In this document: positions 1-64,000 of the stretch, in pieces
Position numbering within the stretch: the stretch's first letter is position 1
Layout of the letters: each line of letters starts with the position of its first letter
Assembly (NCBI GenBank): GCA_044892525.1
Contig: CM097886.1
Coordinates: 30,070,001 to 30,134,000 of the forward strand
Direction: 5' to 3'
Source: Schmidtea polychroa
Taxonomy: Eukaryota
DNA: 64,000 nucleotides
Program-made: the position numbers and the translations under genes
Notes under the pieces: generated by a model
The model's database searches: none
What the model was told of the DNA's origin: nothing
Seen by the model: the letters and a program-made list of their open reading frames with translations, nothing else

Positions 1-1
1 G

Positions 2-202
2 CTCCGTACGCGGTATATTTGGCACCGCATCCACGACTGGAATCGTGGATTGGACCTGGACAACTTTGGCCCCGTCATCAGAAGTGGCCCGGAACCGGAT
101 GCCCCGGCATGGGTGAAAACGGAGCCGGAGAACAACACACTCCGAGAGGCCCGAGATCAAGCGGCCTGGGACGTGGAAGCCGCTCAGATCCGGCTTATTT
201 GA
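2..202 (+). CDS. 3' end of an unidentified GC-rich ORF running off the window edge
   Basis: Frame 2 is open from base 2 to TGA 200-202 (LRTRYIWHRIHDWNRGLDLDNFGPVIRSGPEPDAPAWVKTEPENNTLREARDQAAWDVEAAQIRLI) and looks more protein-like than the listed 19..258 ORF. No family recognised. Confidence 0.3.
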   Translation, partial: LRTRYIWHRIHDWNRGLDLDNFGPVIRSGPEPDAPAWVKTEPENNTLREARDQAAWDVEAAQIRLI

Positions 203-1326
203 CAATGTTAGTTAAATATCGAAAATGGCCAGGAAAATGGTTTGAGTTAGAAAATTAAAATTTCGAAAAAATATTAGAAAATTTTTAAATAAAAGTTTGA
301 ATCATGGTGGAAGAGGGGTTAAGTCTAAGTTGAANNNNNNNNNNNNNNNNNNNNNNNNNNNNNNNNNNNNNNNNNNNNNNNNNNNNNNNNNNNNNNNNNN
401 NNNNNNNNNNNNNNNNNNNNNNNNNNNNNNNNNNNNNNNNNNNNNNNNNNNNNNNNNNNNNNNNNNNNNNNNNNNNNNNNNNNNNNNNNNNNNNNNNNNN
501 NNNNNNNNNNNNNNNNNNNNNNNNNNNNNNNNNNTCAATCCGCAAAATTAACTTTTCTTCTACTAACTTAATACTTATGTTGGGCTGAGAAGTAAGACAA
601 AAATAAGTTATGAAATAGCACAAATAAGAAAAAAGATAAAAAGAACAATAAGAAACAATAAAAAATACCACAAAAATTAAAAAACAAATTAGAAAATAAA
701 AATAAATAAGTACAATAATTAAATAAAAACATCGAAAAATAGAACATAGAATTAAAACAAGAATCAAAATTTAAAAGCCGATCAAAGTGGAAAAACAACA
801 CAAAAAATATGCAGTTAATGGAAAAAATTTGGAAAATTAATAAAATTATAAGAAAAAGTAAAGAAAACTGGAAAAAACCAATAAAATATATAGATTTTAA
901 TTAAATTAAAAAAATTAACGGCGCCTCGATTTTGATTGGCCCGCTCGTTTCACAATTAACTATTTAAACACAGCACTGAATTGAAAATGTCAGTGTTAAA
1001 AAACCATCCAACTTTAGGTAAGTTACATTACGAATAAAGTCAGTGTTTAAAAACCATCTAACTTTAGCTTTACGGACAATCCACATTCAGCAACTGACTA
1101 CCCAAATCTTTAGGAACACTCTACTAATTCACACAGCCAACAGATCACTCGAGGATTCAACATTTTGAGAGCAAACTTTTCGAAAGGAGATCTATTCTAT
1201 TGTTCAGGCAGACAGTAAACCTTTTATTTGTACGTTGCATGGATTTTTTAACACATTTACAAATGTAAAACAATTTAAAGATTCGTAAAAATATTAAACA
1301 TTAATGGTTCGTTTTCTTTTCTGTTA

Positions 1327-1453
1327 TTTCATAAGTAAATGATTATTGAATATTTATTTTATTTCATAAGTAAATGCATATTGAATATTTATTTTATTTC
1401 ATAAGTGAATGCATATTGAATATTTATTTTGTTTCATAAGTAAATTCATATTT
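1327..1453. repeat. 35-bp tandem repeat, about 3.6 copies
   Basis: TTTCATAAGT(A/G)AAT...TTGAATATTTATTT units start at 1327, 1362, 1397 and 1432. Confidence 0.8.
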
Positions 1454-1770
1454 ATTAAACATAATCATGATTTATTTAAAAAAGAAAGATCAAATAATGA
1501 AACATTTTATTGAAGCTCCTATGGTATTATATTTTCTGATATTCCACGAAACTGGTATTTGAAAGGCCACAGCTTGAGGGGCATTCGTTGTTCCTTTTGC
1601 GAGCAGGTCAATCACTGTTTCAGAATCGCGGTGGAATAGATCGGGTCATCGCAAGGGTTTCCCCCTGATCTGTCACCTCCAGGAGATTTTTTTTGATAAT
1701 CCTAACAATGAGAATAATATTGTTGGGTTTGATGATATCAAAATCAACCGTTGGTTACTCTGACTCCACG

Positions 1771-2594
1771 TGTTCCAAAATCATTAAACACAAACTCCCA
1801 ACGTATATTTGTTTTATAAAAATTTACAACTCTCACAATTAATTACATAGCTGGTCAACCACAATTCTCACGCAATTTCAGATCGGACTCTGCTCTGGAA
1901 GGTCTCAACCTTGTACGATTAAAAATTAAGTTTCACCTTTTGATTTAGTTCCACTCTCTGATCCAATTTCTTTTGAAGCTGCTTGTCTAACTCGTTAATT
2001 TTTCCTATAATTCTTTTTCTTCTTTTATTCTATTCCTCTAACTCCTAATGTCGGTTTCTTCTTCCCTACCTAAGGCTATTGCCCATTATGTGAATTTGTA
2101 GTTTCTTTAAATACTCTCATAATCGTTGTAATTGCCCTATTTTTGATCTAATTTGTTTTGACTTCCTTAGTTATCATTCGCAAATTAGCTATTTCTGTTG
2201 ACCCTCTTCCTGATTCCCCTTCTTTTGTTTAGCCTCGTTTATCCGGCTGTTTGGATAATTGCTCTCTGACTTCCCCATTTGTTTATCCTCCCAAATTGCC
2301 GCGCTCGGGTTTTCTTCATCGCTCGGGTTTTCCATTGGCTCGGGCTTTCATTGTTTTGTTAGCTCGGGTTTAACATTAGTCAATTAATTAATTAATTAAT
2401 ATTTTGTGTGTTTTTATTTGCCTGGTTTACGACCCTTTCTAAACATTTTCTAACAATTTCGTGCTCACTGTCTTCCTCACCATCCCCTAATCGACCCCTC
2501 TCCAATTTTCCAGTTTCAATTTCGATAACTTTTCACTTTATTCTACGTTCTGTTTTTATCATATTTTTCTTTGCCATTGCTTCTCTGCTTGACC
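1771..2594 (-). mobile_element. Long LTR-like repeat, inverted diverged copy of 38684-39540
   Basis: The reverse complement aligns along its length with 38684-39540 (shared blocks include GTACAAGGTTGAGACCTTCCAGAGC and CAAATATACGTTGGGAGTTTGTGTTTA). It ends in CA and is followed on the minus strand by a PBS-like TGGAGTCAGAGT. Confidence 0.6.
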
Positions 2595-2707
2595 GCCATT
2601 CAATTTCGGTTTTCCTTTTAATCTGAACTATATAATGTAATAATTTACTTTCAAACCTCAACAATATTGTGTAATCGTGAAGATAATCCTGCAATGGCTA
2701 TTTTTAG

Positions 2708-3390
2708 AATCAGAATCACGGCGAGAATTTCCTCAGCCACATAATCAGACAATTATCTGCATCCACAATTATTCTTCAGTTCAAATTTTTGATTGGCTGT
2801 TTTGTCTATCGCGAAATTCTGTTAATGAAAAAATCAATTTTATTTCTTTTTTACATTCCATGATTCTCGTTTAAATCATATTTCATTCAAGCAAATAGTT
2901 CAGAATCCACGGTCTTCAAATGATGTAATTAATAGAAATTGTATTGTTGAGACTTCAAATTTGACACAAAGTAAGGATAACATAAATCAGAATCACTGCG
3001 AGAATTTCCTCAGCCACATAATCAGACAATTATCTGCATCCACAATTATTTTTCTCTTCAAATTTTTGATTGTCTGTTTTGTCTATCGCGATATTCTGTT
3101 AATGAAAAAATCAACTTTCTAATTTTCATTTCATGATTCTCTTTTAAATCATATTTCATTCAAGCAAATAGTTCAGAATCCACGGTCTTCAAATTATGTA
3201 ATTAATGGAAATTTTATTGTTGAAACTTCAAATTTGACACAAAGTAAGGATAACAGAAATATGAATTGTAATAATTGTTTATTTATGGATAAAATTTAAT
3301 TCTCGTTTAAACCATATTTCATTCCAGAAAATGGTTCAGAATTCACGGTCTTCAAATACTGTAATTAATGAAGTTTTATTGCTGCAACTT
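2708..3390. repeat. About 277-bp tandem duplication with a partial third copy
   Basis: AATCAGAATCAC...GTAAGGATAAC copies start at 2708 and 2985; a partial copy lies near 3290-3390. Confidence 0.85.
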
Positions 3391-3486
3391 CAAACGTAAT
3401 CGTAGAATGATCCATATGAATTAATTTCATGACATATATTCCAGTTATTTCATAAATTTTGTAAAACACAACTTCTGGAGCACAAT

Positions 3487-4385
3487 CAGGGATGCTTTCC
3501 TACCGGTTCGCACCGGTTCGTGCGAACCGTTAGATGTAAATTATATGGTTTGTGCGAACCGCCTATTAAAATAAGCGAAAAAAAAATACACAAAAAAAAA
3601 TTATTTAAATAAAATTTATTTACCATTTGGTGCAAATTTATATAAACAGTCTGAAAATTTTATCTAGTTTTCATTGCGATTCTAATTTTTTACTTTATAG
3701 AAATCTTTCAGTTAATTTAAAAAAATTAAAAAAATTTTAAATTTTATCAAGTTACTATAGATAGATATATATACGTAGAAGTTAAATCTAAATATTTGAT
3801 TTTATCAGTTATTATTTGTTTTGTTCTGTTCAGTTTTTATACATTTAAGTTAATTATTTTTCTAATAAAACCGAAGATTTTTCAAAAATTTAATAAGGTA
3901 AGTTCAATTAACTATTTTCATGCTTTAAGTTAAAAAATTTATTTTTAAATACCTATTTTATTTTTTGAAGATGAAGAGACAAAATATGTTAACCACATAT
4001 TTCTCGAAAAAAATGAGAGAGGAAACATCAGTAAGTAATGATAGCAGGTCGACTATAACAGAGACAGAAGCAGTTTCAATAACTTTACAGGAACAAATAC
4101 TAGAGATTCCCAGTTCCCAAAATGAGGACAATAATAATTTACAAAGCTGTTGGAATGCGAAACAGTTGAAGGAGTTTAAAATTAAATATGATGGGCTATT
4201 TGTCAGTAATCAGAAATTGGGATGTGAGTATTGTTTGAAAACGGAATCAAAACTTATATCTCAGGAATGGAAAAAATGTAAAGTTACGACATCGGGGAAA
4301 GACAAAATAGTGCAACAAGCATCTTTAAGGAAAGAAATGAGTGAATATTTTGCATCAAAAGCACACAAACTAGCTGTTATTCAAA
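3487..4385 (+). mobile_element. 5' fragment of a hAT transposon (KIAA1586/ZNF862-like transposase N-terminus)
   Basis: CAGGGATG terminus with ACCGGTTC subterminal repeats. ORF 3965-4456 contains KLGCEYC...SQEW...QQASLRKEMSEYFASKAH and then runs into unrelated sequence. Confidence 0.6.
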
Positions 4386-4633
4386 TTAATAGATTGTTCA
4401 ACTTTGGTAGCGATAGTAAGACTTTGAACTTGAATATCTTTGATATTATATTGTAAATTCTCGAATTCGATAGGTTTCTTACAACCCATTATACGACATT
4501 TACCATTTTTGAAAAATATAATAGTATATTTTCCAGTTTTGTCAATATATTGTTGTGGTTTACACTTGGGAAAATTCATCATACCAACAGTTTCCAAAGA
4601 CACACGACCCCTATAATTAATATTTGTCAACAT
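4370..4633 (-). CDS. TBP-like (TATA-box-binding-protein fold) ORF, C-terminally truncated
   Basis: LTNINY..., YTIIFFKNGKCRIMGCK and IQVQSLTIATKVEQSINL match in order the TBP motifs LQNIVS, TALIFSSGKMVCTGAK and FKIQNMVGSCDVKFPIRL (recalled sequence). Confidence 0.6.
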   Translation of the reverse strand: MLTNINYRGRVSLETVGMMNFPKCKPQQYIDKTGKYTIIFFKNGKCRIMGCKKPIEFENLQYNIKDIQVQSLTIATKVEQSINLNNS

Positions 4634-4740
4634 ATCTAGTGAATATTTATAAAAATTGAGTATATATATATTAATAGTATAATTAAATATTCTATCATTT
4701 ACGATATAAACAATATCAATTTTTAAATATACATATTAAA

Positions 4741-5367
4741 ATGGAACTAAGAAATGATGCTGTTTATCAAATAGTCGGACCAAGTGGTAGTGAAAAAACT
4801 TTGTTTGTTTGCAAATTACTAAAATCACATTTATTCAAATCAAAATTTAACAAAATTTATTAGCATAGAGGTGCTGATGAAGAACACGGATTGACTCAGG
4901 ATAATTTCTGTAAATTAAAACGTATGAAAATAGTAAAGGGATTTGATAAAAAGTGGTACAGTAGACTAAAGAAGGGAGATGTCATAATTAATAATGATTT
5001 GTATCAAGAAGCTAATAAAGAAAAGAATTTCAATAATTTATTTACCAAAATCAGTTGACACGTGAGTGTAACGGTTATTTTTATAACTCAAAATTTATTT
5101 CATCAGGGCGGTGCGCATAGAACTCGTAATTTAAATGTTCAATATTTGGTCGTTTTTAAAAACCCTAGAGATGCAACAGGTATTGATTTTCTTGCAAGAC
5201 AGGCATATCCATATAATCGTAATTTTCTGATAAATACATTTCAAGATGCTACAAAACAACCTCATGGATATATATTTCTTGATTTCACTCAACAATGTCC
5301 TGATGATTTACGAGTGAGAACCGATATTTTCAATAAAGAAGGGTCAATGGTTTATAAACAAAGTTGA
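4741..5367 (+). pseudogene. Polinton A32/FtsK-type packaging ATPase
   Basis: ATG 4741; Walker A-like GPSGSEKT; Walker B-like VIIINDL; IFITQNLF, YLVVFKNPRD and HGYIFLDFTQ motifs; two in-frame stops. Confidence 0.9.
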
Positions 5368-5385
5368 AACCATGTTTAACTGATC

Positions 5386-5890
5386 ATGTTTTTGAGAGCG
5401 AGAGTTAAAATGTTTGGAAAAGGTACTGAAAAAGAAAAAATTAAAGTTACACCAAAAACAAGTTATACACCTCCTAAAATACTTGTTACAGAAAATTTTC
5501 CATCAATGAATCTCATCTCAAAAAATCCAAAACCTAAACCAATAAAAAAGCTTAAACAAGTAAAAACAGTAAAAAATCATCGTAGTTTTCCATTTTTTAA
5601 TGCATTGTTAAAGGCACCGAGCATGAAAAGAATGACTATTTTACACACATTTCCTAATTATGTTGTCGATGATTTACTTGATATTATACTCAAAGTAGTC
5701 AAAGGCAAGAATTAGCAAATCTGACAAAATTATTTTAAAAAAGTACCAGAAACCTCTTTTGATGCTAGTCAATAATAAAAATCGCAAACAAATGAGAAAA
5801 ATTATATATAAACAACAAGGAGGGTTTATTGCTGCATTAATACCATTGGCATTATCATTATTAGGCGGAGCAGGTCTATTAAATCATCAT
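5386..5890 (+). pseudogene. Polinton basic core-like protein with QQGGF tail
   Basis: Lys-rich ORF 5386-5715, followed after stops/frameshift by KQQGGFIAALIPLALSLLGG, the typical Polinton small-protein C-terminus. Confidence 0.6.
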
Positions 5891-5959
5891 AAACAATGGG
5901 TTCTAATCCTTCCTTACCTAATTTAAAATTTGATTTCAAATCTTCATGTTGTAATGGAG

Positions 5960-6687
5960 AAGATATGGACGAACCCAAAAGACGAAGCAGGTTTTGGTGG
6001 AGTCGAAAAGTTAATATTTGTACTATCAAATTCATTATTTTTCTTTAGGAAAGGAATTTTACAACAGTAAAGTGAAACAAATCCTGGATAAACTCAAAAT
6101 CAATCATTACTCTGTGCATTCTCAATTCAAAGCCGCTCATGTTGAAAGATTTAATCGAACCTTGAGAGATAAGCTAAAATAATTGTTTGTGCATCAAGGT
6201 AATAAGATGTGGATAAATATTTTGCCTAAAATTATATGTGGTTATAATCATTCATCGCATCAAGGTTTGAAAGGTTTAAGACGTGTAGATATTTCATCAT
6301 AACAATCTATTGATTTACAGTTTTCGAAAAAGGCTGAAAAAATTAAAAAAACCAAAATATAAAATCGGTGATCACGTTAGAATTAGTAGAATTAGTGCAT
6401 CTCCATTCATAAAAAAATTTGATACAAACTGGAGTGATAACGTCTTTGTAATTTCGAAAATCAACACTAAACAATATCCAGTAATGTATGTCATTAAAGA
6501 CTATGATCAAAATATTGTACAAGGGAAATTTTATGAACAAGAATTACAAGTCATTCCTTCACCAAAGGTTTTTAGAATTCAAAAAATATTGAAAATTATA
6601 GAGAATGGTGAGGATAAACAATACTATGTGAAATGGCATGGATATCAAAACCCTACGTGGATATCAGCAAAAGATTTAGTAAAGTAA
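5960..6687 (+). pseudogene. Polinton retroviral-like integrase with C-terminal chromodomain-like region
   Basis: KAAHVERFNRTLRDKL, GYNHSSH, YKIGDHVRISR, QGKFYEQELQ and YYVKWHGY motifs; stops and frameshifts. Confidence 0.9.
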
Positions 6688-6920
6688 ATTTTTATACTCT
6701 TTTACCCAGCAATAGTTGTCCTCTTATTCATCCAGATAATGAAGCAAGTAAATTTATGGTAGAACTACAAAATCTAATTTATTTACATGGTGAGTGGGAA
6801 GTGGCGTTATTGGATTTCACATTTGTGTACTAGACATTTCCATTTTACAGTAAATCCAGAATCGAATATAAAAAGAAAGAGACGCAAAGAAATATCTCTT
6901 TTGTCATTGATAATGTAGAA

Positions 6921-9592
6921 CAGTGTTTCCCAAAGTGGGCGATATCGCCCCCCCCCTGGGGGCGGTAGAGCTATCCAGGGGGGCGACAGTAGCCGACAGT
7001 ACAATTGGGGGTCGTTGAATAAAAATATAGGGGCGGTGGAAGCATTAAGAAAATTAAAAAAAACTCGTGTTCGCACAATGTTGTTAAATTACAGTTAAAT
7101 TTTTAATGAATACGTTATTTTACAATACATTTGTTCCATGTAAAAAAAATTGTGTAAAAAAAGCTCATATGAAAGTCACATTTTTCTGTCACTTTTCTCT
7201 CGCAATTTCATTAAATCTATGCACTTTTTTGCACGATCGTGTGAAAAAAGAGTTAAAAAAATTCGTGTGAAAAAAGAGTTAAATGTAGGCGACATACGTG
7301 AAATCTAATTCATTATTGTTTCTAAATTGTGTGTGACAAGTAATTAACAATATTGCAAATGATATAAGTGATTATGAATTTGAATTTATATTGATCACTT
7401 TTATCTTTTTGGTTAAATATATATTTATTACATGTGATTATTTTAAACATATTTTCTCTCATAACTCTGTAAGTTTTTGTGTCTTCTAGTATTTATTAGT
7501 ATTTTAGTTAAAACCCGTTATTTTTAATTTTATATCACCATAATTTTTTATAGATAATATCATGAGTGGACCTAAGAAAAAATGTAGACAATATAGTGTT
7601 GAATACTTGAAATTTGGCTTTATTCAGTCGTCCACAAACCAAACATTACCAATGTGCCTGATATGCCAAAAAGTTTTATCAAATGAAGCTATGAAGCCTT
7701 CAAGAATGCAAGAACATTTAAAGAAAGTTCATGTTGATAAAAAAGATAAAGATTTATCATATTTCCAATCACTAAAAGACAAATTTATGAAACAACCGTC
7801 ATTGCAAATCTATTTTCAGTAGCATTCAAACAAGATGACGATGGTCTGCGTGCTTCTTACAATATATCGTTATTGATTGCTAAATCAGGAAAACCTCATA
7901 CTGTTGGTGAACAACTAATTCTACCGGCTATAAGTGAGGTAATTCGAACTATGCTACATAAGCCAGCATCTGATATTATCAAGAAAATTCCTTTGAGCAA
8001 TAATACAGTGCAAAGAAGAATTGATGAAATGGCTCAAGATGTTGAATACTCGCTATATAATTATCTAAAAACAGCCCAGCATTTCTCTATACAGCTTGAT
8101 GAGTCAACTTTGCCAGGAAATGAAGCCTTACTTTTAGCTTACGTGCGATTCATAAAAGAAGAAAAAATTTGCCAACAGTTATTATTGGCAAAAATTTGCA
8201 GACTGATACTAAAGGAGAGTCGATATTTCATGAATTGGACGAGTTTTTTAAAGAAAAAGAAATCCCCCTGAGTAATATCTTATCAGCTGCTACTGATGGT
8301 GCTCCAGCGATGGTAGGGCGCTACAGAGGGTTTCTTGCTTATTTAAAAAAAGCGGTGCCGAATGTATTAACTATACACTGTGTCATTCATCGTCAACATT
8401 TAGTTGCCAAAAATCTGAGTGAACGTCTACATAGGTCATTGCATTATGTCATTAAAGCAATTAACAAAATAAGAAGCAATTCATTGAATGACAGATTGTT
8501 TAGACAACTTTGTAGTGAAAACGATGAAGAATTTAATCGCTTGCTGCTTCATACAGAAGTTCGTTGGCTGTCAAAAGGTGCCTGTTTGGCTAGGTTCTAT
8601 AAACTCTTTGACCTAGTGCTAGTGTTCCTAGAAAACAAAGATGATGCTTTACGAGCCAAATTGATTGATTCAAAAAATGACGTAGCTTATTTGACAGATT
8701 TGTTTCACAAATTTAATGAATCAAATCTACAGCTCCAAGGCGATGACCTGAACTTAATTAAAACAAAAACGGTTATTTCTTCATTTGTAGCAAAACTTCT
8801 TCTGTACAAACGAAATTTGGGAAGAGGAGAATTCAGCCAGTTTCCAAATTTATCAACAGTGGAAAAACATGATGAAGACTTGATTGCTTATTGCCAGCAC
8901 TTGGAGGCTCTTCATTCTGACTTCAATACACGATTTGAAGATATTCTTAAAATGAACATACCCGATTGGGTTTTGGACCCTTTTTCAAATGCAAATACAG
9001 AAGAATCTCCAAAATTACAAGAAGAACTGATAGAAATAACAACAAATGAGGAATTAAAATTTAAATTCAAAAACGGCTACCAGTTGTTTTGGCTGCAAAA
9101 GCAAATACCCACGCTTTATCCTGGATTATAGGCTATCGTACAGAAGTTCGTACAGAAGCCTTTCTATCATCTTATTTAGTGGAACGTGGTTTCAGTGCGG
9201 TCACAAATATGCTTACCAAAAAGAGAAACCGACTGCAAATAACTAATCGTGGTGATTTAAGAATGCTTCTGACAGAAATAGAGCCAAATGTAAATAAATT
9301 GGTAGCAGTACACCAGGTTCATCCTTCTCATTAGGATTAATATTAATTTTCTATGTATTAAAAATGAATTTCTTTGATTTAATAAATAATTTTATAATTT
9401 GAAAGTCAAGGTGCCTTATAACAACATCTTTCTTTATTTTGTCCCCTAGGTACAAATATAGATACATAAAAAACCCACTGTAAATTTTAGTTCGTTTGCT
9501 TAAATCCTTAAATAATGAAGAGTTCCAGGGGGCGTTAAGTAATTTTTTTTATGAAAAAGGGGCAGTAGGCCAAAAAAGTTTGGGAAACTATG
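6921..9592 (+). mobile_element. hAT transposon, Buster/Charlie (ZBED5/SCAND3-like) type
   Basis: TIRs CAGTGTTTCCCAAA / TTTGGGAAACTATG; perfect 8-bp TSD ATGTAGAA (6913-6920, 9593-9600) with central TA. Confidence 0.95.
7562..9334 (+). pseudogene. Buster-type hAT transposase, frameshifted
   Basis: BED-type CLIC...MKPSRMQEHL; FSIQLDESTL; ATDGAPAM; HCVIHRQHL; HTEVRWLS; SSYLVERGFS; spread over four ORFs. Confidence 0.93.
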
Positions 9593-10360
9593 ATGTAGAA
9601 GATCGAATTGATATTGGTCCTTCCGATTCAATTGTCAAAATGTATATTGATCGTCAATATTTAATAGTTGAATGTAAATATCATAGTAAATAGTTTGACA
9701 ATGGCAAACGATTGGAATTAACAACTCAGAGTAACAGAAATCATACCAATATATTCCAAGTACTACGGCCGGGATTTACCAAAGTAGCAGCGCGATATGA
9801 AACAATATCAATGAAATTTGAGTTTGAGGGTGAAACTGAAAATACATATACATTTAATGACAATTTATACATAACCAAACTCGATGAATCGCAAACATAT
9901 TTAATTCAAAATTGTGGATATATTTTCAAATCTCTAGAACTTCAAGAAAATAAATATTTCAGATTCTCTTTGAATAATGACATTTCTGAAATTACCTTTG
10001 ACAAAAACCTGATAAAAACATTAGGGTTACCTAAAGCAACATATCTGCAAGACGATAAAATTAATGAAGGATCAAGTAAACCGGCATTAATTAAACTTCA
10101 TCATCAAATGTTCATCTATACTAATATTATTGAACCCATAATTGTTGGTGATTCCGCGGTTCCTCTATTGAAATCTATTTGGATTGAGAAACATGACCAA
10201 GATGATGTTGTACAAATAATAATGGAAAATCCGATGTATTTACCGGTTTCAACCTCGTGTATAAACTATATAGAAATAAATATACGCGATGATTTTGGTA
10301 AATTAATCGATTTTGCACAAGATTCAAAAACTCATTTGACGCTACATTTTCGTAAAGTCG

Positions 10361-10735
10361 ATGGCTAATTCCGATATCATTAGTATGTATAGTGGTAGCC
10401 AAGCTGGTGGTGAATTACCATGTTTTATTGGTAAACAATATGGATCCGGTTGGTTGCGGACGATTGGTAGATTTGCACTCCCGATTCTTAAACGTATAGG
10501 TATTTTTGGTATGAAAACTGCTAAAGATGTCATTATGAATGATCAAAAGATTTTACCATCTCTGAAAACTAATGCCTTATCCGAACTAGGAAAAGTTTTA
10601 CCGGGTGTCGCGGGCATGTTTCAAAAAGAAGAAAAAACAGAACCACCTCCAGCAAATGTTCCAAAACGTAAAAGACACAGGTCATCATATATAAACAAAG
10701 GGATGAGAGGACATGGAACTATATTTGAAAAATGA
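10361..10735 (+). CDS. Polinton/adintovirus small virion protein (PW/pX-like)
   Basis: QAGG..P.F.G.QYGSGW..IGRFALPIL motif; lies between penton and major capsid with overlapping start/stop codons. Confidence 0.7.
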   Translation: MANSDIISMYSGSQAGGELPCFIGKQYGSGWLRTIGRFALPILKRIGIFGMKTAKDVIMNDQKILPSLKTNALSELGKVLPGVAGMFQKEEKTEPPPANVPKRKRHRSSYINKGMRGHGTIFEK

Positions 10736-11688
10736 TTTGCGGTAAATCTGAATTGTGTATATTTGATCGACCATCGTCTCAAGCTGTAATCGAATATGGA
10801 GCATTCGAAGAAGTTTTTCCAATGAACTCTATTACAGATAGTAGAAATGATGTGGAATTTTACATCAATGGTTCTCAAACTGAATATTTAGTTTTGAATG
10901 ATACGTTATTAACTGTTCAGATCAAGGTTATAGATAAAGAAAAAAAGGCATTGGGTGATGCTGATGCTACGATACCTAATAATTTCTTGTTTCATAGGCT
11001 TTTTAAAGATGCTATTCTTGGATTTAATAATATCAAGATTGAAGGTGGCAACAATACATATATTCACAAGGCGATAATAGAAACTATTTTAAATTAGAAT
11101 ACCGATACTAAAAATACATGTCTCCTATGGGCTATGCGGCAACTGATGACGAAAGAAAAAAGTGGATTAAGGGCTCAAAGATTTTTACCATGTGTTCATC
11201 ATTACAGCTAGACTTTCTAGATCAACCAAAATATTTACTTCCAGGAGTCAATGTGCACATTAGGTTGAAAAGAACCGATTCTGTGTTAGGTTCGATGGGT
11301 ATGTATTCGAACTAACACAAAAACGTTTATCTGACTCCAAAAATTTATAACGCGTGTAGGTAAATAAATAACAAATATGATTTAAAGATTTATTAAAAGT
11401 AAATATATATTTGTACACAATTGTTGATATTACAAAACAACCTATGTGCTTCTTAAAGGACAGAAAACGGTTATACAAACTAAGAATCAAGGCTGGCCCT
11501 AAATGCGCCAACAGCCCGATATAGGTGAACGGAAAAGAGATAGGGAAGTTTACCTAATTTTAACGCGATAGAGTCAACCCAGAAATCGGTTAACCCTTTA
11601 AATTATATCTGAAACGAGACAACAACAAGAATGATATGTGCTGACGTTACAATCCCCCTTAATATAATTTTTAAGTAATTGAATAAAT

Positions 11689-11729
<41 letters not shown>

Positions 11730-12178
11730 AAATCAAGAAATACTAGCTAATTATTTAATTCCAATAAAGGCGAGATAAACCACAGATTGGTTATCGAAAC
11801 TGCTACAAATATTCTCTTTTCTTCTTTAATTGTTACTCAATACTCCAATAGATACTGGAGTTTAGATATAGTATTAATGAAACAAAAATTCCAAGAAAAT
11901 TGTTAATCATCTTTCCAATCAATAAATTGACTATCAAATTAGTAGTGAATGTCGAATCAAACTTGAATGGCAAATCAGATAGCTGCTAGAAATTTCTGAA
12001 TCTAATAATAGCTGTTCCTTTCCGCTATTCTTGATCTTTTCTGTCGAGTACTATTTTTCTCTTCGTCCCTGTAGTCAAACCAATTAAATCAATATAAATA
12101 TTAAATTAATATTTATATTAATAATAACATATTTAAAAACTTTGTTTTAATATGTTATTAATTTGATAAAAATAGAAT

Positions 12179-12991
12179 TTGAAAAAGTCGTCTTACTTAT
12201 TAATAATAATGCAAATCAATGTAGAAGACAACATTGGTGTCAGAAGTGTGGCTCAAGAAAGTAGTCACATTCAAATGAAAATTTCAACATTTTTCGACAA
12301 TGTCGCAGTCTGGTTTCAACAAGTGGACGCAGCACTGGAACTGGCCTCAATCAGAAACGAAAAAACCAAATATTTTCACTTGTTAACCAGCTTACCATCT
12401 CGCGTTCTCGAAGAGTACTCGGATTTAATGGATCCACATATCAAGCAGCCATATTCAGCACTTAAAGAAGCAATTATTAATGACTCAAAAGGATCAACAA
12501 CGGAGGCAGCAAACAAACATTTACAGAAACAGGAACTTGGGGATCGGAAACCAAGCCAACTCCTTAGAGAATTAAAAAGAAACTATAAAATAATGGAACC
12601 CAATGGTGACCCAGAAACGAGCAAAATTCTCAGACATCAGTTCATTAACTCCATGCCAGTTCACATTCAATACCTTCTAATATCGAGCAAAGTTGGCATT
12701 GATGAGTTGGCCAACATCGCCAACTTGCACGTAAGCATCAATGATCAGCATATCTCACCGGTGGGAAGTCAAAATATTGCCGGAAACTTCCATCAGCTTG
12801 CAATAGAGAACCTGCAAGATCAAATCAATGCCATAAGGGCAAACGAAAGCTCTAGTCGAAAGGAACGTCATTCGAGTGAAGAAACAATATGTTATTTTCA
12901 CAGACGATTCGGAATAAAAGCCAGGAAATGCCAAAAACCGTGTTGCTGGTCTGATTCAGTTAAGTCGGGAAAAGGCCAAGGATCTCGTTAA
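12179..12991 (+). CDS. Gag of the gypsy element
   Basis: WFQQVD...KTKYFHLL, ELGDRKPSQLLREL and C.FHRRFG.KA.KC..PC motifs typical of this gypsy clade. Confidence 0.9.
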   Translation: MKKSSYLLIIMQINVEDNIGVRSVAQESSHIQMKISTFFDNVAVWFQQVDAALELASIRNEKTKYFHLLTSLPSRVLEEYSDLMDPHIKQPYSALKEAIINDSKGSTTEAANKHLQKQELGDRKPSQLLRELKRNYKIMEPNGDPETSKILRHQFINSMPVHIQYLLISSKVGIDELANIANLHVSINDQHISPVGSQNIAGNFHQLAIENLQDQINAIRANESSSRKERHSSEETICYFHRRFGIKARKCQKPCCWSDSVKSGKGQGSR

Positions 12992-15867
12992 TGTCGACGA
13001 CAGAGATCCAATGCTCAACTCAACAGTCGACAAAGATTAATGCAATTTTCACTGTTCCAGTCCTCTATGACAATAAATCATATGATTTTCTCATTGATTC
13101 TGGGGCAGATGTCAGCGTTATCCCAACAAAAATATTTAAACCCGATTCCAGAATTGCACCGATCAGACTCATAGCGGCTAACAACTGTAGCATAAAAGTA
13201 CATGACTCAAAAGTTCTACACTTTACGATTGAAGGTCAAAAGCAGCATTTCAAATTGGAATTTATCGTAGCAGATGTTTCTCGCCCAATTCTTGGGGCAG
13301 ACTTTCTATTATATTATAGATTTCTAGTGGATTGCAAAAATGCTAAAATCTTCATCGGAAATACAGCTATCACAAATGTTAATAAAGGAAGCAATTCAGT
13401 CAGCTCTGAGCATGCAATGGCAATCGAAACAACTGGGCCACCAATTGCGCAGTCAGTAAGACGCCTGGGTGGACGCATGCTTGAAGCCGTTCAAACTGAA
13501 TTCGATACCTTGATCAAAAAGGGAATCCTAAGGGAAAGTAAGAGTGACTGGGCGTCACCATTGGTAATAGTTAAGAAGAAAGATGGATCAATACGCCCAT
13601 GCGGTGACTACAGACTCCTGAACTCAGTCACGAAAGTCGACAAATATCCTCTGCCCAGAATAAGCGACATCTTAGATCAACTCGGGGGAAGCAAAATATT
13701 TTCAACGATCGATCTGGAAAAGGCATATCACCAAATCCTAATTGAAGCAAACGACATCCCAAAAACAGCAATAATTACACCTTTTGGGCTATACGAATAC
13801 CTCAAAATGCCTTTTGGACTGAGGAAAGCATCACAAACTTTCCAAAGATTCATGGACAAGCTTCTACGTCCATACAGGATGTTCTCCAGAGCGTACATCG
13901 ATGACATAATCATTTTCTCTAAATCGAATGAAGATCATGAAAAACATTTGCAAACAATCGAAAAAGTTCTAAAAGATGCACATTTATCAATAAATAAAGA
14001 TAAAAGCTGATTGGCTAAAAATCAGGTTAACTTTCTTGGATTTCACATTTCAGACTCAGGAATCTCACCCCAAACCGATAAGATTCAAGCAATCACCTCC
14101 TGTTCAAGGCCAGGCGATGCTAAGGCACTGAGACAATTTATTGGAATGGTAACATTCTATCACTGGCTAATACCGAATTTGGCGGATATAATGGCTCCGT
14201 TACATGAACTGACATCAAACGGAGCAAAAGACAAACGTAAATATATCTGGAAAGATCAACACTCGCAAGCATTTGAAACGGCAAAGAAAAAACTGCAAGA
14301 AATCACTGAAATGATCCCTCCAGATTCGCAACGCACATTCATCGTATGCACGGATGCATCGGACATTGGAATTGGTGCAAGCCTTAATCACAGAACGGCA
14401 GAAGGTAAACTTACACCAATCAGTTTTTTCTCTAGAAAGCTCAACAAAACTGAACAAAGATATTCAACATTTGACCGAGAACTATTAGCTGCCTATTTAG
14501 CCATCAAAAATTTCAAACATCACCTGGATGGCAATACATTCAAATTATTAACCGATCACAAGCCATTGGTATACATAAATACAATGAAAGACCCATCCAA
14601 TAGACAATGGCGATGGATCCAGTTCATAAACGAATTTGATGCAAAGATAATTCACATCAAAGGGAAAGACAACATTATCGCAGATTTCCTATCAAGACAA
14701 TCTAATTCAGACAACAATACTCTCAATATTGTTGAGACTGTGCCGATGACAAAAAATGAAATAATTAATCAACAAAGACAACAATCATTCGCCCAAACCT
14801 TGAAGCCAAATCACTCATTTAAAATAAGTATAGATGATGACGGAATCCTAGTGGATATGTCTACTGGCTCCCCTCGAATAATACTGCCAGAACCATTTCA
14901 ATTCAGGGAATTCCAGCGGCTTCATAATTTATGCCACCCAGGAGCAAATGGGACAATAAAATTGATATCGTCAAAATATGCGTGGCCCTGTATGCGAGCA
15001 CAAATTAGGGAGTGGTGTAGAATGTGTGAAAAGTGTCAAAGAAATAAAGTGACGAGACACACAAAGTCGAGCTTGAAGGAACTTCCAGAAGCAGGAAAAT
15101 TCAAAGTCATTCATATCGACATTGTCGGCCCACTCCCATCAGTAAATAATAAAAGATTCATGCTTACTATAATTGACAGACACACCTTATGGCAAGAAGC
15201 AATTCCTATCTCTGATATCACAAGCAGTTTAGTAACCAAAACAGTAGAAAATGAGTGGATAGCTCGATACGGAGCCCCCGAGATAATGATCACAGACAAT
15301 GGTAAGCAATTCATTTCATCCACATTTAGAGAATTCTGTGAAAAGCACAACATCGATCACAGACACACAACACCATACCATCCCCAATGCAATGGCAAAG
15401 TTGAAAGATTTCATAGAACTCTCAAGACGGCTTTGAGAACACATTCAGAAGATGCAAATAGAAATTGGGCCCATGATCTACCATTGGTATTACTGGGGCT
15501 TCGAAATGTCGTTTCAGAAGACAATAATCAATCACCAAGCCAAGCGGTCTTTGGAATCAATGGGAAACTATCTGGAGACACTACAATTAAAAGAACTAGA
15601 AAACAAAATTGGAAAACATTCTTTCCAGAGGATTTGAAGACATGCACTCATGTATGGCTTAAAGTGGAAACAAGAACAACTTTAAGGGCTATGTATGATG
15701 GACCATTCCAAATTATTAGTCGAAGCCCAGACCTCAAAACTTTCGAAATTCAACTTCCGACAAGAAACCTTCGTGTTTCGGTAGACAAGTTAAAACCCGC
15801 GTACATTTCAACCAATAACAAATCACTCCTTGATCTAGGTGGAGGGCTATGTAGTCAAACCAATTAA
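12991..15867 (+). pseudogene. Pol (PR-RT-RH-IN) with one in-frame TGA at 14008-14010
   Basis: LIDSGADVS protease; RPCGDYR, YIDDII RT; CTDASD RNase H; HNLCH/C..C and DIVGP...TDNG...ERFHR integrase. Confidence 0.93.
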
Positions 15868-17039
15868 ATCAATATAAATATTAAATTAATATTTATATTA
15901 ATAATAACATATTTAAAAACTTTGTTTTAATATATTATTAATTTGATAAAAAAAGAATTTGAAAAAGTCGTCTTACTTATTAATAATAATGCAAATCAAT
16001 GTAGAAGACAACAGTCCCCCCAACTCAACTTTTCGACTGGTATTTATACCATTTTATTTATTTAAATCTATTAATAGCAATTATTTAATTACTATTTTTA
16101 TTATATATTTTTAAACAATTACTATTTTTGTTACAAATCTATTTTTAGTAATTGTTTATTACTATTTATATTTTAATTCTAATTTTAGTAATTTTTAAAT
16201 ACTATTTATATTTTAATTCTAATTTTAGTAAATTTTTTAAATACTATTTTTAATTAATTATTATTTAATTCCAAAACTTTTGATTCCGGTTCCTACTGAA
16301 CCCCAACATCTGCATTGTCACTAACTAGTGCTAATGGTCAACCAATATGTCAATTATTTGATGAAAAAATTACTAGTAAGACGAGTTCGAGTTGATCCGT
16401 CGATATTAACAGGTCATCAGTTGGGTCTTAATTTTAAACATGCAATCTATCCACTGAAAACCAAAGAAATTGTTTCATTTGCAATAGCCAAAGGTGCAAA
16501 GGAACAAATATTTGGAAATAGAAGAATGCCAAACTTTATTTTGATAACATTTCAATCTGAAACTCAATATAATAAATCATACAGTGTTTCAAGCTCAATT
16601 TTCAAAAACTTTGGTGTTACATCCTTGTCATTATCTAAAAATACTGATTATAGAGAAACATAATCAAGATTTTGATAATGATAATTACTGTGCTACATAT
16701 ATGTAAAGTATTGTGAAAAATATGGGCTATTTAGATAAAAATTTGAATTGTGTTATAACTCTAGAAGAATTCAAAACCAAATATCCGTTCTTTACATTTG
16801 TTTTGGCACCTGATTTTGATTTTGAATCAGAGTCAATTACCTCAAAATGGAAATTTACGATTAGATATAAAGTTTGCAAAAGCTATTGTAAAACCTGTGC
16901 ATGTTATAATATATGGAGTATTTGAAAATGAGGTACAAATTACTGGAAATAGAGCTGTTCTGGTATAGGTATAAATGCGTTTGGTAATATTAAAAATTTG
17001 TCATGGAGTAAGGTCTTCGTGTAATATTTAATTTATTGA

Positions 17040-17400
17040 TGTAGTTCTATACAGGTCAATCGAATTGGAAAACAGATTTTAGGAAATGAGTTTGTTGGAG
17101 TATATCCATTCGATAAAATACCATATTTACGTAATAATCAAGCCATAATCGTCAATACCCATTCATCACATCTTGGTGGTGAACATTGGATTGGAGTCTA
17201 TGTAAAACCCGATATGATACATGTATTCGATCCTATGACATTCTATTATCCTGCTTTATTGGTATCAAAATTGCAAACAATGAGTAAAAAAAAAACCTAT
17301 TGTATATAATAAAGCAATGTTTTAAAATCCAATGACTCAAACATGTGGTCAGCACTGTTTAATATGGTTGATGTATAAAAATTTGATTTATAATAAATGT
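17040..17400 (+). pseudogene. Adenain-like cysteine protease of the Polinton
   Basis: Manual translation: FVGVYPFDKIP...AIIVNTHSSHLGGEHWIGVY...VFDP...QTCGQHC (His/Asp/Cys motifs); in-frame stops. Confidence 0.85.
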
Positions 17401-17532
17401 TTCTGGTTTTATTTTATTGTTTAATCTATTTTATAGATTTTTAAATTTATATGTTGTTGATTGTTTGATTTTTAAAATCGCAATCACTCTATAAACATTG
17501 ACATTGGTATTTTTGTCACAATTTATTTTCAA

Positions 17533-20500
17533 ATGGATTCAAACAATTCAAAAGTTGTTGATGGTCATTTTAAATTTTAATTTTATATAGTTATTTACTT
17601 TATTATTTTAGATGTTTTTATCGGAGATTGGTTCCTGATTACGGAAAATGAAGATCTCCTGAATATTTCCAGAATTTTTGAAAATTGTAAATTATTTTAA
17701 TTTTATATATTTTTTTTAAACATGCATATTTTAGTTGTAATTAATGAAGAAATAAATTATGTCTCCGATGGGATAATTATGGAACCCGAAGATGTCCATG
17801 AAAAATTTTGGTGTTTTTTGTTTTATTTTTTATTTTATATGTTAATAATTATTGTAAGATGATATAATAATTTCCAACGAATTACTTACATAACCAGGTC
17901 ACTAGACCTTGATATCTATTGAATGATGCGGGAATGCTTGTATAACTAAATTAAGTAAGTGTGTTTGTCTTCTGTGTCAACAGTATCACTTAAACTAATA
18001 ATTCTCCCTTTTGTAGATTACGCAATTCAATGTACTATAAATAGTATAACGATTGTGTGTTCCGTTTAGATTTTTGAAGTGAATAAAGATTTCTGTAAAA
18101 CTATGTCTTCTTCTAACATGGCGACCACGCCAGGACTCCAGAACTATATCAAGCCACCTAATCAATTGCTGCCAAATGGTGATTTAGAAATTTTTATTTT
18201 TGAATTGAAGAGATTTTTCGAAGTCACTCAACAACCGCAAGAAACTTAAGAAATTTTTACCAAGGCCTTTCTGTCGGTAGAGTTGATCCAGAAATATGAA
18301 GAAGTACAGAGCGATTATTCAGGCTATGAAGAAAGATTAAGAAAAGCGTTCGAGCTAAGGAAAAATCTAGCCATGGATCTAGACGCAGCTTTAAGATATC
18401 GAAAAGGAAATGACTCGTGCACCGAATTTTTCAATAAAGTGGAAAAGCTCGTCGACAATGTTCTTCGACACAAATTAACAAAACCGGCATTAATGTTATT
18501 TTTAATGCAGAATGCAATGGAAGATATGGAAACAAAAAAAGAATTGAAATTAAGAGAAGTTAAATCAGTAGATAAGGCCAAGGAAGTGATATCAAGAATG
18601 GAAGAAATTCAAAAAGAGCTTTCAAGTGAACAATCATTAGCATTTCTACATGAAAATAAATCATATGCGGAGACAGTCAAAAGTCCGAGAAAAACTCAGT
18701 TGTACCCACAAAATAAGACGCCAATATTTTCTAACTCTAGAACCAATGAGGCCGTGAACTTCAATATGCCAAATAAAAGTGACTGGAAGAACGGGACCAG
18801 GCGATTTAGACTGCAGTGATGTTGGGCGTGTGGAGAGCAAGGACATATTCGAGCAGAATGCCCAAACGTAAAATGCTCTCAATGTTCCAAAAATGGTCAT
18901 TTCAAGTATCAATGTTGGGACATCAGAAGAAATTCAGTTAAAACAGAAGCATATTACAACGGAAGAAATTATGATAAAAATCAAAAACAATTTGGATCCA
19001 GAGGACAATATCAAAGCAGAAACCAATCTTCAGACAGAGGACAACATCGAAGACAATGCAAAGCGATATACGACTACAAATACGAGGAAGGAGAGCTGAT
19101 TCAACAGGATGACATGCAAAAAGATTGCGAACAGCTAAAAGGGGAGGCTCCAGTTTCAAGGGAGTTGCTAGGAGCCATAAATTTGGTTTAAGTAAGTATA
19201 TTGTTGACACAGAATGTTTGAATTTGAATGCTTGTGATTTCAAGAATTCCGTAATGAATGAATTTAAAGATGATTTAAAAATTAATGATGTAATTATGAA
19301 TGATTGTGAATGTTTTGACTTTGAAAATTTTTTGAATATAGTTTTTATGAAATTAATAACAAAATTGATAAGATTATGAGTATCGATATAATTAATAATA
19401 AAGTTAATGAAAATAAAGAAAGACCTTTTGCACCTAAATTCGTTTATGAAAGAATGAATGGCAGACCTAGTGTAGGTATTTGGCTGGAAAATAAAATAAA
19501 AGTTGATTGTCTTTTGGATATCGGGGTTAGAATAAACGTGATTAGCGAAGATGTTGTTAGTAAATTAAAGATGCGTGATAAAATAGGGGAATCCAATATT
19601 ATGGTTACATGTGCAAACGAGAGCACACTTAAAATCATAGAAACAATATTACTAAAAGTGAGAATTTCGGGATTAGAATTGGTAATAAGATTCTTTGTGG
19701 CAAATAAGATTAACCCGAGCGTAATTGCAGGCGTAGAAATGATGAATTGTTTTGATATTAAATTACAAGCAGTAACTAAAGTAAAATTAAAAAATCAATT
19801 AATGAATTTAGAGGAAAACCATTTGAAAGGAATTATCGACCCAACGATTAATAAATTACTTAAAGAATTTTCGGATATATTCATGAAAAATAAATGGGAT
19901 GTAGGAAAAACACAGTTAATTAAACATAAGATAGTTACTAGAGGTAGCCCAGTGACAATTAATCCTAGACGTCAGCCGATTCATATTGCTCACAAAATAC
20001 TAGACATGCTAAAAGACATGGAAGAAGCAGGAATTATAAAAAAATGTGACTCGGTGTGGAATAGCCCATTGGTATGTGTGTTAAAAAAGAATAAATCAGA
20101 TATTAGAATATGTTTGGATTTTCGGGCACTAAATTCAATTACGGAGAGACCTCGATTTCCAATACCAAATATTGAAGAGATGCTGGATATCCTAAATGGA
20201 GCACAGATATTTAGCACTATCGATCTTGGTAATGCTTATTATCAAGTGGAATTAGAAGAGGAATCAAAAATAAAGACTGCATCTTCAACAAAAGATGGTC
20301 AATATTGTTTTAACCGAATGCCTTTTGGAATTGCAGCTGCCCCAGCAACTTTTCAAAAATTAATGACTCAAGTTTTGGGTGATCTTAATTGGAGAGAAGC
20401 AATTGTCTATTTAGACGATATCCTTATATTTTTAGACAATGAAATCGAACATAAAAAAAGACTAGAAAGAGTTTTTCGAAAGATTCAAGAAGCTGGTTTG

Positions 20501-22641
20501 AAAATAAGCTTAGAAAAATGTTGTTTTAACAAACTAGAAATAAAATTTTTGGGACAAATTATAAATATAAAAGGTATTAAGACAGATTATGAAAAGATAA
20601 AAGCAATGCAAGAATACGAAAAACCAAAATGTATTAAACGTTTAAGAAGCTAGCTTTCTAGGCTTAACAAATTATTATCGAAAATTTGTTAAAGATTACG
20701 CCAAGTATGCCAGACCATTAGAAAGGTTATGTGGGTCTAACAAAGATAAACGTATATGGACTGAAGAATGTGAAACAAATTTCAACACGCTAAAGAAAGC
20801 GTTAACGTCTACCCCAGTACTAGGATTTCCGGATTTACGAAAAACCTTTATTTTAGATACAGATGCTAGTTTCGATACGATTGGGGAGTGCTTTCGCAGT
20901 TGAGTAGTAATGGACATGAACAAGTTATTGCATATGGATCAAAGACAATGAATAAGCACGAAATCGGTTACTGCATTACGCGAAAGGAATTGCTTCCAAT
21001 CTATCATTTTACTCAGCATTTCAAACACTATCTATATGGAAAAAGATTTACTTTAAGAACCGATCATAAAGCTATAACCTTTATGATAAATACAAAAAAG
21101 CCAATTACAGCACAATTCCAAACATGGATTAACTATTTAAGTGGGCTAGATATCAAATTAGAATACAGAAAAGAAGAATTGCATGCTAGCGCAGATGCCC
21201 TATCAAGAAAAGACTGTACTTCATGTAGTTAGTGCCAAACAGTTCATGAAAACGCCAAGGTAGATAAAAATAAAACTAAAATATTGGCCATAGAAAATAT
21301 GGACCAAGAAATAAGAATAAATAATGAAGGTATAATTTTTAATATACATTAAGACTTATGTCACGCAGAGGTAAAAATAATTTACGAATATGCATGGAAA
21401 AATATGAAAATAAAAATTAGTGAAAACGAAGTTAGAAGAGTGATTGAAAATTGTGAACAGTGTCAGAAACGGAAGACGTGGACAAGACGAACAAAAGAAC
21501 CGCTGATTAAACAGACTACAGATGAAGTTTTCAAAGAGATATTTATTGATTTCTGCGGACCATTTAAGAAACCAATTCATGGAAAACAATATATTTTAGC
21601 TATAATTGACCAATTCAGTAGGTATATATCATTGACGGCAGTTGCTCATTAGGATGAAAAGACGACGGCAAAGATTTTAAGAAAATTGGATTTTGAAATT
21701 TGGTGCCCCTAAAATCATTCACTCCGATAGAGGAAAAACATTTGAATTTCAACTCCTTTTAGAAGTGTTGAAAACTTATCATATTACAATAATATATTCA
21801 AGCCCATATCATCATAGTACAAATGGGTTAGTTGAGAGGCAATTTAGAACTATAAGGGATGCAATTGCAATTACGTTAAAAGACAAACGGCATAAAGATT
21901 GGGCAGAAATATTGCCAGATGTGAAATTTATGTTAAATGCGACGATACAGCAGACAACCGGATTTTCGCCCTCTGAAATAATATTTGGGCGGAATATTTG
22001 TAGACAATGGATGGAAAAAGAGAATTTGGATATACAAAATAATGATGCTAATAATCGGAGAAGGGAGATCGTGGAGGGAATTAAACATAAACAAAACATA
22101 GAAAAGAATTTAATTACACAAAATTATAGGAATTTTGAAGTTGGAGACCAAGTATTGGTTAAAAAAGAAAATACTAGAAAGATGGATGAACGTTATGAAG
22201 GGCCTTATGAAATAACTGGAAAACGACATAACAGAAGCTATGTTCTAAAGAATAAGCAAGGCAAAGAAATAATTCGAAATGTAGAATGGACCAAAAGTTT
22301 TAAATGGAGGGGGATGTAAGATGATATAATAATTTCCAACGAATTACTTACATAACCAGGTCACTAGACCTTGATATCTATTGAATGATGCGGGAATGCT
22401 TGTATAACTAAATTAAGTAAGTATGTTTGTCTTCTGTGTCAACAGTATCACTTAAACTAATAATTCTCCCTTTTGTAGATTACGCAATTCAATGTACTAT
22501 AAATAGTATAACGATTGTGTGTTCCGTTTAGATTTTTGAAGTGAATAAAGATTTCTGTAAAACTATGTCTTCTTCTAACAATTATAGTAATAATATTAAT
22601 GATTTTTATAATAATGATTTTAATAATATTTATAATTTTTA

Positions 22642-22682
<41 letters not shown>

Positions 22683-22717
22683 TTAATAATAATAATAATA
22701 ATAATAATCAGTTATAA
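17533..22717 (+). CDS. Predicted four-exon small acidic/Asn-rich gene inside the Polinton, intron 3 interrupted by the gypsy
   Basis: Exons 17533-17563, 17612-17686, 17735-17810, 22588-22717. GT-AG introns of 48, 48 and (after removing the LTR element and one TSD) 44 nt give one open frame: MDSNNSKVVDDVFIGDWFLITENEDLL...HEKFCNNIND...(N)nQL*. Confidence 0.5.
18118..19190 (+). pseudogene. Gag with two CCHC knuckles
   Basis: One frame with in-frame TAA (18247) and TGA (18817), then CWACGEQGHIRAEC and CSQCSKNGHFKYQC. Confidence 0.85.
19200..22319 (+). pseudogene. Pol (PR-RT-RH-IN), multiple stops and frameshifts
   Basis: LLDIG, CLDFRALN, YLDDIL, DTDASF, RTDHKA, IDFCGPF, HSDRG, STNGLVER and YEGPY motifs spread over several ORFs. 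Confidence 0.92.
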
Positions 22718-22973
22718 TTCAAAATTCTTATAGTTTCAAAAATTAAAAATTTTAGATATTTATCCTGATAATTTTGAGTGTTTTTAAATAGGTTTTTTAT
22801 ATTGTATGTATTGATTGTTGTATTAAATTAAATAATTAATAAAAAATTTTTAAATTATTAAATTAAATTTTAAATGTTAAAATTTTAAAAAAAAAATAAT
22901 ATATTTTTTTTATAAAATAAAAAAAAATTTTTTTATATATAATTAATAAATTTGTTTAAAATCTTTAATTTAA

Positions 22974-23357
22974 TGAGTTATTATATCCCACCTGATGATG
23001 AAAACTGTCGAAATTAATCGTGAAAAGAATGTTATCTTATATTTTAAAAAAAATTTTAATTCTGATTTACCTTTGGAAAGTGATAATTTAATTCCTCCTT
23101 CAGAATTATATTTATTTTCTCACAGACCCTTCAAATTATTGTGATCAAATTGATAAATTGTAATTTTAACAAACCATTTATGATTTTGATGTGTGTCAAA
23201 ACTTATTAGTTTTATTGACCTGAATAAATGTTCACAAAATTTGTGCCAAAGTTTTAATTTATGGTGTTTTATTAGAAATGTTTATGCACATTCTTGTCAA
23301 TGTGAGTCAGACAGTACATTATTAACGTGTGAGTATTGGTTGGAATTCAAATACTAA
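22974..23357 (+). other. Cys-rich ORF remnant in the Polinton accessory region
   Basis: Broken frames ending DLNKCSQNLCQSFNLWCFIRNVYAHSCQCESDSTLLTCEYWLEFKY*; no family recognised. Confidence 0.25.
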
Positions 23358-23514
23358 TTTAGCCATGGTTTCATGACAGATTGATGACGCTTGTAATATT
23401 ACATTCGAAATCACTTCACAACTCATTATCAATAGTAAATTTCAAATAAAAATTAGCATTTCACTTTCAATTGATTTGTAAAAATAATAATAATAATAAT
23501 AATAATAAAACAAT

Positions 23515-23650
23515 AAAATGATAATTTAAGCCTTTTGCTGCAAATAATGTATTTAATGAAAGAATTTTCGACTATAAAAAAACTATCTTATAGTCGAAAA
23601 TTCTTTCATTAAATACATTATTTGCAGCAAAAGGCTTAAATTATCATTTT
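23515..23650. repeat. Perfect palindrome with 63-bp arms (foldback element), next to (AAT)n and an assembly gap
   Basis: 23515-23577 is the reverse complement of 23588-23650, with a 10-nt loop; a second family copy lies at about 58300-58472. Confidence 0.9.
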
Positions 23651-24072
23651 CTTGTTTTAAATAATAAATGCTGCTACCATGCANNNNNNNNNNNNNNNNN
23701 NNNNNNNNNNNNNNNNNNNNNNNNNNNNNNNNNNNNNNNNNNNNNNNNNNNNNNNNNNNNNNNNNNNNNNNNNNNNNNNNNNNNNNNNNNNNNNNNNNNN
23801 NNNNNNNNNNNNNNNNNNNNNNNNNNNNNNNNNNNNNNNNNNNNNNNNNNNNNNNNNNNNNNNNNNNNCAATATTAAACAATTAAATGATAATTTAAGCA
23901 TTTGTTGTCAAGTATATATTTAATAAAATGAAATATAAATTCAAAATATAAATTTGCCACTAAAATATTAATAATATATAACTACGACTTGTTTATTTTA
24001 TATTTATCAGGTTCTTTATATCCTCGATACTGTGTATCTGGAATCGGCCATAACTCCAAATCCCATGATCGA

Positions 24073-26237
24073 ATGACATCATATTACGGTCGTAGATTCA
24101 GCGGAATCGAATATTTTATATGTCCCAAATGCAAGACTATTAACCCTTCTACTTTTAAAGAGTTTTATAGTGAACATTCTACACATTTAAACCAGTTTTT
24201 ATCAAATAAGAAGGAAATGTTTAGAGAAATCTTTAATAGGCAATCTCTTAATATAATAAATAATAATAATAACAATAAAAGGCATGCAGCAAATAAAAAT
24301 GAAGTTGTCGCAATTAAAATTATTAAAAAAGAGATTATAATTATAAGTGACGATGACGCCAATGTTGCTGAATTCCCCTCGTATTCCTATTAATCAAGTA
24401 GGAGGAGCTTTACATGTAGACGATGATTTTCATACAAACATGTAATTATTATAGACAATGACAGTAATATTGATGATGCTTATGTGCCACATCATCCTCA
24501 CCTTGATATTATACATAGATCCAAAGTTATTGATGGCATACCTGTGTACTTGCTACTTCTTGAAGATGGTGATAACTATTATTATACGGCCATTATGAAC
24601 TTGCAACGTTTAATGAATTGTCATCCTAATATAGATTGCTCGATTACAACATGCTTTTGATAGACATGTTGCATTGTGTAGTAAAAATCAGATAGGAACG
24701 ACTCTTTACACTCTTCCTACAAATAAAAACTTGCAATTCGAAAGTTTTGCAAAAACTATTACCTCACCATTTGTAATTTATGCCGATTTCGAATCGGTTT
24801 TACCTAAAGATGTAATACATCATCAAATACATTATCCAATTAACATTTTAATTAACAACTACACAAATACAAAATCATATTATAATTTCATTGGTACTGA
24901 TTGTGTTTTGAAATTTTTGTGTAAGATTGAAGAGATTGCTGACACAATAGTTATCCCCTATTATGAAATTCATGGCAAAACACCTCTAAAAACTATGACT
25001 TGGGCCGAAAATCGTGCTTTCAGTTTGTCTACAACCTGTTAACTTTGTACAAAATCTATTATTCGCAAAGTTCGAGATCATAATCATTTCTCTGGCAAGT
25101 ATCTTGGTGCTGCCTGTAGTAAATGTAATATTTCTCGGCGAATTCAAAAACAGCTTCCTGTAGTTTTTCATAACTTGAGGGGGTATGACCTTCATCATAT
25201 TTTGAAATTTGGTCTTGATAATTTTCCATCGTGGGAGTTGAATATTATCCCTACTAGCACTGAAAAATTTATATTATTAATCTCTTATATCAAAATATTG
25301 CCTGTTCGTTTTATCGATAGTATGCAATTTGTTAATTGTTCTTTGGCAAAGGCTGTAAAAACTCCTTTGTCGGATCTTCCTTTGACATCATCTGCTTTTG
25401 AAGGTTCTATTATGACTTGTAAAGGCATTTTCCATTATAATTTTGCTACTTCATTAGAAATTCTAGAATCTACTCTTGAATTGCCACCAATTTAGGATGA
25501 TGTTACGGTAGATGAATATGCTACTGCCCAACAAATTTGGACTAGGCAGAATTGTAATAATCTTTTGGACTACATGTTAACTTATCTTAAATTAGATGTA
25601 TTTCTCTTGGCTGATTATTTCCAACAATTCCGTGCAAAGGCCATTGCTTACAATGGTCTTGAACCTCTGAATTTCTATGGCATTCCTGGTATGTCATGGG
25701 CATCAGCACTCATGACGTTACAAGAGCCGATCGAACTTTTGCAGGATATGGAAATGTTCAATTTTTATGAGGGAGGAATGCGAGGTGGTTTGACATTTGT
25801 TAACAAGCATCATGTTTCAACTTTGGAGAATACAGAATTATTATATATTGATATTAATAATTTGTATGGTTGGGCTCTTAGCCAAAAACTTCCGTATTCC
25901 GATTTTACTTGAATTTATAATAATCTTGAATCTATATTGCATGAGTGTGTAAATTCGGATATTGAAACACTTTCATATGGTTACACTATGGAAGTCGATA
26001 TAAATATCCCTAATCTGTTGCAAGGTTATTTGAATGATTTCCCTCTTGCTCCGGAAAACATGTGTCCACCCGGTTCTAAAGTTGAAAAGTTGATGCTCAC
26101 GCATTGGGCCAAGAAGAACCATGTTCTTCATTGGAGACTTTTAAAACTTTATATTGAATTGGGAGCAGTCGTTGTAACTGTTCATCGTGCCATTAAATTT
26201 AAACAAGCATCAATTTTTAAAACAATTTTTAAAACAT
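24073..26237 (+). pseudogene. Protein-primed family B DNA polymerase (pPolB), 3'-truncated
   Basis: VIYADFES, KVRDHNHFSGKYLGAACSKCN, FHNLRGYDLH, RFIDSMQF, YLKLDVFLLAD, RGGLT, YIDINNLYG, DFPLAPE. Later polymerase motifs are absent (cut by foldback DNA). The 24073-24393 part may be a separate ORF. Confidence 0.92.
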
Positions 26238-28562
26238 GTTAAGTAAATTATGGTGTAAAATGTTAAATTAAGTAATACAAGGATAAATATGTAAATTAAG
26301 GATCAAATTTCTAAATAAAACTAATAATTTTAAATTAAAGTTAAATTAAAGTAATAATTTTTAAATAAAAGTAAATTAATGTAATAAGTAAATTAAAGTA
26401 AGATTTTTAAATTTATTAACAAAAAGTTTGAATAACCAACAGCTTCTGAGAAATAAAAATTTTTAAGTTAATTTTCAAAGACAAATTTAATTTGAATAAT
26501 TTTTTAAGTTAATTTTTTATAGAAATTTTAATGGAATAATTTTTAATGGAAATTTTAATGAAATAATTTTCAAAGTAAATTTTATATTGAAATTTTTATT
26601 TTTATTTTTTTCAAAGTCAATTTTAGATGAATCATTAATCCTTTAATCATTAATCATTTAATCATTAACCATCCAGTAAATAAAAAATACTAATCATTCA
26701 AGTTAATATGAATCAGCTAAGATAATAAATTAATAATTATTTTGAAATAAGATCTACTAGATAATTGATTTAGATTGAATAAATTAATTGAAATAAATTA
26801 ATTTTAATTATTTTTTTAAAAGTAATACGTATACTCAAATTAATTAACTTATTGCTCAACATATTCCAAAAATTCAGTATAAATTCATTACAATTATCAA
26901 TATCGTCAATCTACACTAAAATTAATTATCATTAAATTCCAAAAGAGACTGATAACTAATGATAAAATCTAATAAACAATTAAATTCATTTAAATGACAA
27001 TAATTGTTAAATCCAAGCAAATTCTTTAATAAAATCATCTAAAAAGCATCAAATTTCCCTAAATATATCTGTTTCAGCCGATTTTGGCGTTTTTTTATCG
27101 CGTATTTTTTTATTTACTGGATGATTAATGATTAGAATTTAAAGTTCTTTCTTGTCCATTAATTACATTTTGTTATTTATTATATTTTGAATAACTTAAA
27201 TTTTTACATTTATTTAATCCATTTTTACCTAGCTATTGGAAAATCTTGAGTTCAATTAATTTTTCATCCAATTTTATCAAGTGAAGAGTATTTTCTTTTA
27301 AAGATCAATTGTTAGTATTTGGTATCTGGTTGTTAGTTGTAGGTTGATATTTGTCGATTTCTCGATGGGTTTTGATGGTGGTTGTTAGTATCTAGTTGAG
27401 TGTTACCAATACCCTTACGACCAGTAACCTTACGACTAATACCCTTACGGCTAATACTAATACGGCTAATACCCTTAGGGGGTCAAAACATCCTGTCGGA
27501 TAAACTCCGAGTTATATAATAAAATGAATCAACAATAACTATTTATTTAATGCGATAATAAGTCAGTAGTAATCAATTAAAAGAAGAATGTTTTGTGAAT
27601 AAAATTCAATAGTCTTTCATTATAATTTTATCTTCAATTCCATGGGATGTTTTAAAGTAGTTGAGTTGACAATTATTCATTTTTTATTCAATTATTCATT
27701 AAAAAATGATTCCATTAAATTTATTTTAAAATTTAACTTCAAGAAAAATTCCATTAAAATTTTTATTTAAAATTGACTTTATAAATTATTTCATAAAAAT
27801 TTTCGTTTTAAATTTTTATTTCTCAAAAATTGACTATATTTCTAAATTTTTGGTAATAAATTTAAAAATCTTACTTTATTTACTTATTACATTAACCCTC
27901 TCCGTGTAAAAAATAATGCTGATATTTATAGTGACCCATTCTATTCCCACAAAAACTGTTACAAAATGTGCCTTCAGCTTCATCCCGATGGATTCAAAGC
28001 TGGAAAAGGGACACATCTTTCTGTTTTCTTTTTCATAATGCGCGGTGAAAACGATGTACTTTTGCAATGGCCTATGAAACTGGAAGTGACATCTTGCTTT
28101 AATGTCGAATATATAATATAGTTAACAACCAAATATAACCTATATTTACATATTTAATTCACAAAGATTAGCATCTAAAATTGACTTTGAAAAATATCTC
28201 ATAAAAATTTCAATATAAAATTTACTTTGAAAATTATTTCATTAAAATTTCCATTAAAAATTATTCCATTAAAATTTCTATAAAAAATTAACTTAAAAAA
28301 TTATTCAAATTAAATTTGTCTTTGAAAATTAACTTAAAAATTTTTATTTCTCAGAAGCTGTTGGTTATTCAAACTTTTTAATAATAAATTTAAAAATCTT
28401 ACTTTAATTTACTTATTACATTAATTTACTTTTATTTAAAAATTATTACTTTAATTTAACTTTAATTTAAAATTATTACTTTTATTTAAAAATTTGATCC
28501 TTAATTTACATATTTATCCTTGTATTACTTAATTTAACATTTTACACCATAATTTACTTAAC
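26238..28562. mobile_element. AT-rich foldback-like structure with about 360-bp inverted arms
   Basis: 26238-26599 is a near-perfect reverse complement of 28201-28562; related direct partial copies at about 27700-27895 and 28560-28900. Confidence 0.8.
27900..28103 (+). pseudogene. TRAF: Fragment of a TRAF-family MATH/TRAF-C domain
   Basis: Manual translation IYSDPFYSHKNCYKMCLQLHPDGFKAGKGTHLSVFFFIMRGENDVLLQWPMKLEVT matches the TRAF motif S.PFYT..GYKMC.R.Y.NG.G.GKGTHLSLFFVIMRGEYDALL.WPF. No start codon; embedded in repeat DNA. Confidence 0.88.
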
Positions 28563-29249
28563 TACCAAATATAACCATTATTTTCATACTTAACCGATAA
28601 TTTCATGTGGTCATTGATTAATTCACAGAGATTTGCATCTAAAATTAACATTGAAAAATATTTCATAAAAATTTCCATCTAAAATTAACTTAAAAATTAT
28701 TTCATAAAAATTTTCATTTAAATTTATCTTAAAAAATTTTATTTCTCAGAAGCTGTTGTTTATTCTAATTATATTTATATGGTTAATTTAATTATAATAA
28801 AATTATTGCTTTAATTTACTTATTTAACTTTTATTTACAATTTTAGACCATTGATTACTTAATTTTAAAAATTAGCCACTAATTTACCTATTTATTCTTA
28901 ATTTACCTATTTATCTTAACTAACTTAGCCAAATTTACTTTAATTCAATTTTTAGACCCAAAATTTACTTTAATTTAAAAACTTGAACCTTAAATGACTT
29001 ATTTGAACCCATTGATTACTTTAATTTTAAATTTTGAACCTTAATTTACTTTAATTTAATTTTTTAGACCATTGATTACATCAATTACTTTAATTCAATT
29101 ATTAGACTCATAATTTACTTTAATTTAAAATTTTAGACATTAATTTACTTTAGTTTAATTTTTTAGAACCTTAATTTACTATATTTCAAATTTTGAGACC
29201 ATCGATTATTTAATTTAAAAATTTAATTAAAAATTTTTGAAGACTACCT

Positions 29250-29580
29250 TTTTCTATTGAAAATATCCTGAGACCTTAAATTACCATGCATTTTTAGTGT
29301 AAACCACCTTTTTCTATCGATAATTCATGAGACCTTAAATTACTATGGCTTTTTAGTGATAGTCAGATTTTGTATTGAAAATATCCTGAGAGCTTAATTT
29401 ACCATGCTTTTTAGTGTAAATTATCTTTTTGTATTGAAAATCCCAATACCAAGGAGACCCCCTCACTATAGTCTGAGAAATCATGAATTCTCAGGTTCCA
29501 TCGAGACCCCCTCACTATAGTCAGAAAAAAATTTATTTGTATTGAAAAAATATTTTTGAATTGAAAATCCCAGAAAAAAA
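29250..29580. repeat. Degenerate about 58-bp tandem repeats and duplicated GAGACCCCCTCACTATAGTC motif
   Basis: GAGACCTTAAATTAC(C/T)ATG...TTTTAGTG units seen three times; the 20-mer occurs near 29454 and 29503. Confidence 0.65.
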
Positions 29581-30124
29581 AGTGTAGGCCACTACAACAA
29601 TTATGTAATCAAAAAATGTAAGTTATTAAATTATCGTCAATTTTAATGGAATTTTTAAACGAAGGTTTGGAAGTATATTTGACTAATTTACTGTCGGTTG
29701 TACAAAGACGAAGATTCATTCTCCTTAAATTTTCTATAGTTTTACCATATAAACTGTTATTTTACAATTTATAATAATTTTTGTCTAAACTATTTGTACC
29801 TTTTGCTCTTAATTCGGTATTGTTGTCTATATATTTTTTAAAAATTGGAGATTGCTTAAACCTTACAGCTCTATTTACGCATGTAACTTTAACACCAAGT
29901 GCCAAGTATAATTTTAATAATCTCCAATGAATCACATAATTACATATCTCATATCAAAATAAATAACTTCCACAACAACACCAAAACTATAATTAAGTAT
30001 TACAAGATCTAAAACAGTAAAGGAGTCTCGTCAATATCGACTACACAAGATCTCAGATAACACACAATGTCAAAGATGTATTACGCAGACTTGACATGCA
30101 GGATTAGAACATAGGCGCAATCGA

Positions 30125-30904
30125 TCACAAAGTAGATGGAGATGTGCCAGCAAATAGTTCGTCCAAATCAAAAAAATCAACAGCATCTTCTTCCCACGAG
30201 GTACTAGGAGGAGGCACCATTCGAAATTGTCGAGTTGGCACGGTTAACACCACTGCCTGGGTTTGTAAAGCTGCCTGGACATTTTCAGCTTCTCGTTCGG
30301 CTTGTACCATTTTTCGCCTTTTGTTCCGCTTGACTCGCATCGGTTGCCGGTGTTTGGAGTTTTTCTGAGGTATCGGAAGAGTGACCGATTCCAGTAGGAC
30401 GACGGAATTTGGAACCGTTTGACTGATGCCGGTGATGCAGACGTCAGGAGTCGTGGGTAATAGAAAAATATTCACACAACTAGTACAGGCTTTATTCACT
30501 GGTCGAATGGGGTCTATTGGGTAGTGATGATTCGAGAAGACATTGTCCTCCGCTATCGGCACATTAGCGATTTTCTTTGATTGTCACGTGCACGTAGACC
30601 TTGTGCAGGGCCTGGCTGTTCTTTGACTAGCAACGAGCGGCTCTCCTCAATCAGGCTATTGCGACAGTGCTCGGCTCGCGACAACTTCATTCGCACTTCT
30701 TTCATTTGAGCAGGCGTGAAATAGATCCTTTCGAGATGGTCTGTCTTCTTCTTCAGGAGGCCTATCTGGGTCTGCAGAATTTTGATGATTGCGTTCTTGT
30801 CGGCACATGAGAAACATGGCCGAAGAAGTGTTGTAGTTGTTGGGTTCTTTGATATTTCTAAATCGATAACGAAAAATAAAGTATAGGCGAATCAGATAGA
30901 TCAA
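30125..30904 (-). pseudogene. Orphan about 260-codon GC-rich reading frame broken by three stops
   Basis: ORFs 30656-30904 and 30125-30562 share one frame and are linked by codons with TAG, TGA, TGA; basic patch RVKRNKRRK; acidic C-terminus. Confidence 0.4.
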
Positions 30905-31299
30905 CGTAAGTAAACGTACAACTACAAGTAGATAGCAAAACTGATAATCGAACGGAAAGTTCCCTTTTCTAGCGTGCCTTCCCCGCGAAGATTACATACA
31001 ATTCAGCACACGAGATGAATACAGGTAAATCAAAGTTCAGGTCCCTTAACGAGGGGAAACAGAAGTGAGCTAAAGAACGCGTCTCTGACAAGCGTCGGTT
31101 TACCCTTAGAGAGATGGATGGTGTGGTCATTTCTAGATTATTGACGGTAGATTCGAATGAGCAGACAAGTTTATCTGATGGGTCTTTGGTTTAAATCAGA
31201 TGGAAATGGACAAAACCCAAGAGGCAGGATAAAAATAGGAGACTAGTTATCATTCGTCAACAATTTGGGTCCAACTTAGTGGGTACGCCGAATTGTTGT

Positions 31300-31975
31300 C
31301 GCCTACATTATTCATTTTATGATCATTTCTGAGTTTATTGTCATCATCTTTATATTCATGATTATTATCTTTATTCATTTGCAAAATTATTATTACCATC
31401 ACCATTACTACCATTATTTATTGGTGTTAGGACCCTCTTCATTATCATTACTATTCTTAACATAATTATTATTATTATCATTACACTTGTTATTAGTGTT
31501 ATTATTATAACTACTATCATAACCATGACTACCGTTAATTATTACACTTATTATCATTACTATTATTATTACAATCATGATTACTATTATCATTACAGTT
31601 ATTAGTATCGTTATTATTATAACCATTATTATGACGACGACTATTATTATCATTACCCTTATTATTATTATTACTATTATTATTATAATCATGATTATTA
31701 TTAACATTTCAATTATTATTATTGTTATTATTATAACTAGTATTAGGATGATGATTATTATTATCACCACAATTCTTCTTCTTATTATTATAATCATGAT
31801 TATTACTATCATTACAATTATTATCATTGTTATTATTATAAATAGTATTAGGATGATGATTATTATTATTATTATTATTATTGTAATGATTATTATTATG
31901 GTTATTATTCTTATTACTACGACTATTATTCTCATTAATATCCCCATTATTGATTTATACTGATAATCCACCATT
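31300..31975 (-). repeat. Degenerate (AAT)-based repeat reading as a decayed Asn-rich coding sequence
   Basis: The minus frame gives repeated NNHDYNN...NNNHHPNT.YNNN.NNCND units with one TGA and a frameshift; the listed Ile-rich ORFs are off-frame readings. Confidence 0.55.
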
Positions 31976-32397
31976 CACTCCGCCGCATGCTACTTTCGAC
32001 TCAGCTATTACAAATTTGTATCAAATCATTCTCAGGTGGGAATTTATTACTGATACAGCTAGGATAAGCCATTGAAAATTTCAGAAAAATTATTTACCCA
32101 ATTTCGTCAAAAATTTTGTTAGAACCCGATTATGTAATGCCTAGATAAGTTGGGAATGTGAGATTAAATCGTTGCCTCTGATCTTGTTAATGATGTCGGA
32201 GTGTTGAGTGTATTTTTATTTCAAGACTAATAGAATGAAAGATTTGTATATCGGATACACGAGGCCTTAGGTTGTGTGTACAATCTAAAGCCGTGTTTCT
32301 TGTGCGCGGATAAGAATGTGACTCTCAGTAACAACCAGAAGGGTTACTGAAAAGAAAGATAGACCATTTAGAGGGCACCTGGTTTAATCCGGCCCAC

Positions 32398-33027
32398 ATG
32401 AAAAAAGCCAACCGAAAAATCTTGCGCTTGGAGCACTGTCGATACAGTGTTCTCGAGGAGAATCGAAACCTGTGCATCACAATTAAATCGCAGTCAGAAG
32501 CCCTCCACCAGGTCTACACTGAGTCGGAAATTAGAAAACGGGTTTCTGAACGCCAAATTCTGGACGCAACAAAAGTGTTCCCCATCCACCACATGTACAA
32601 AAGTTCGTCATCGATTTCGAAGACTTCTTGTACCAATCACGGGGTAAATCCACCTTATCTGTCTCCTGAAGTAGAGTACATCGGGTCCAGCACCGTCTCA
32701 ACTAAACCGATTTCTATCACAACACTGCCTTCAGCGAGTACCGCTCCTGCTACGGAAAATAATCTCCTCTGTCGACTAAAGAGAAAGTTCATGACGCGCG
32801 CGGAAAAATCCAAGCGAAAGCGGGACGAAAAGGCAGCTGTAGAAGCGGTACTGTTTTCAATTGCGTCCGTCGTTCCGCCGCTGACAGCGAGGCCGGGGAA
32901 ACTGCGGGCTCCTTCATTTCACGTGGTACCTCTGACAGCAACACTTTGGGCACACGACGAACGACTAATTTCGGACATCGAATTCATAATGCAAGATGGA
33001 AATGGAGAGGGTTGGGTTGCAAAGTAG
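32398..33027 (+). CDS. Orphan 209-aa ORF (coiled-coil-like N-terminus, Ser/Thr linker, basic patch)
   Basis: Uninterrupted GC-rich ORF in AT-rich context; no family recognised. Confidence 0.4.
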   Translation: MKKANRKILRLEHCRYSVLEENRNLCITIKSQSEALHQVYTESEIRKRVSERQILDATKVFPIHHMYKSSSSISKTSCTNHGVNPPYLSPEVEYIGSSTVSTKPISITTLPSASTAPATENNLLCRLKRKFMTRAEKSKRKRDEKAAVEAVLFSIASVVPPLTARPGKLRAPSFHVVPLTATLWAHDERLISDIEFIMQDGNGEGWVAK

Positions 33028-34899
33028 ATCGTTCTATGAAACTTTCCTTCGATCTATTTTCCGTTCTCATTGAATTTTGGTGTGTATCATGTTTTGTTTA
33101 TAATGTCAGTGGGAGTATATTAAATAAATCATTGTTTTATGTTGATTGGTCTACGTTTTTCTTTAACCACGTTTGATCGGTATGGTTTTTCTTTTTTCCC
33201 TTTTCTACATTAAGCGATCTAGATGAATACGTATGATATTCTCCTTGGACCAGGGTTTAACAAAAGAAGTTTCTGTATGATTTCTGAATTATTTCATAGG
33301 GATTGTAAGCCTTCTATCGGCCTTTGAACCCGTAATGACAACACTATGGAGAATAGTTTTGAGACAGAAGCTCACCTGTCCATAAGTCTTCAGCTACTAT
33401 GTGCAGTACCAACATGGTCGTCACCATGGGCACATAAGTAGTCATCGCAACAATCACCTTGGCGTCTAGGATGGGGTTTTGCTGAGACAACTGGAATCTT
33501 CCCTAGTCACGATTTTGAGTAGGACCCACCCCTAGGCGCCAACATGATTTTTGGGGGCTCAGCCGGGATTGAGATCTACTTAATTAAAAGAAGTTGAGTG
33601 ATTTGATTGATATGACAAAGTTGATTGGTCTATGTCATTGTTATAATCATCAAAATTGGGAAAATGAAAATCGGGAAAAGGATAAGAAATAGGTTAAAGA
33701 CAAATAATAACCAGTAAAAATAAAAGTTTCTAGTGATTAAGTAAATGGAAAGAGATCTGACCGGGAAATGAGGAGGGAAAGTCATAAAATAATTATAAAG
33801 TCAAAATAATAATAACAAATAAAGAAACAAATTTCCTTAACCAATTATAATAAATTAACCGCAGAAAATAAGAACCAAAATAAAACAACAATAATAACAA
33901 GAACAAAAATTGGAAATTTTTTTTGTAAACATTAAATAATTAGCAATTATAAATAACTAGAAAATTAATTATTTAAGTAACAGATATGTCAGAAGCACAA
34001 GAACATTTGCAGAGAATAATCAAATTCGCCAACATAGAGAACGACTCCATAAGTACGCTAACAGAAAAACTCATACAAATCGAAAGTATCAAACAACAAC
34101 ACCGTGACGACCAACAGTTAACGTCAACGCGTAACCTTTTTATCATCGGACTCTGTCAATAAGATAATAAGATGGGATTATCCACCAGTTATTAATGGTA
34201 TAAAATGGAACATGTTATATTTGTAAAGCACAGCCTAGCCGAATATTGATTCTTCCATGAGGTCTCTGTGAGAATTGTAGCATGAATCTGGAAAACTGCT
34301 CGGTATGTCAATGTGAAATAAAAGAAATGCACGTAGTGTACTATGAATAGAATAACTATCTATTATGAAAACATTCAAATAAGAAATCACTGTCCTATGC
34401 TTTTTGATGAATGTATAAGTATGTGTAAAACGATGTGAAATAATTATTAAAAATTAATGATTTATTTTTCTTGTTATTTGATTTTGTGCTATTATATTTA
34501 AAAATTTTATAAAGAGAAAAAGAAAACCTGATAATATAAAGTGGAGTTAATCCCAATATAGGAAATTACATATAAACCGAGCCACCTTCGGGAGGTACGA
34601 TACACCAAACCAATTGGAAGGGATAACCGATCACCCTGAGTAAGAAATGTAGGACGAGGTACCATTGCAAATGATGAGATGTTTCTGCGGCATGACTGAT
34701 CACCATGCCAATGTGGAAATGGATCATCGCGATCGTTGTGCATTTCAAGCAAAGAGAAAAAGGGGAAACATTCCTAAGCGGTAAAGTAAGAAATAACTAC
34801 ATGTAGACAACGACCCTAAAAAGTAAAAGATCAGAGTATAAGTGAACCTGGGACGAGAAATAAGAAAGATCATGTGAGAAAATCCACGAGTCTATAAAA

Positions 34900-35090
34900 A
34901 GTCGACTTAAATTTAGTAAAACTGAGTTATGGAAAGCACCGCCAGTTATCAGAAGCTTGAAAAGTCAGCTTAAATTGAGTAAAACTGAGTTAGGGAAAGC
35001 ACTTCCAGTTATTAGAAGCTTGAAAAGTCAGCTGAGTTGGAGAAAGTTCCACTAGATAATAGAAGCTTGAAAAGTCAGCATAAAATAAGT
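34900..35090. repeat. About 50-63-bp tandem repeats (AGAAGCTTGAAAAGTCAGC core)
   Basis: The core is seen three times, with GGAAAGCAC motifs between copies. Confidence 0.7.
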
Positions 35091-35376
35091 AATTGAGGTA
35101 GAGAACGCATCACCAAGATAAAACAGCTAGCTAGGAAAAATAAATCGTTGAGGTAGGGAAAGCACCACCCAATCACTAGAGGTTAGGAATGTCAACCATA
35201 AAAGATAAAGTTAAATGAGCTCAACAGTAATAATAGTAAACACCCTCAAAATAAGTATAGGAAATAACAGTATATAGAATAAAATCAAAGAGATAAGATA
35301 GTACAATAACTGAATCAATTAAAGAGAAATAGATTAATAAAGCTGCAGCATAGGAATAAATGAAAAATTGTTTTGT

Positions 35377-35601
35377 GGTTTCGAAAGCTGAAGCCCCCGA
35401 GGCCTGAATAAGTGTTGTAGTCTCGAAAGCAGAGACCAATAGAATAAGAATTTTGATGATTAAAATGAAGCAAGAGGGGAAAGAGATTTTTCTTTAAGTT
35501 TCGAAAGCGGAAACTAACAAGATAAGAATTTTTAGTAGTCTCGAAAGCAGAGACCAATAAGATAGAAATTTTGATTTAATCGATTATTTCGAAACCAGAA
35601 A
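35377..35601 (+). promoter_or_regulatory. Array of five small hairpins with a conserved GAAA(G/C)CN loop
   Basis: GGTTTC-GAAAGCT-GAAGCC (35377), GTCTC-GAAAGCA-GAGAC (35420, 35538), AGTTTC-GAAAGCG-GAAACT (35497), TTTC-GAAACCA-GAAA (35587). Function is inferred only. Confidence 0.5.
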
Positions 35602-36055
35602 CAAATTAAATGAGAATTTTTGCAGTGTTAGGAATAGAATAAAATGAAAGGGATGCGCAAAAAGTGGAATAAGTAAATGGGGGGAAATTATAGGTGACAT
35701 ACCGACAACGACCTATCAGTATTATAATTGATAAAAAATAGATAATTTTTACGACCATATAGATAATTAATTACTATCCCATATAGATGATTTAAAATCG
35801 ATTAAAAATATGGGATTATGGGTAATTATAACCCGCGAAGAATAATGGAAGTAAAATATGAAAGGGAGAATAAAACAGGGACCCTTAAAGAGGTGTCTTT
35901 TGTGAACTAAAGAAAGGATGATGAAGTCGTGTAAGTGACTGCAACGCGGTCTCATTTTTAAATTGTAGATTCAATCCAAACCAAGTCCAAGTCAATTCCG
36001 AACCTGCACAAGGAGAAAACTAAGGCACCAAAGGAACACGGAGACTATTTGTGGA

Positions 36056-36421
36056 GTGAGAGGATGTTATAACTGCGGACAAGCAGGGCACATCTCGAGA
36101 GAATGCAGAGAGAGGAACCAACAACAAAGACCTCTTCCAAGATTGAATAATTACCAAAATTACCAGCCCCGACAAAGCAATCTTAACGAAGGAAAACAGA
36201 TGAATTTGATGCAAGAAATATCACAAATGAAGCAGATGATTCAGCAACTGATGCACGCAAGCCAACCACAAATACCGCAGCAAACTCAAAATATCCGAAT
36301 GATGAGGAGTACAGAGAATTTGAAAATTATGGATTTCAACAACAACATGCACAAGAGTTACAAGCAGAATTACAAGCAGATTACAAGCAGAAGAAGAAAG
36401 AGTGAAACAAAAGCGTTATAA
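36056..36421 (+). pseudogene. Gag-like fragment with a CCHC zinc knuckle and Gln-rich tail
   Basis: CYNCGQAGHISREC (CX2CX4HX4C) at 36065-36106. Confidence 0.7.
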
Positions 36422-36481
36422 ACAAAGACAAAGTCAACCATTACAAATAAATATGATGTGGATGGTGTTTAATTCGATGCT

Positions 36482-36542
36482 CGCGTCTGTGTGCGCTTTT
36501 TACTTTCCTTGTGTTTTTTGGTTGTGTGCGCACACAGACGCG
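36482..36542. other. Perfect 15-bp GC-rich inverted repeat with 31-nt T-rich loop
   Basis: CGCGTCTGTGTGCGC (36482-36496) and GCGCACACAGACGCG (36528-36542). Confidence 0.85.
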
Positions 36543-36718
36543 TAAAATTGAGAATGGGTTGTGATTGTGCCTTGGAGTGAGGGGAATTTTTGTGTTTCTT
36601 CTGAACTGGCATTTGTTTGAGTGTGAATTGCAGGCGTGTTTCGAGAATTTTTGAGTTTTAATTTTGTGTGTATTTTTAGTTGAACTCGAATTGTTAGATT
36701 CTTATCGATTTTCGGTTT

Positions 36719-37429
36719 ATGTACTTCCGATCAAATATGGCTGCTTTTAACGAAGGGAGTTATGATTCAAACAATATGATCCAGGATAAATGTTCCTTTG
36801 AATCGGATAACGTCAATGGTGTTTTTGGCCAACTAATCTCAAATTTATTTGGTGGATTGATTTCCGTTGGTATTCGAGGCAATAATTGTGATGTAGTAGC
36901 TACACAAAGACAGGTTCCAGATAAAATGATTGAGAAGAGTTCAGCTACAAGATTGTTTAATATTACTGAAAGTACTGGAGGTGTTATGACTGGTATGATC
37001 CCTGATTATCGATCTCAAGTATGTCGTGCACAAATGGAAGCAGCTCGATTTAAATATAAACATGGATATGAAATGCCTTGTGACATAATATGTCGTTCTA
37101 TTGCGGATATTAAGCAGCTTTCTACCCAATCAACTGAGATGCGACCATTAGGTTGTTCAATGATGGCATTATCTTATGGTATTGAAATGGACAAATTGTT
37201 ATTATTCAAAACTGATCCCCGTGGCTATGTGGATGAAAATAAAATGATTATTCGTTATCTTGAATTTAAACAGATGGTAAAAGAACAGTACTGTTATAAC
37301 TATGGGAAAAACCCTCGGCGAATACCCATGGTCGAGCCGGAAAAAACAGTAACACCTGCAAGTGGAAACAAGACAAAAATTCCCAAAAGAATCCTCAAAG
37401 GGAATGAAAGAATTCAGGAGATATTTTGA
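36719..37429 (+). CDS. PSMA6: Chimeric 236-aa ORF containing the central part of proteasome subunit alpha-6 (alpha1)
   Basis: aa 45-170 (nt 36851-37228: GGLISVGIRG...QVPDKM...VMTGM..D.RSQV.RA..EAA.FKYKHGYE.P.D..C..IADI.Q..TQ..EMRPLGC...KTDP.GY) matches PSMA6 residues about 35-160; the flanks are unrelated. Confidence 0.9.
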   Translation: MYFRSNMAAFNEGSYDSNNMIQDKCSFESDNVNGVFGQLISNLFGGLISVGIRGNNCDVVATQRQVPDKMIEKSSATRLFNITESTGGVMTGMIPDYRSQVCRAQMEAARFKYKHGYEMPCDIICRSIADIKQLSTQSTEMRPLGCSMMALSYGIEMDKLLLFKTDPRGYVDENKMIIRYLEFKQMVKEQYCYNYGKNPRRIPMVEPEKTVTPASGNKTKIPKRILKGNERIQEIF

Positions 37430-37534
37430 CAGAATATAAAAGATAGAGTCGGAAAAGCAAACGCAGATAGAAAGACCGAAACAAGAAACGAAGACGACAA
37501 GAACTTAGATTTAACGAACCAACTCAAGCACGAA

Positions 37535-38670
37535 ATGATACAAGAAATAACGTTGGAATCAGAGGAGGAAACTATCTTCGAGAATAGAAAACTCAAGAAA
37601 GTGGAAAGAATGCAGAATATGCAAATCAATATGATGAGAATGGCTGGAAACGACTCATCAACGGACGAGGAAGAAAGCCATGTAAGTAGCTTGGGCGGAG
37701 AAGTATTTCAATTGAACGAAGTCATTGGGCAACTAAAAGACAGAATCGCGGAAAGCCACGAGAACGTAAGTGAAGAGGGAAGTGAGGTAACAAGCGAAAG
37801 TGGAGAGGATGATACCGAAAGGATGTTAAGAAACGAAAAAGGGGAAACAATGAAATATGTAACAGACATACTTCCAGTGGTAGTGAGAAACCAAGAATTT
37901 ATTGAAGCTACTCCATATAAACGCTTCATCCAAAAAATAATGAGGTTGCAAAGGAGTGAAAAAGACATATTACCAGATGAGGAGAAAATAATAATAAAGA
38001 AGTATATGGAAAAAATGAAACAAGCTGATACAACGCGATATGTCATCAAGATAGAGACGAGTAATGATATCGAAAGAATATGGATAAAGAATACAGTAAC
38101 CGATGAACTCTTCGATTGGATTCGTGAACATCTGGCTAATTCAAGAAAGAAATAATACTTATACCAACACCCAGGAGAACAGATTAAACCGGATATGCAT
38201 TTAGTAGACGCGTTAATATGGCCAGGAGAGACCTAAATACTAAAGATGCACAAAGACAAGCAGCCAATAAACAATTACGAATGGGCAAGAGATGCCAAGG
38301 CAGAATATGAATTCAACATCAAACTGAAACTAGAGCAAACGAAACAACATATTTAGAAACGAAATCTAGAAATATTGATCAAACAAATCCAAGAACAAAT
38401 AGAGGATAGTAGGGACCTACTACTAGAAAAACAATCACCCCCATGCATGAATGCATGAGTAACTTACGAGATACCGAACTATTCAGAATGAGTAGCTGGA
38501 AAACCACCAACTTGATACGAAAATATGGAAGATTAAAAGAGAAACAACCCGTCAAACTCATGATAACGATATTGTTACCAAACGAAGAAAAACAACAAAT
38601 AAAAATGAATAACCAAGATAAGGTCGGTGATCTAGTAGCGAAAATCAATGAAACGATAACAGAACGATAA
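37535..38670 (+). pseudogene. Acidic ORF remnant with UBX/ubiquitin-like segments
   Basis: 38036-38248 reads ...LFDWI...YLYQHP...L.DALIWPGET.IL through two TAA codons, resembling UBX LFDFV...YKL..TFP...L.E..LFPQETLFL; 38560-38652 MITILLPNEEKQQIKM...DKVGDLVAKI resembles a beta-grasp N-terminus. Confidence 0.35.
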
Positions 38671-38683
38671 AAAGACCAATATA

Positions 38684-39540
38684 TGTCAAGCAGAGAAGCA
38701 ATGGCAAAGAAAGATATGATAAAAACAGAACTATAAAAGGGAAAAATCAGACACGAAATTGGAAAATGCGCAAATCTGAGGAAGTGGAATAAAGTGAAAT
38801 GTTATCGAAATTAAAGCTGGAAAACGGGGGAGGGGTAGATTAGGGAATGTTGAGGAAGACAGTGAGCAAGAAATTGTAAGAAAATGTTCAGAAAGGTCGT
38901 AAAACAGACAAATGTGAAAAAACGTAAAATATTAATTAATTAATTAATTAATTGGCTAATGAGAAACCCAAGCTAATGGAGAACCCGAGTGATGAAGAAA
39001 ACCCGAGCATAGCAATTTGGAAGGGTAAATAAACGAGGAATTCAGAGGGCAATTATCCAAACAACCGGATAAACGAGGGTAAAGAAAAGATGGGGAATTA
39101 CGAAGAGAGTCAACAGAAATAGCTAATTAGGGAATGATAACTAAAGAAGTCAAAACAAATTAGGTCGAAAATGAGGCAATTACAACGATTATGGAAGTAT
39201 ATAAGGAAACTCAAAATTCACATAATCGGCGATAGCCTTAGGTAGGGAAGAAGAAACAGACGATGGGATTTCGAGGAATAAAATTAAAGAAGAAAAGGAT
39301 TATAATAAAAACTGAAGAGTTAGACAAGGAGTGTTAAAAGAGATTGGATCAGAGAGCGGAACCGAATCGAAAGGTGAACTTATTTTTTAATCGTACAAGG
39401 TTGAGACCTTCCAGAGCGGAGTCCGATCTGAAATTGTATGAGAATTGTGGTTAACCAACAGTGTAATTAATTGTTGAGAGTTGTAAATTTCTATTAAACA
39501 AATATACGTTGGGAGTTTGTGTTTATTGATTTTGGTATCA
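38684..39540 (+). mobile_element. Long LTR-like repeat (857 bp)
   Basis: Starts TGTCAAG, ends TGGTATCA; homologous to inverted copy 1771-2594; right flank lost in a gap. Confidence 0.6.
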
Positions 39541-39969
39541 TANNNNNNNNNNNNNNNNNNNNNNNNNNNNNNNNNNNNNNNNNNNNNNNNNNNNNNNNNN
39601 NNNNNNNNNNNNNNNNNNNNNNNNNNNNNNNNNNNNNNNNNNNNNNNNNNNNNNNNNNNNNNNNNNNNNNNNNNNNNNNNNNNNNNNNNNNNNNNNNNNN
39701 NNNNNNNNNNNNNNNNNNNNNNNNNNNNNNNNNNNNNNNNNNNNNNNNNNNNNNNNNNNNNNNNNNNNNNNNNNNNNNNNNNNNNNNNNNNNNNNNNNNN
39801 NNNNNNNNNNNNNNNNNNNNNNNNNNNNNNNNNNNNNNNNNNNNNNNNNNNNNNNNNNNNNNNNNNNNNNNNNNNNNNNNNNNNNNNNNNNNNNNNNNNN
39901 NNNNNNNNNNNNNNNNNNNNNAATGTCTTTTCCAAAAATAATGATAATAATGATATCTATATATCATTA

Positions 39970-40397
39970 TAAAGATCTTGCACTGGGCTTTAAAATGAGC
40001 TATCGGTCAATTAAATCAAATGAAAAGAACTAAACCTTTTGTGGTGCCAAAAAGTAGGGGTCCGCTGGCTCAATTAATAATATTTTTTATAATAATAATT
40101 GCATGAAAAATAGTCGGGGTCCGCTGGCTCAATTGTTAATATCGTTAAAATTAATAATGATAATAATAATGTCTATAGCTCATTCGAAAGGTCTTGCAGT
40201 GGGCTTAAAGATGAGCTATCGGTCAATGAAATCGGATGATAGGAACACTAACCTTTTGGGTGTCAGGAAGTAGGGGTCCGCTGGCTCAATTAATAATATT
40301 TTTAAAAATAATGATTTATTGATGAGTCATCGGATGAGTCAATGTCTTTGTTCTAAAATATTTTCACCCGGGGGGGTATGTGAGCCAGCGGACCCCT
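39970..40397. repeat. About 215-bp duplication with GGGGTCCGCTGGCTCA motif, three direct and one inverted copy
   Basis: Motif near 40037, 40096, 40274 and inverted at 40381-40396. Confidence 0.7.
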
Positions 40398-40540
40398 TTC
40401 CATCTACTGAAGTGGTATACTACGCAAATACGGTTAGAATATAAGATGGTGAATTCATATTTGAACCAAATCAAATACTGATTAAAGACGTGGGGATTAC
40501 AACAAAAATTGCAAACCTTTTAAAATTTAAGAAAAAAAAT

Positions 40541-40936
40541 TCATTCTTCAATAATCGATATAAACTCGTGTGCCAAAGATATTGTACAAGATATTATAAT
40601 GCCTTTAAAGAAATGAGCTTCAATGAATTGAAAAACTGGTATGTAAATATTGCATTCCAATGATATTGTTTCGTGTTTAGTCTCAACCGGATTGGGACCA
40701 AATTCTTTTAATAAATTTTGATCATGCATTCCACTCTTTAAACCCGATAGAAACGGGCCTTCTTTCTCTAAAATCTGGAAACTAATTAATAATGAAATCC
40801 TTGCCAGAGCCAACGAATTCATTTTATTTTCGAATGATGAAATAAGTTGATCATAAAGGTTTTTCAAATTAACACTAATCTGATGCCATAATTTTTTAGA
40901 ATGGAGATTCATAATCTCTGTCCAGTAATTATCCAT
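40541..40936 (-). pseudogene. PSMD13: N-terminal fragment of 26S proteasome lid subunit Rpn9 fused to unrelated sequence
   Basis: W..I..L.SKKLWHQI...LYDQLISSFENKMNSLAL..I matches PSMD13 W..LEELYTKKLWHQL...LYENFISEFEHRVNPLSL..I; only about 60 of about 376 aa are present. Confidence 0.7.
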
Positions 40937-41781
40937 TTTTAGAAAAATTAATTTAACTAATAAATTAGAATTTGCAAAATAAAATTATTTTTAAATCCTT
41001 TACAACTTTCCATAAAACTAAAATCATAAATTCAAACAAACAGAATCACAATAATAATTTCCGAAAAATCCAAAAAGTCAATTAAATCAAAAAAACTAAT
41101 ATTCTTCAACAGATATAACGTCGATTATAATGATGTGTTTTCTACAATTTGGGATGTTACATCTGCTAGAATTTTACAATTATTTTAATAAATGTTGATA
41201 TTAATAAATGTATTCAATCAGACTTGTTTTTCTTACCAATTTAACAAAGACATTTGAATAGGAATGGCAAATAACTGCATTACGAATGCAATTTTAACAA
41301 AGACATGTTTTAAACCATATTAAAACATCTATTTAAATGTTATTAATAATAATGATATCGGAAAAGGGTATATTGTGAATATTTAATCATCTATTAATTA
41401 TTATATTAAAATATTTAATAAGTTTTTTGGTTGATAAATTAGAGGAAATATCAGTTATAAAAATTAGAAAATTAATGACTGTTTCATAGTCTGAAGTACC
41501 TAATGAATCGCACAATTAAGATCTATACTTGATTAAATTATATTGAAATAACCAAGACCATTTGGAAAGAAATCAATTACCAGAGCGGAAGCGGAGTCAC
41601 GCATCGATGGTAGAGCAACCAAGTTCGCAACCAAGTGTAAATTATAATTATATATTTATATTCATTATTTTGTACAAAAAACAGTAGAACACCGAGATAT
41701 ATATTTAGCTATCAAATCATAAATAAACTATTGGAAAAATGTTTATCTATACTAAAAGATCAAAATGTAAGTTTTTGCAAA

Positions 41782-43212
41782 CTAAAATAATTTCTCCTTA
41801 AATATATATTTTTTTCGAAGATTTTCTATTTCATTTTGGAAATCGGGTCCCTCAAAGTTGTCATTGTCATTTCTACATAAATTATTTTTTAATGTCATCA
41901 ACATTGCTTCAATTTCTATTGTTGGCATGGTTTCATTGAAGATCATCAGAATATTTTCATCGCTTATCAATTTCACCAAATTTGGTAAAGATTCCTTTTT
42001 GTATTTGAAACATATTAGTGGATTCTGCTTATTGTAAAAATTGACAGAAAGCAGCGGATTTCCTTTATCCTCACTCTGAAGAGTAAATGAGGCTATGACA
42101 AATTTTACATGAAGTTCTTTCAATTTTGATTCGAATTCATGAATATCTTTATTAACTTCTTTACCTTGACAGTTGGGCTTGAGTTCTATTTGAATCTGAC
42201 CGAATATTTTGTATAGATTTCTTTCTTGTATCTTTCCTACTATATCAGTGTATTTACTCATGATATTCCAAATGTGGTAATCACAGACTCTACTAATAAA
42301 CTCGCTACTGAACCAAATGCTAGGGCTGTCATTTTCCTGTCCAATGACAGTTCTTATCAATTCATTACGGAACTCTTTGTTACGACCTATATCATTCAAA
42401 GCCTGTCTAAACATACATTCTATTGCCTTAACAGTTTTGTGTTGATATCCGTACCGATGTAGCAAGTGTCGGTAATAAAACACATCGTGAATGTGAAATA
42501 TTTCTTTGTCTCTTAATGCCAAATGCCACTTGTTAGTATTTTTAATCTTTGCGATCCGCATAAAGTGCAGAATTCGTTTGATATCATGGATTTTATTCTT
42601 ATTCGACCATCCAAAGTGGATAGAGTCTCGACACATGTAGTCGAATTTGTCCACATCTAAGCCTGAACTTTTATTGGCAACGATTTCAAAAAGAAACATT
42701 CTTTCTTCTCTCTCCTGAAAATCACCTAGAATTATTCTTCGTATTAAATCGATCATATTGTCATTCAATCCTATTTTATCTTTTATAATTTTAGTGTCAC
42801 CCAATTTTTTATTGTTGATAAGCATTGAAAATATTTCGCATGATAAATCTTCATGTTTTCTTGACTCAATGGATTTATCATCGAATACGTGCTCCCAAAC
42901 ATGTGAGTAAGGCCCATGACCCAAATCATGGCACAATGCTGCGATTTCTACACATTTTATATCGTCATCTGAAATCGTAATATCTGAAATCTCTTTGTCG
43001 ATCTGAATTTTAATTTGCTTTAAAAGCTCTGAAGCTAAATGAAACGTTCCTATTGAATGCTCAAATCTCGAATAGCCAGCAGATGGGTAAACTAAATATC
43101 CGAATCCCAATTGGCAAATGTGTCTTAGCCGTTGAAATTGGATAGTGTCGATGATTTCCGTTATATATGTCGGCAGTTTGATAATTCCATGAACTATGTC
43201 ATTGACAATTGT
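41782..43212 (-). CDS. SAMHD1: SAMHD1-like HD-domain dNTP triphosphohydrolase, large terminal exon (476 codons)
   Basis: The frame extends upstream of the listed ORF to an AG acceptor at 43213-43214 (TIVNDIVHG..IIDTIQFQRLR..QLG); SRFEHSIG, ALCHDLGHGPYSH, HED, DVDKFDY..RD and R..LH...YQHK are all intact. First exon not identified. Confidence 0.93.
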   Translation of the reverse strand, partial: TIVNDIVHGIIKLPTYITEIIDTIQFQRLRHICQLGFGYLVYPSAGYSRFEHSIGTFHLASELLKQIKIQIDKEISDITISDDDIKCVEIAALCHDLGHGPYSHVWEHVFDDKSIESRKHEDLSCEIFSMLINNKKLGDTKIIKDKIGLNDNMIDLIRRIILGDFQEREERMFLFEIVANKSSGLDVDKFDYMCRDSIHFGWSNKNKIHDIKRILHFMRIAKIKNTNKWHLALRDKEIFHIHDVFYYRHLLHRYGYQHKTVKAIECMFRQALNDIGRNKEFRNELIRTVIGQENDSPSIWFSSEFISRVCDYHIWNIMSKYTDIVGKIQERNLYKIFGQIQIELKPNCQGKEVNKDIHEFESKLKELHVKFVIASFTLQSEDKGNPLLSVNFYNKQNPLICFKYKKESLPNLVKLISDENILMIFNETMPTIEIEAMLMTLKNNLCRNDNDNFEGPDFQNEIENLRKKYIFKEKLF

Positions 43213-43892
43213 CTACAATAATATATTTAATAATATTAACAGTAATGAAAGAATTTTTAAATATTGTTTGATTCGATGACATTAGATTAGAAACGGGTGA
43301 AAGCACTAAAATTCCAAAAAAGAAATCCACATTATTTTCTTTTGCTTTGCCCTCCTTAAAATAATCATTTAATTAGATGTTAATTTGATAAATAAGAATA
43401 AAGATTGCCTAATAAAATTAAACCTTTTTCTTGAAGAGTTACAATTTCATTGGTGGACGGATAATCGCATTTATAAATTCAACCAATCAAATGCCACAGG
43501 TAAAATATGTACGATATAAAGGTTCATAATGATGTCGTTTTTCGATCTTTTGATGTCGATTTTTCATTTATAATTGTGAACCAGAATTACACTTATCGCA
43601 AAGTAATTCCAGAATATCAAATCATTAGGAAAATAGAAACGGTTTCAAAAATAAGTTAATAAATTACTAATAAAATTTTTTTTACCGTTTTTGGATATTC
43701 AGATTGAGAAAACGGACTGGACATCTTGTTGACTAGTTTGGGAAATGCTGAAGATAAAGTTGAAATTAAAATATTTATACAATAAAATCGAATAATAATA
43801 TTATTAATATGTATCTACTGAATATAATTACCTTATTATATTCAAATGAAATGATGAAATCTATCATTATATTATAAAGAATATATCACATA

Positions 43893-44625
43893 CAGTGGGG
43901 TAGCAAGTAGAGGGGGGGGGGGCAAGTGCGTTTATCATGTCCCGTGCGTTACTCGAAGAGGGCGTCAAATGGTCCCTAAGACAAACAAGATTATCCGGAA
44001 AATTCCAATTTTAATTTTTGTCGATTTCTGGAAAATTAATTAATTAATAATTATTGTAAAATTATTAATTATTTCCTTTCTTCAATTGTCTAATAAAATA
44101 TATTAAAAATAATGTTTGCAGTAAATCAATCAAATATCTCCGTATACAGAACGTTCTTTCTTCTTTCTGAACACTTTATTTTTCTAAGATAGTGATATAT
44201 TTTTATTTTTCTAAAAAAAGGTACAGACAATGCAACAGAAACACTCATTGTAATTCCTTACGTTCTGGAGTTCAAAGATGTTGTTTATTTAAAATTCAGT
44301 AATAATCTTCAAATAATATCGAAATGATTATTCGTGGATTCCGCATTTTTCAGAGCGAATTCAGTCTAAATGCAGTCAAATTTAAAGCATAAACTGAGCA
44401 TGTGTCCCAATTTATCCGGAAAAACAGTATAGTATTTGGTAGAAGCGTAATTAGGTAGTCAATATTCGTTATATTATAAAGTATTTTAAGTTAGATACTG
44501 CATTCTATTATTATTTGGATTATATTCATATTACGACTATATTCAATATATTTTACTACTGTAAGTTTTCAGTGGGACACCAAAATTATCTTACCCGGGT
44601 GTCAGTTATGCTCACTACGCCATTG
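43893..44625 (-). mobile_element. Old internally deleted hAT-like element
   Basis: Termini CAGTGGGGTAG / CTACGCCATTG; imperfect 8-bp TSD ATCACATA/ATCAGATG; minus-strand SVSVA...KIK.Y.YLR resembles a hAT dimerisation domain. Confidence 0.5.
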
Positions 44626-46660
44626 ATCAGATGATCAAGAAAAGAGATGTGTGAAATTCATTATCAAGAAAGATGATAGATGTAAGACTGCAATGCACAA
44701 TTGGGTGTTTTGAACTGTTTTGAAATATATCACACAAAAAATTATAAATTAAACTAAACTTTGCACTTTATATTTGTATTCTATGAAAATAAAAAAATAT
44801 AAAATTTATTTCAGAATNNNNNNNNNNNNNNNNNNNNNNNNNNNNNNNNNNNNNNNNNNNNNNNNNNNNNNNNNNNNNNNNNNNNNNNNNNNNNNNNNNN
44901 NNNNNNNNNNNNNNNNNNNNNNNNNNNNNNNNNNNNNNNNNNNNNNNNNNNNNNNNNNNNNNNNNNNNNNATACCAAGTGCAAATTCAATCTAACTTCCT
45001 TCTAAATATTTCCGACAGTTACTTGAACCTTTTTCTTCCTATTTACTCTATCGTACTCTCGTTTGCACATCTTAACTTATCGTCGCTTCTCATCAATTGT
45101 TGTCCTCGTAACTTGTTAAAATAGTTAACACTCATTAAGTTTATTCATGCTCCAGTGTCTAATAAACAGTCGAAAATTTCTCCATTTATCATTACTGTTA
45201 CACTAGGTCATCCGAGTAGCTTGATATACACAATTTCTACCGCGTACTCAGTTCAAATTCTTTCTACTTCCTCTTCAAACTTTTTTTCCATTAGGAACCT
45301 GTATACTTTCTAACTTACCCTTTCTAGATTATCCCACTTTTCTCCCCGTTGGTAAGTAAGGAAGCGATTCTCATAATAAACAGAGGGCCAACAATCAACA
45401 CTAAAGAGATGATCAATGAAATCATCAATTTGATTTGTTGTTTTTGAACTTGAGAATAGCTTTTAAAAAATGAAATTAAAAATTAAAAAATTACAATTTC
45501 AAATAATATAGAAAAATAGATAAAATATAATTTTAAAAGAACATTAGGATTTGAAAATCAAAATAGAAACATTTTTTTAAATATTTAAATTGCGTATATA
45601 AATAGATATTGGAAACAATATTTGATAAATATTTTGAGATAGTATTTATTAAAATAGGTTTCTATGAGTTAATTATAGAAGCTTTACAAATTTAAAAATT
45701 TTTCTTAGTGTGTCGTTTTGAGTTTTAGAGGGTATTTAATTAAAAAAAAATTTTAAATTTTATATTCTTCAGAAAAAAGTTTATTATTATTTTTAACTAA
45801 TGAGAAGTAAGAAAAAAGAAATAAAAGAGAAGATGAAAGAGCATTTTGTAAAATAAGAGAAGCTAAATTGCATGAAATTGAAAAGGGCTATCTTNNNNNN
45901 NNNNNNNNNNNNNNNNNNNNNNNNNNNNNNNNNNNNNNNNNNNNNNNNNNNNNNNNNNNNNNNNNNNNNNNNNNNNNNNNNNNNNNNNNNNNNNNNNNNN
46001 NNNNNNNNNNNNNNNNNNNNNNNNNNNNNNNNNNNNNNNNNNNNNNNNNNNNNNNNNNNNNNNNNNNNNNNNNNNNNNNNNNNNNNNNNNNNNNNNNNNN
46101 NNNNNNNNNNNNNNNNNNNNNNNNNNNNNNNNNNNNNNNNNNNNNNNNNNNNNNNNNNNNNNNNNNNTAAACAATTGTACAATAAGTTGTATGCCTCAAA
46201 ATTTGCGCTGCCAAAATAATAATTATAGCAATTGTTTACATGTTTATATATAAAAATTGCCAAACTAAAATTCATTTGATGACATAATAAATAAACAAAG
46301 ATTTTAACATAAATGAATATGCAGTATGTAGAATATGAATGAAAACATCAGGCATTCTGAAAATGTCAATAAATCCATAAACCGATTGGAATTGATTTAT
46401 CTATTTGCACCTTTCATTGATAATTGCACCTTGCATTTACTGGTGTTCGTTTCTAATCTGAACTTTGTTACGAACCTTTACCAATTTGGCGGGTTTAAAA
46501 TTATAATTATTTTGAGATAATTACAAGAGTATCAGATGTCACGTCTGACCAAAGAATGTCATGCGTCTCGTCAAATGTCTTATAGTACTTTTACATATTT
46601 ATAGTATCATTTCGCAAAATAATCAAGAATATATTTTATTTGTAATATTATTGTTTAAAC

Positions 46661-49121
46661 CAGTGATTCTCAACCGCCGGGTCGCGACCCGGTACCGGGT
46701 CGTGGAAGATTTTTTGCGGGTCGTGAGCAAATTTGAAAAAAATTTTATTTAATGCTAATTTTTTACAATTAATCAATAAATATAATTTAAAAATTGCTAA
46801 AAATTAATCAAGTTTTTAATAATCTAAAATTATTTTAATAATATAAAATTATATCATTATAATGAAAATTAAAAATTAATAAAGTTTAAAATTTTGTTTA
46901 AAATACTTCAGTTCAGTTTTCTATCGCAAACGTGAATCATTTCTTTTTAAGTATTTTGAGAATTTCATCAAAAAATGTTTATTGTTGCATAATTGTAAAA
47001 AAAAACTTTTTCCAATCCTAAAATGAAACGTAAAAGAAGAAAAGCAACATTAAACAATTTTGTTATAAAGGTTAACAATAACAATTCAACAGCTGTTGAA
47101 AACAATGATGAAGAAGAAGTTCAGTATCCACCCGAAAAAAAGAAGAGGTAAAGTTTTGTTCGCAAATACAACATTACTTTTTTTAGATTTGGATTTATTT
47201 CTTGGCCTGGATCAGATGCAAGTTGTCCCAAACCACAATGTATCATTTGTGGGGAAGTTCTGTCCAATGAAAGCATGAAAGCAAATAATTTATCACGACA
47301 TTTGAACTCAAAACACAAAGAATTGGAATCACAACCAATTGATTTCTTTGAGAGAAAAGCTTCTGAGATAAAAAGCCAAAATAAATCATTTCAAAAGTCC
47401 CTTTTAGCCAACAAATCACTTTTAAAGGCTTCTTATTTGGTTGCTTTTCGAATTACCGAATGTAAAAAAGCATTTTCAATTGCTGAAAAACTAATAAAAC
47501 CATGCTTGGTGGATGTTTGTTCAGAGATTTTGGGTTTAAAAGCTGGTGACAAAATGAAGGCCATTCCTTTATCCAATGACACAATTGGAAGAAGGATTGA
47601 AGAATTATCGGCATATATTGAAGATCAACTCATCGAAAAGGTCAAGAAGTCAGAGTCATTTGCAATCCAAATGGATGAGTCAACAGATGTTACAAACAAA
47701 GCAGTTCTTTTATGTCATGTTAGATATGTTGATTATGACAACAGTGACCTCAAAGAAGACCTTTTGTGTTGCAGTGAGATTCCCTCTTACACAACCAGTT
47801 CAGAAATCTTTCGCATCATTGATGAATATGTCAAAAAAAATTCTTTGAACTGGAAATTGTGCATTGGATTGTGTACAGATGGTGCAGCAAACATGGTTGG
47901 CAGACTTTCAGGTGTAAGAACAAGAATCCAAGAAGTTGCTGGTGATACATTTAAATTTACTCACTGTGTTATTCAACGTGAGCATTTAGCAGCAAAAAAA
48001 ATGTCTCCCGAATTACATGAAGTTCTTTCAGTTTCAATTCAGATTGTTAATTTCATCAAGAGCAACGCACTCAATTCCCGATTGTTCACAATTCTGTGTG
48101 ATGAAATGGATTCAGGAAATTCGCAGTTGCTACTTCACGCTGAAGTGCGCTGGCTTTCCAGAAGGAGAGTTCTTACAAGGATCTACGAGTTGCGAGATGA
48201 GGTGAAAATCTTTTTAAGTCAAAAAAAATTCAGATCATGCCAAACATTTCTTTGATGAAGAATGGATTGCAAAACTTGCTTATTTATCAGACTTCTTTTC
48301 TCTGATAAATCAGCTGAATCTGAGTCTACAAGGTCCAATGACAACTGTCTTCAATATCTGGAATAAAATTGATGCTTTTAAGAAAAAAATAAAAACTTGG
48401 TTAAACCGCACACAAGAGCAGAATTATGAAATGTTTCCTTCCTTTAACGATTTCACAGAATCTTTTGACTTGAATTTGGATAATGTTGTTTCTTGTATCA
48501 CTCAACATTTAGAAGTGCTTGCTCAAATGTTTGACAGCTACTATCCACCTAATGACGATGTTCGATTTGGAAACATGTGGATATCCAATCCATTTCTTGA
48601 TCACCAACAAAACAACCTTTCAAACACAGAAGCAGAAAAATTGATTGAGTTAACATCAGATATGGGATTGAAATCAATGTTTAACTCAATGAGCATTACA
48701 CAGTTTTGGATAAAAGTCAAGGAGGAATATCCAGCCCTCAGCAAAATTGCCATTCACATTTTATTACCCTTTTCTACAACTTACTTGTGTGAATCAGCAT
48801 TTTCAGCAATGTCAACGAAGCAAAGAAACAGGTTATTTACTGGCCCTGCTTTGCGACTTGCTATCACTTCTTTAAAACCAAGAATAGACAAACTGGTACG
48901 AGAGAAAGAGCAACAACAATCACATTAATTTATAAAATAATGTTTCTAATTGTTTTGATTTCGTTATTGTTGATCCTTTTATAATAAATATTTTGTTCAT
49001 CTGTTAACTTTTTTTTAAATTATTAATTTTATTAGATTGTAAAGTCAAACTGAATTTACGGGTCGTGAAAAAAATTGAGATTATTTACGGTCCGTACTGC
49101 TTTTTGGGTTGAGAAACACTG
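46661..49121 (+). mobile_element. hAT transposon, Buster/Charlie type, with defective transposase (about 47023-48928)
   Basis: TIRs CAGTGATTCTCAACC / GGTTGAGAAACACTG; perfect TSD GTTTAAAC; CIIC..MKANNLSRHL, AIQMDESTD, CTDGAANM, HCVIQREHL, HAEVRWLS, TTYLCESAFS; one early TAA and a frameshift near 48230. Confidence 0.95.
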
Positions 49122-49490
49122 GTTTAAACCACACATTAAATATTATATTGTGTCTTGTCCCTATCCATTGGTTACATGTGGGAAAGATCTTTCGCCTCTA
49201 GACTCTTTTCCGATCAACGCTTTTCTTATTTTTGCATTCCCCTCTGCAACCGCGCAAATTGTCTTGGCGAAATTTCTCCTTCGGATCGACTGTGAACAAT
49301 TTATTTAAAATTTAGGTAAAAAGTATTTGTAAGGCAATATTAATGCCATTTATAATAGTGACAAAAGAAAGTTATTGGAACTTATTGGTGATAATCATTA
49401 TATAAAAATAATAAAAACAACACATTTATTGTTCATAATCATTTTCTCCTTAAAGCCAATAAAAGATGTAGTATTATTTACAACAAATTA

Positions 49491-49566
49491 CCGTATTACT
49501 TCGAATATAAACAGCACTTTTTACTTACATTTTAATGTGCAAAATTAGGGTGCGGCTTATATACGG
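49491..49566. mobile_element. Tiny Tc1/pogo-type MITE
   Basis: TA|CCGTAT...ATACGG|TA termini with Tigger-like CGAATATAA / GCGGCTTATA. Confidence 0.45.
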
Positions 49567-49676
49567 TATCTCCATTTATTAAAGGTTTTACCATCCTATG
49601 ATTTAACTATTTAATATTTGGTTAATAATTTATTATTCAAAAGAAAATTGATTTATTGGTACGGTTGATGCGACAT

Positions 49677-50280
49677 TAGGGCATCTAAATAACCGGAGGA
49701 AAAGCACAAACCGGTTTTCGGGTATTTTACGTATCAAAAACCAGATAACCGGTTTAAACCGTCTTCAGTAATTCCAGTACGTAATTTGCAAAATTAAAAA
49801 AATGTCAATAGTTTGATTGTTTAAAAATAGGTATAATAAATAAATATAAATAGGTAATGAAACATGTAAAGAGAAAATAATTCTTTTATTTTTTTCCAAA
49901 GGCGGTGAACAAGAGAATTTAATTGTACATTGTAAAAAATATACAACAAAATTTATCATAATGAACAAAAATATCAAAATGTAAGAAAAATAGAAATTTA
50001 CAATACTTATTACTTATACAATAAAATAACATACACATTTTTTTTATTTATTATTTAAAAAATAATATTTTAAGAAAACTAACGCATCAAGTGTATTGTG
50101 GTGATTAGAATTTCTAATTTTGGTGCAAAATCTATTAGCAACACTAAATACACGTTCACTTGCAGTTGAAGTGGGTTTAATCGTTAATAATGCTTTATAT
50201 AATTTTTCTAGATTTGGCGTACGTTCTTTGGTAGATTCAAATTGCGACATATCAAACAACTACAAAATTTAAAATTCTGA
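49677..50280 (-). mobile_element. 3' fragment of a hAT transposon
   Basis: LLTIKPTSTASERVFSVA...KIR...LDALVFLK dimerisation domain; TAGGGCATC terminus with AACCGG subterminal repeats. Confidence 0.8.
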
Positions 50281-50459
50281 ATTCAATAATAAAAATCAAT
50301 AACAAAAATAATGAGTTGAAATTAATGAGTTCTTCGTATTTCATCCTAATTTTCGAAAAATTCACTAAATTCATCAGCTTCTTGTCATCTGTCTTCCCAT
50401 TTTGTATTTGTTTTGCTTTCAAAACCTTTTACTAAAATCTGAATATTGAAAACTAAAAT

Positions 50460-50704
50460 CAGTGGCGGCTCGTCCATATAAGCAATACAAGCATTGTTTG
50501 CACATCAATTTTGAGAAATTCTATATTTTAAATTTAAAAAACACTTATTAAAAGAACTTTTGGCTACTAAAGACAATTTTTATTATTTAGTAATTGAAGA
50601 ATTTTGTAGAAAAACAAGAAGAATTGAGTTTTTATATAAATATAAATTTTTTTTTGAATTTTTATTATTGCTTGCTCAAAATTTTTGAGTACGAGCCGCC
50701 ACTG
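50460..50704. mobile_element. 245-bp MITE, hAT-type
   Basis: Perfect 14-bp TIR CAGTGGCGGCTCGT; perfect 8-bp TSD ACTAAAAT. Confidence 0.92.
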
Positions 50705-50835
50705 ACTAAAATTGAAAATTATCATATATAAGGAGTAAAATTATATTATGCTTATTATTGTTAAATTGTTTATCTAAGTAAGTAAAATATGCTTACTACT
50801 ATTTACTCTTCGATCGGCATTTGTTTGATTTTATT

Positions 50836-53800
50836 GTTAGCCAAATATTTCTTCACGGACTTTGTAGGGACATACAATTTATTTGACAAAATAATTTATT
50901 GTTATTAACATTGTCGAAGAACTTGAACATCACTAGAAATATCATTGTGAATACAATGAAGGTTTCTGTTTCCTGTATTTCTGACATATTTGATCCATTG
51001 ATTTTGACTCGATTTGATGATTCTTTAACTTCTTCAACTTGTTCGACTTCAGTGATAACTTCAGTTACTTCGTTAGACATGTTTGAATTTGATGATTTTT
51101 TTAAATTGAATTTGATAATGATTTTCGTAAATTGAATTTGATAAAATTTCGTAATAAGAGAAAGTAAAAGATTATTTAAACAATTGTTTTTGATTTTTAA
51201 TTTTAATTTAATTAACTCAATAATATATTTTTTGTTCAATTATTAAATTAATAAAAGTGCTAGTAAGAGGTACTACAATAGCCCCCGCACAAGTACGCGG
51301 AGCGTATAAAATGATAAAGACGGCGATAATGGTGGAAGCAGTCACTGAAGATCATAATCTGAGAGGTATTGAGAGAGTTTACGTGTTCGCCTTGAGGGGA
51401 ATGGCGGATTTTTTTGAAGGATTTGAACATTTGATGTATCTGGGTGTGTTGTCGATTGTTCCATGTCTTCTAATATGTCTTCGTTTATGTTCGAGTCTTT
51501 TGTGATATGGTTGTTTGGGATTTCGTCGTATTCAAGGCTGCAAAAGACTGGTTTTAATCTGGAAAGGTTGATCATGACGTGGTTGTTGTCAATATTTTTG
51601 TACAGCTCTATGATGCGAAACGGACCTTTGAATCTGGGTTTGAGGTTTGAAGAGTCTATAGTTTTCATCCATGCGTGAGTTGCTGAGGAAAGGGACTGTG
51701 GTATATATGGTTTGTACGACGTGGAATATGTGAACGACGGATTAGTATCTAAGCTCAAAAAATGCTTTCGTGTTATATTGATCTCGTCTAATGGTGAGTC
51801 ATTGTAAAGATCGATAAGTTCATTGGGCATGAAAGTGGGTCCAAACAAAAGTTGTGAAGGAGACACACCGCTTGAACGATTGGGTGTGTTGTGCCATCCT
51901 AGTAAAACAAATGGTAACGCTTTAACCCATGAAGTTGAAGTTGAGAGTATTCTGAGAGATGCTTTCAAAGTCCAATGAGCGCGTTCGACGAAACCGTTTG
52001 TTTGCGGATGGTAAGAGCTGGTTCTTAAATGTTTTATGCCGAGGCTGGATGTAAGATGTTCAAAAAGATCCGATTCAAACTGTGCACCTTGGTCAGTGAT
52101 GATAGAGGTTGGAATTTCATAACGTGAAAACCAGGTGGATACTAAAGCTTGTGCAACCGTGTGAGCGGTGATGTCACGGACAGGAACGGCCTCAAACCAT
52201 CGTGTTTTCCGATCAATCATTGTCAGGATGTAACAAAATCCGTCGTCTGCTGGTAGTTTACCGACTAGGTCAATGTGAAGTGTATCGAATCTCGAACCCG
52301 TTGGGAAAGGAGTGATTGGTAGTTTAGTGTGTCGGTTCACTTTGTGTTGTTGGCAGCCTTTACATTCAGACACCAACATTTTTACATCTTTGAGTAATGA
52401 GAACCATGTGACTTTTTGGCGTAGGAAATGGTATGTGGACTTAATTCCTGGGTTGTGCAAGTTGTGAATGGCGAGAAATGCTTCTTTCCGAATCGAAGAG
52501 TGTAGGATGGATCTGAGAGTGTTTTTATACATTGTATCATAATGTATACCGTCTATTGTCTGTAGCGAGTCTTTGAAATGGACGAGATCTTCTGATGTCG
52601 GTGGGGTTGAACGGAGAACATCTTGAGTAATTACCGGGGTTGATGAGATAGATGCTGAAATGTTTCTGGAAAGATAGTCAGCGATTACATTATTTTTACC
52701 GGAGACATGGGCGAACTTAATGTTGAAAGATGATAGGTATGTTATGTGACAATGTACCCTGTTTGATGGGTCTTTCATGGTAAGGCAGTGGATAAGAGGT
52801 TTGTGATCAGTGAAGACTGTGAATTGTCTACCTTCTAAAATTTGTCAAAATGCTTAACAGCTAGAAAAATAGCAAGTAATTCTCTGTCGAATGCACTGTA
52901 CTTTGACTCTGCCAATGAAAATTTTCTAGAGAAAAATTCTATTAGTAGTGAAACATTGCCTTTAATTTGATGAAGGACTGCGCCTGCGGCGATATTTGAT
53001 GCATCTGTTGTGAGGGTGAATGGGAGGTCATGACTCGGGTAGTGAAGAGTTGTGTTAGGTTATTGAGTTGGTGACAATATTTGTAAATTCAAACCTTTAA
53101 TCTGGCTCCAAAGCGTGTTTATTAATTCGCAATTCAACACTCTCGAACACAATAAGCTTTATTAATATCCACACGTAATAGTACAAATTTCAATTACAAC
53201 CAATTAACTATAAACCAATTTATCACACAGAGCTTATTTCGACACTACGTGAAGAATAGCCCTTTCTGTAACCACAACAATAATCACTAGCGGTCAACTA
53301 CTCAATTACAGAATATGTTGATCGATTGTTCTATTTGCTTTGACCACACAATTTATTTACTCAACTTTTACTTTATATTCAATTTTATAAAAGATTCTTG
53401 TCACTTCTCTTTTCACTCTGTTTTGATTCCCCTTTTTACTCTGTCGTCTCTAATTTTACTCTACTTTTTGCCTCTAATTTCGTTTCGTTTTGCTCTCAAC
53501 TTCGTTCTGTTTCCGTTCTACTTTTCGCTCTAAATTGGTCTAAATTTGCTCTCAATTTGTTCTGATTTCTCGTCCACCAGTTTTCCTTCATATAGTTGTT
53601 GTGTTTGTGGCACTGGCGACCGATTCTGTTTACCATCTTTCTTTGTCTCTACATCAGCCTTATCTCTGACAGATATCGAGATATTTTTCCATTTTCCTTT
53701 ACTGTTAAACCGCCTTCTCCATCAATTTCGCTATCTTCGACAGGCTGTCAAGATACGGCTTTTTCCCTTATTTTGTTTTTTTCTGGAATTTGAAATTCCA

Positions 53801-54870
53801 CCTTTATTTGTACTTCTTAATTAACAATGACCTTTGTTTTAATTTATTGTTTGTTTCCTTTTTTTTGATTTATCTTTCTTATTTTTAATTTCTTTTTACT
53901 TCTGTTTTCTTTTCTGAGTTCCCATAGATCGTCCAATTTGTCATGACGATCTTCCCCCAGGTAATTTATTTATTTATTATGTTATTTTTCATTTAGGTAT
54001 CCTCAGCAGTTGTAATCTTGGATAGAGCGTCTTTGACTGTGTTGAATGCGTCACGTGTTGCGTCGGACCAGTTAATGGTAGAGTTTTTCTTTCCTTTGGT
54101 CAGTTCAGAAAGATGTGCCGTTATGTGTGATGCGTTTTTTATGAATCTGTGACAGAAATTGACAATGACCAAAAAGCTACGTAGTTGTGTTACGGTGGCG
54201 GGTAATGGAAAGCTGCGGATTACGTCAAGTCGTTCAGGAAAAGGTTCCAACCCGTAGATGAGAGTATGTGACCAAGGAATCTGACACGTATTTGAAAGAA
54301 ATTGCATTTATTTACATTTATCTGTAAGTTATAACGATTCAATATGTCAAGAACAGTGTGTAGATCTTTGCTGTGGGTGTCATGGTCGGGTGATGCTATG
54401 ATTATATCGTCGAGATAAGCAAAAGCATGGTGGACGTCCCGGAAAATTGTGTCCATGAAGCGTTGTAAAGACTGGGCTGCATTCCTTAGCCCGAAAGGCA
54501 TGAACATGTATTCAAAATTTTCAAATGGTGTGGTTACAGCGGTTTTGGGAACGCCATAGATATGTACAGGAAACTTGATGGTAGGCTTTCGAGAGGTCAA
54601 TAGTTGAAAATATGGTAGATTGTGAGTTATTAAATCTTTGATAAGTGGCATTGGGTATGCATCGTGAACGGTCACTTGATTGAGTTGACGGTAGTCGCCG
54701 CACGGCCTGAGTGAACCGTCTTTCTTGGTGACTACGTGTATTGGTGACGCCCATGGAGATGAAGAACGGCGTATAATGCCTGCATTCTCTAGACTGGTGA
54801 ATTCGGCTTTAACTGCGTCGAGTTTGATTGGTGGGAGGGGTCTGGCTCGGTTGTGTTGTGGTATACACTA
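50836..54870 (-). mobile_element. 5'-truncated Ty3/gypsy (RT-RH-IN plus 3' LTR starting at 51277), interrupted by a solo-LTR-like insertion
   Basis: RPCGDYR, AYLDDII RT (54000-54870); TTDAS RNase H; integrase ORF 51342-52778 (HNLHNPG, HIDLVG, TDQG, VERAH); PPT GCGGGGGCTA then TGTAGT. The lower LTR end is uncertain. Confidence 0.9.
53053..54008. mobile_element. 956-bp solo-LTR-like element with 4-bp TSD
   Basis: Starts TGTTAGGTT, ends CCTCAGCA; TSD GTTG at 53049-53052 and 54009-54012; removal restores KITTLHYPSHD in the host pol. Confidence 0.8.
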
Positions 54871-56570
54871 CTATTAATTAGTGATTACGCAAATTATACT
54901 ATTTAAAAAATTATACAATAATGTTAACAAATAACAAATTTTAATATGGACTCATCATGTATTCTAACTGAATATATTCAATATTCCGAGATCTTTTTGG
55001 CAAATGCGTAAAAAATTAACAATAATTGGTTATAAACCCCTCCCTGTCAGAATATAACAATTTATGGTGGTCAGATGTTGAAATTCTTTTTTAATCTATA
55101 ATTTATTTATCCTTCCAGACTAATTTTCATTAACGCTTTGCTTTTTAACGCACTTTTGACTCAAAATATTGCTGGTTATATAAGCATTTGGATCGCAGAG
55201 GTTCTCACTGACAATATATTCAAAATTATTTAACTGTTATATCATTTTTTCTTAGTGTAGTTCATAGATTGAGCATATCTGACGATACTGTTGGGTTTTG
55301 TCTGAATCTATAGAAGTCAATACAACTGAGAAGGTAATTTTTCTTCAAATTTTAGGCCACTGTGGTAAGTTCTAACTGGCATTCAGGAAAATAGCCTTCT
55401 AATTCAAAATTTCTATTTTCTTTATGATTAAAGAATTTTTATTAGTACTTTTCTTGTCATTCTCTTGTCAATTTCTTGTCATTTTCTTTGTCTTTCATTT
55501 TAGTGATCAACAATAACGTTCTATCTAGCCAATGTTTATTTCCCTAAATAGTTTAGTAATCCTGTTAATTATTTTTATTTTATTTTTACAAATACAGGGA
55601 GTTTGATAATTGCACTTAAAATAACAATTAAATAAAACTATTGTATGAACGTTAAGACCAAAATAAAATATATTCATGAGAAAATCTGATAATTCCATTA
55701 GGTGAGCTTCGAACACTGATAACACCGAAATATGTAAACAACAGAGAGAGTAATGTTGCTGAAATGATACGTCCGATGAGAAATCGATACCAAATTTTCC
55801 ACATATTGTTACAAATCCAGAGTTTTGAATTCATGTTAAAAAAGGTGGTGATGTTCAGAAAAATATTAAATTGAACCAGTGTGTGTGTTTTTATTTATAT
55901 AGGAACCATCGGGTTGAGATTCTGAGAATATCAACACCAATAATCCCATTGACTTCTTTTATAATATTCCTTTTGAAATAATTTTATGTAAAAAGTAAAT
56001 TTTAACAAAAACAAACAAAATCACATATTTAATATTTTTTAAAAATCCAATACATCTTTGAAAATTTAAAACAAGTGAAATTTTATATTAAAAATGGAAC
56101 GATTGTTAACCGTAAAATGCATATATTTGGTATGATGTTTTCCAACTTTATCTATCAAAATAAAGGATAATTTATCTCATTAATATCCTAAATGTAATCA
56201 TCAAATATTTTCCCAACATAGTCGATAGGGCACCACAAATAACTGATCCTTTTAATACAAATTGGAATGCTTTCGCTATCTTGTGAACCTTGTTGAACGA
56301 CTATCTTAAAATGAATGTGCAATAAGAGAAACACTGATTTAATACATAAAATAATATAAAAAGTTTTAGTTACAATAATATCTAATTTTACATTGATGAT
56401 GACCAAACAATACAATATTAGTAGCATTCTCATTTAATGTGACTTAGAAAATTAATAATGTTTCAATTTAATATATAATTATGTTAATTTTATATTTGAA
56501 TTAACAATAATTTTGTTTTGCAGAGATAAAAAAAATTAATCAAAATTTTAATTTAATATTTAATAGTTAA

Positions 56571-56836
56571 TCTCTCTCTATATAAAAAAGCTAAGGGTCC
56601 CCTCCATCCGAATTTTACCTTTTTTTAATTTTTTTATGAAGTATTTAATCTTTTGTACTTATCGTTCTATATTACTTAGAAACGGTTTATGCTATTATCT
56701 TTTATCATAGTTATGTAAACATATTAATAAACTGAATCTTACTCCTGTCCAAGAATACCTTGGATATTAACTTTAACATTAACCTCACGTTCTAACGGGG
56801 TTGGTGAAGCGGAGCGAACAGGGGCAAAGCCCCTAT
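56571..56836 (+). mobile_element. Short non-autonomous Helitron-like element
   Basis: A|TC...TATATAAAA start; 3' GCGGAGCGAAC, hairpin GGGGC-AAA-GCCCC and CTAT|T end (CTAG expected); no TSD. Confidence 0.5.
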
Positions 56837-57001
56837 TATATAAAATAAACATAAACACTAATATGTACAAAGACATTTCCCGGTTTTACTTGAAAATGAG
56901 CCACGAGTCTACATAAAACAAAGAGTTTTTTTTATTTTAAAAGCCAGAGTTTTAAATTTAGAGACAACATAATAAAAAATAAAAATACAATTACAATTTC
57001 A

Positions 57002-57362
57002 AGGTCACGCTAAAATATGAAAAACCCTACACATATAAAAAATCTTATGATAATTTACATCAATGATTATAAACCTTTTTAATAGTTACTAAACCTCATT
57101 TTATTTTTGGGTCCAAGTCCTTCATTGTTTATATTTTTTTATAAAATATGTATTTATTTATAACTCTATTAAAACCAAAATTCATTTAACTGTAAAAGAA
57201 ATAAATACACAGATGTAAAAAAGAATTTGAAATATATATATGAAGGACTTGGACACAAAAATAAAATGAGGTTTAGTAACTATTAAAAAGGTTTATAATC
57301 ATAGATCTAAATTATCATAAAATTTCCTATGTGTGTAGGGTTTTCATATTTTAATGTGACCT
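57002..57362. repeat. MITE-like foldback with about 120-bp inverted arms
   Basis: 57002-57125 is a near reverse complement of 57240-57362. Confidence 0.8.
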
Positions 57363-57983
57363 CTTATTTTTTTATGAAATCTTAAAAATTAATTTAGTTC
57401 TAAAATACAAATACAATGTTGAAAAAAATTACATTTAAAAATTAAATAATTATATGTAATTTTAATTATATTTAGCTATAACTGTCATGATAATTCGTTA
57501 TTTATGATTATATTATTATTACTTTGATTATAGTTATTAATTAAAACAGATTTAGTTTGTTTATTATTTAATTAGTGTTTTTTCTGATTAACATTTTTTC
57601 AACTTAATGTGAAATATTTCAATTTATGTACTCAAACATTAATTTTTTTTAATAATTTCAGACGTATTAATAGAATTTTATATATGAGTAATTTATTTGA
57701 AAGTTATGTAAGTCCATTTTTTAATATGACAAAATATTTAAACATTTGCGTTTTAATAAATGGACTAATGTTAATAAACTCTAGCAACCGACGTTTGTTT
57801 TTAAAGTTAAATATTATGTAAATTTATTATTCAATCATGTTTAGTAAAGATGCATGAGAAAGATAAAACGTTTTAAAACTACCAATTGTCACCATTTAGA
57901 AATATAACGACTTGTTTTAATATATCGAATAATTTTTATTCAATAGATTAATTTTTAATAATAAGTTTTTAATAAAAAAGCAC

Positions 57984-58213
57984 CTCTCCTTTTCTCAATT
58001 TGAAGGTATTCCCATCATCATCATTTAAGGAAATATCGCGAACTATTTTCCACACTGAATCACCATAATGAATCTTTTGAACATAAGCTGCTGGGAAATA
58101 TCCTATACGTCCATTACATCTTCCTGTCCACCAGTCTGGGTCTGATGAGTTGAGCACATTTACTTTCCAACCAGCTCTTAAATAAATTATAATAATTTAA
58201 AATTATTATAATT

Positions 58214-58287
<74 letters not shown>

Positions 58288-59157
58288 GTATAAAATGATG
58301 ATTGCTTGGTAGCAGCATTTATTATTTAAAACAATAAAATGATAATTTAAGCCTTTTGCTGCAAATAATGTATTTAATGAAAGAATGTTCGACTATACGA
58401 TAGTCCTTGTCAATGACTATCGTATAGTCGAAAATTCTTTCATTAAATACATTATTTGCAGCAAAAGGCTTANNNNNNNNNNNNNNNNNNNNNNNNNNNN
58501 NNNNNNNNNNNNNNNNNNNNNNNNNNNNNNNNNNNNNNNNNNNNNNNNNNNNNNNNNNNNNNNNNNNNNNNNNNNNNNNNNNNNNNNNNNNNNNNNNNNN
58601 NNNNNNNNNNNNNNGATAGTTTAAGCCTTTTGCTGAGAAGTATATATAATCAATAAAATGAAAGAATTTTCAACTAGATAAATAGTTCTTTTCAATTTCC
58701 TGAAATTAGGTACTTCAATTTTCGAATGCTTTTTAATCTTCTTTTTTAATTTCATTTTCTTTATTCTCATTGGATAAAATTAAAATAAATCAAAGTAAAA
58801 CTTTGAAGAATTTAAAATTTTTTTAAATAAGATTTCTTATAAAATTAATAATGAAACAATAAAAGAGATTTTTAAGTTTCTAAAGCTTTTATAACTAGCT
58901 CATAAAATTTTCCTTTAATAAATAGTATCATAAAATATGTATAAAAAAGGTTCTAATAACTATTTATATACGCTATTTAAAAAAATTTTAAACATATTTA
59001 TATTTTGATTTTTTAACTAATAATCTCTAAAAGTTTACTTCCTTAAAATTTGTTTAATTTTTTTGATATTATTTTTAAATTACTATTTTTTAAAAGAAAA
59101 TATTCTCAAGGTCTATAAGAACTAATCAGCTAGCACAAAGAAATCAACACTTTATAC

Positions 59158-59236
<79 letters not shown>

Positions 59237-59595
59237 TCACGTAATTTACTTTAAATCAAGTTCATCTGATCTTCTTGCATAAAAGTCATAAAGTACAACA
59301 TAAGAATTCGTAGACAATCTTTTGTGATCGATCTAAGTAACCATTAAAACAATAAATTAAACAGTAAGAAATACTGGGTTGTTGTCGAATTCAGGATCAT
59401 ATCGACAAGGATTGTGCCTGGCATGATGACTTGAAATAAGTGATTCTGGAGAAATTGGGTTATGAAAATTGGGTCTTGGTGCTCTTTTAGCTGAATGAAG
59501 ATTTGAATGTGAGCTCCGATTATCATAGCCTGGTGAATCTGAGGATTTGTAATAATTTGATCTCTCCCTTATTGGTGAAGACGTGTGACTATTTC
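57984..59595 (-). CDS. STAC: Three internal exons of a STAC-family (tandem SH3) gene
   Basis: Exons 59595-59375, 59332-59250 and 58176-57984 splice in phase (42-nt and 1073-nt GT-AG introns) to give ...YVVLYDFYARRSDELDLKAGWKVNVLNSSDPDWWTGRCNGRIGYFPAAYVQKIHYGDSVWKIV..., like STAC DWWKG..G..GFFPANFVQRVRPGENVW. Other exons not found. Confidence 0.8.
58215..58286. repeat. (ATA)24 microsatellite
   Basis: Counted directly; 38 nt from the intron acceptor of the STAC-like gene. Confidence 0.95.
58300..58472. repeat. Second copy of the palindromic foldback element seen at 23515
   Basis: Same arm sequence (GATAATTTAAGCCTTTTGCTGCAAATAATG...), different centre, again beside (AAT)n and a gap. Confidence 0.85.
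59158..59235. repeat. (TAT)26 microsatellite
   Basis: Counted directly; 14 nt from the intron donor of the STAC-like gene. Confidence 0.95.
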
Positions 59596-59936
59596 CTAAT
59601 GAAAATAAATAGTCAGACCTATTCCTATTACACTAATATTAATATTTCATAAATGTCTTTTAAATATCAACTATTCATTTTTACTTTATATTTTATTGTA
59701 ATTTTATTATATTATGATTGTTTTGTTTTTCCGAACTTATTCGAGATTCGAGAATTTCAAAAAAAATAATTCTTCTCCCAAAATTCGAGATTCACTTTCA
59801 CAAATATCTCGAGATTATAATGACAAATTTAGTTCTACAAAAATCAGTATTAAAACCGAAAAATGAAGTGAAAAAATATTTAGGAAAATGATAACGATTC
59901 AATATTCAATAAAATATATTTTCAAATGACTTTTTT

Positions 59937-60170
59937 TCATTTATTGAAATAACTTTTTAATACATAGAAATTGCCAACTGATTGGTCCGATAATCGTGTT
60001 TTATATTTGGAGACAAAAATTCCAGAAATATAGAAATTCCTCTCATTTTGCGTTGATAGTGCATTTTTCAACATTTCTAAATTTTCTGTTGGTTTTCCTG
60101 ATGCTTCATAAACATTTATGTCCTTAAATAAGGAACGAAAGTCAGCGTTAATTGCTTCTGTATGTGTCAC
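59937..60170 (-). pseudogene. Degenerate hAT transposase C-terminus
   Basis: LEMLKNALS...ER.F.ISG.FVSK.KTRLSD.S...VLKSYF, similar to the 50044-50259 fragment. Confidence 0.6.
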
Positions 60171-60209
60171 GCTTTCTCAAATCAGTTCCTCTAATTGTAT
60201 GAATTAGAA

Positions 60210-60384
60210 CAATAACAAGTCCAGGATACCCTTAGATTTTCGGGGCCACAAACACGCATATAAATAATCGAGTAATTTTTATAGACACTGATTTGTAATT
60301 ATTTCACATGAATAAGGAATTCGTAGTAAGCGCGTCACTATCTTGCGTTGATTACCTCCCTATCCTTTGTACACACCGCCTGTC
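60210..60384 (+). pseudogene. Decayed 18S rRNA fragment with internal deletion
   Basis: CAATAACAAGTCCAGGATACCCTTAGATTTTCGGGGCCAC and TTGTAATTATT...GGAATTCGTAGTAAGCGC...TTGCGTTGATTACCTCCCTATCCTTTGTACACACCGCCTGTC match conserved 3'-major-domain SSU rRNA blocks. Confidence 0.88.
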
Positions 60385-62355
60385 TTTTCTAAATTTTTTT
60401 GAAGATTTGAATGACGATCGTTGGAATCTGAATTAAGATCTTCGTTTAATATTTGTTCCATTTCCGCGACTGAGATTGTCATAAACAAATAAGTGATTAT
60501 AATTAATATTGGTCCAAAACATTTGTTTGGTCTTCCTGTTTCAAACTTGAAATGCGAACTGATTTTTATATTAGTTGAAATTCGAACACTGATAACACAG
60601 AAATATATGAAGAACAAAGAAATTGATGTTGATGCAATTATAAATTGGATGTTGAGGTGAAGAGGTATGATATTCCATAAATTGGTACAAAAACAGATTT
60701 TTGAAAACATTTTTAATTTTAATTTTAATAATTTTTAAAACTTAATAAAATTAAATGTTCATGTTTCAGGCACACAATTAATATTATAATTTTTATTAAA
60801 AATTAATAATTAATTACATAAATTTTGTACATAAAAGTTACTTTAAAGTACATTAAATTACAATGTAAAATGATCTTAAACTTCAAATTAATTCTAGGCA
60901 TGTAGTGTGTGTCAATCCAATACGATTGCATTTCAATGCAACGTACGGGGTTCTTGTGTGTTGCTGAGGTTTGTATTGGTTTTCTTATATTTTAATTTGA
61001 AGTGAATAGAATTTATTTTGTTCTTTGAAACTGGAATTTTTATCGATTAAGTTATTTAATAAAATTTGTTGAAACCTGATGAATTAGAAAATAAATGCTT
61101 ATTTATGTTATATTCAAAAAATTCATTTAGTGAATGGAAGTTGCCAACTCCATCTTTACATATCTTTTCTAAAATTGTTCAAAAGTTACCAAAAATCGGA
61201 TTTGAAGGAGATCATAAATTCTATACAATTAATTTATTAACTAATCTCTACACCAATATATTAGTACTAATAAAATTCAATTTTTATTATATATTTTATA
61301 TATAATTATTTAAGAAATATAATTAACAATAATAATGTTTAATTTTTAGTTTCTCAAAGGGAAAATAATTAATTTAATTTGGTCAAAAATTACTTTCAGT
61401 ATCATCTGCCAAAGAGACTTTCTCGAAATTCAGTTAGTCTGTTTTAATAATTTTGCATAATTACTTGTCAGATTATTTTGAAATATTTCATTTTTAATCG
61501 TAAAAATATTATATGCAAAGATTTTAAATTAATTTTTAAATATTTTTTTTAATTTATGGGATTTTATTCCACATCTTGAGGTCCAGTTTCAAACAGATTC
61601 TATGCTCAAAGTTGAAGTAATTATTCTATAAAATTTGAAAAATATTTTATATATTTTATATTTCTTTTGATATCTTATTATAATTACTTAATAATATTGA
61701 TAATAGATTATGTTATGTGTTCTGATACGAGAGCTATATTGGGTTCAATTAATTTTTCTATTTTAAAATTTTTTTATTTATTAGAAATTCAAACAAAAAT
61801 AATTATTCTAGGTCTTATTAAAACAAATTTTATAATTTTAACTTTAACCCATTTTCACAGTCTTCCAATATCAGAACAAGTGAATTTTTCTATCCCCATT
61901 TCAAAATGAGCTATATATTTATATTTTTAGGTTTATCACCCTATTACTTATATTTTAAACAAACTTGACTGAATATGTTTATTTCTCTTCTAGTATTGTG
62001 ACTTGAATAAAATTAATTTGAAATTGTGAATAGTAAGTTGTAATTTTTTCTATAATATTTAGTCTTGATTGTTAGATTACTGTTATTATTTATTGTATAT
62101 TATCATCAGTTATTTTGTTATTTATGTAATAAAAAGTTCCTTTTTTTGAAACTCCGATAAAATATGAGTATTGAATTAAAATAATTTTGTCGATTTTATA
62201 CAGCACCAGGATTGTTGGAATTGGTGGAAGATGAGAAGTTCTGGTATGATATTGTAAGCATAGACATGTTTATAACTCTTCCTGAAAAAGACAGATGAAG
62301 AGGAAGACACTTTACTCTCTGAGCTTCGAAAGCAGATGACTAGACATAGGGTAAT

Positions 62356-62770
62356 TTGGAACATAGTTTTTTACTATTTAAGTCTCTTAAAAGCCCCAAA
62401 AACATATCATTTGACCCCGTTGTAGGTTTTGAATTGTTTTTTGATGATGAGATTTATGAACTTTTAAAGAATATTTCAACGTATGCAAAATATAAAGGAG
62501 ATCATAATTTTGATAGGAGTATAAAAGATGATTATAAAATGTTAATCTGCGATTTTATTATTGTCTGACTATTTGGATATATACAGGTCGAGAATGTTAT
62601 GAGAATGTGAAACAGAAACTTATAATTCGTTGGTTTCTACCTAATCGTTACGAGAAAATAAAAAATATACAAATTATAGTGACAATAACAATCTTGTGGA
62701 AAATGATACATTTGCCAAGATTAAACCTTTATTTAATTTACTAAATATTGTTATATGAAATATGCTGACT
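62356..62770 (+). pseudogene. piggyBac (PGBD2/3-like) transposase remnant
   Basis: FELFFDDEIYELL...YAKYKG and NRYEKI...DN.....DTFAKIKPLFNLLN motifs across broken frames. Confidence 0.65.
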
Positions 62771-64000
62771 TGTAGTGAGATTGTACTGAGATTGTTGATG
62801 AACTCGCATTTGGGCATGTAGACACCAGTATCGTACGATGTGAAAGTATTGGAAATTTTATCTGGAATAACGTTTTTCATTGACTCCTTTTGGCAATCGA
62901 AGACGGATGGATCAGCCAGGCTCTCGTAACCAACTTTATCATGAGAATCACTAGAAACGCGATTTAGTATTCTAAGGAAAATTTAGTTGGTTTAATAGAA
63001 GATGTTGATGATCAAGCTCATCAACAGAGAGATCGCAGCTAGGAAAACAAAGGTTTCAGCTTCTCGAATGTTTGGCATATTTTTTATTGATTTTGATGAG
63101 ATTTAACATTTGAGATTTCGAATGATGCATGAATTGTTTTTATATCGTTTTTGAATGAAAAGAATATTTAAACAATAGTTTTAATTTAATTTATCTATTA
63201 ATATATTTTAAGTTTAATTATTAAGTTTATATTTTTATTAATGTGGGAATCAGAGGCACTACACCTATATAATAAATTATTATTTGCAAATTTATTTCTA
63301 TTTCCATTTAAAATTTTGTAAATGCCCAGTGTTCCGAAATTGTAACATGCTAAAAACATAATTTTGCACTTTTTTCATAAAAATAAAAAAATAATTTTAT
63401 TTTCGATGTGAAAAAAAATAATTTATTAAATACTGTTAATTGATTTTATGATATAAATTTTAATAAATTATTTTATTTTCTTTTAATTAATTTATCATAA
63501 TTTAATCTTTTAAATGTAATTTTAATTCAAAAATAATTTTCAAGTACTAACGAAAAAAAATTAATTAATTGTTTTTAAAGTGTCCATGAGAAGAAGAAGA
63601 ATTCCAGGTTCGAGAACTTTTCTAGATCATCAAATTCATGATTTGCTCAAGTGATGCCTCAGCTGTCAGATGGATAAATCTTTGAGTCACATTCAACTGG
63701 AATCTGATCATTTTGATTTATCATTTATTTTATTGGCTAACATATTTATTTAAATAAAAAAGAAATATATAATTATTATTTCTTTTTCAAAAATTTAGAT
63801 AATAATTAATTTTTTGATTATAACAGAGAAACAGAAAAACCACAAAATAAATTTACAAATTAAAAAAAGTTGTGAAAATTATTTGAATGACATTCAATGA
63901 CTTTTTGACATAATAAGAATAATTAAATTAATTTTAACCTATTACTTTTGCATATTGTTTTAACATTATTTCTGTAAAATCCCTGTTATTGGCAGGGAAA

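Follow-up and report, generated by a model that had tools for sequence, protein, structure and literature searches.

Beta- and gammaherpesviruses encode a TBP of their own (vTBP; ORF24 of KSHV and BcRF1 of EBV) that goes with TATT late promoters, according to a passage of PMC7498053. The Polinton locus analysed here resembles the system outlined in that passage in combining a viral TBP fold with a TATA-like box that departs from the canonical one and precedes structural genes, and in having no RNA polymerase of its own. In contrast to vTBP, the Polinton protein is not a close homologue (BcRF1 was reached only at a Foldseek E of 0.011) and is a bare core of 145–170 aa, too short to house an N-terminal domain that binds Pol II; it goes with another box and gives no sign of a six-protein complex, and its late expression is putative. 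By analogy, the likeliest reading is that the Polinton system would work like the herpesvirus vTBP/TATT system without being a member of it.

TBP-like proteins of giant viruses (the asfarvirus B263R homologue, Heterosigma akashiwo virus TBP and mimivirid TFIID) matched the Polinton protein at the level of the fold (E 2.6e-08 to 1e-03), but at 10–21% identity. Many giant viruses with TBP-like proteins bring their own RNA polymerase. In contrast, the end-to-end 16-kb Polinton copy has no ORF longer than ~410 aa except polB, and none fit for a multisubunit RNA polymerase. Cellular TBPs (PF00352; yeast, human and archaeal cores) share with the Polinton protein the two-repeat saddle (22–26% identity, Z 11–13), three of four intercalating phenylalanines and the EPELF second stirrup. 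The Polinton protein differs from them in consisting of the core only (145–170 aa), in its rebuilt first stirrup, in a polar and family-specific DNA face, in the absence of helix H2 in the window's subclade, and in being encoded by a mobile element.

On virus maps, a 'TBP' label stands in the Fig. 5 legend of Starrett et al. 2021, for a MELD virus from non-animal datasets (PMC8502044). As here, it denotes a TBP-like gene in some virus with an adintovirus-like PolB, but it is a legend entry only: sections 3.2 and 3.4 of that paper give no family, structure or promoter, and the labelled gene may belong to this family or to another. A VLTF3-like late factor is reported for some polintoviruses in part of PMC11131425; this is also a transcription factor on Polinton-type elements, but it belongs to another protein family, and no promoter box is described in that part. 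For TBP or TATA, the texts of PMC11071308, PMC11131425, 10.1101/2023.08.22.554363, 10.64898/2026.06.19.733378 and PMC12220804 held nothing relevant. Beyond the Starrett legend, we found no description of the TBP family or the box in the Polinton literature; figures, supplements, RepBase and subscription papers may name the gene. The system is apparently a conserved, undescribed variant of a viral switch of known type. Our main reading, to which we assign a probability of about 0.6, is that a divergent Polinton TBP binds the box YATAAACR and starts host Pol II there, in an early-to-late switch.

The window locus and intact copies in the same genome

The window is the whole stretch of 64,000 nt that was analysed. 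The initial annotation had placed in it an 87-aa minus-strand ORF with three TBP motifs in order, lying 107 bp from the ATG of a Polinton packaging ATPase and cut off by a hAT fragment. The three motifs were present in that order at 4370–4633, and the distance agreed with an ATPase ATG at 4741. The features of the locus are as follows.

3396..3486, minus strand: remnant of the ORF located after TBP in complete copies, where Polinton DNA resumes
3487..4378, plus strand: 5' part of a hAT-like transposon truncating the TBP-like gene (~91% match to hAT-like copies)
4370..4633, minus strand: 5' half of the TBP-like gene (87-aa ORF; 86 codons, which cover repeat 1 and run into repeat 2)
4634..4740, no strand: divergent spacer of 107 bp separating the start codons of the TBP-like gene and the ATPase
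4661..4671, minus strand: (TA)n tract ~28–38 nt upstream of the TBP-like ATG, differing in length among copies
4705..4712, plus strand: YATAAACR box, 36 nt upstream of the ATPase ATG
4741..5367, plus strand: A32-type packaging ATPase with two in-frame stops
5353..5360, plus strand: YATAAACR box in the last ATPase codons, 33 nt upstream of the next ORF
5386..5845, plus strand: conserved Polinton ORF 'PZ-like', frameshifted
5954..6684, plus strand: integrase remnants (rve and Chromo matches on a natural copy)
9799..10735, plus strand: 3' part of a 355-aa ORF (minor-capsid-like) and a 124-aa ORF
10690..10697, plus strand: YATAAACR box, 42 nt upstream of the major capsid ATG
10732..16956, plus strand: major capsid gene, in pieces 10732–11288 and 16309–16956 around an LTR-type insert
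24043..26221, plus strand: protein-primed polB remnants, with a further inverted piece at 29627–29941

We use 'PZ-like' as a presumptive working label for the conserved ORF, and the 355-aa ORF is presumably minor-capsid-like, judged by its position. The ATPase of a natural copy matched Pox_A32 of Pfam (E 8.6e-08). The capsid family profile matched a PF21738 protein (E 7e-06), an assignment that is weak by Pfam, with two weak capsid matches among 10 members.

The hAT DNA at 3487–4378 did cut the TBP-like ORF, at 4377, and the frame closes a few bases inside it. The event was not a plain insertion, however: since Polinton DNA restarts at 3396–3486 after ~370 missing bases, a deletion accompanied the insertion. 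The hAT ORF continues in copy L140, with a weak DUF659 match (E 0.0014). The window Polinton copy is dead: two in-frame stops interrupt its ATPase, and the genes farther downstream are fragmented. The inserts breaking it comprise a BED-finger (hAT-like) transposase and two of LTR-retrotransposon type (window 7562–9131, 12209–15867 and 18373–22319). In the spacer, the (TA)n tract is a candidate canonical TATA for host TBP; it ranges from ~5 to 58 units among otherwise near-identical copies (window and L002–L030), and this variable length could tune the TBP promoter.

In the own genome (781 Mb), a first search yielded 3697 candidates; the 150 that were scored all had 98–100% identity, so the TBP-like gene is present there in at least 150 near-identical copies. 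At DNA level, the window fragment was 96–97% identical to 29 other own-genome loci; of these 30 loci including the window copy, 28 had an unbroken 170-aa frame from the same ATG and one had 138 aa. Full-length copies thus exist, as a 170-aa gene with a two-repeat TBP fold of which the 87-aa ORF is the first half.

Natural Polinton copies were ~16 kb long, with terminal inverted repeats of 0.9–1.2 kb in 4/4 copies; AGTAGT-type ends and a 6-bp target duplication were read in one of the four. They carried the Polinton core set of integrase, protein-primed polB, A32 ATPase and jelly-roll capsid (the last weak by Pfam). The adenovirus-type maturation protease was seen in seven related locus clusters and was not recognised in copy L034; 15 weak matches to it in the own genome are unmapped. 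In the contigs of four sequencing runs, two poly(A)-like loose ends appeared, in single contigs of one run; they are too weak to use as a sign of expression. No TFIIB-like partner gene was found among 14 accessory ORFs scanned in Pfam.

Further features of these elements were observed. A trinucleotide-repeat expansion in the integrase (L034:1875–1950) keeps the frame in several copies, with lengths of 361–373 aa. Bcl-2-like and RING-finger ORFs occur in TBP-bearing Polintons (L176:4774–5208, L194:5017–5409, L143:1013–1570 and L187:4402–5484). The 340-aa minor-capsid-like gene is present as two tandem copies in one own-genome family (L186, L187, L192 and L183), and likewise in L069.

Fold, residues and phylogeny of the TBP-like protein

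The 87-aa fragment alone stayed below the Pfam TBP cut-off of 22.9 (PF00352, 16 bits, E 0.011); the whole 170-aa copy scored 62.5 bits (E 3.5e-17), and it matched 35 TBP sequences of the PDB at E < 3e-06. A structure model built from 94 sequences (pLDDT 93.4) was a two-repeat saddle, residues 1–149 aligning to human TBP 164–337, and so included the second TBP repeat. Its best structural match had a Z of 13.3 and an rmsd of 2.8 over 149 residues, and the best matches by Foldseek and VIA were all TBP. Among the matches listed, the top 38 PDB entries were TBP structures, and the next, a non-TBP entry, had a Z of 6.5. Significant profile and structure matches to TBP were thus both found, which spoke against the refutation that the initial annotation had allowed for. 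The long helix, described there as shortened, has no counterpart in the model between strand 45–51 and strand 65–77. The stretch that holds H2 measures 59 residues in cellular TBPs versus mostly 43–52 in the window's subclade; H2 is missing in this subclade and kept in the second one.

Residues were counted over the 94 sequences, with yeast numbering anchored by alignment. The acidic second stirrup was kept at sequence level (E186 equivalent in 90/94, E188 in 94/94); its acidic residues are the contact for TFIIB. Seven new near-invariant residues lie on or near the DNA face: N6 (91 of 94), R47 (92), M49 (94), S71 (91), R106 (93), C114 (94) and N116 (94). We take the DNA-facing role of these rewired positions to be that of their counterparts in cellular TBP. 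The DNA-facing residues thus appear conservatively rewired, with the TFIIB-side stirrup kept. Intercalating phenylalanines have a role in TBP, according to a passage of PMC12209930. Three of the four in canonical TBP were retained (equivalents of F116 in 94, F190 in 93 and F207 in 94 of the 94 sequences). The first stirrup is rebuilt relative to cellular TBP and has no conserved Phe under either register, for which reason DNA bending may differ from that by cellular TBP.

Searches found 107 homologues. A wider profile gave 860 matches at E ≤ 0.001, possibly with cellular TBPs included. In the 50% library, 67 representatives were found at E ≤ 1e-30. A tree was built of 49 rows, and the 34 family members in it formed one clade (100/99) that excluded host TBP, its five paralogues and the remaining eukaryotic and archaeal-like rows. 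Between families, dN was 0.25–0.40 versus a dS of 1.15–2.6 (12 computable pairs of 15; two were saturated and one was within-family); judged from these substitutions, the TBP-like gene is under purifying selection. Every related own-genome family with both flanks examined carried the gene, among the matches listed. These observations bear on the reading that the gene is a host TBP retrocopy of recent capture that does nothing for the element. The window copy is indeed dead, and single-exon TBP paralogues exist in the host, but the gene branches apart from host TBP and the paralogues, and the selection on it and its presence throughout the related families also speak against a recent capture. 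We consider such an origin exceedingly improbable, and it is effectively refuted by the separate clade and the purifying selection.

As side observations, the host has five divergent TBP paralogues besides canonical TBP, two or three of them single-exon (L046–L055). A canonical-like TBP (L058:9734–10282), which falls outside the Polinton clade, lies on an IMG/VR contig of 44.7 kb that also has polymerase-like ORFs. The IMG/VR search with the TBP alignment gave no family member and one other TBP-like match.

Linkage to Polintons extended beyond the own genome. Of 183 metagenome loci, 80 were kept; a Polinton core gene was present in 39 of these, and in 18/21 at loci of at least 4 kb. The head-to-head arrangement with the ATPase proved not to be general. 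It was found in 29/30 own-genome loci of the window's family, but after de-replication just 4 of the 22 loci that carry both genes showed it, which rules out that the two genes are always head-to-head. In the other loci TBP was tandem upstream of the ATPase (17) or downstream of it (1), and in another own-genome family the TBP gene lies beyond polB.

The YATAAACR box and its distribution

The box (T/C)ATAAAC(A/G) was found in the sequences upstream of the ATPase. With loci clustered at 85% TBP identity, it stood at −55..−20 in 22/25 cases for the ATPase, 9/9 for the PZ-like ORF, 5/11 for the capsid and 3/9 for the minor-capsid-like gene, and in 2/17 for the integrase, 1/7 for the 122-aa ORF, 0/2 for polB and 0/55 for TBP; for any ATG the value was 283/13241 (2.1%). 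Counted by ORF family at −60..−12, it preceded the ATPase in 24/28, PZ-like in 19/21, capsid in 11/15, PLA2 in 8/11, minor-capsid-like in 8/17, exonuclease-like in 13/18 and LRR in 5/5. It was rare or absent there before the integrase (3/21), protease (0/6) and 122-aa ORF (1/11), and was not found upstream of the TBP gene (0/61) or polB (0/7). The box is not purely a 'virion' signal, as it also precedes the LRR family and the family that, from a motif, we take to be exonuclease-like (it has no Pfam match).

Boxes showed a strand bias of 180:8 (not de-replicated), a preference for the core ATAAAC (40/45) over GTAAAC (3/45), and a distance to the ATG of about 30–45 nt (31–45 nt in 35/40). Since the box is only about 32–45 nt from the ATG, the transcript leader would be very short if normal TATA spacing applies. 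In copy L034 all eight boxes lie on a single strand, against a mean of 2.0 in shuffled sequences; none of 300 shuffles gave eight. The same box recurred across elements with ~30% polB identity. It was used by both TBP subclades (11/12 and 11/13), and because the subclade that keeps H2 has the same box (11/13), H2 loss is, by this comparison, unnecessary for the system. Upstream of the TBP gene itself, canonical TATAWAW was found in 24/54 versus 5% background, TCAKW in 35/54 versus 16%, and CCAAT in 19/54 versus 18%, a modest rise.

TATAAA and CATAAA are variant polyadenylation signals, and in many cases the box overlaps the 3' end of the preceding ORF, as would suit either a signal of that gene or a by-product of codon conservation. 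Yet the box precedes the ATPase in 4/4 divergent loci, which have no co-oriented upstream gene; the C after ATAAA is fixed, and boxes lie between genes as well as in each of the three reading frames, 15 of 24 ATPase boxes being intergenic. The reading as such a signal or by-product is therefore highly improbable, and the polyadenylation signal was rejected on these grounds.

TBP and ATPase divergences were correlated (Mantel 0.79, 0/2000 permutations), a value driven largely by two subclades, and in the ATPase tree all 25 TBP-bearing rows fell into one clade (81/58). Because the TBP-bearing ATPases form one clade and the contrasts are not independent, TBP and box may represent a single inherited gain rather than repeated co-evolution. 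A single gain would also fit a protein that binds element DNA outside transcription (at termini, a replication origin or in packaging), with the box as an unrelated trait of the lineage. The TBP gene often adjoins the ATPase (upstream in 21/22), and the divergent TBP of Giardia has shifted to other DNA substrates, as stated in a passage of PMC12209930. However, the box is TATA-like and at core-promoter distance, the eight boxes of L034 fall in its gene block with none in the right-end stretch L143, and the TFIIB-side stirrup is conserved; we hold such a role to be quite unlikely.

A distant Polinton family of the same genome, with a PLA2-integrase, a PF21738 capsid and a PF03175 polB, has no TBP-like gene between its termini. 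This family showed no box at the usual distance before the ATPase or capsid and no strand bias, boxes numbering 3+/3− and 4+/3− per 15 kb. It is the one clean TBP-less control, represented by two end-to-end copies and one partial copy. Its genes were observed to begin right after TATAAA or TAAA (L196:2863–10000, L226:1–7828; L225, L199, L179; L227, L209), reminiscent of the TAAATG starts of poxvirus late genes. In L196, the TBP-less copy directly adjoins a TBP-bearing element or sits inside its end. Viral TBP-less controls were absent because IMG/VR, searched with the ATPase or capsid alignment, gave no family member.

Five ATPase-selected contigs came from prokaryote assemblies. TBP and AATAAACA are present in one of them; the other four lack TBP and have no box before the ATPase. 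These four closer TBP-less contigs are weak controls, being partial and, in three cases, GC-rich. Because TATAAGA precedes the PZ-like ORF in two of the four, these may come from a different lineage that bears a TBP. This TATAAGA lies 40–60 nt upstream of the ORF in the two Polinton contigs, from an endosymbiont assembly (L170:5244, L173:967).

The initial annotation had left a choice between a basal factor of the virus's own and a TBP decoy. The basal factor gained from the matching promoter box, and the decoy became the less likely of the two. In its fuller form, the decoy reading has a host factor (forkhead, host TBP or a paralogue) read the box while the element TBP ties up TFIIB or TBP regulators and dampens host transcription. 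The kept second stirrup would serve this purpose, ATAAACA also fits a forkhead site, the host has its five paralogues besides TBP, and the Bcl-2-like and RING ORFs point to other host-interference genes in the elements. But a decoy could do without the seven new near-invariant residues of the DNA face. Nor would a box read by the host be expected to be one-stranded, bound to a distance and biased to ATAAAC over GTAAAC, to stay the same across such divergent polB genes, and to be absent from the TBP-less Polinton family of the same host. We regard the decoy reading as unlikely.

A putative transcription switch and host TFIIB genes

Under the main reading, that the Polinton TBP itself starts transcription at the box, the TBP gene would be expressed early from a host-type promoter with canonical TATA, often CCAAT and the initiator-like TCAKW. 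The protein would then recognise YATAAACR through the family-specific residues on the underside of its saddle and recruit host TFIIB through the kept second stirrup, so seating host TFIIB and Pol II on the promoters of packaging, capsid and some accessory genes. Mot1 and NC2 contact the convex face of TBP, according to a passage of PMC4565979, and helix 2 is tied to TFIIA and NC2 by the title of a reference in that paper. Loss of H2 in the window's subclade may free the protein from host factors that grip H2 and the convex face. We put somewhat better than even odds on the broader proposal that a wide animal Polinton clade has the smallest viral transcription switch, a bare TBP with a re-coded face acting on private YATAAACR promoters, in which protein and box were co-inherited and one branch shed the host-control helix.

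If true, this would be a natural altered-specificity, orthogonal TBP–promoter pair, useful for asking how TBP reads DNA and which surfaces Pol II initiation needs. Possession of a TBP dedicated to a box of its own would also be a sign of a staged viral life cycle in Polintons, and would provide a direct read-out of an element's entry into that programme.

On the host side, the canonical TFIIB gene is split by introns. PF00382 gave 13 matches in open frames of 301–310 aa, clustered at 38.2–39.1 Mb of host C3 and 23.8–24.2 Mb of C1. The two copies that were read (L229:4571–5476 and L230:4181–5086, both on the minus strand) each encode a single-exon, 301-aa divergent TFIIB with zinc ribbon and core, and within 10 kb around them no Polinton ORFs were found. 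The clustered divergent TFIIB genes are possibly an expansion of host TFIIB paralogues.

Follow-up and report, generated by a model that had tools for sequence, protein, structure and literature searches.

A solo long terminal repeat (LTR) belonging to a young BEL/Pao retrotransposon and lodged in a Gypsy-type gag to which it is unrelated occupies positions 36466-37272 of the window (i.e., the whole stretch of 64,000 nucleotides of Schmidtea polychroa DNA that was analyzed), and an open reading frame (ORF) of 236 amino acids runs from this repeat into the interrupted gag. The LTR carries spliced pieces of the host genes for proteasome subunit alpha type-6 (PSMA6) and for a RING-H2 ligase. We consider it likely, with a probability of roughly 0.72, that in full elements such pieces form the swappable leader of a ubiquitin-Gag-Pol polyprotein, which is likely translated and would be cut at the Gly-Gly preceding Gag. 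The window ORF itself is not a new gene and is most likely a by-product of the insertion without function. The features of the locus are as follows.

35969-36465, + strand: left part of the target, a Gypsy-type gag with a CCHC knuckle (from 36056), frameshifted (PF00098; uninterrupted relatives L157-L159)
36461-36465, + strand: left target-site duplication, GATGG, present once at the empty site
36466-37272, + strand: solo LTR, 807 bp, TG...CA; the homology of other copies stops at both ends, and the repeat also flanks BEL/Pao internal regions
36482-36542, + strand: perfect inverted repeat of 15 bp close to the 5' end of the LTR (z -5.0), also present in other LTR variants and sister lineages
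36719-37429, + strand: 236-aa ORF; the family start codon at 36737 gives 230 aa
36737-36805, + strand: leader start, MAAFNE..., the family-wide start
36806-36859, + strand: RING-H2 ligase piece, 84% identical over 75 nt to the host copy L194 (introns present)
36847-37230, + strand: captured spliced PSMA6 piece, host coding sequence (CDS) nt 96-479, 94.3% identical, intron 2 absent
37238-37243, + strand: AATAAA, candidate polyadenylation signal near the LTR 3' end
37273-37277, + strand: right target-site duplication, GATGG
37273-38155, + strand: right part of the target ORF, which gives the last ~51 codons of the apparent chimera and then runs on beyond a stop

Among the genomic copies inspected, homology to the window was confined to ~36460-37272; the knuckle and the downstream ORF were not shared, and the target relatives L157-L159 continue uninterrupted across the insertion point, which rules out that the ORF is part of the knuckle's element. 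In run X10, one contig joins 36461 to 37274 and so represents the empty site, and another is identical to the filled right junction. Retrotrans_gag, Ty3_capsid, and CCHC matches in the relative L156 identify the target as Gypsy-type. The 812-base insertion puts the target gag into the LTR frame, and the target frame, continuing as MVKEQYCYNYGK..., supplies the tail of the 236-aa ORF. As both the knuckle and the final 51 codons are target sequence, the C-terminal fusion is a chance read-through, its being in frame a one-in-three chance of insertion. The target family (window 34700-38700) has 326 candidates in the genome and may be a Burro-like giant element; a long extra coding sequence with a weak ubiquitin-like match (E 0.0017) follows gag at L156:3349-3861.

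The first-pass annotation of this locus had described a chimera with a PSMA6 core and new ends, lying downstream of a Gag zinc knuckle. Translation reproduced the open 236-aa frame at 36719-37429, PF00098 matched the CCHC knuckle upstream, and ORF residues 45-171 matched residues 35-160 of the 246 of proteasome alpha type-6 (E 1.3e-40), such that the N-terminal gate region and the C-terminal helices are missing, as had been noted. However, the knuckle belongs to the insertion target, and its link to the ORF is an accident of insertion. The 44-aa N-terminus is the LTR leader of the retrotransposon family (family ATG at 36737), and the 66-aa C-terminus is made up of 14 LTR codons and ~51 codons of the interrupted Gypsy-type gag. 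Nor is the intact frame special to the window copy, since 28 of 36 scorable LTRs picked by position (a further 17 being unscorable) are open to the LTR end.

We then characterized the family to which the LTR belongs. A six-frame search of the organism's own genome with the ORF returned 1548 candidates, of which 150 were scored and found to be 88-97% identical, apart from the window itself. A count of copies, one of the checks proposed in the first-pass annotation, gave at least 519 for the PSMA6 piece, this being the number of occurrences in the genome of an exact 24-mer spanning the lost intron. The LTR repeat was found as same-strand pairs 2.9-7.2 kb apart, between which lies an internal region with DUF1759, RVT_1, Peptidase_A17, Integrase_H2C2, and DUF5641 in BEL/Pao order; protease matches were weak (DUF1758, E 0.003, below the cut-off). 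The 5' LTR is followed by a primer-binding site (PBS) complementary to the 3' end of host tRNA-Met, with 122 exact LTR-PBS junctions in the genome, and a polypurine tract precedes the 3' LTR. Judged by domain set and order, LTR ends, target-site duplication, PBS, and polypurine tract, the family is a BEL/Pao element; the LTR pairs, PBS, and polypurine tract rule out capture by a TIR element or a Helitron. In BEL/Pao elements, Gag and Pol share one frame, and here the frame was open from the LTR into reverse transcriptase in 2 of 29 scored elements, with Gag and Pol motifs sharing a frame in others. The family is young, as paired LTRs differ at 0-8 of ~600-785 bases in 28 of the 29 elements scored; the nearest of the copies retrieved show 95.8% and 95.7% identity to the window solo LTR, a distance of ~4%. 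AATAAA was located no more than 50 nt from the LTR end in 120 of 126 scored LTRs. We also observed deletion derivatives (L173-L179, picked for long frames) with an LTR spacing of ~4 kb, near-identical LTRs, and frames of more than 1100 codons. A 19-mer of the same host tRNA-Met has 1228 exact matches genome-wide, and a tandem tRNA-Met array with a 454-bp period is present at G000:C1:79.33-79.39 Mb (L197).

The host PSMA6 gene (L063) has four exons, with introns of 50, 43, and 42 nt, and lies on another contig, which rules out that the ORF is a spliced exon of the real gene. Alignment of the window piece to this gene, as the first-pass annotation had advised, gave 94.3% identity and a dN/dS of 1.41 (18.5 non-synonymous and 3.5 synonymous changes), with intron 2, the 43-nt intron that the host carries inside the matching stretch, absent from the piece. 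The RNA-mediated capture that had been proposed is supported by this loss and by a sister lineage without introns 1 and 2. The nearest database relatives of the piece are flatworm PSMA6 proteins (60-63% identity). Upstream, the source of ORF residues 30-47 is the intron-containing host RING-H2 ligase gene L194, which we take to be RNF115/126-like; a 23-mer search of the genome for this source gave no match, and a 15-mer search gave 9 places, 6 of which were fetched. An intronless copy of the ligase matches RING and Zn_ribbon_19 in Pfam, and longer LTR variants also are without an intron of this gene. The junction of the two pieces falls at a 9-nt stretch common to both host genes, and the 3' junction varies among variants. 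A search for the source of leader residues 7-28 found no host gene. Four LTR-like copies (L192, L193, L195, and L196) were seen to carry long spliced RING-H2 ligase coding sequence, with a 199-aa ORF in L196.

The captured pieces differ from one LTR variant to another. Among 60 position-picked loci, other variants carry a Vps22/EAP30, Ras-family, or LIM piece in frame before a shortened PSMA6, with EAP30, Ras, and LIM Pfam matches in the leader frame, and in some variants, the first or last PSMA6 strands are lost. In the Vps22 piece, the first codon is a Met internal to the host protein, and identity to the host gene is mostly 94-98%; an EAP30 family search of the genome gave 328 candidates. 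Overall, captured pieces are 89-98% identical to host genes, older pieces being displaced by fresher ones. A sister LTR lineage (L050-L058, L061, and L062; e.g., at G000:C1:47.69 Mb) shares the inverted repeat and has different ends; its PSMA6 is longer (host CDS 36-562, mostly 95-98% identical, both introns gone), and two of its copies run on in frame into myotubularin and ClpP pieces. Intron loss and partial mRNA fit template switching, as far as this is described in the available part of PMC5131818, and the 9-nt stretch, seen at the RING-ligase/PSMA6 junction, may do so as well.

The frame that opens at the LTR ATG continues, in complete elements, through the PBS and on into ubiquitin and Gag; for example, one 777-aa frame (L032) holds proteasome, ubiquitin, and DUF1759 domains. 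Of 33 two-LTR elements, 18 of which had been picked partly for their long frames, 29 could be scored, and 16 of these were open from the LTR through ubiquitin to Gag; among the 7 picked by position, 3 were open. Length classes recurring in at least two independent insertions keep the frame in 9 of 11 cases between ATG and junction and in 5 of 5 between junction and PBS; single-copy classes keep it in 9 of 23. For lengths upstream of the ATG, the three frames are about equally represented (8/6/9). Recurrent out-of-frame classes, which count against selection on the frame, were seen between PBS and ubiquitin (2 of 6, one of them in 5 groups) and between ubiquitin and Gag (1 of 2).

To quantify constraint on the PSMA6 piece, changes present in three or more of 117 insertion groups (shared) were set against private ones, a proxy rather than a branch model. 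Stops in the PSMA6 frame made up 0 of 93 shared but 16 of 198 private changes (p 0.002), and the deficit was also seen in the 60 position-picked loci (0 of 85 vs. 10 of 110, p 0.0055); it became weaker with stiffer gaps (shared 1 of 94, p 0.015) and on whole codons (1 of 85 vs. 15 of 216, p 0.047; one stop, in three copies). No such depletion was found in the other two frames of the piece. The dN/dS of the piece was 0.60-0.70 for shared and 1.07-1.24 for private changes (p 0.065, and p 0.39 in the position-picked set), and since the shared value is 0.60-0.70, weak constraint on the piece is possible. Ubiquitin and Gag are under stronger constraint, with shared dN/dS values of 0.35 and 0.25-0.31, respectively. 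The Vps22 piece showed 5 synonymous and 14 non-synonymous changes, no shared stop, and one shared in-frame deletion. Judging from these length and substitution patterns, selection acts on the frame of the leader; its content appears largely unconstrained, and selection on conserved PSMA6 residues could not be detected.

Of 56 distinct copies, 53 retain the Gly-Gly immediately preceding Gag. At its end, the ubiquitin has LRLCGG instead of LRLRGG, an Arg-to-Cys change that may lower cleavage, and the purifying signal on ubiquitin is borderline (p 0.054). Ubiquitin's own first Met is lost, and 25 of 27 distinct open copies retain a Met just upstream, such that Gag could also start there. No ubiquitin-Gag fusion from another organism was seen among the best 120 of 1865 matches, a list swamped by polyubiquitins. 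Contigs of runs presumed to be RNA cover parts of the LTR, ubiquitin, and Gag and none of 37328-37600, contigs of this kind showing neither start, strand, level, nor absence. The solo LTR of the window might be transcribed; nothing ties its tail to a function. Under a second organism label, contigs of runs X2 and X3 carry Gag ~99% identical to that of L032 (3/354, 3/223, and 8/566 nt different) and a PSMA6 contig that differs from L032 more than Gag does; the near-identical Gag could reflect recent transfer, shared activity, or sample mixing. At L032:966, run X2 has a contig with an apparent adaptor, presumably the template-switch adaptor, located a few bases 5' to an ATG of the MAAFNEE type. 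This hints at a cDNA 5' end there, for which a host gene instead of the LTR could be the source.

On our preferred reading, transcription would start upstream of the LTR ATG and end near the AATAAA, and template switching onto a co-packaged mRNA would take place during reverse transcription of the transcribed part of the LTR, with cargo in the part copied first being passed to both LTRs. Since Gag starts in the LTR, frame-breaking captures would cut off Gag-Pol and be lost, and only in-frame captures would persist. Host deubiquitinases, by analogy with a viral system discussed below, would free Gag at Gly-Gly, which would account for the tolerance of any leader.

Other explanations for the open leader were considered. 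Its frame might be retained solely because an upstream ORF or nonsense-mediated decay would otherwise result, with Gag made mostly from the Met before ubiquitin or with the attached leader simply tolerated; the retention of that Met, the unconstrained content of the leader, and the altered ubiquitin tail all favor this, but the loss of ubiquitin's first Met, the conservation of Gly-Gly before Gag, and the observation that new leaders again begin at an ATG, such as the internal Vps22 Met, speak against it, and we regard it as rather unlikely. It is somewhat less likely still that the captured pieces act as RNA, matching essential host mRNAs so that piRNA silencing becomes costly, an idea compatible with the swappable-leader reading. 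Their high identity to host genes and the replacement of older pieces by fresher ones would suit such a shield, and counter-silencing by captured pieces has been proposed for Drosophila telomeric elements, according to the portion of PMC13534243 available. Conversely, no selection for staying host-like was found, and a shield would not require the sense, in-frame orientation.

The remaining two explanations assign a function to the encoded protein, and both are far less probable. The first-pass annotation had suggested a possible decoy role for the truncated alpha1 core, which would then poison alpha-ring assembly; the open frame, probably translated family-wide, the shared dN/dS below one, and two central helices modeled with good confidence are in line with this idea. 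However, shared amino-acid changes fell equally on conserved and variable PSMA6 sites (0.50 vs. 0.51 per site, for 46 and 72 sites, respectively). In the window copy, whose dN/dS against the host exceeds one, 6 of 14 changes in host residues 34-156 fall on positions with 90% or more conservation across 50 homologues, and the majority of these changes are widespread among the 117 groups (C77G in 98, A128T in 95, P149L in 93, and Y124S in 78). The piece is shortened in other LTR variants, with first or last strands lost, and the structure model of the 236-aa product has a mean pLDDT of 52.8, with 139 of 236 residues, including most of both terminal extensions, below 50. A decoy is thus very unlikely. 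That the window copy is a new chimeric gene with a meaningful unique C-terminus is more improbable again: its 236 codons are open, but the tail is interrupted target gag entered by a one-in-three chance of frame, and comparable read-through of at least 51 codons past the LTR end was seen in 3 of the 28 open position-picked LTRs.

The arrangement of start codon, PBS, and Gag has a counterpart in yeast Ty1, in which the GAG start codon lies in the 5' LTR and the coding frame extends across the PBS. The LTR start codon and coding PBS are alike, whereas Ty1 uses a short LTR part of its own in place of the ~180 codons of host mosaic found here. In domain set, LTR ends, PBS, and polypurine tract, the family resembles BEL/Pao LTR retrotransposons, as covered in the accessible text of PMC3118150, and planarian BEL1-I_SM (Repbase), for which the available part of PMC3597677 lists a host gene fragment at nt 346-589 of the internal region, inside the ORF. 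Compared by description only, BEL1-I_SM differs in that its fragment is internal, while here, several host genes are stitched together, swapped, and present in both LTRs, with ubiquitin before Gag. LTR-mediated retroposition in animals likewise yields partial, intron-less mRNA copies, multi-gene chimeras, and sense orientation, and it leaves short shared stretches at junctions, for which the 9-nt stretch here is a possible counterpart; within what PMC5131818 makes available, those retrocopies replace part of the internal ORFs between LTRs, whereas here, the cargo sits in the LTR, gag-pol is kept, and copies number in the hundreds. Cytopathic pestiviruses also carry a captured, N-terminally altered ubiquitin within a polyprotein, where, as the accessible sections of PMC8310069 report, it is a processing signal cut by host hydrolases that frees NS3; these are RNA viruses in which cleavage has been demonstrated, whereas here, it is predicted from sequence, and the tail is LRLCGG. 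The Burro giant elements described in the available text of PMC6431247 are planarian LTR elements with host-like domains in the polyprotein, but they are Gypsy elements of more than 30 kb with those domains in an internal ORF, in contrast to the recent LTR captures of the ~7-kb BEL/Pao element. We found no account of serial in-frame LTR captures before a ubiquitin-Gag fusion in the openly accessible papers searched.

The family is thus an LTR element that keeps gag-pol and carries changing host mosaics inside its LTR, and this appears to be new among gene-capturing LTR elements; in the papers compared, as far as their available text goes, cargo lies between the LTRs and replaces internal ORFs. 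Because the mosaics lie inside the LTR and the frame rather than the content is selected, a host-gene chimera spreads with every insertion and every solo LTR. Tentatively, and with some doubt, we propose that ubiquitin before Gag made the LTR of an active retrotransposon an in-frame exon-shuffling cassette for host mRNA pieces (PSMA6, RING ligase, Vps22, Rab, LIM, myotubularin, and ClpP), in which pieces would be captured serially, translated, released by deubiquitinases, and spread to hundreds of promoter-bearing LTRs; some may block piRNA silencing or disturb host degradation or membrane traffic. With hundreds of dated copies, one can ask if the captured pieces are passengers, shield the element as RNA, or act as protein effectors. 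On a practical level, LTR copies can confound the reads and gene models of PSMA6, Vps22, Rab, and similar genes in this genome.

Several other features of the window were observed. A 476-codon open frame at 41782-43212 (- strand) has an HD domain and no evident intron and is presumably SAMHD1-like. Two young Gypsy-like elements lie at 12070-16013 and 17853-22580, with direct repeats of 164 nt (99%) and 266 nt (100%), respectively, and gag-pol-like frames between them. Finally, a 362-nt inverted repeat, 99% complementary, is formed by 26238-26599 and 28201-28562, 1.6 kb apart.

What the first reader, a model, noticed from the sequence alone, without database searches (positions are those of the whole stretch)
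58177..59249. Long intron bracketed by complementary triplet repeats that would fold it back to host-typical size
In the STAC-like pre-mRNA, (AUA)26 begins 14 nt after the donor and (UAU)24 ends 38 nt before the acceptor. Pairing (about 72 bp) would loop out about 0.9 kb of foldback and repeat DNA and leave about 52 unpaired nt, close to the 42-48 nt of the other introns seen here. Complementary dinucleotide repeats bridging introns are known in fish; an AAT/ATT version that lets a short-intron genome tolerate insertions would be new to me. Caveat: AAT tracts are common in this window.
Basis: partly seen in the sequence, partly recalled or inferred. Interest (0 to 1): 0.75.

Follow-up and report, generated by a model that had tools for sequence, protein, structure and literature searches.

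The report
Retroelement-filled intron flanked by AAT/ATT repeats
A 1.07-kb intron in a planarian SH3 (STAC-like) gene really is bracketed by complementary (AAT)n/(ATT)n repeats and is spliced precisely, but the repeats are most likely the flanks of Penelope-like retroelement pieces that landed in a microsatellite inside a once-short intron, not a new splicing device.

Summary
On the minus strand, intron 58177-59249 has (AAU)26 starting at its 14th nt. (AUU)24 ends 38 nt before the acceptor. The arms are 72 nt 100% complementary. RNA-derived contigs from two studies join 59250 to 58176 exactly, and the joined peptide is a complete SH3 domain.

- **Interior:** it is built from Penelope-like retroelement (PLE) pieces: a young head-to-head palindrome of 3' ends and an old 5'-truncated 3' region.
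- **Tails:** each piece carries the 29-nt PLE "tail" directly against one arm.
- **Family habit:** in this genome (Schmidtea polychroa by matching assembly figures) the family habitually sits inside AAT microsatellites. Perfect arrays of 60 nt or more occur about 5 per 100 kb.
- **Position:** arms near the splice sites follow from insertion into a microsatellite in a roughly 51-nt intron.
- **Same transcript:** two other long introns (1,679 and 7,459 nt) lack complementary ends and are spliced.
- **Local sample:** nearby AAT-class pairs are mostly direct, not inverted.
- **Donors:** consensus donors are not enriched for a following (AAT)n.

The predicted 88-bp helix may still form and loop the insert out, but that is untested. 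The inverted orientation of the two arms is unexplained. The masked stretch 58473-58614 was not read.

The parts
59250..59332 (-). Upstream exon (83 nt) encoding the first half of the SH3 domain (...YVVLYDFYARRSDELDLK)
   Evidence: RNA contig pieces X1 record 1 and X3 record 8; translation; Pfam SH3_1
59237..59249 (-). First 13 nt of the intron with donor GTAAAT; the 5' residue of the presumed ancestral short intron
   Evidence: Sequence; exact joint 59250 to 58176
59158..59236 (-). 5' arm: (AAU)26.3 in the pre-mRNA, (TAT)26.3 on the + strand
   Evidence: TRF, 100% matches; pairs with the 3' arm in the MFE fold
59129..59157 (-). 29-nt PLE 'tail' of the old subfamily, inverted relative to the left tail. 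It joins the 5'-truncation point of the old PLE fragment.
   Evidence: 22/29 identical to the left tail in fixed register; 10 of 200,000 random 29-mer pairs do as well. Similar to tails in L015 and L016. The junction at 59129/59130 is unique among 40 scored copies.
58615..59128 (-). 5'-truncated 3' region of a Penelope-like retroelement, old family, in sense orientation with the host gene. Its 3' terminus runs into the masked stretch.
   Evidence: 2,307 candidates in the genome; 40 scored at 76-83% identity over query 1-515. In other copies the sequence continues into an RT ORF (RVT_1, E 6.8e-10) and a weak GIY-YIG match (E 0.055) on the same strand.
58473..58614 (.). Masked or unread stretch (N). 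Not read, not filled.
58327..58472. Head-to-head palindrome of two PLE 3' termini (young family). Arms 58348-58409 and 58411-58472 are 97% complementary. The right arm runs into the masked stretch.
   Evidence: I18, D3, D5; at least 83 genomic matches at up to 98% identity; family structure
58288..58326 (+). PLE 'tail' of the young subfamily (GTATAAAATGATGATTGCTTGGTAGCAGC plus a short ATT-rich linker), directly abutting the 3' arm
   Evidence: The same piece occurs at either end of family copies, as described for PLE tails (PMC8557442).
58215..58287 (-). 3' arm: (AUU)24.3 in the pre-mRNA, (ATA)24.3 on the + strand
   Evidence: TRF, 100% matches; MFE fold
58177..58214 (-). Last 38 nt of the intron (AT-rich, degenerate AAT-like) ending in acceptor TTTAAG; the 3' residue of the presumed ancestral short intron
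57984..58176 (-). Downstream exon (193 nt): second half of SH3-1, a short linker and the start of SH3-2
   Evidence: RNA contig pieces. The best solved relative is the STAC2 tandem SH3 (6b26_A, E 1.5e-10). STAC chains are the only listed hits whose match runs past query residue 40, to 48-56.

Best explanation
An ordinary short intron, about 51 nt plus an AAT-rich tract, splits the first SH3 domain of a STAC-like gene. It was expanded to about 1.07 kb by insertions of Penelope-like retroelement (PLE) fragments.

These elements are 5'-truncated, form head-to-head copies, carry a 30-40-bp tail at either end, and in this genome land preferentially in (AAT)n.(ATT)n microsatellites. The two triplet arms are the microsatellite flanks that abut the two outward-facing tails. 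They lie close to the splice sites because the target was inside a short intron.

The old fragment (about 80% identity to its relatives) and the young palindrome (96-98%) point to at least two events.

In the pre-mRNA the arms plus tails can form an 88-bp helix that loops out the insert. This is a by-product. It may be neutral or mildly helpful, but it is not needed for splicing long introns in this animal.

Shown: repeat anatomy, junction use, repeat-family membership, RT in relatives, predicted fold.
Inferred: ancestral short intron, order of events, by-product status.
For: - Junction and SH3 continuity.
- The interior belongs to two related repeat families. The palindrome arms are homologous to the old family's terminus (D3 and D5).
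- Relatives of the old family continue into an RVT_1 ORF (E 6.8e-10) and a GIY-YIG-like stretch.
- Family copies sit inside AAT-class arrays, with the element in either orientation.
- The tail occurs at either end of copies.
- The truncation junction is unique to this locus.
- All of these match published PLE traits: 5' truncation, inverted adjacent copies, 30-40-bp tail, microsatellite bias, assembly trouble (PMC8557442).
- Neighbouring long introns have no complementary ends and are spliced.
- Arrays of 60 nt or more are abundant.
- Planarian introns are reported to have expanded partly through transposon insertions (PMC11410931).
Against: - Single insertions of this family have same-strand microsatellite on both sides: 9 direct against 3 inverted pairs in the family loci. 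The inverted arms here are therefore not the default outcome, and their origin is unresolved.
- Both arms are long, uninterrupted and of similar length, which is also what selection for pairing would give.
- GIY-YIG is below Pfam's cut-off, and no hammerhead motif was found.
- The middle of the insert is masked and was not read.
Confidence: 0.75

Rival explanations
1. Selected intron bridge: the AAU/AUU helix is maintained because it brings the 5' splice site and branch/3' site to within a short-intron distance. A spliceosome tuned to introns of about 45 nt could then remove a TE-swollen intron. This would be a triplet analogue of the fish (AC)m-(GT)n introns.
For: - Arms lie 13 and 38 nt from the splice sites and are 72 nt 100% complementary.
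- The MFE fold pairs them (88 bp) and leaves 58 nt outside. Each arm alone is unstructured, and the arm duplex is -75 kcal/mol.
- The intron is removed precisely.
- The neighbouring intron is 42 nt.
- The principle is proven in zebrafish (PMC4691745) and in yeast (PMC2536676).
Against: - The 1,679-nt and 7,459-nt introns of the same transcript have ends no more complementary than shuffles and are spliced.
- The arms are accounted for as PLE/microsatellite flanks.
- The local sample has 7 direct and 2 inverted adjacent pairs, one of the two being this one.
- AGGTAAGT donors are followed by (AAT)6 at 5 places (reversed-pattern control 10 matches) and by (ATT)6 at 13 places.
- There is no functional assay.
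Confidence: 0.15
2. One-step origin: the whole insert, arms included, arose in a single compound PLE integration or inverted duplication that copied tail plus microsatellite in both orientations.
For: - PLEs often integrate with an adjacent inverted 5'-truncated copy, which gives inverted repeats around the unit (PMC8557442).
- Both ends show the same order of microsatellite, tail, element, facing inward.
Against: - The two tails are only 22/29 identical.
- The left part is 96-98% identical to its family and the right part 76-83%, which implies different ages.
- The tail-microsatellite orientation is not fixed across copies, being roughly half AAT-type and half ATT-type.
Confidence: 0.07
3. 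Pure coincidence: two unrelated microsatellites happen to lie in inverted orientation in a long intron, with no link to the repeats between them.
For: Arrays of 60 nt or more are abundant. Hundreds of inverted pairs within 1 kb are expected by chance (my estimate from those counts).
Against: Each arm abuts a PLE tail base-to-base, and the family is systematically embedded in such arrays.
Confidence: 0.03

Closest known systems
Compound insertions of Penelope-like retroelements in microsatellites (Craig, Yushenova, Rodriguez & Arkhipova 2021, PMC8557442)
   Same: 5'-truncated copy, head-to-head inverted copies, a tail of about 30 bp at either end, embedding in a simple repeat, an assembly problem at the site, and RT (plus a weak GIY-YIG match) in longer relatives.
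   Different: The target here is (AAT)n rather than the (TA)n, (CA)n or (C)n named in that paper. The flanks are inverted instead of direct. The clade within PLEs was not determined, and no hammerhead motif was detected in this fragment.
(AC)m-(GT)n intron-bridging repeats of teleost fish (Lin et al. 2016, PMC4691745)
   Same: Complementary simple repeats within about 40 nt of the 5' and 3' splice sites. The predicted hairpin dominates the intron fold and brings the splice sites together.
   Different: - The fish class is defined by genome-wide co-enrichment (10% of zebrafish genes), minigene dependence and U2AF2 independence. None of these is shown here, and the small tests made here do not show enrichment.
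- The repeats here are triplets made of A-U pairs only.
- They flank retroelement pieces.
- The loop is about 0.9 kb, against introns of about 170 nt in the fish exemplar.
Yeast intron structures that shorten the 5' splice site to branchpoint distance (RPS17B; Rogic et al. 2008, PMC2536676)
   Same: Pairing inside a long intron reduces the effective distance between splice signals.
   Different: The yeast helices are short, unique sequences with experimental support. Here there is an 88-bp repeat-derived helix with no experimental test.
Palindromic truncated Penelope insertions in introns of this same genome (earlier scan note s1-214389)
   Same: Two short head-to-head copies of a PLE 3' end inside a host intron close to a confirmed acceptor.
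   Different: That case has no flanking complementary microsatellites. It is an AI note that I checked only by analogy.

Membership tests
Penelope-like retroelement (PLE) insertion | Reverse transcriptase encoded by longer relatives, contiguous with the fragment | tested here: met
   In L018 the flank continues into an ORF matching RVT_1 at 39.4 bits (cut-off 29.6), E 6.8e-10, on the strand that makes 58615-59128 the element's 3' region. The PLE-specific RT clade was not tested.
Penelope-like retroelement (PLE) insertion | GIY-YIG endonuclease C-terminal to the RT | tested here: inconclusive
   The L022 ORF ...VVYCITC...IYIGS... matches PF01541 at 14.2 bits, E 0.055, below the cut-off of 22.6. 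The copies are decayed.
Penelope-like retroelement (PLE) insertion | 5' truncation at a locus-specific point | tested here: met
   All 39 other scored copies stop matching at query 35-40, nearly all at 38-40 (window about 59127-59129). None shares the body/tail junction.
Penelope-like retroelement (PLE) insertion | Adjacent inverted (head-to-head) copies | tested here: met
   Arms 58348-58409 and 58411-58472 are 97% complementary with 1 nt between them (I18). They are homologous to the old family's terminus (D3 and D5).
Penelope-like retroelement (PLE) insertion | [quoted passage not shown] | tested here: met
   The 29-nt piece GTATAAARTG... (about 39 nt with its linker) is found on one side or the other of family copies, and here at both outer ends. 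Trait as described in PMC8557442.
Penelope-like retroelement (PLE) insertion | Insertion bias for microsatellites | tested here: met
   Nearly all sampled copies of both families abut AAT-class arrays.
Penelope-like retroelement (PLE) insertion | Hammerhead ribozyme motif (canonical clades only; not universal) | tested here: inconclusive
   No Rfam hammerhead at E <= 1 in 57900-59700. Minimal variants may escape, and the fragment may lack that region.
Intron-bridging complementary simple repeats (fish AC/GT class) | Complementary simple repeats close to the 5' and 3' splice sites of one intron | tested here: met
   13 nt and 38 nt from the splice sites.
Intron-bridging complementary simple repeats (fish AC/GT class) | Repeats pair and dominate the predicted intron fold | tested here: met
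   MFE -288.5 kcal/mol with 88 long-range pairs from 59229:58215 to 59140:58305; arm duplex -75 kcal/mol.
Intron-bridging complementary simple repeats (fish AC/GT class) | Genome-wide co-enrichment of the two repeats across introns, above independent expectation | tested here: inconclusive
   Only small proxies were possible: 7 direct against 2 inverted adjacent pairs in 264 kb, and no excess of (AAT)6 after AGGTAAGT.
Intron-bridging complementary simple repeats (fish AC/GT class) | Repeats required for accurate splice-site pairing; U2AF2 independence | not testable with these tools
   Needs minigene and in vitro splicing assays.
MITE / foldback DNA transposon | Terminal inverted repeats with target-site duplication and a DNA-transposase relative | tested here: not met
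   The inverted ends are PLE tails. Longer relatives encode RT, not a transposase. No target-site duplication can be discerned inside the microsatellite.

The most novel reading that the evidence does not exclude
In Schmidtea, inverted AAT/ATT microsatellite pairs left by retroelement insertions into short introns are retained by selection because the A-U helix restores a short effective intron length. This would be a triplet-repeat, TE-seeded counterpart of the fish AC/GT intron bridge, and it could explain how a genome with introns of about 45 nt tolerates massive TE invasion of introns.
Probability: 0.07. Interest if true: 0.7.

Novelty: new member of a known kind. Interest (0 to 1): 0.22.

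Why it matters
As it stands, this is a clean worked example of how a planarian short intron grows. Penelope-like retroelement pieces land in an intronic microsatellite, and the swollen intron is still removed exactly.

It also warns that complementary repeats at intron ends can be a footprint of insertion rather than a splicing signal. In this genome AAT arrays are so dense that such pairs are expected in the hundreds.

If the bridging helix were shown to matter, it would extend structure-assisted splice-site pairing from fish dinucleotide repeats to an invertebrate, and tie it to transposon tolerance.

Tried and rejected
- **DNA-transposon (MITE/foldback) reading.** This was my first idea after seeing the inverted inner flanks. 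I dropped it when longer relatives proved to encode RT.
- **A mobile non-autonomous unit carrying both arms.** Rejected: the body/tail junction is unique to this locus.
- **Microsatellite as a fixed-strand 3' tail made by the element.** Rejected: AAT-type and ATT-type flanks occur about equally next to the same end.
- **Intron created by the insertion (introner-like).** Rejected: the 13 + 38 nt outside the arms are non-coding and carry both splice sites. The 20-nt imperfect direct repeat 58158-58177 / 59244-59263 (75%, D9) is most likely chance.
- **Rfam.** Only sub-threshold miRNA-hairpin matches on the palindrome, best 58.8 bits against a gathering score of 95. I treat these as generic long-hairpin resemblance.
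- **C1 domain.** A regex scan upstream found nothing, so 'STAC-like' rests on the tandem SH3 match alone.

Full report
**1. What is there**

The window is 30.6% G+C. It lies at C2:30,070,001-30,134,000 of a 781,270,316-bp genome in 1,012 contigs. C2 is 189,691,935 bp long. Those figures match assembly schPol2 of the planarian Schmidtea polychroa in Table 1 of PMC11410931: 781,290,622 bp, 1,013 contigs, N50 189,691,935. That is my identification of the organism.

Tandem Repeats Finder reports (ATA)24.3 at 58215-58287 and (TAT)26.3 at 59158-59236, both without a mismatch. The arms 58215-58286 and 59158-59229 are 72 nt and 100% complementary (I8).

**2. The intron and its use**

The gene reads on the minus strand. 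The peptide ...YVVLYDFYARRSDELDLK ends at 59250 before GTAAAT. AGWKVNVLNSSDPDWWTGRCNGRIGYFPAAYVQKI... starts at 58176 after TTTAAG. The joined peptide covers Pfam SH3_1 from position 1 to 48 of 48, with E 4.4e-15.

Contigs of public runs laid on 57000-59700 settle the junction:
- X1 record 1 (2,691 nt) lies on 59375-59597, 59250-59332 and 57984-58176 at consecutive record positions.
- X3 record 8 (301 nt) shows the same two joints.
- The runs belong to two studies.

So intron 58177-59249 and the 42-nt intron 59333-59374 are both removed exactly. Because these are contigs, they say nothing about efficiency or retention.

The exon 57984-58176 finds the STAC2 tandem SH3 structure as its best solved relative (6b26_A, E 1.5e-10). 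STAC chains are the only listed hits whose match runs past query residue 40, to 48-56. 'STAC-like' is therefore reasonable. I did not find the C1 domain.

**3. The masked stretch**

Positions 58473-58614 lie wholly inside the intron, so the reading frame does not depend on them. No listed DNA contig bridges the stretch. The X4 'joints' from about 58355-58365 to about 58642-58655 join homologous positions of two related repeat ends, and several carry foreign letters between the two sides (tables 5 and 5c). They are best read as contigs of other copies. Continuity and the true intron length therefore remain unknown. I did not read the masked letters (see Tried and rejected for an incidental disclosure).

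**4. What fills the intron**

- **58288-58472** has at least 83 matches in the genome at up to 98% identity.
- **58615-59157** has 2,307 first-look candidates. The 40 scored lie at 76-83% identity and all end near query position 515, which is window 59129.

In oriented copies the older family continues into sequence whose opposite strand encodes a reverse transcriptase (RVT_1, 39.4 bits, E 6.8e-10). It also encodes a GIY-YIG-like stretch (E 0.055, below the cut-off). So 58615-59128 is the 3' region of a Penelope-like retroelement (PLE). It is 5'-truncated at 59129 and lies in the same sense as the host gene.

The young unit is a head-to-head palindrome of that element's 3' terminus. Its arms are 58348-58409 and 58411-58472, 97% complementary (I18). 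Homology to the old family is seen, D3 and D5.

Next to each triplet arm lies a 29-nt piece:
- left: GTATAAAATGATGATTGCTTGGTAGCAGC;
- right, in reverse complement: GTATAAAGTGTTGATTTCTTTGTGCTAGC.

They share 22 of 29 positions in fixed register. Only 10 of 200,000 random 29-mer pairs from the window do as well. In other copies this piece sits at one end or the other.

These traits are those described for PLE insertions: 5' truncation, adjacent inverted copies, a 30-40-bp 'tail' at either end, a strong bias for microsatellites, and trouble for assemblers (PMC8557442). Earlier notes of this scan on the same genome report the same kind of palindromic truncated PLE insertions in introns.

**5. The link between element and microsatellite**

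Almost every sampled copy of either family abuts an AAT-class array.
- For the young unit the two flanks are on the same strand: (AAT)34...(AAT)22 in L008, and likewise in L003, L006, L009 and L010.
- The element itself can face either way.

This fits insertion into pre-existing arrays rather than a repeat made by the element.

The body/tail junction at 59129/59130 is unique among 40 scored copies. The right-hand end is therefore the product of one local insertion event, not a mobile unit that carries both arms.

**6. Why the arms sit at the splice sites**

Outside the arms only 13 + 38 = 51 nt of intron remain. They hold the donor and acceptor and are non-coding. This is what is left if the elements landed in an AAT-rich tract of a short intron like its 42-nt neighbour. 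Closeness to the splice sites thus follows from the origin and needs no selection. This step is inferred.

**7. Does it fold?**

With the N positions left unpaired, the minimum-free-energy fold of 59279-58147 (-288.5 kcal/mol) contains 88 long-range pairs, from 59229:58215 to 59140:58305. That is the arms plus the tails.
- Twenty nt after the donor G and the last 38 nt lie outside the helix.
- The arm duplex alone is -75 kcal/mol.
- Each arm alone is unstructured.
- The 200-nt intron ends pair at -106.9 kcal/mol, against -30.2 +/- 5.1 for shuffles.

**8. Is it needed, or part of a class?**

The same transcript has two other long introns.
- **56305-57983** (1,679 nt): its next exon was located through the contigs' loose end.
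- **59596-67054** (7,459 nt, counting on beyond the window's end).

Their ends pair no better than shuffles: -32.6 against -33.5 +/- 4.6, and -21.6 against -27.8 +/- 4.2. The 1,679-nt intron has only an internal 105-nt inverted repeat. Both introns are spliced. Long introns here therefore do not require a bridge.

Perfect (AAT)20 has 467,205 + 470,401 overlapping matches genome-wide. In 264 kb around the finding there are 13 arrays of 60 nt or more. From that density I estimate tens of thousands of arrays, and hundreds of inverted pairs within 1 kb by chance. This is my own arithmetic.

In the same 264 kb, adjacent arrays of 24 nt or more lying 100-3000 nt apart are 7 direct and 2 inverted, one of the two being this pair. 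In the family loci the split is 9 direct to 3 inverted.

Consensus donors (AGGTAAGT) followed within 9 nt by (AAT)6 give 7 matches at 5 places, and the reversed-pattern control gives 10. With (ATT)6 there are 21 matches at 13 places, with a control of 8. That is the opposite of what a 5'-(AAU)n class predicts.

These are small proxies.

**9. What remains unexplained**

The default outcome of an insertion into one array is same-strand flanks, but here the flanks are inverted. The two halves differ in age (96-98% against 76-83% identity to their relatives). The tails are only 22/29 alike. A single inverted duplication is therefore unlikely. Strand flips within arrays do occur elsewhere, for example (AAT)21-AGTT-(ATT)5 in L023. 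The centre of the insert is masked. I leave the origin of the inversion open.

**10. Verdict**

The best-supported reading is a short intron swollen by Penelope-like retroelement pieces that targeted its microsatellite, with the complementary arms as a footprint of that history (confidence 0.75). A helix that loops out the insert is predicted and may help this one intron. Nothing found here shows that it is required, selected or part of a class.

The closest functional analogue is the fish (AC)m-(GT)n bridge (PMC4691745). Its defining genome-wide enrichment and experimental dependence are not shown here.

Noticed in passing
window 57021-57125 and 57240-57344: A 105-nt inverted repeat, 93% complementary and 114 nt apart, lies in the middle of the neighbouring 1,679-nt intron. 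It looks like another hairpin-forming repeat insertion.
   Followed up: no
window 59434 and 59471: RNA-derived contigs differ from the genome in the coding exon: A>C at 59434 (X1, X3) and G>T at 59471 (X1, X2, X3). These are probably strain polymorphisms.
   Followed up: no
window 58158-58177 and 59244-59263: An imperfect 20-nt direct repeat (75%, with AAAGTAAAT exact on the gene strand) spans the donor and recurs in the first 19 nt of the downstream exon. It is probably chance in AT-rich sequence, though it sits where a target duplication of an intron-creating insertion would be.
   Followed up: partly
window 58350-58470: The PLE palindrome gives sub-threshold matches to several miRNA-precursor models (best mir-3912, 58.8 bits against gathering 95). 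This is generic long-hairpin resemblance. The family has dozens of copies or more, so it is a possible small-RNA source.
   Followed up: no
G000:C4:43010821-43968973: Six copies of the old PLE family, five with identical scores and one within 1 bit, lie roughly 120-440 kb apart. This suggests a large tandem segmental duplication on chromosome 4.
   Followed up: no
G000:C4:80895348-80896106: Three palindromic PLE-end units lie about 270-310 bp apart. The unit plus its microsatellite also occurs as a short tandem array.
   Followed up: no
L020 (G000:C3:106918328-106921845), flank beyond the PLE 3' region: A 159-aa ORF with a G+C-rich, coiled-coil-like composition (...RELESTWFSPEDMKKKVAQVLQLQTQAAQDQMEIRALKLQLRALETERNEQ...). 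It is not among the four longest ORFs listed for the near-duplicate locus L018 and is out of character for this AT-rich genome.
   Followed up: no
window 58473-58614 versus loci L001 and L013: The stretch written N in the window is returned with letters when the same place is fetched from G000. It is therefore a mask rather than an assembly gap. I did not read the letters.
   Followed up: no
window 59596-64000 and beyond (to C2:30137054): The intron upstream of the SH3-linker exon is 7,459 nt (GTGAGT...TTAG). Three of the four introns seen in this gene are long, so 'host-typical 42-48 nt' describes only one mode of intron size here.
   Followed up: partly
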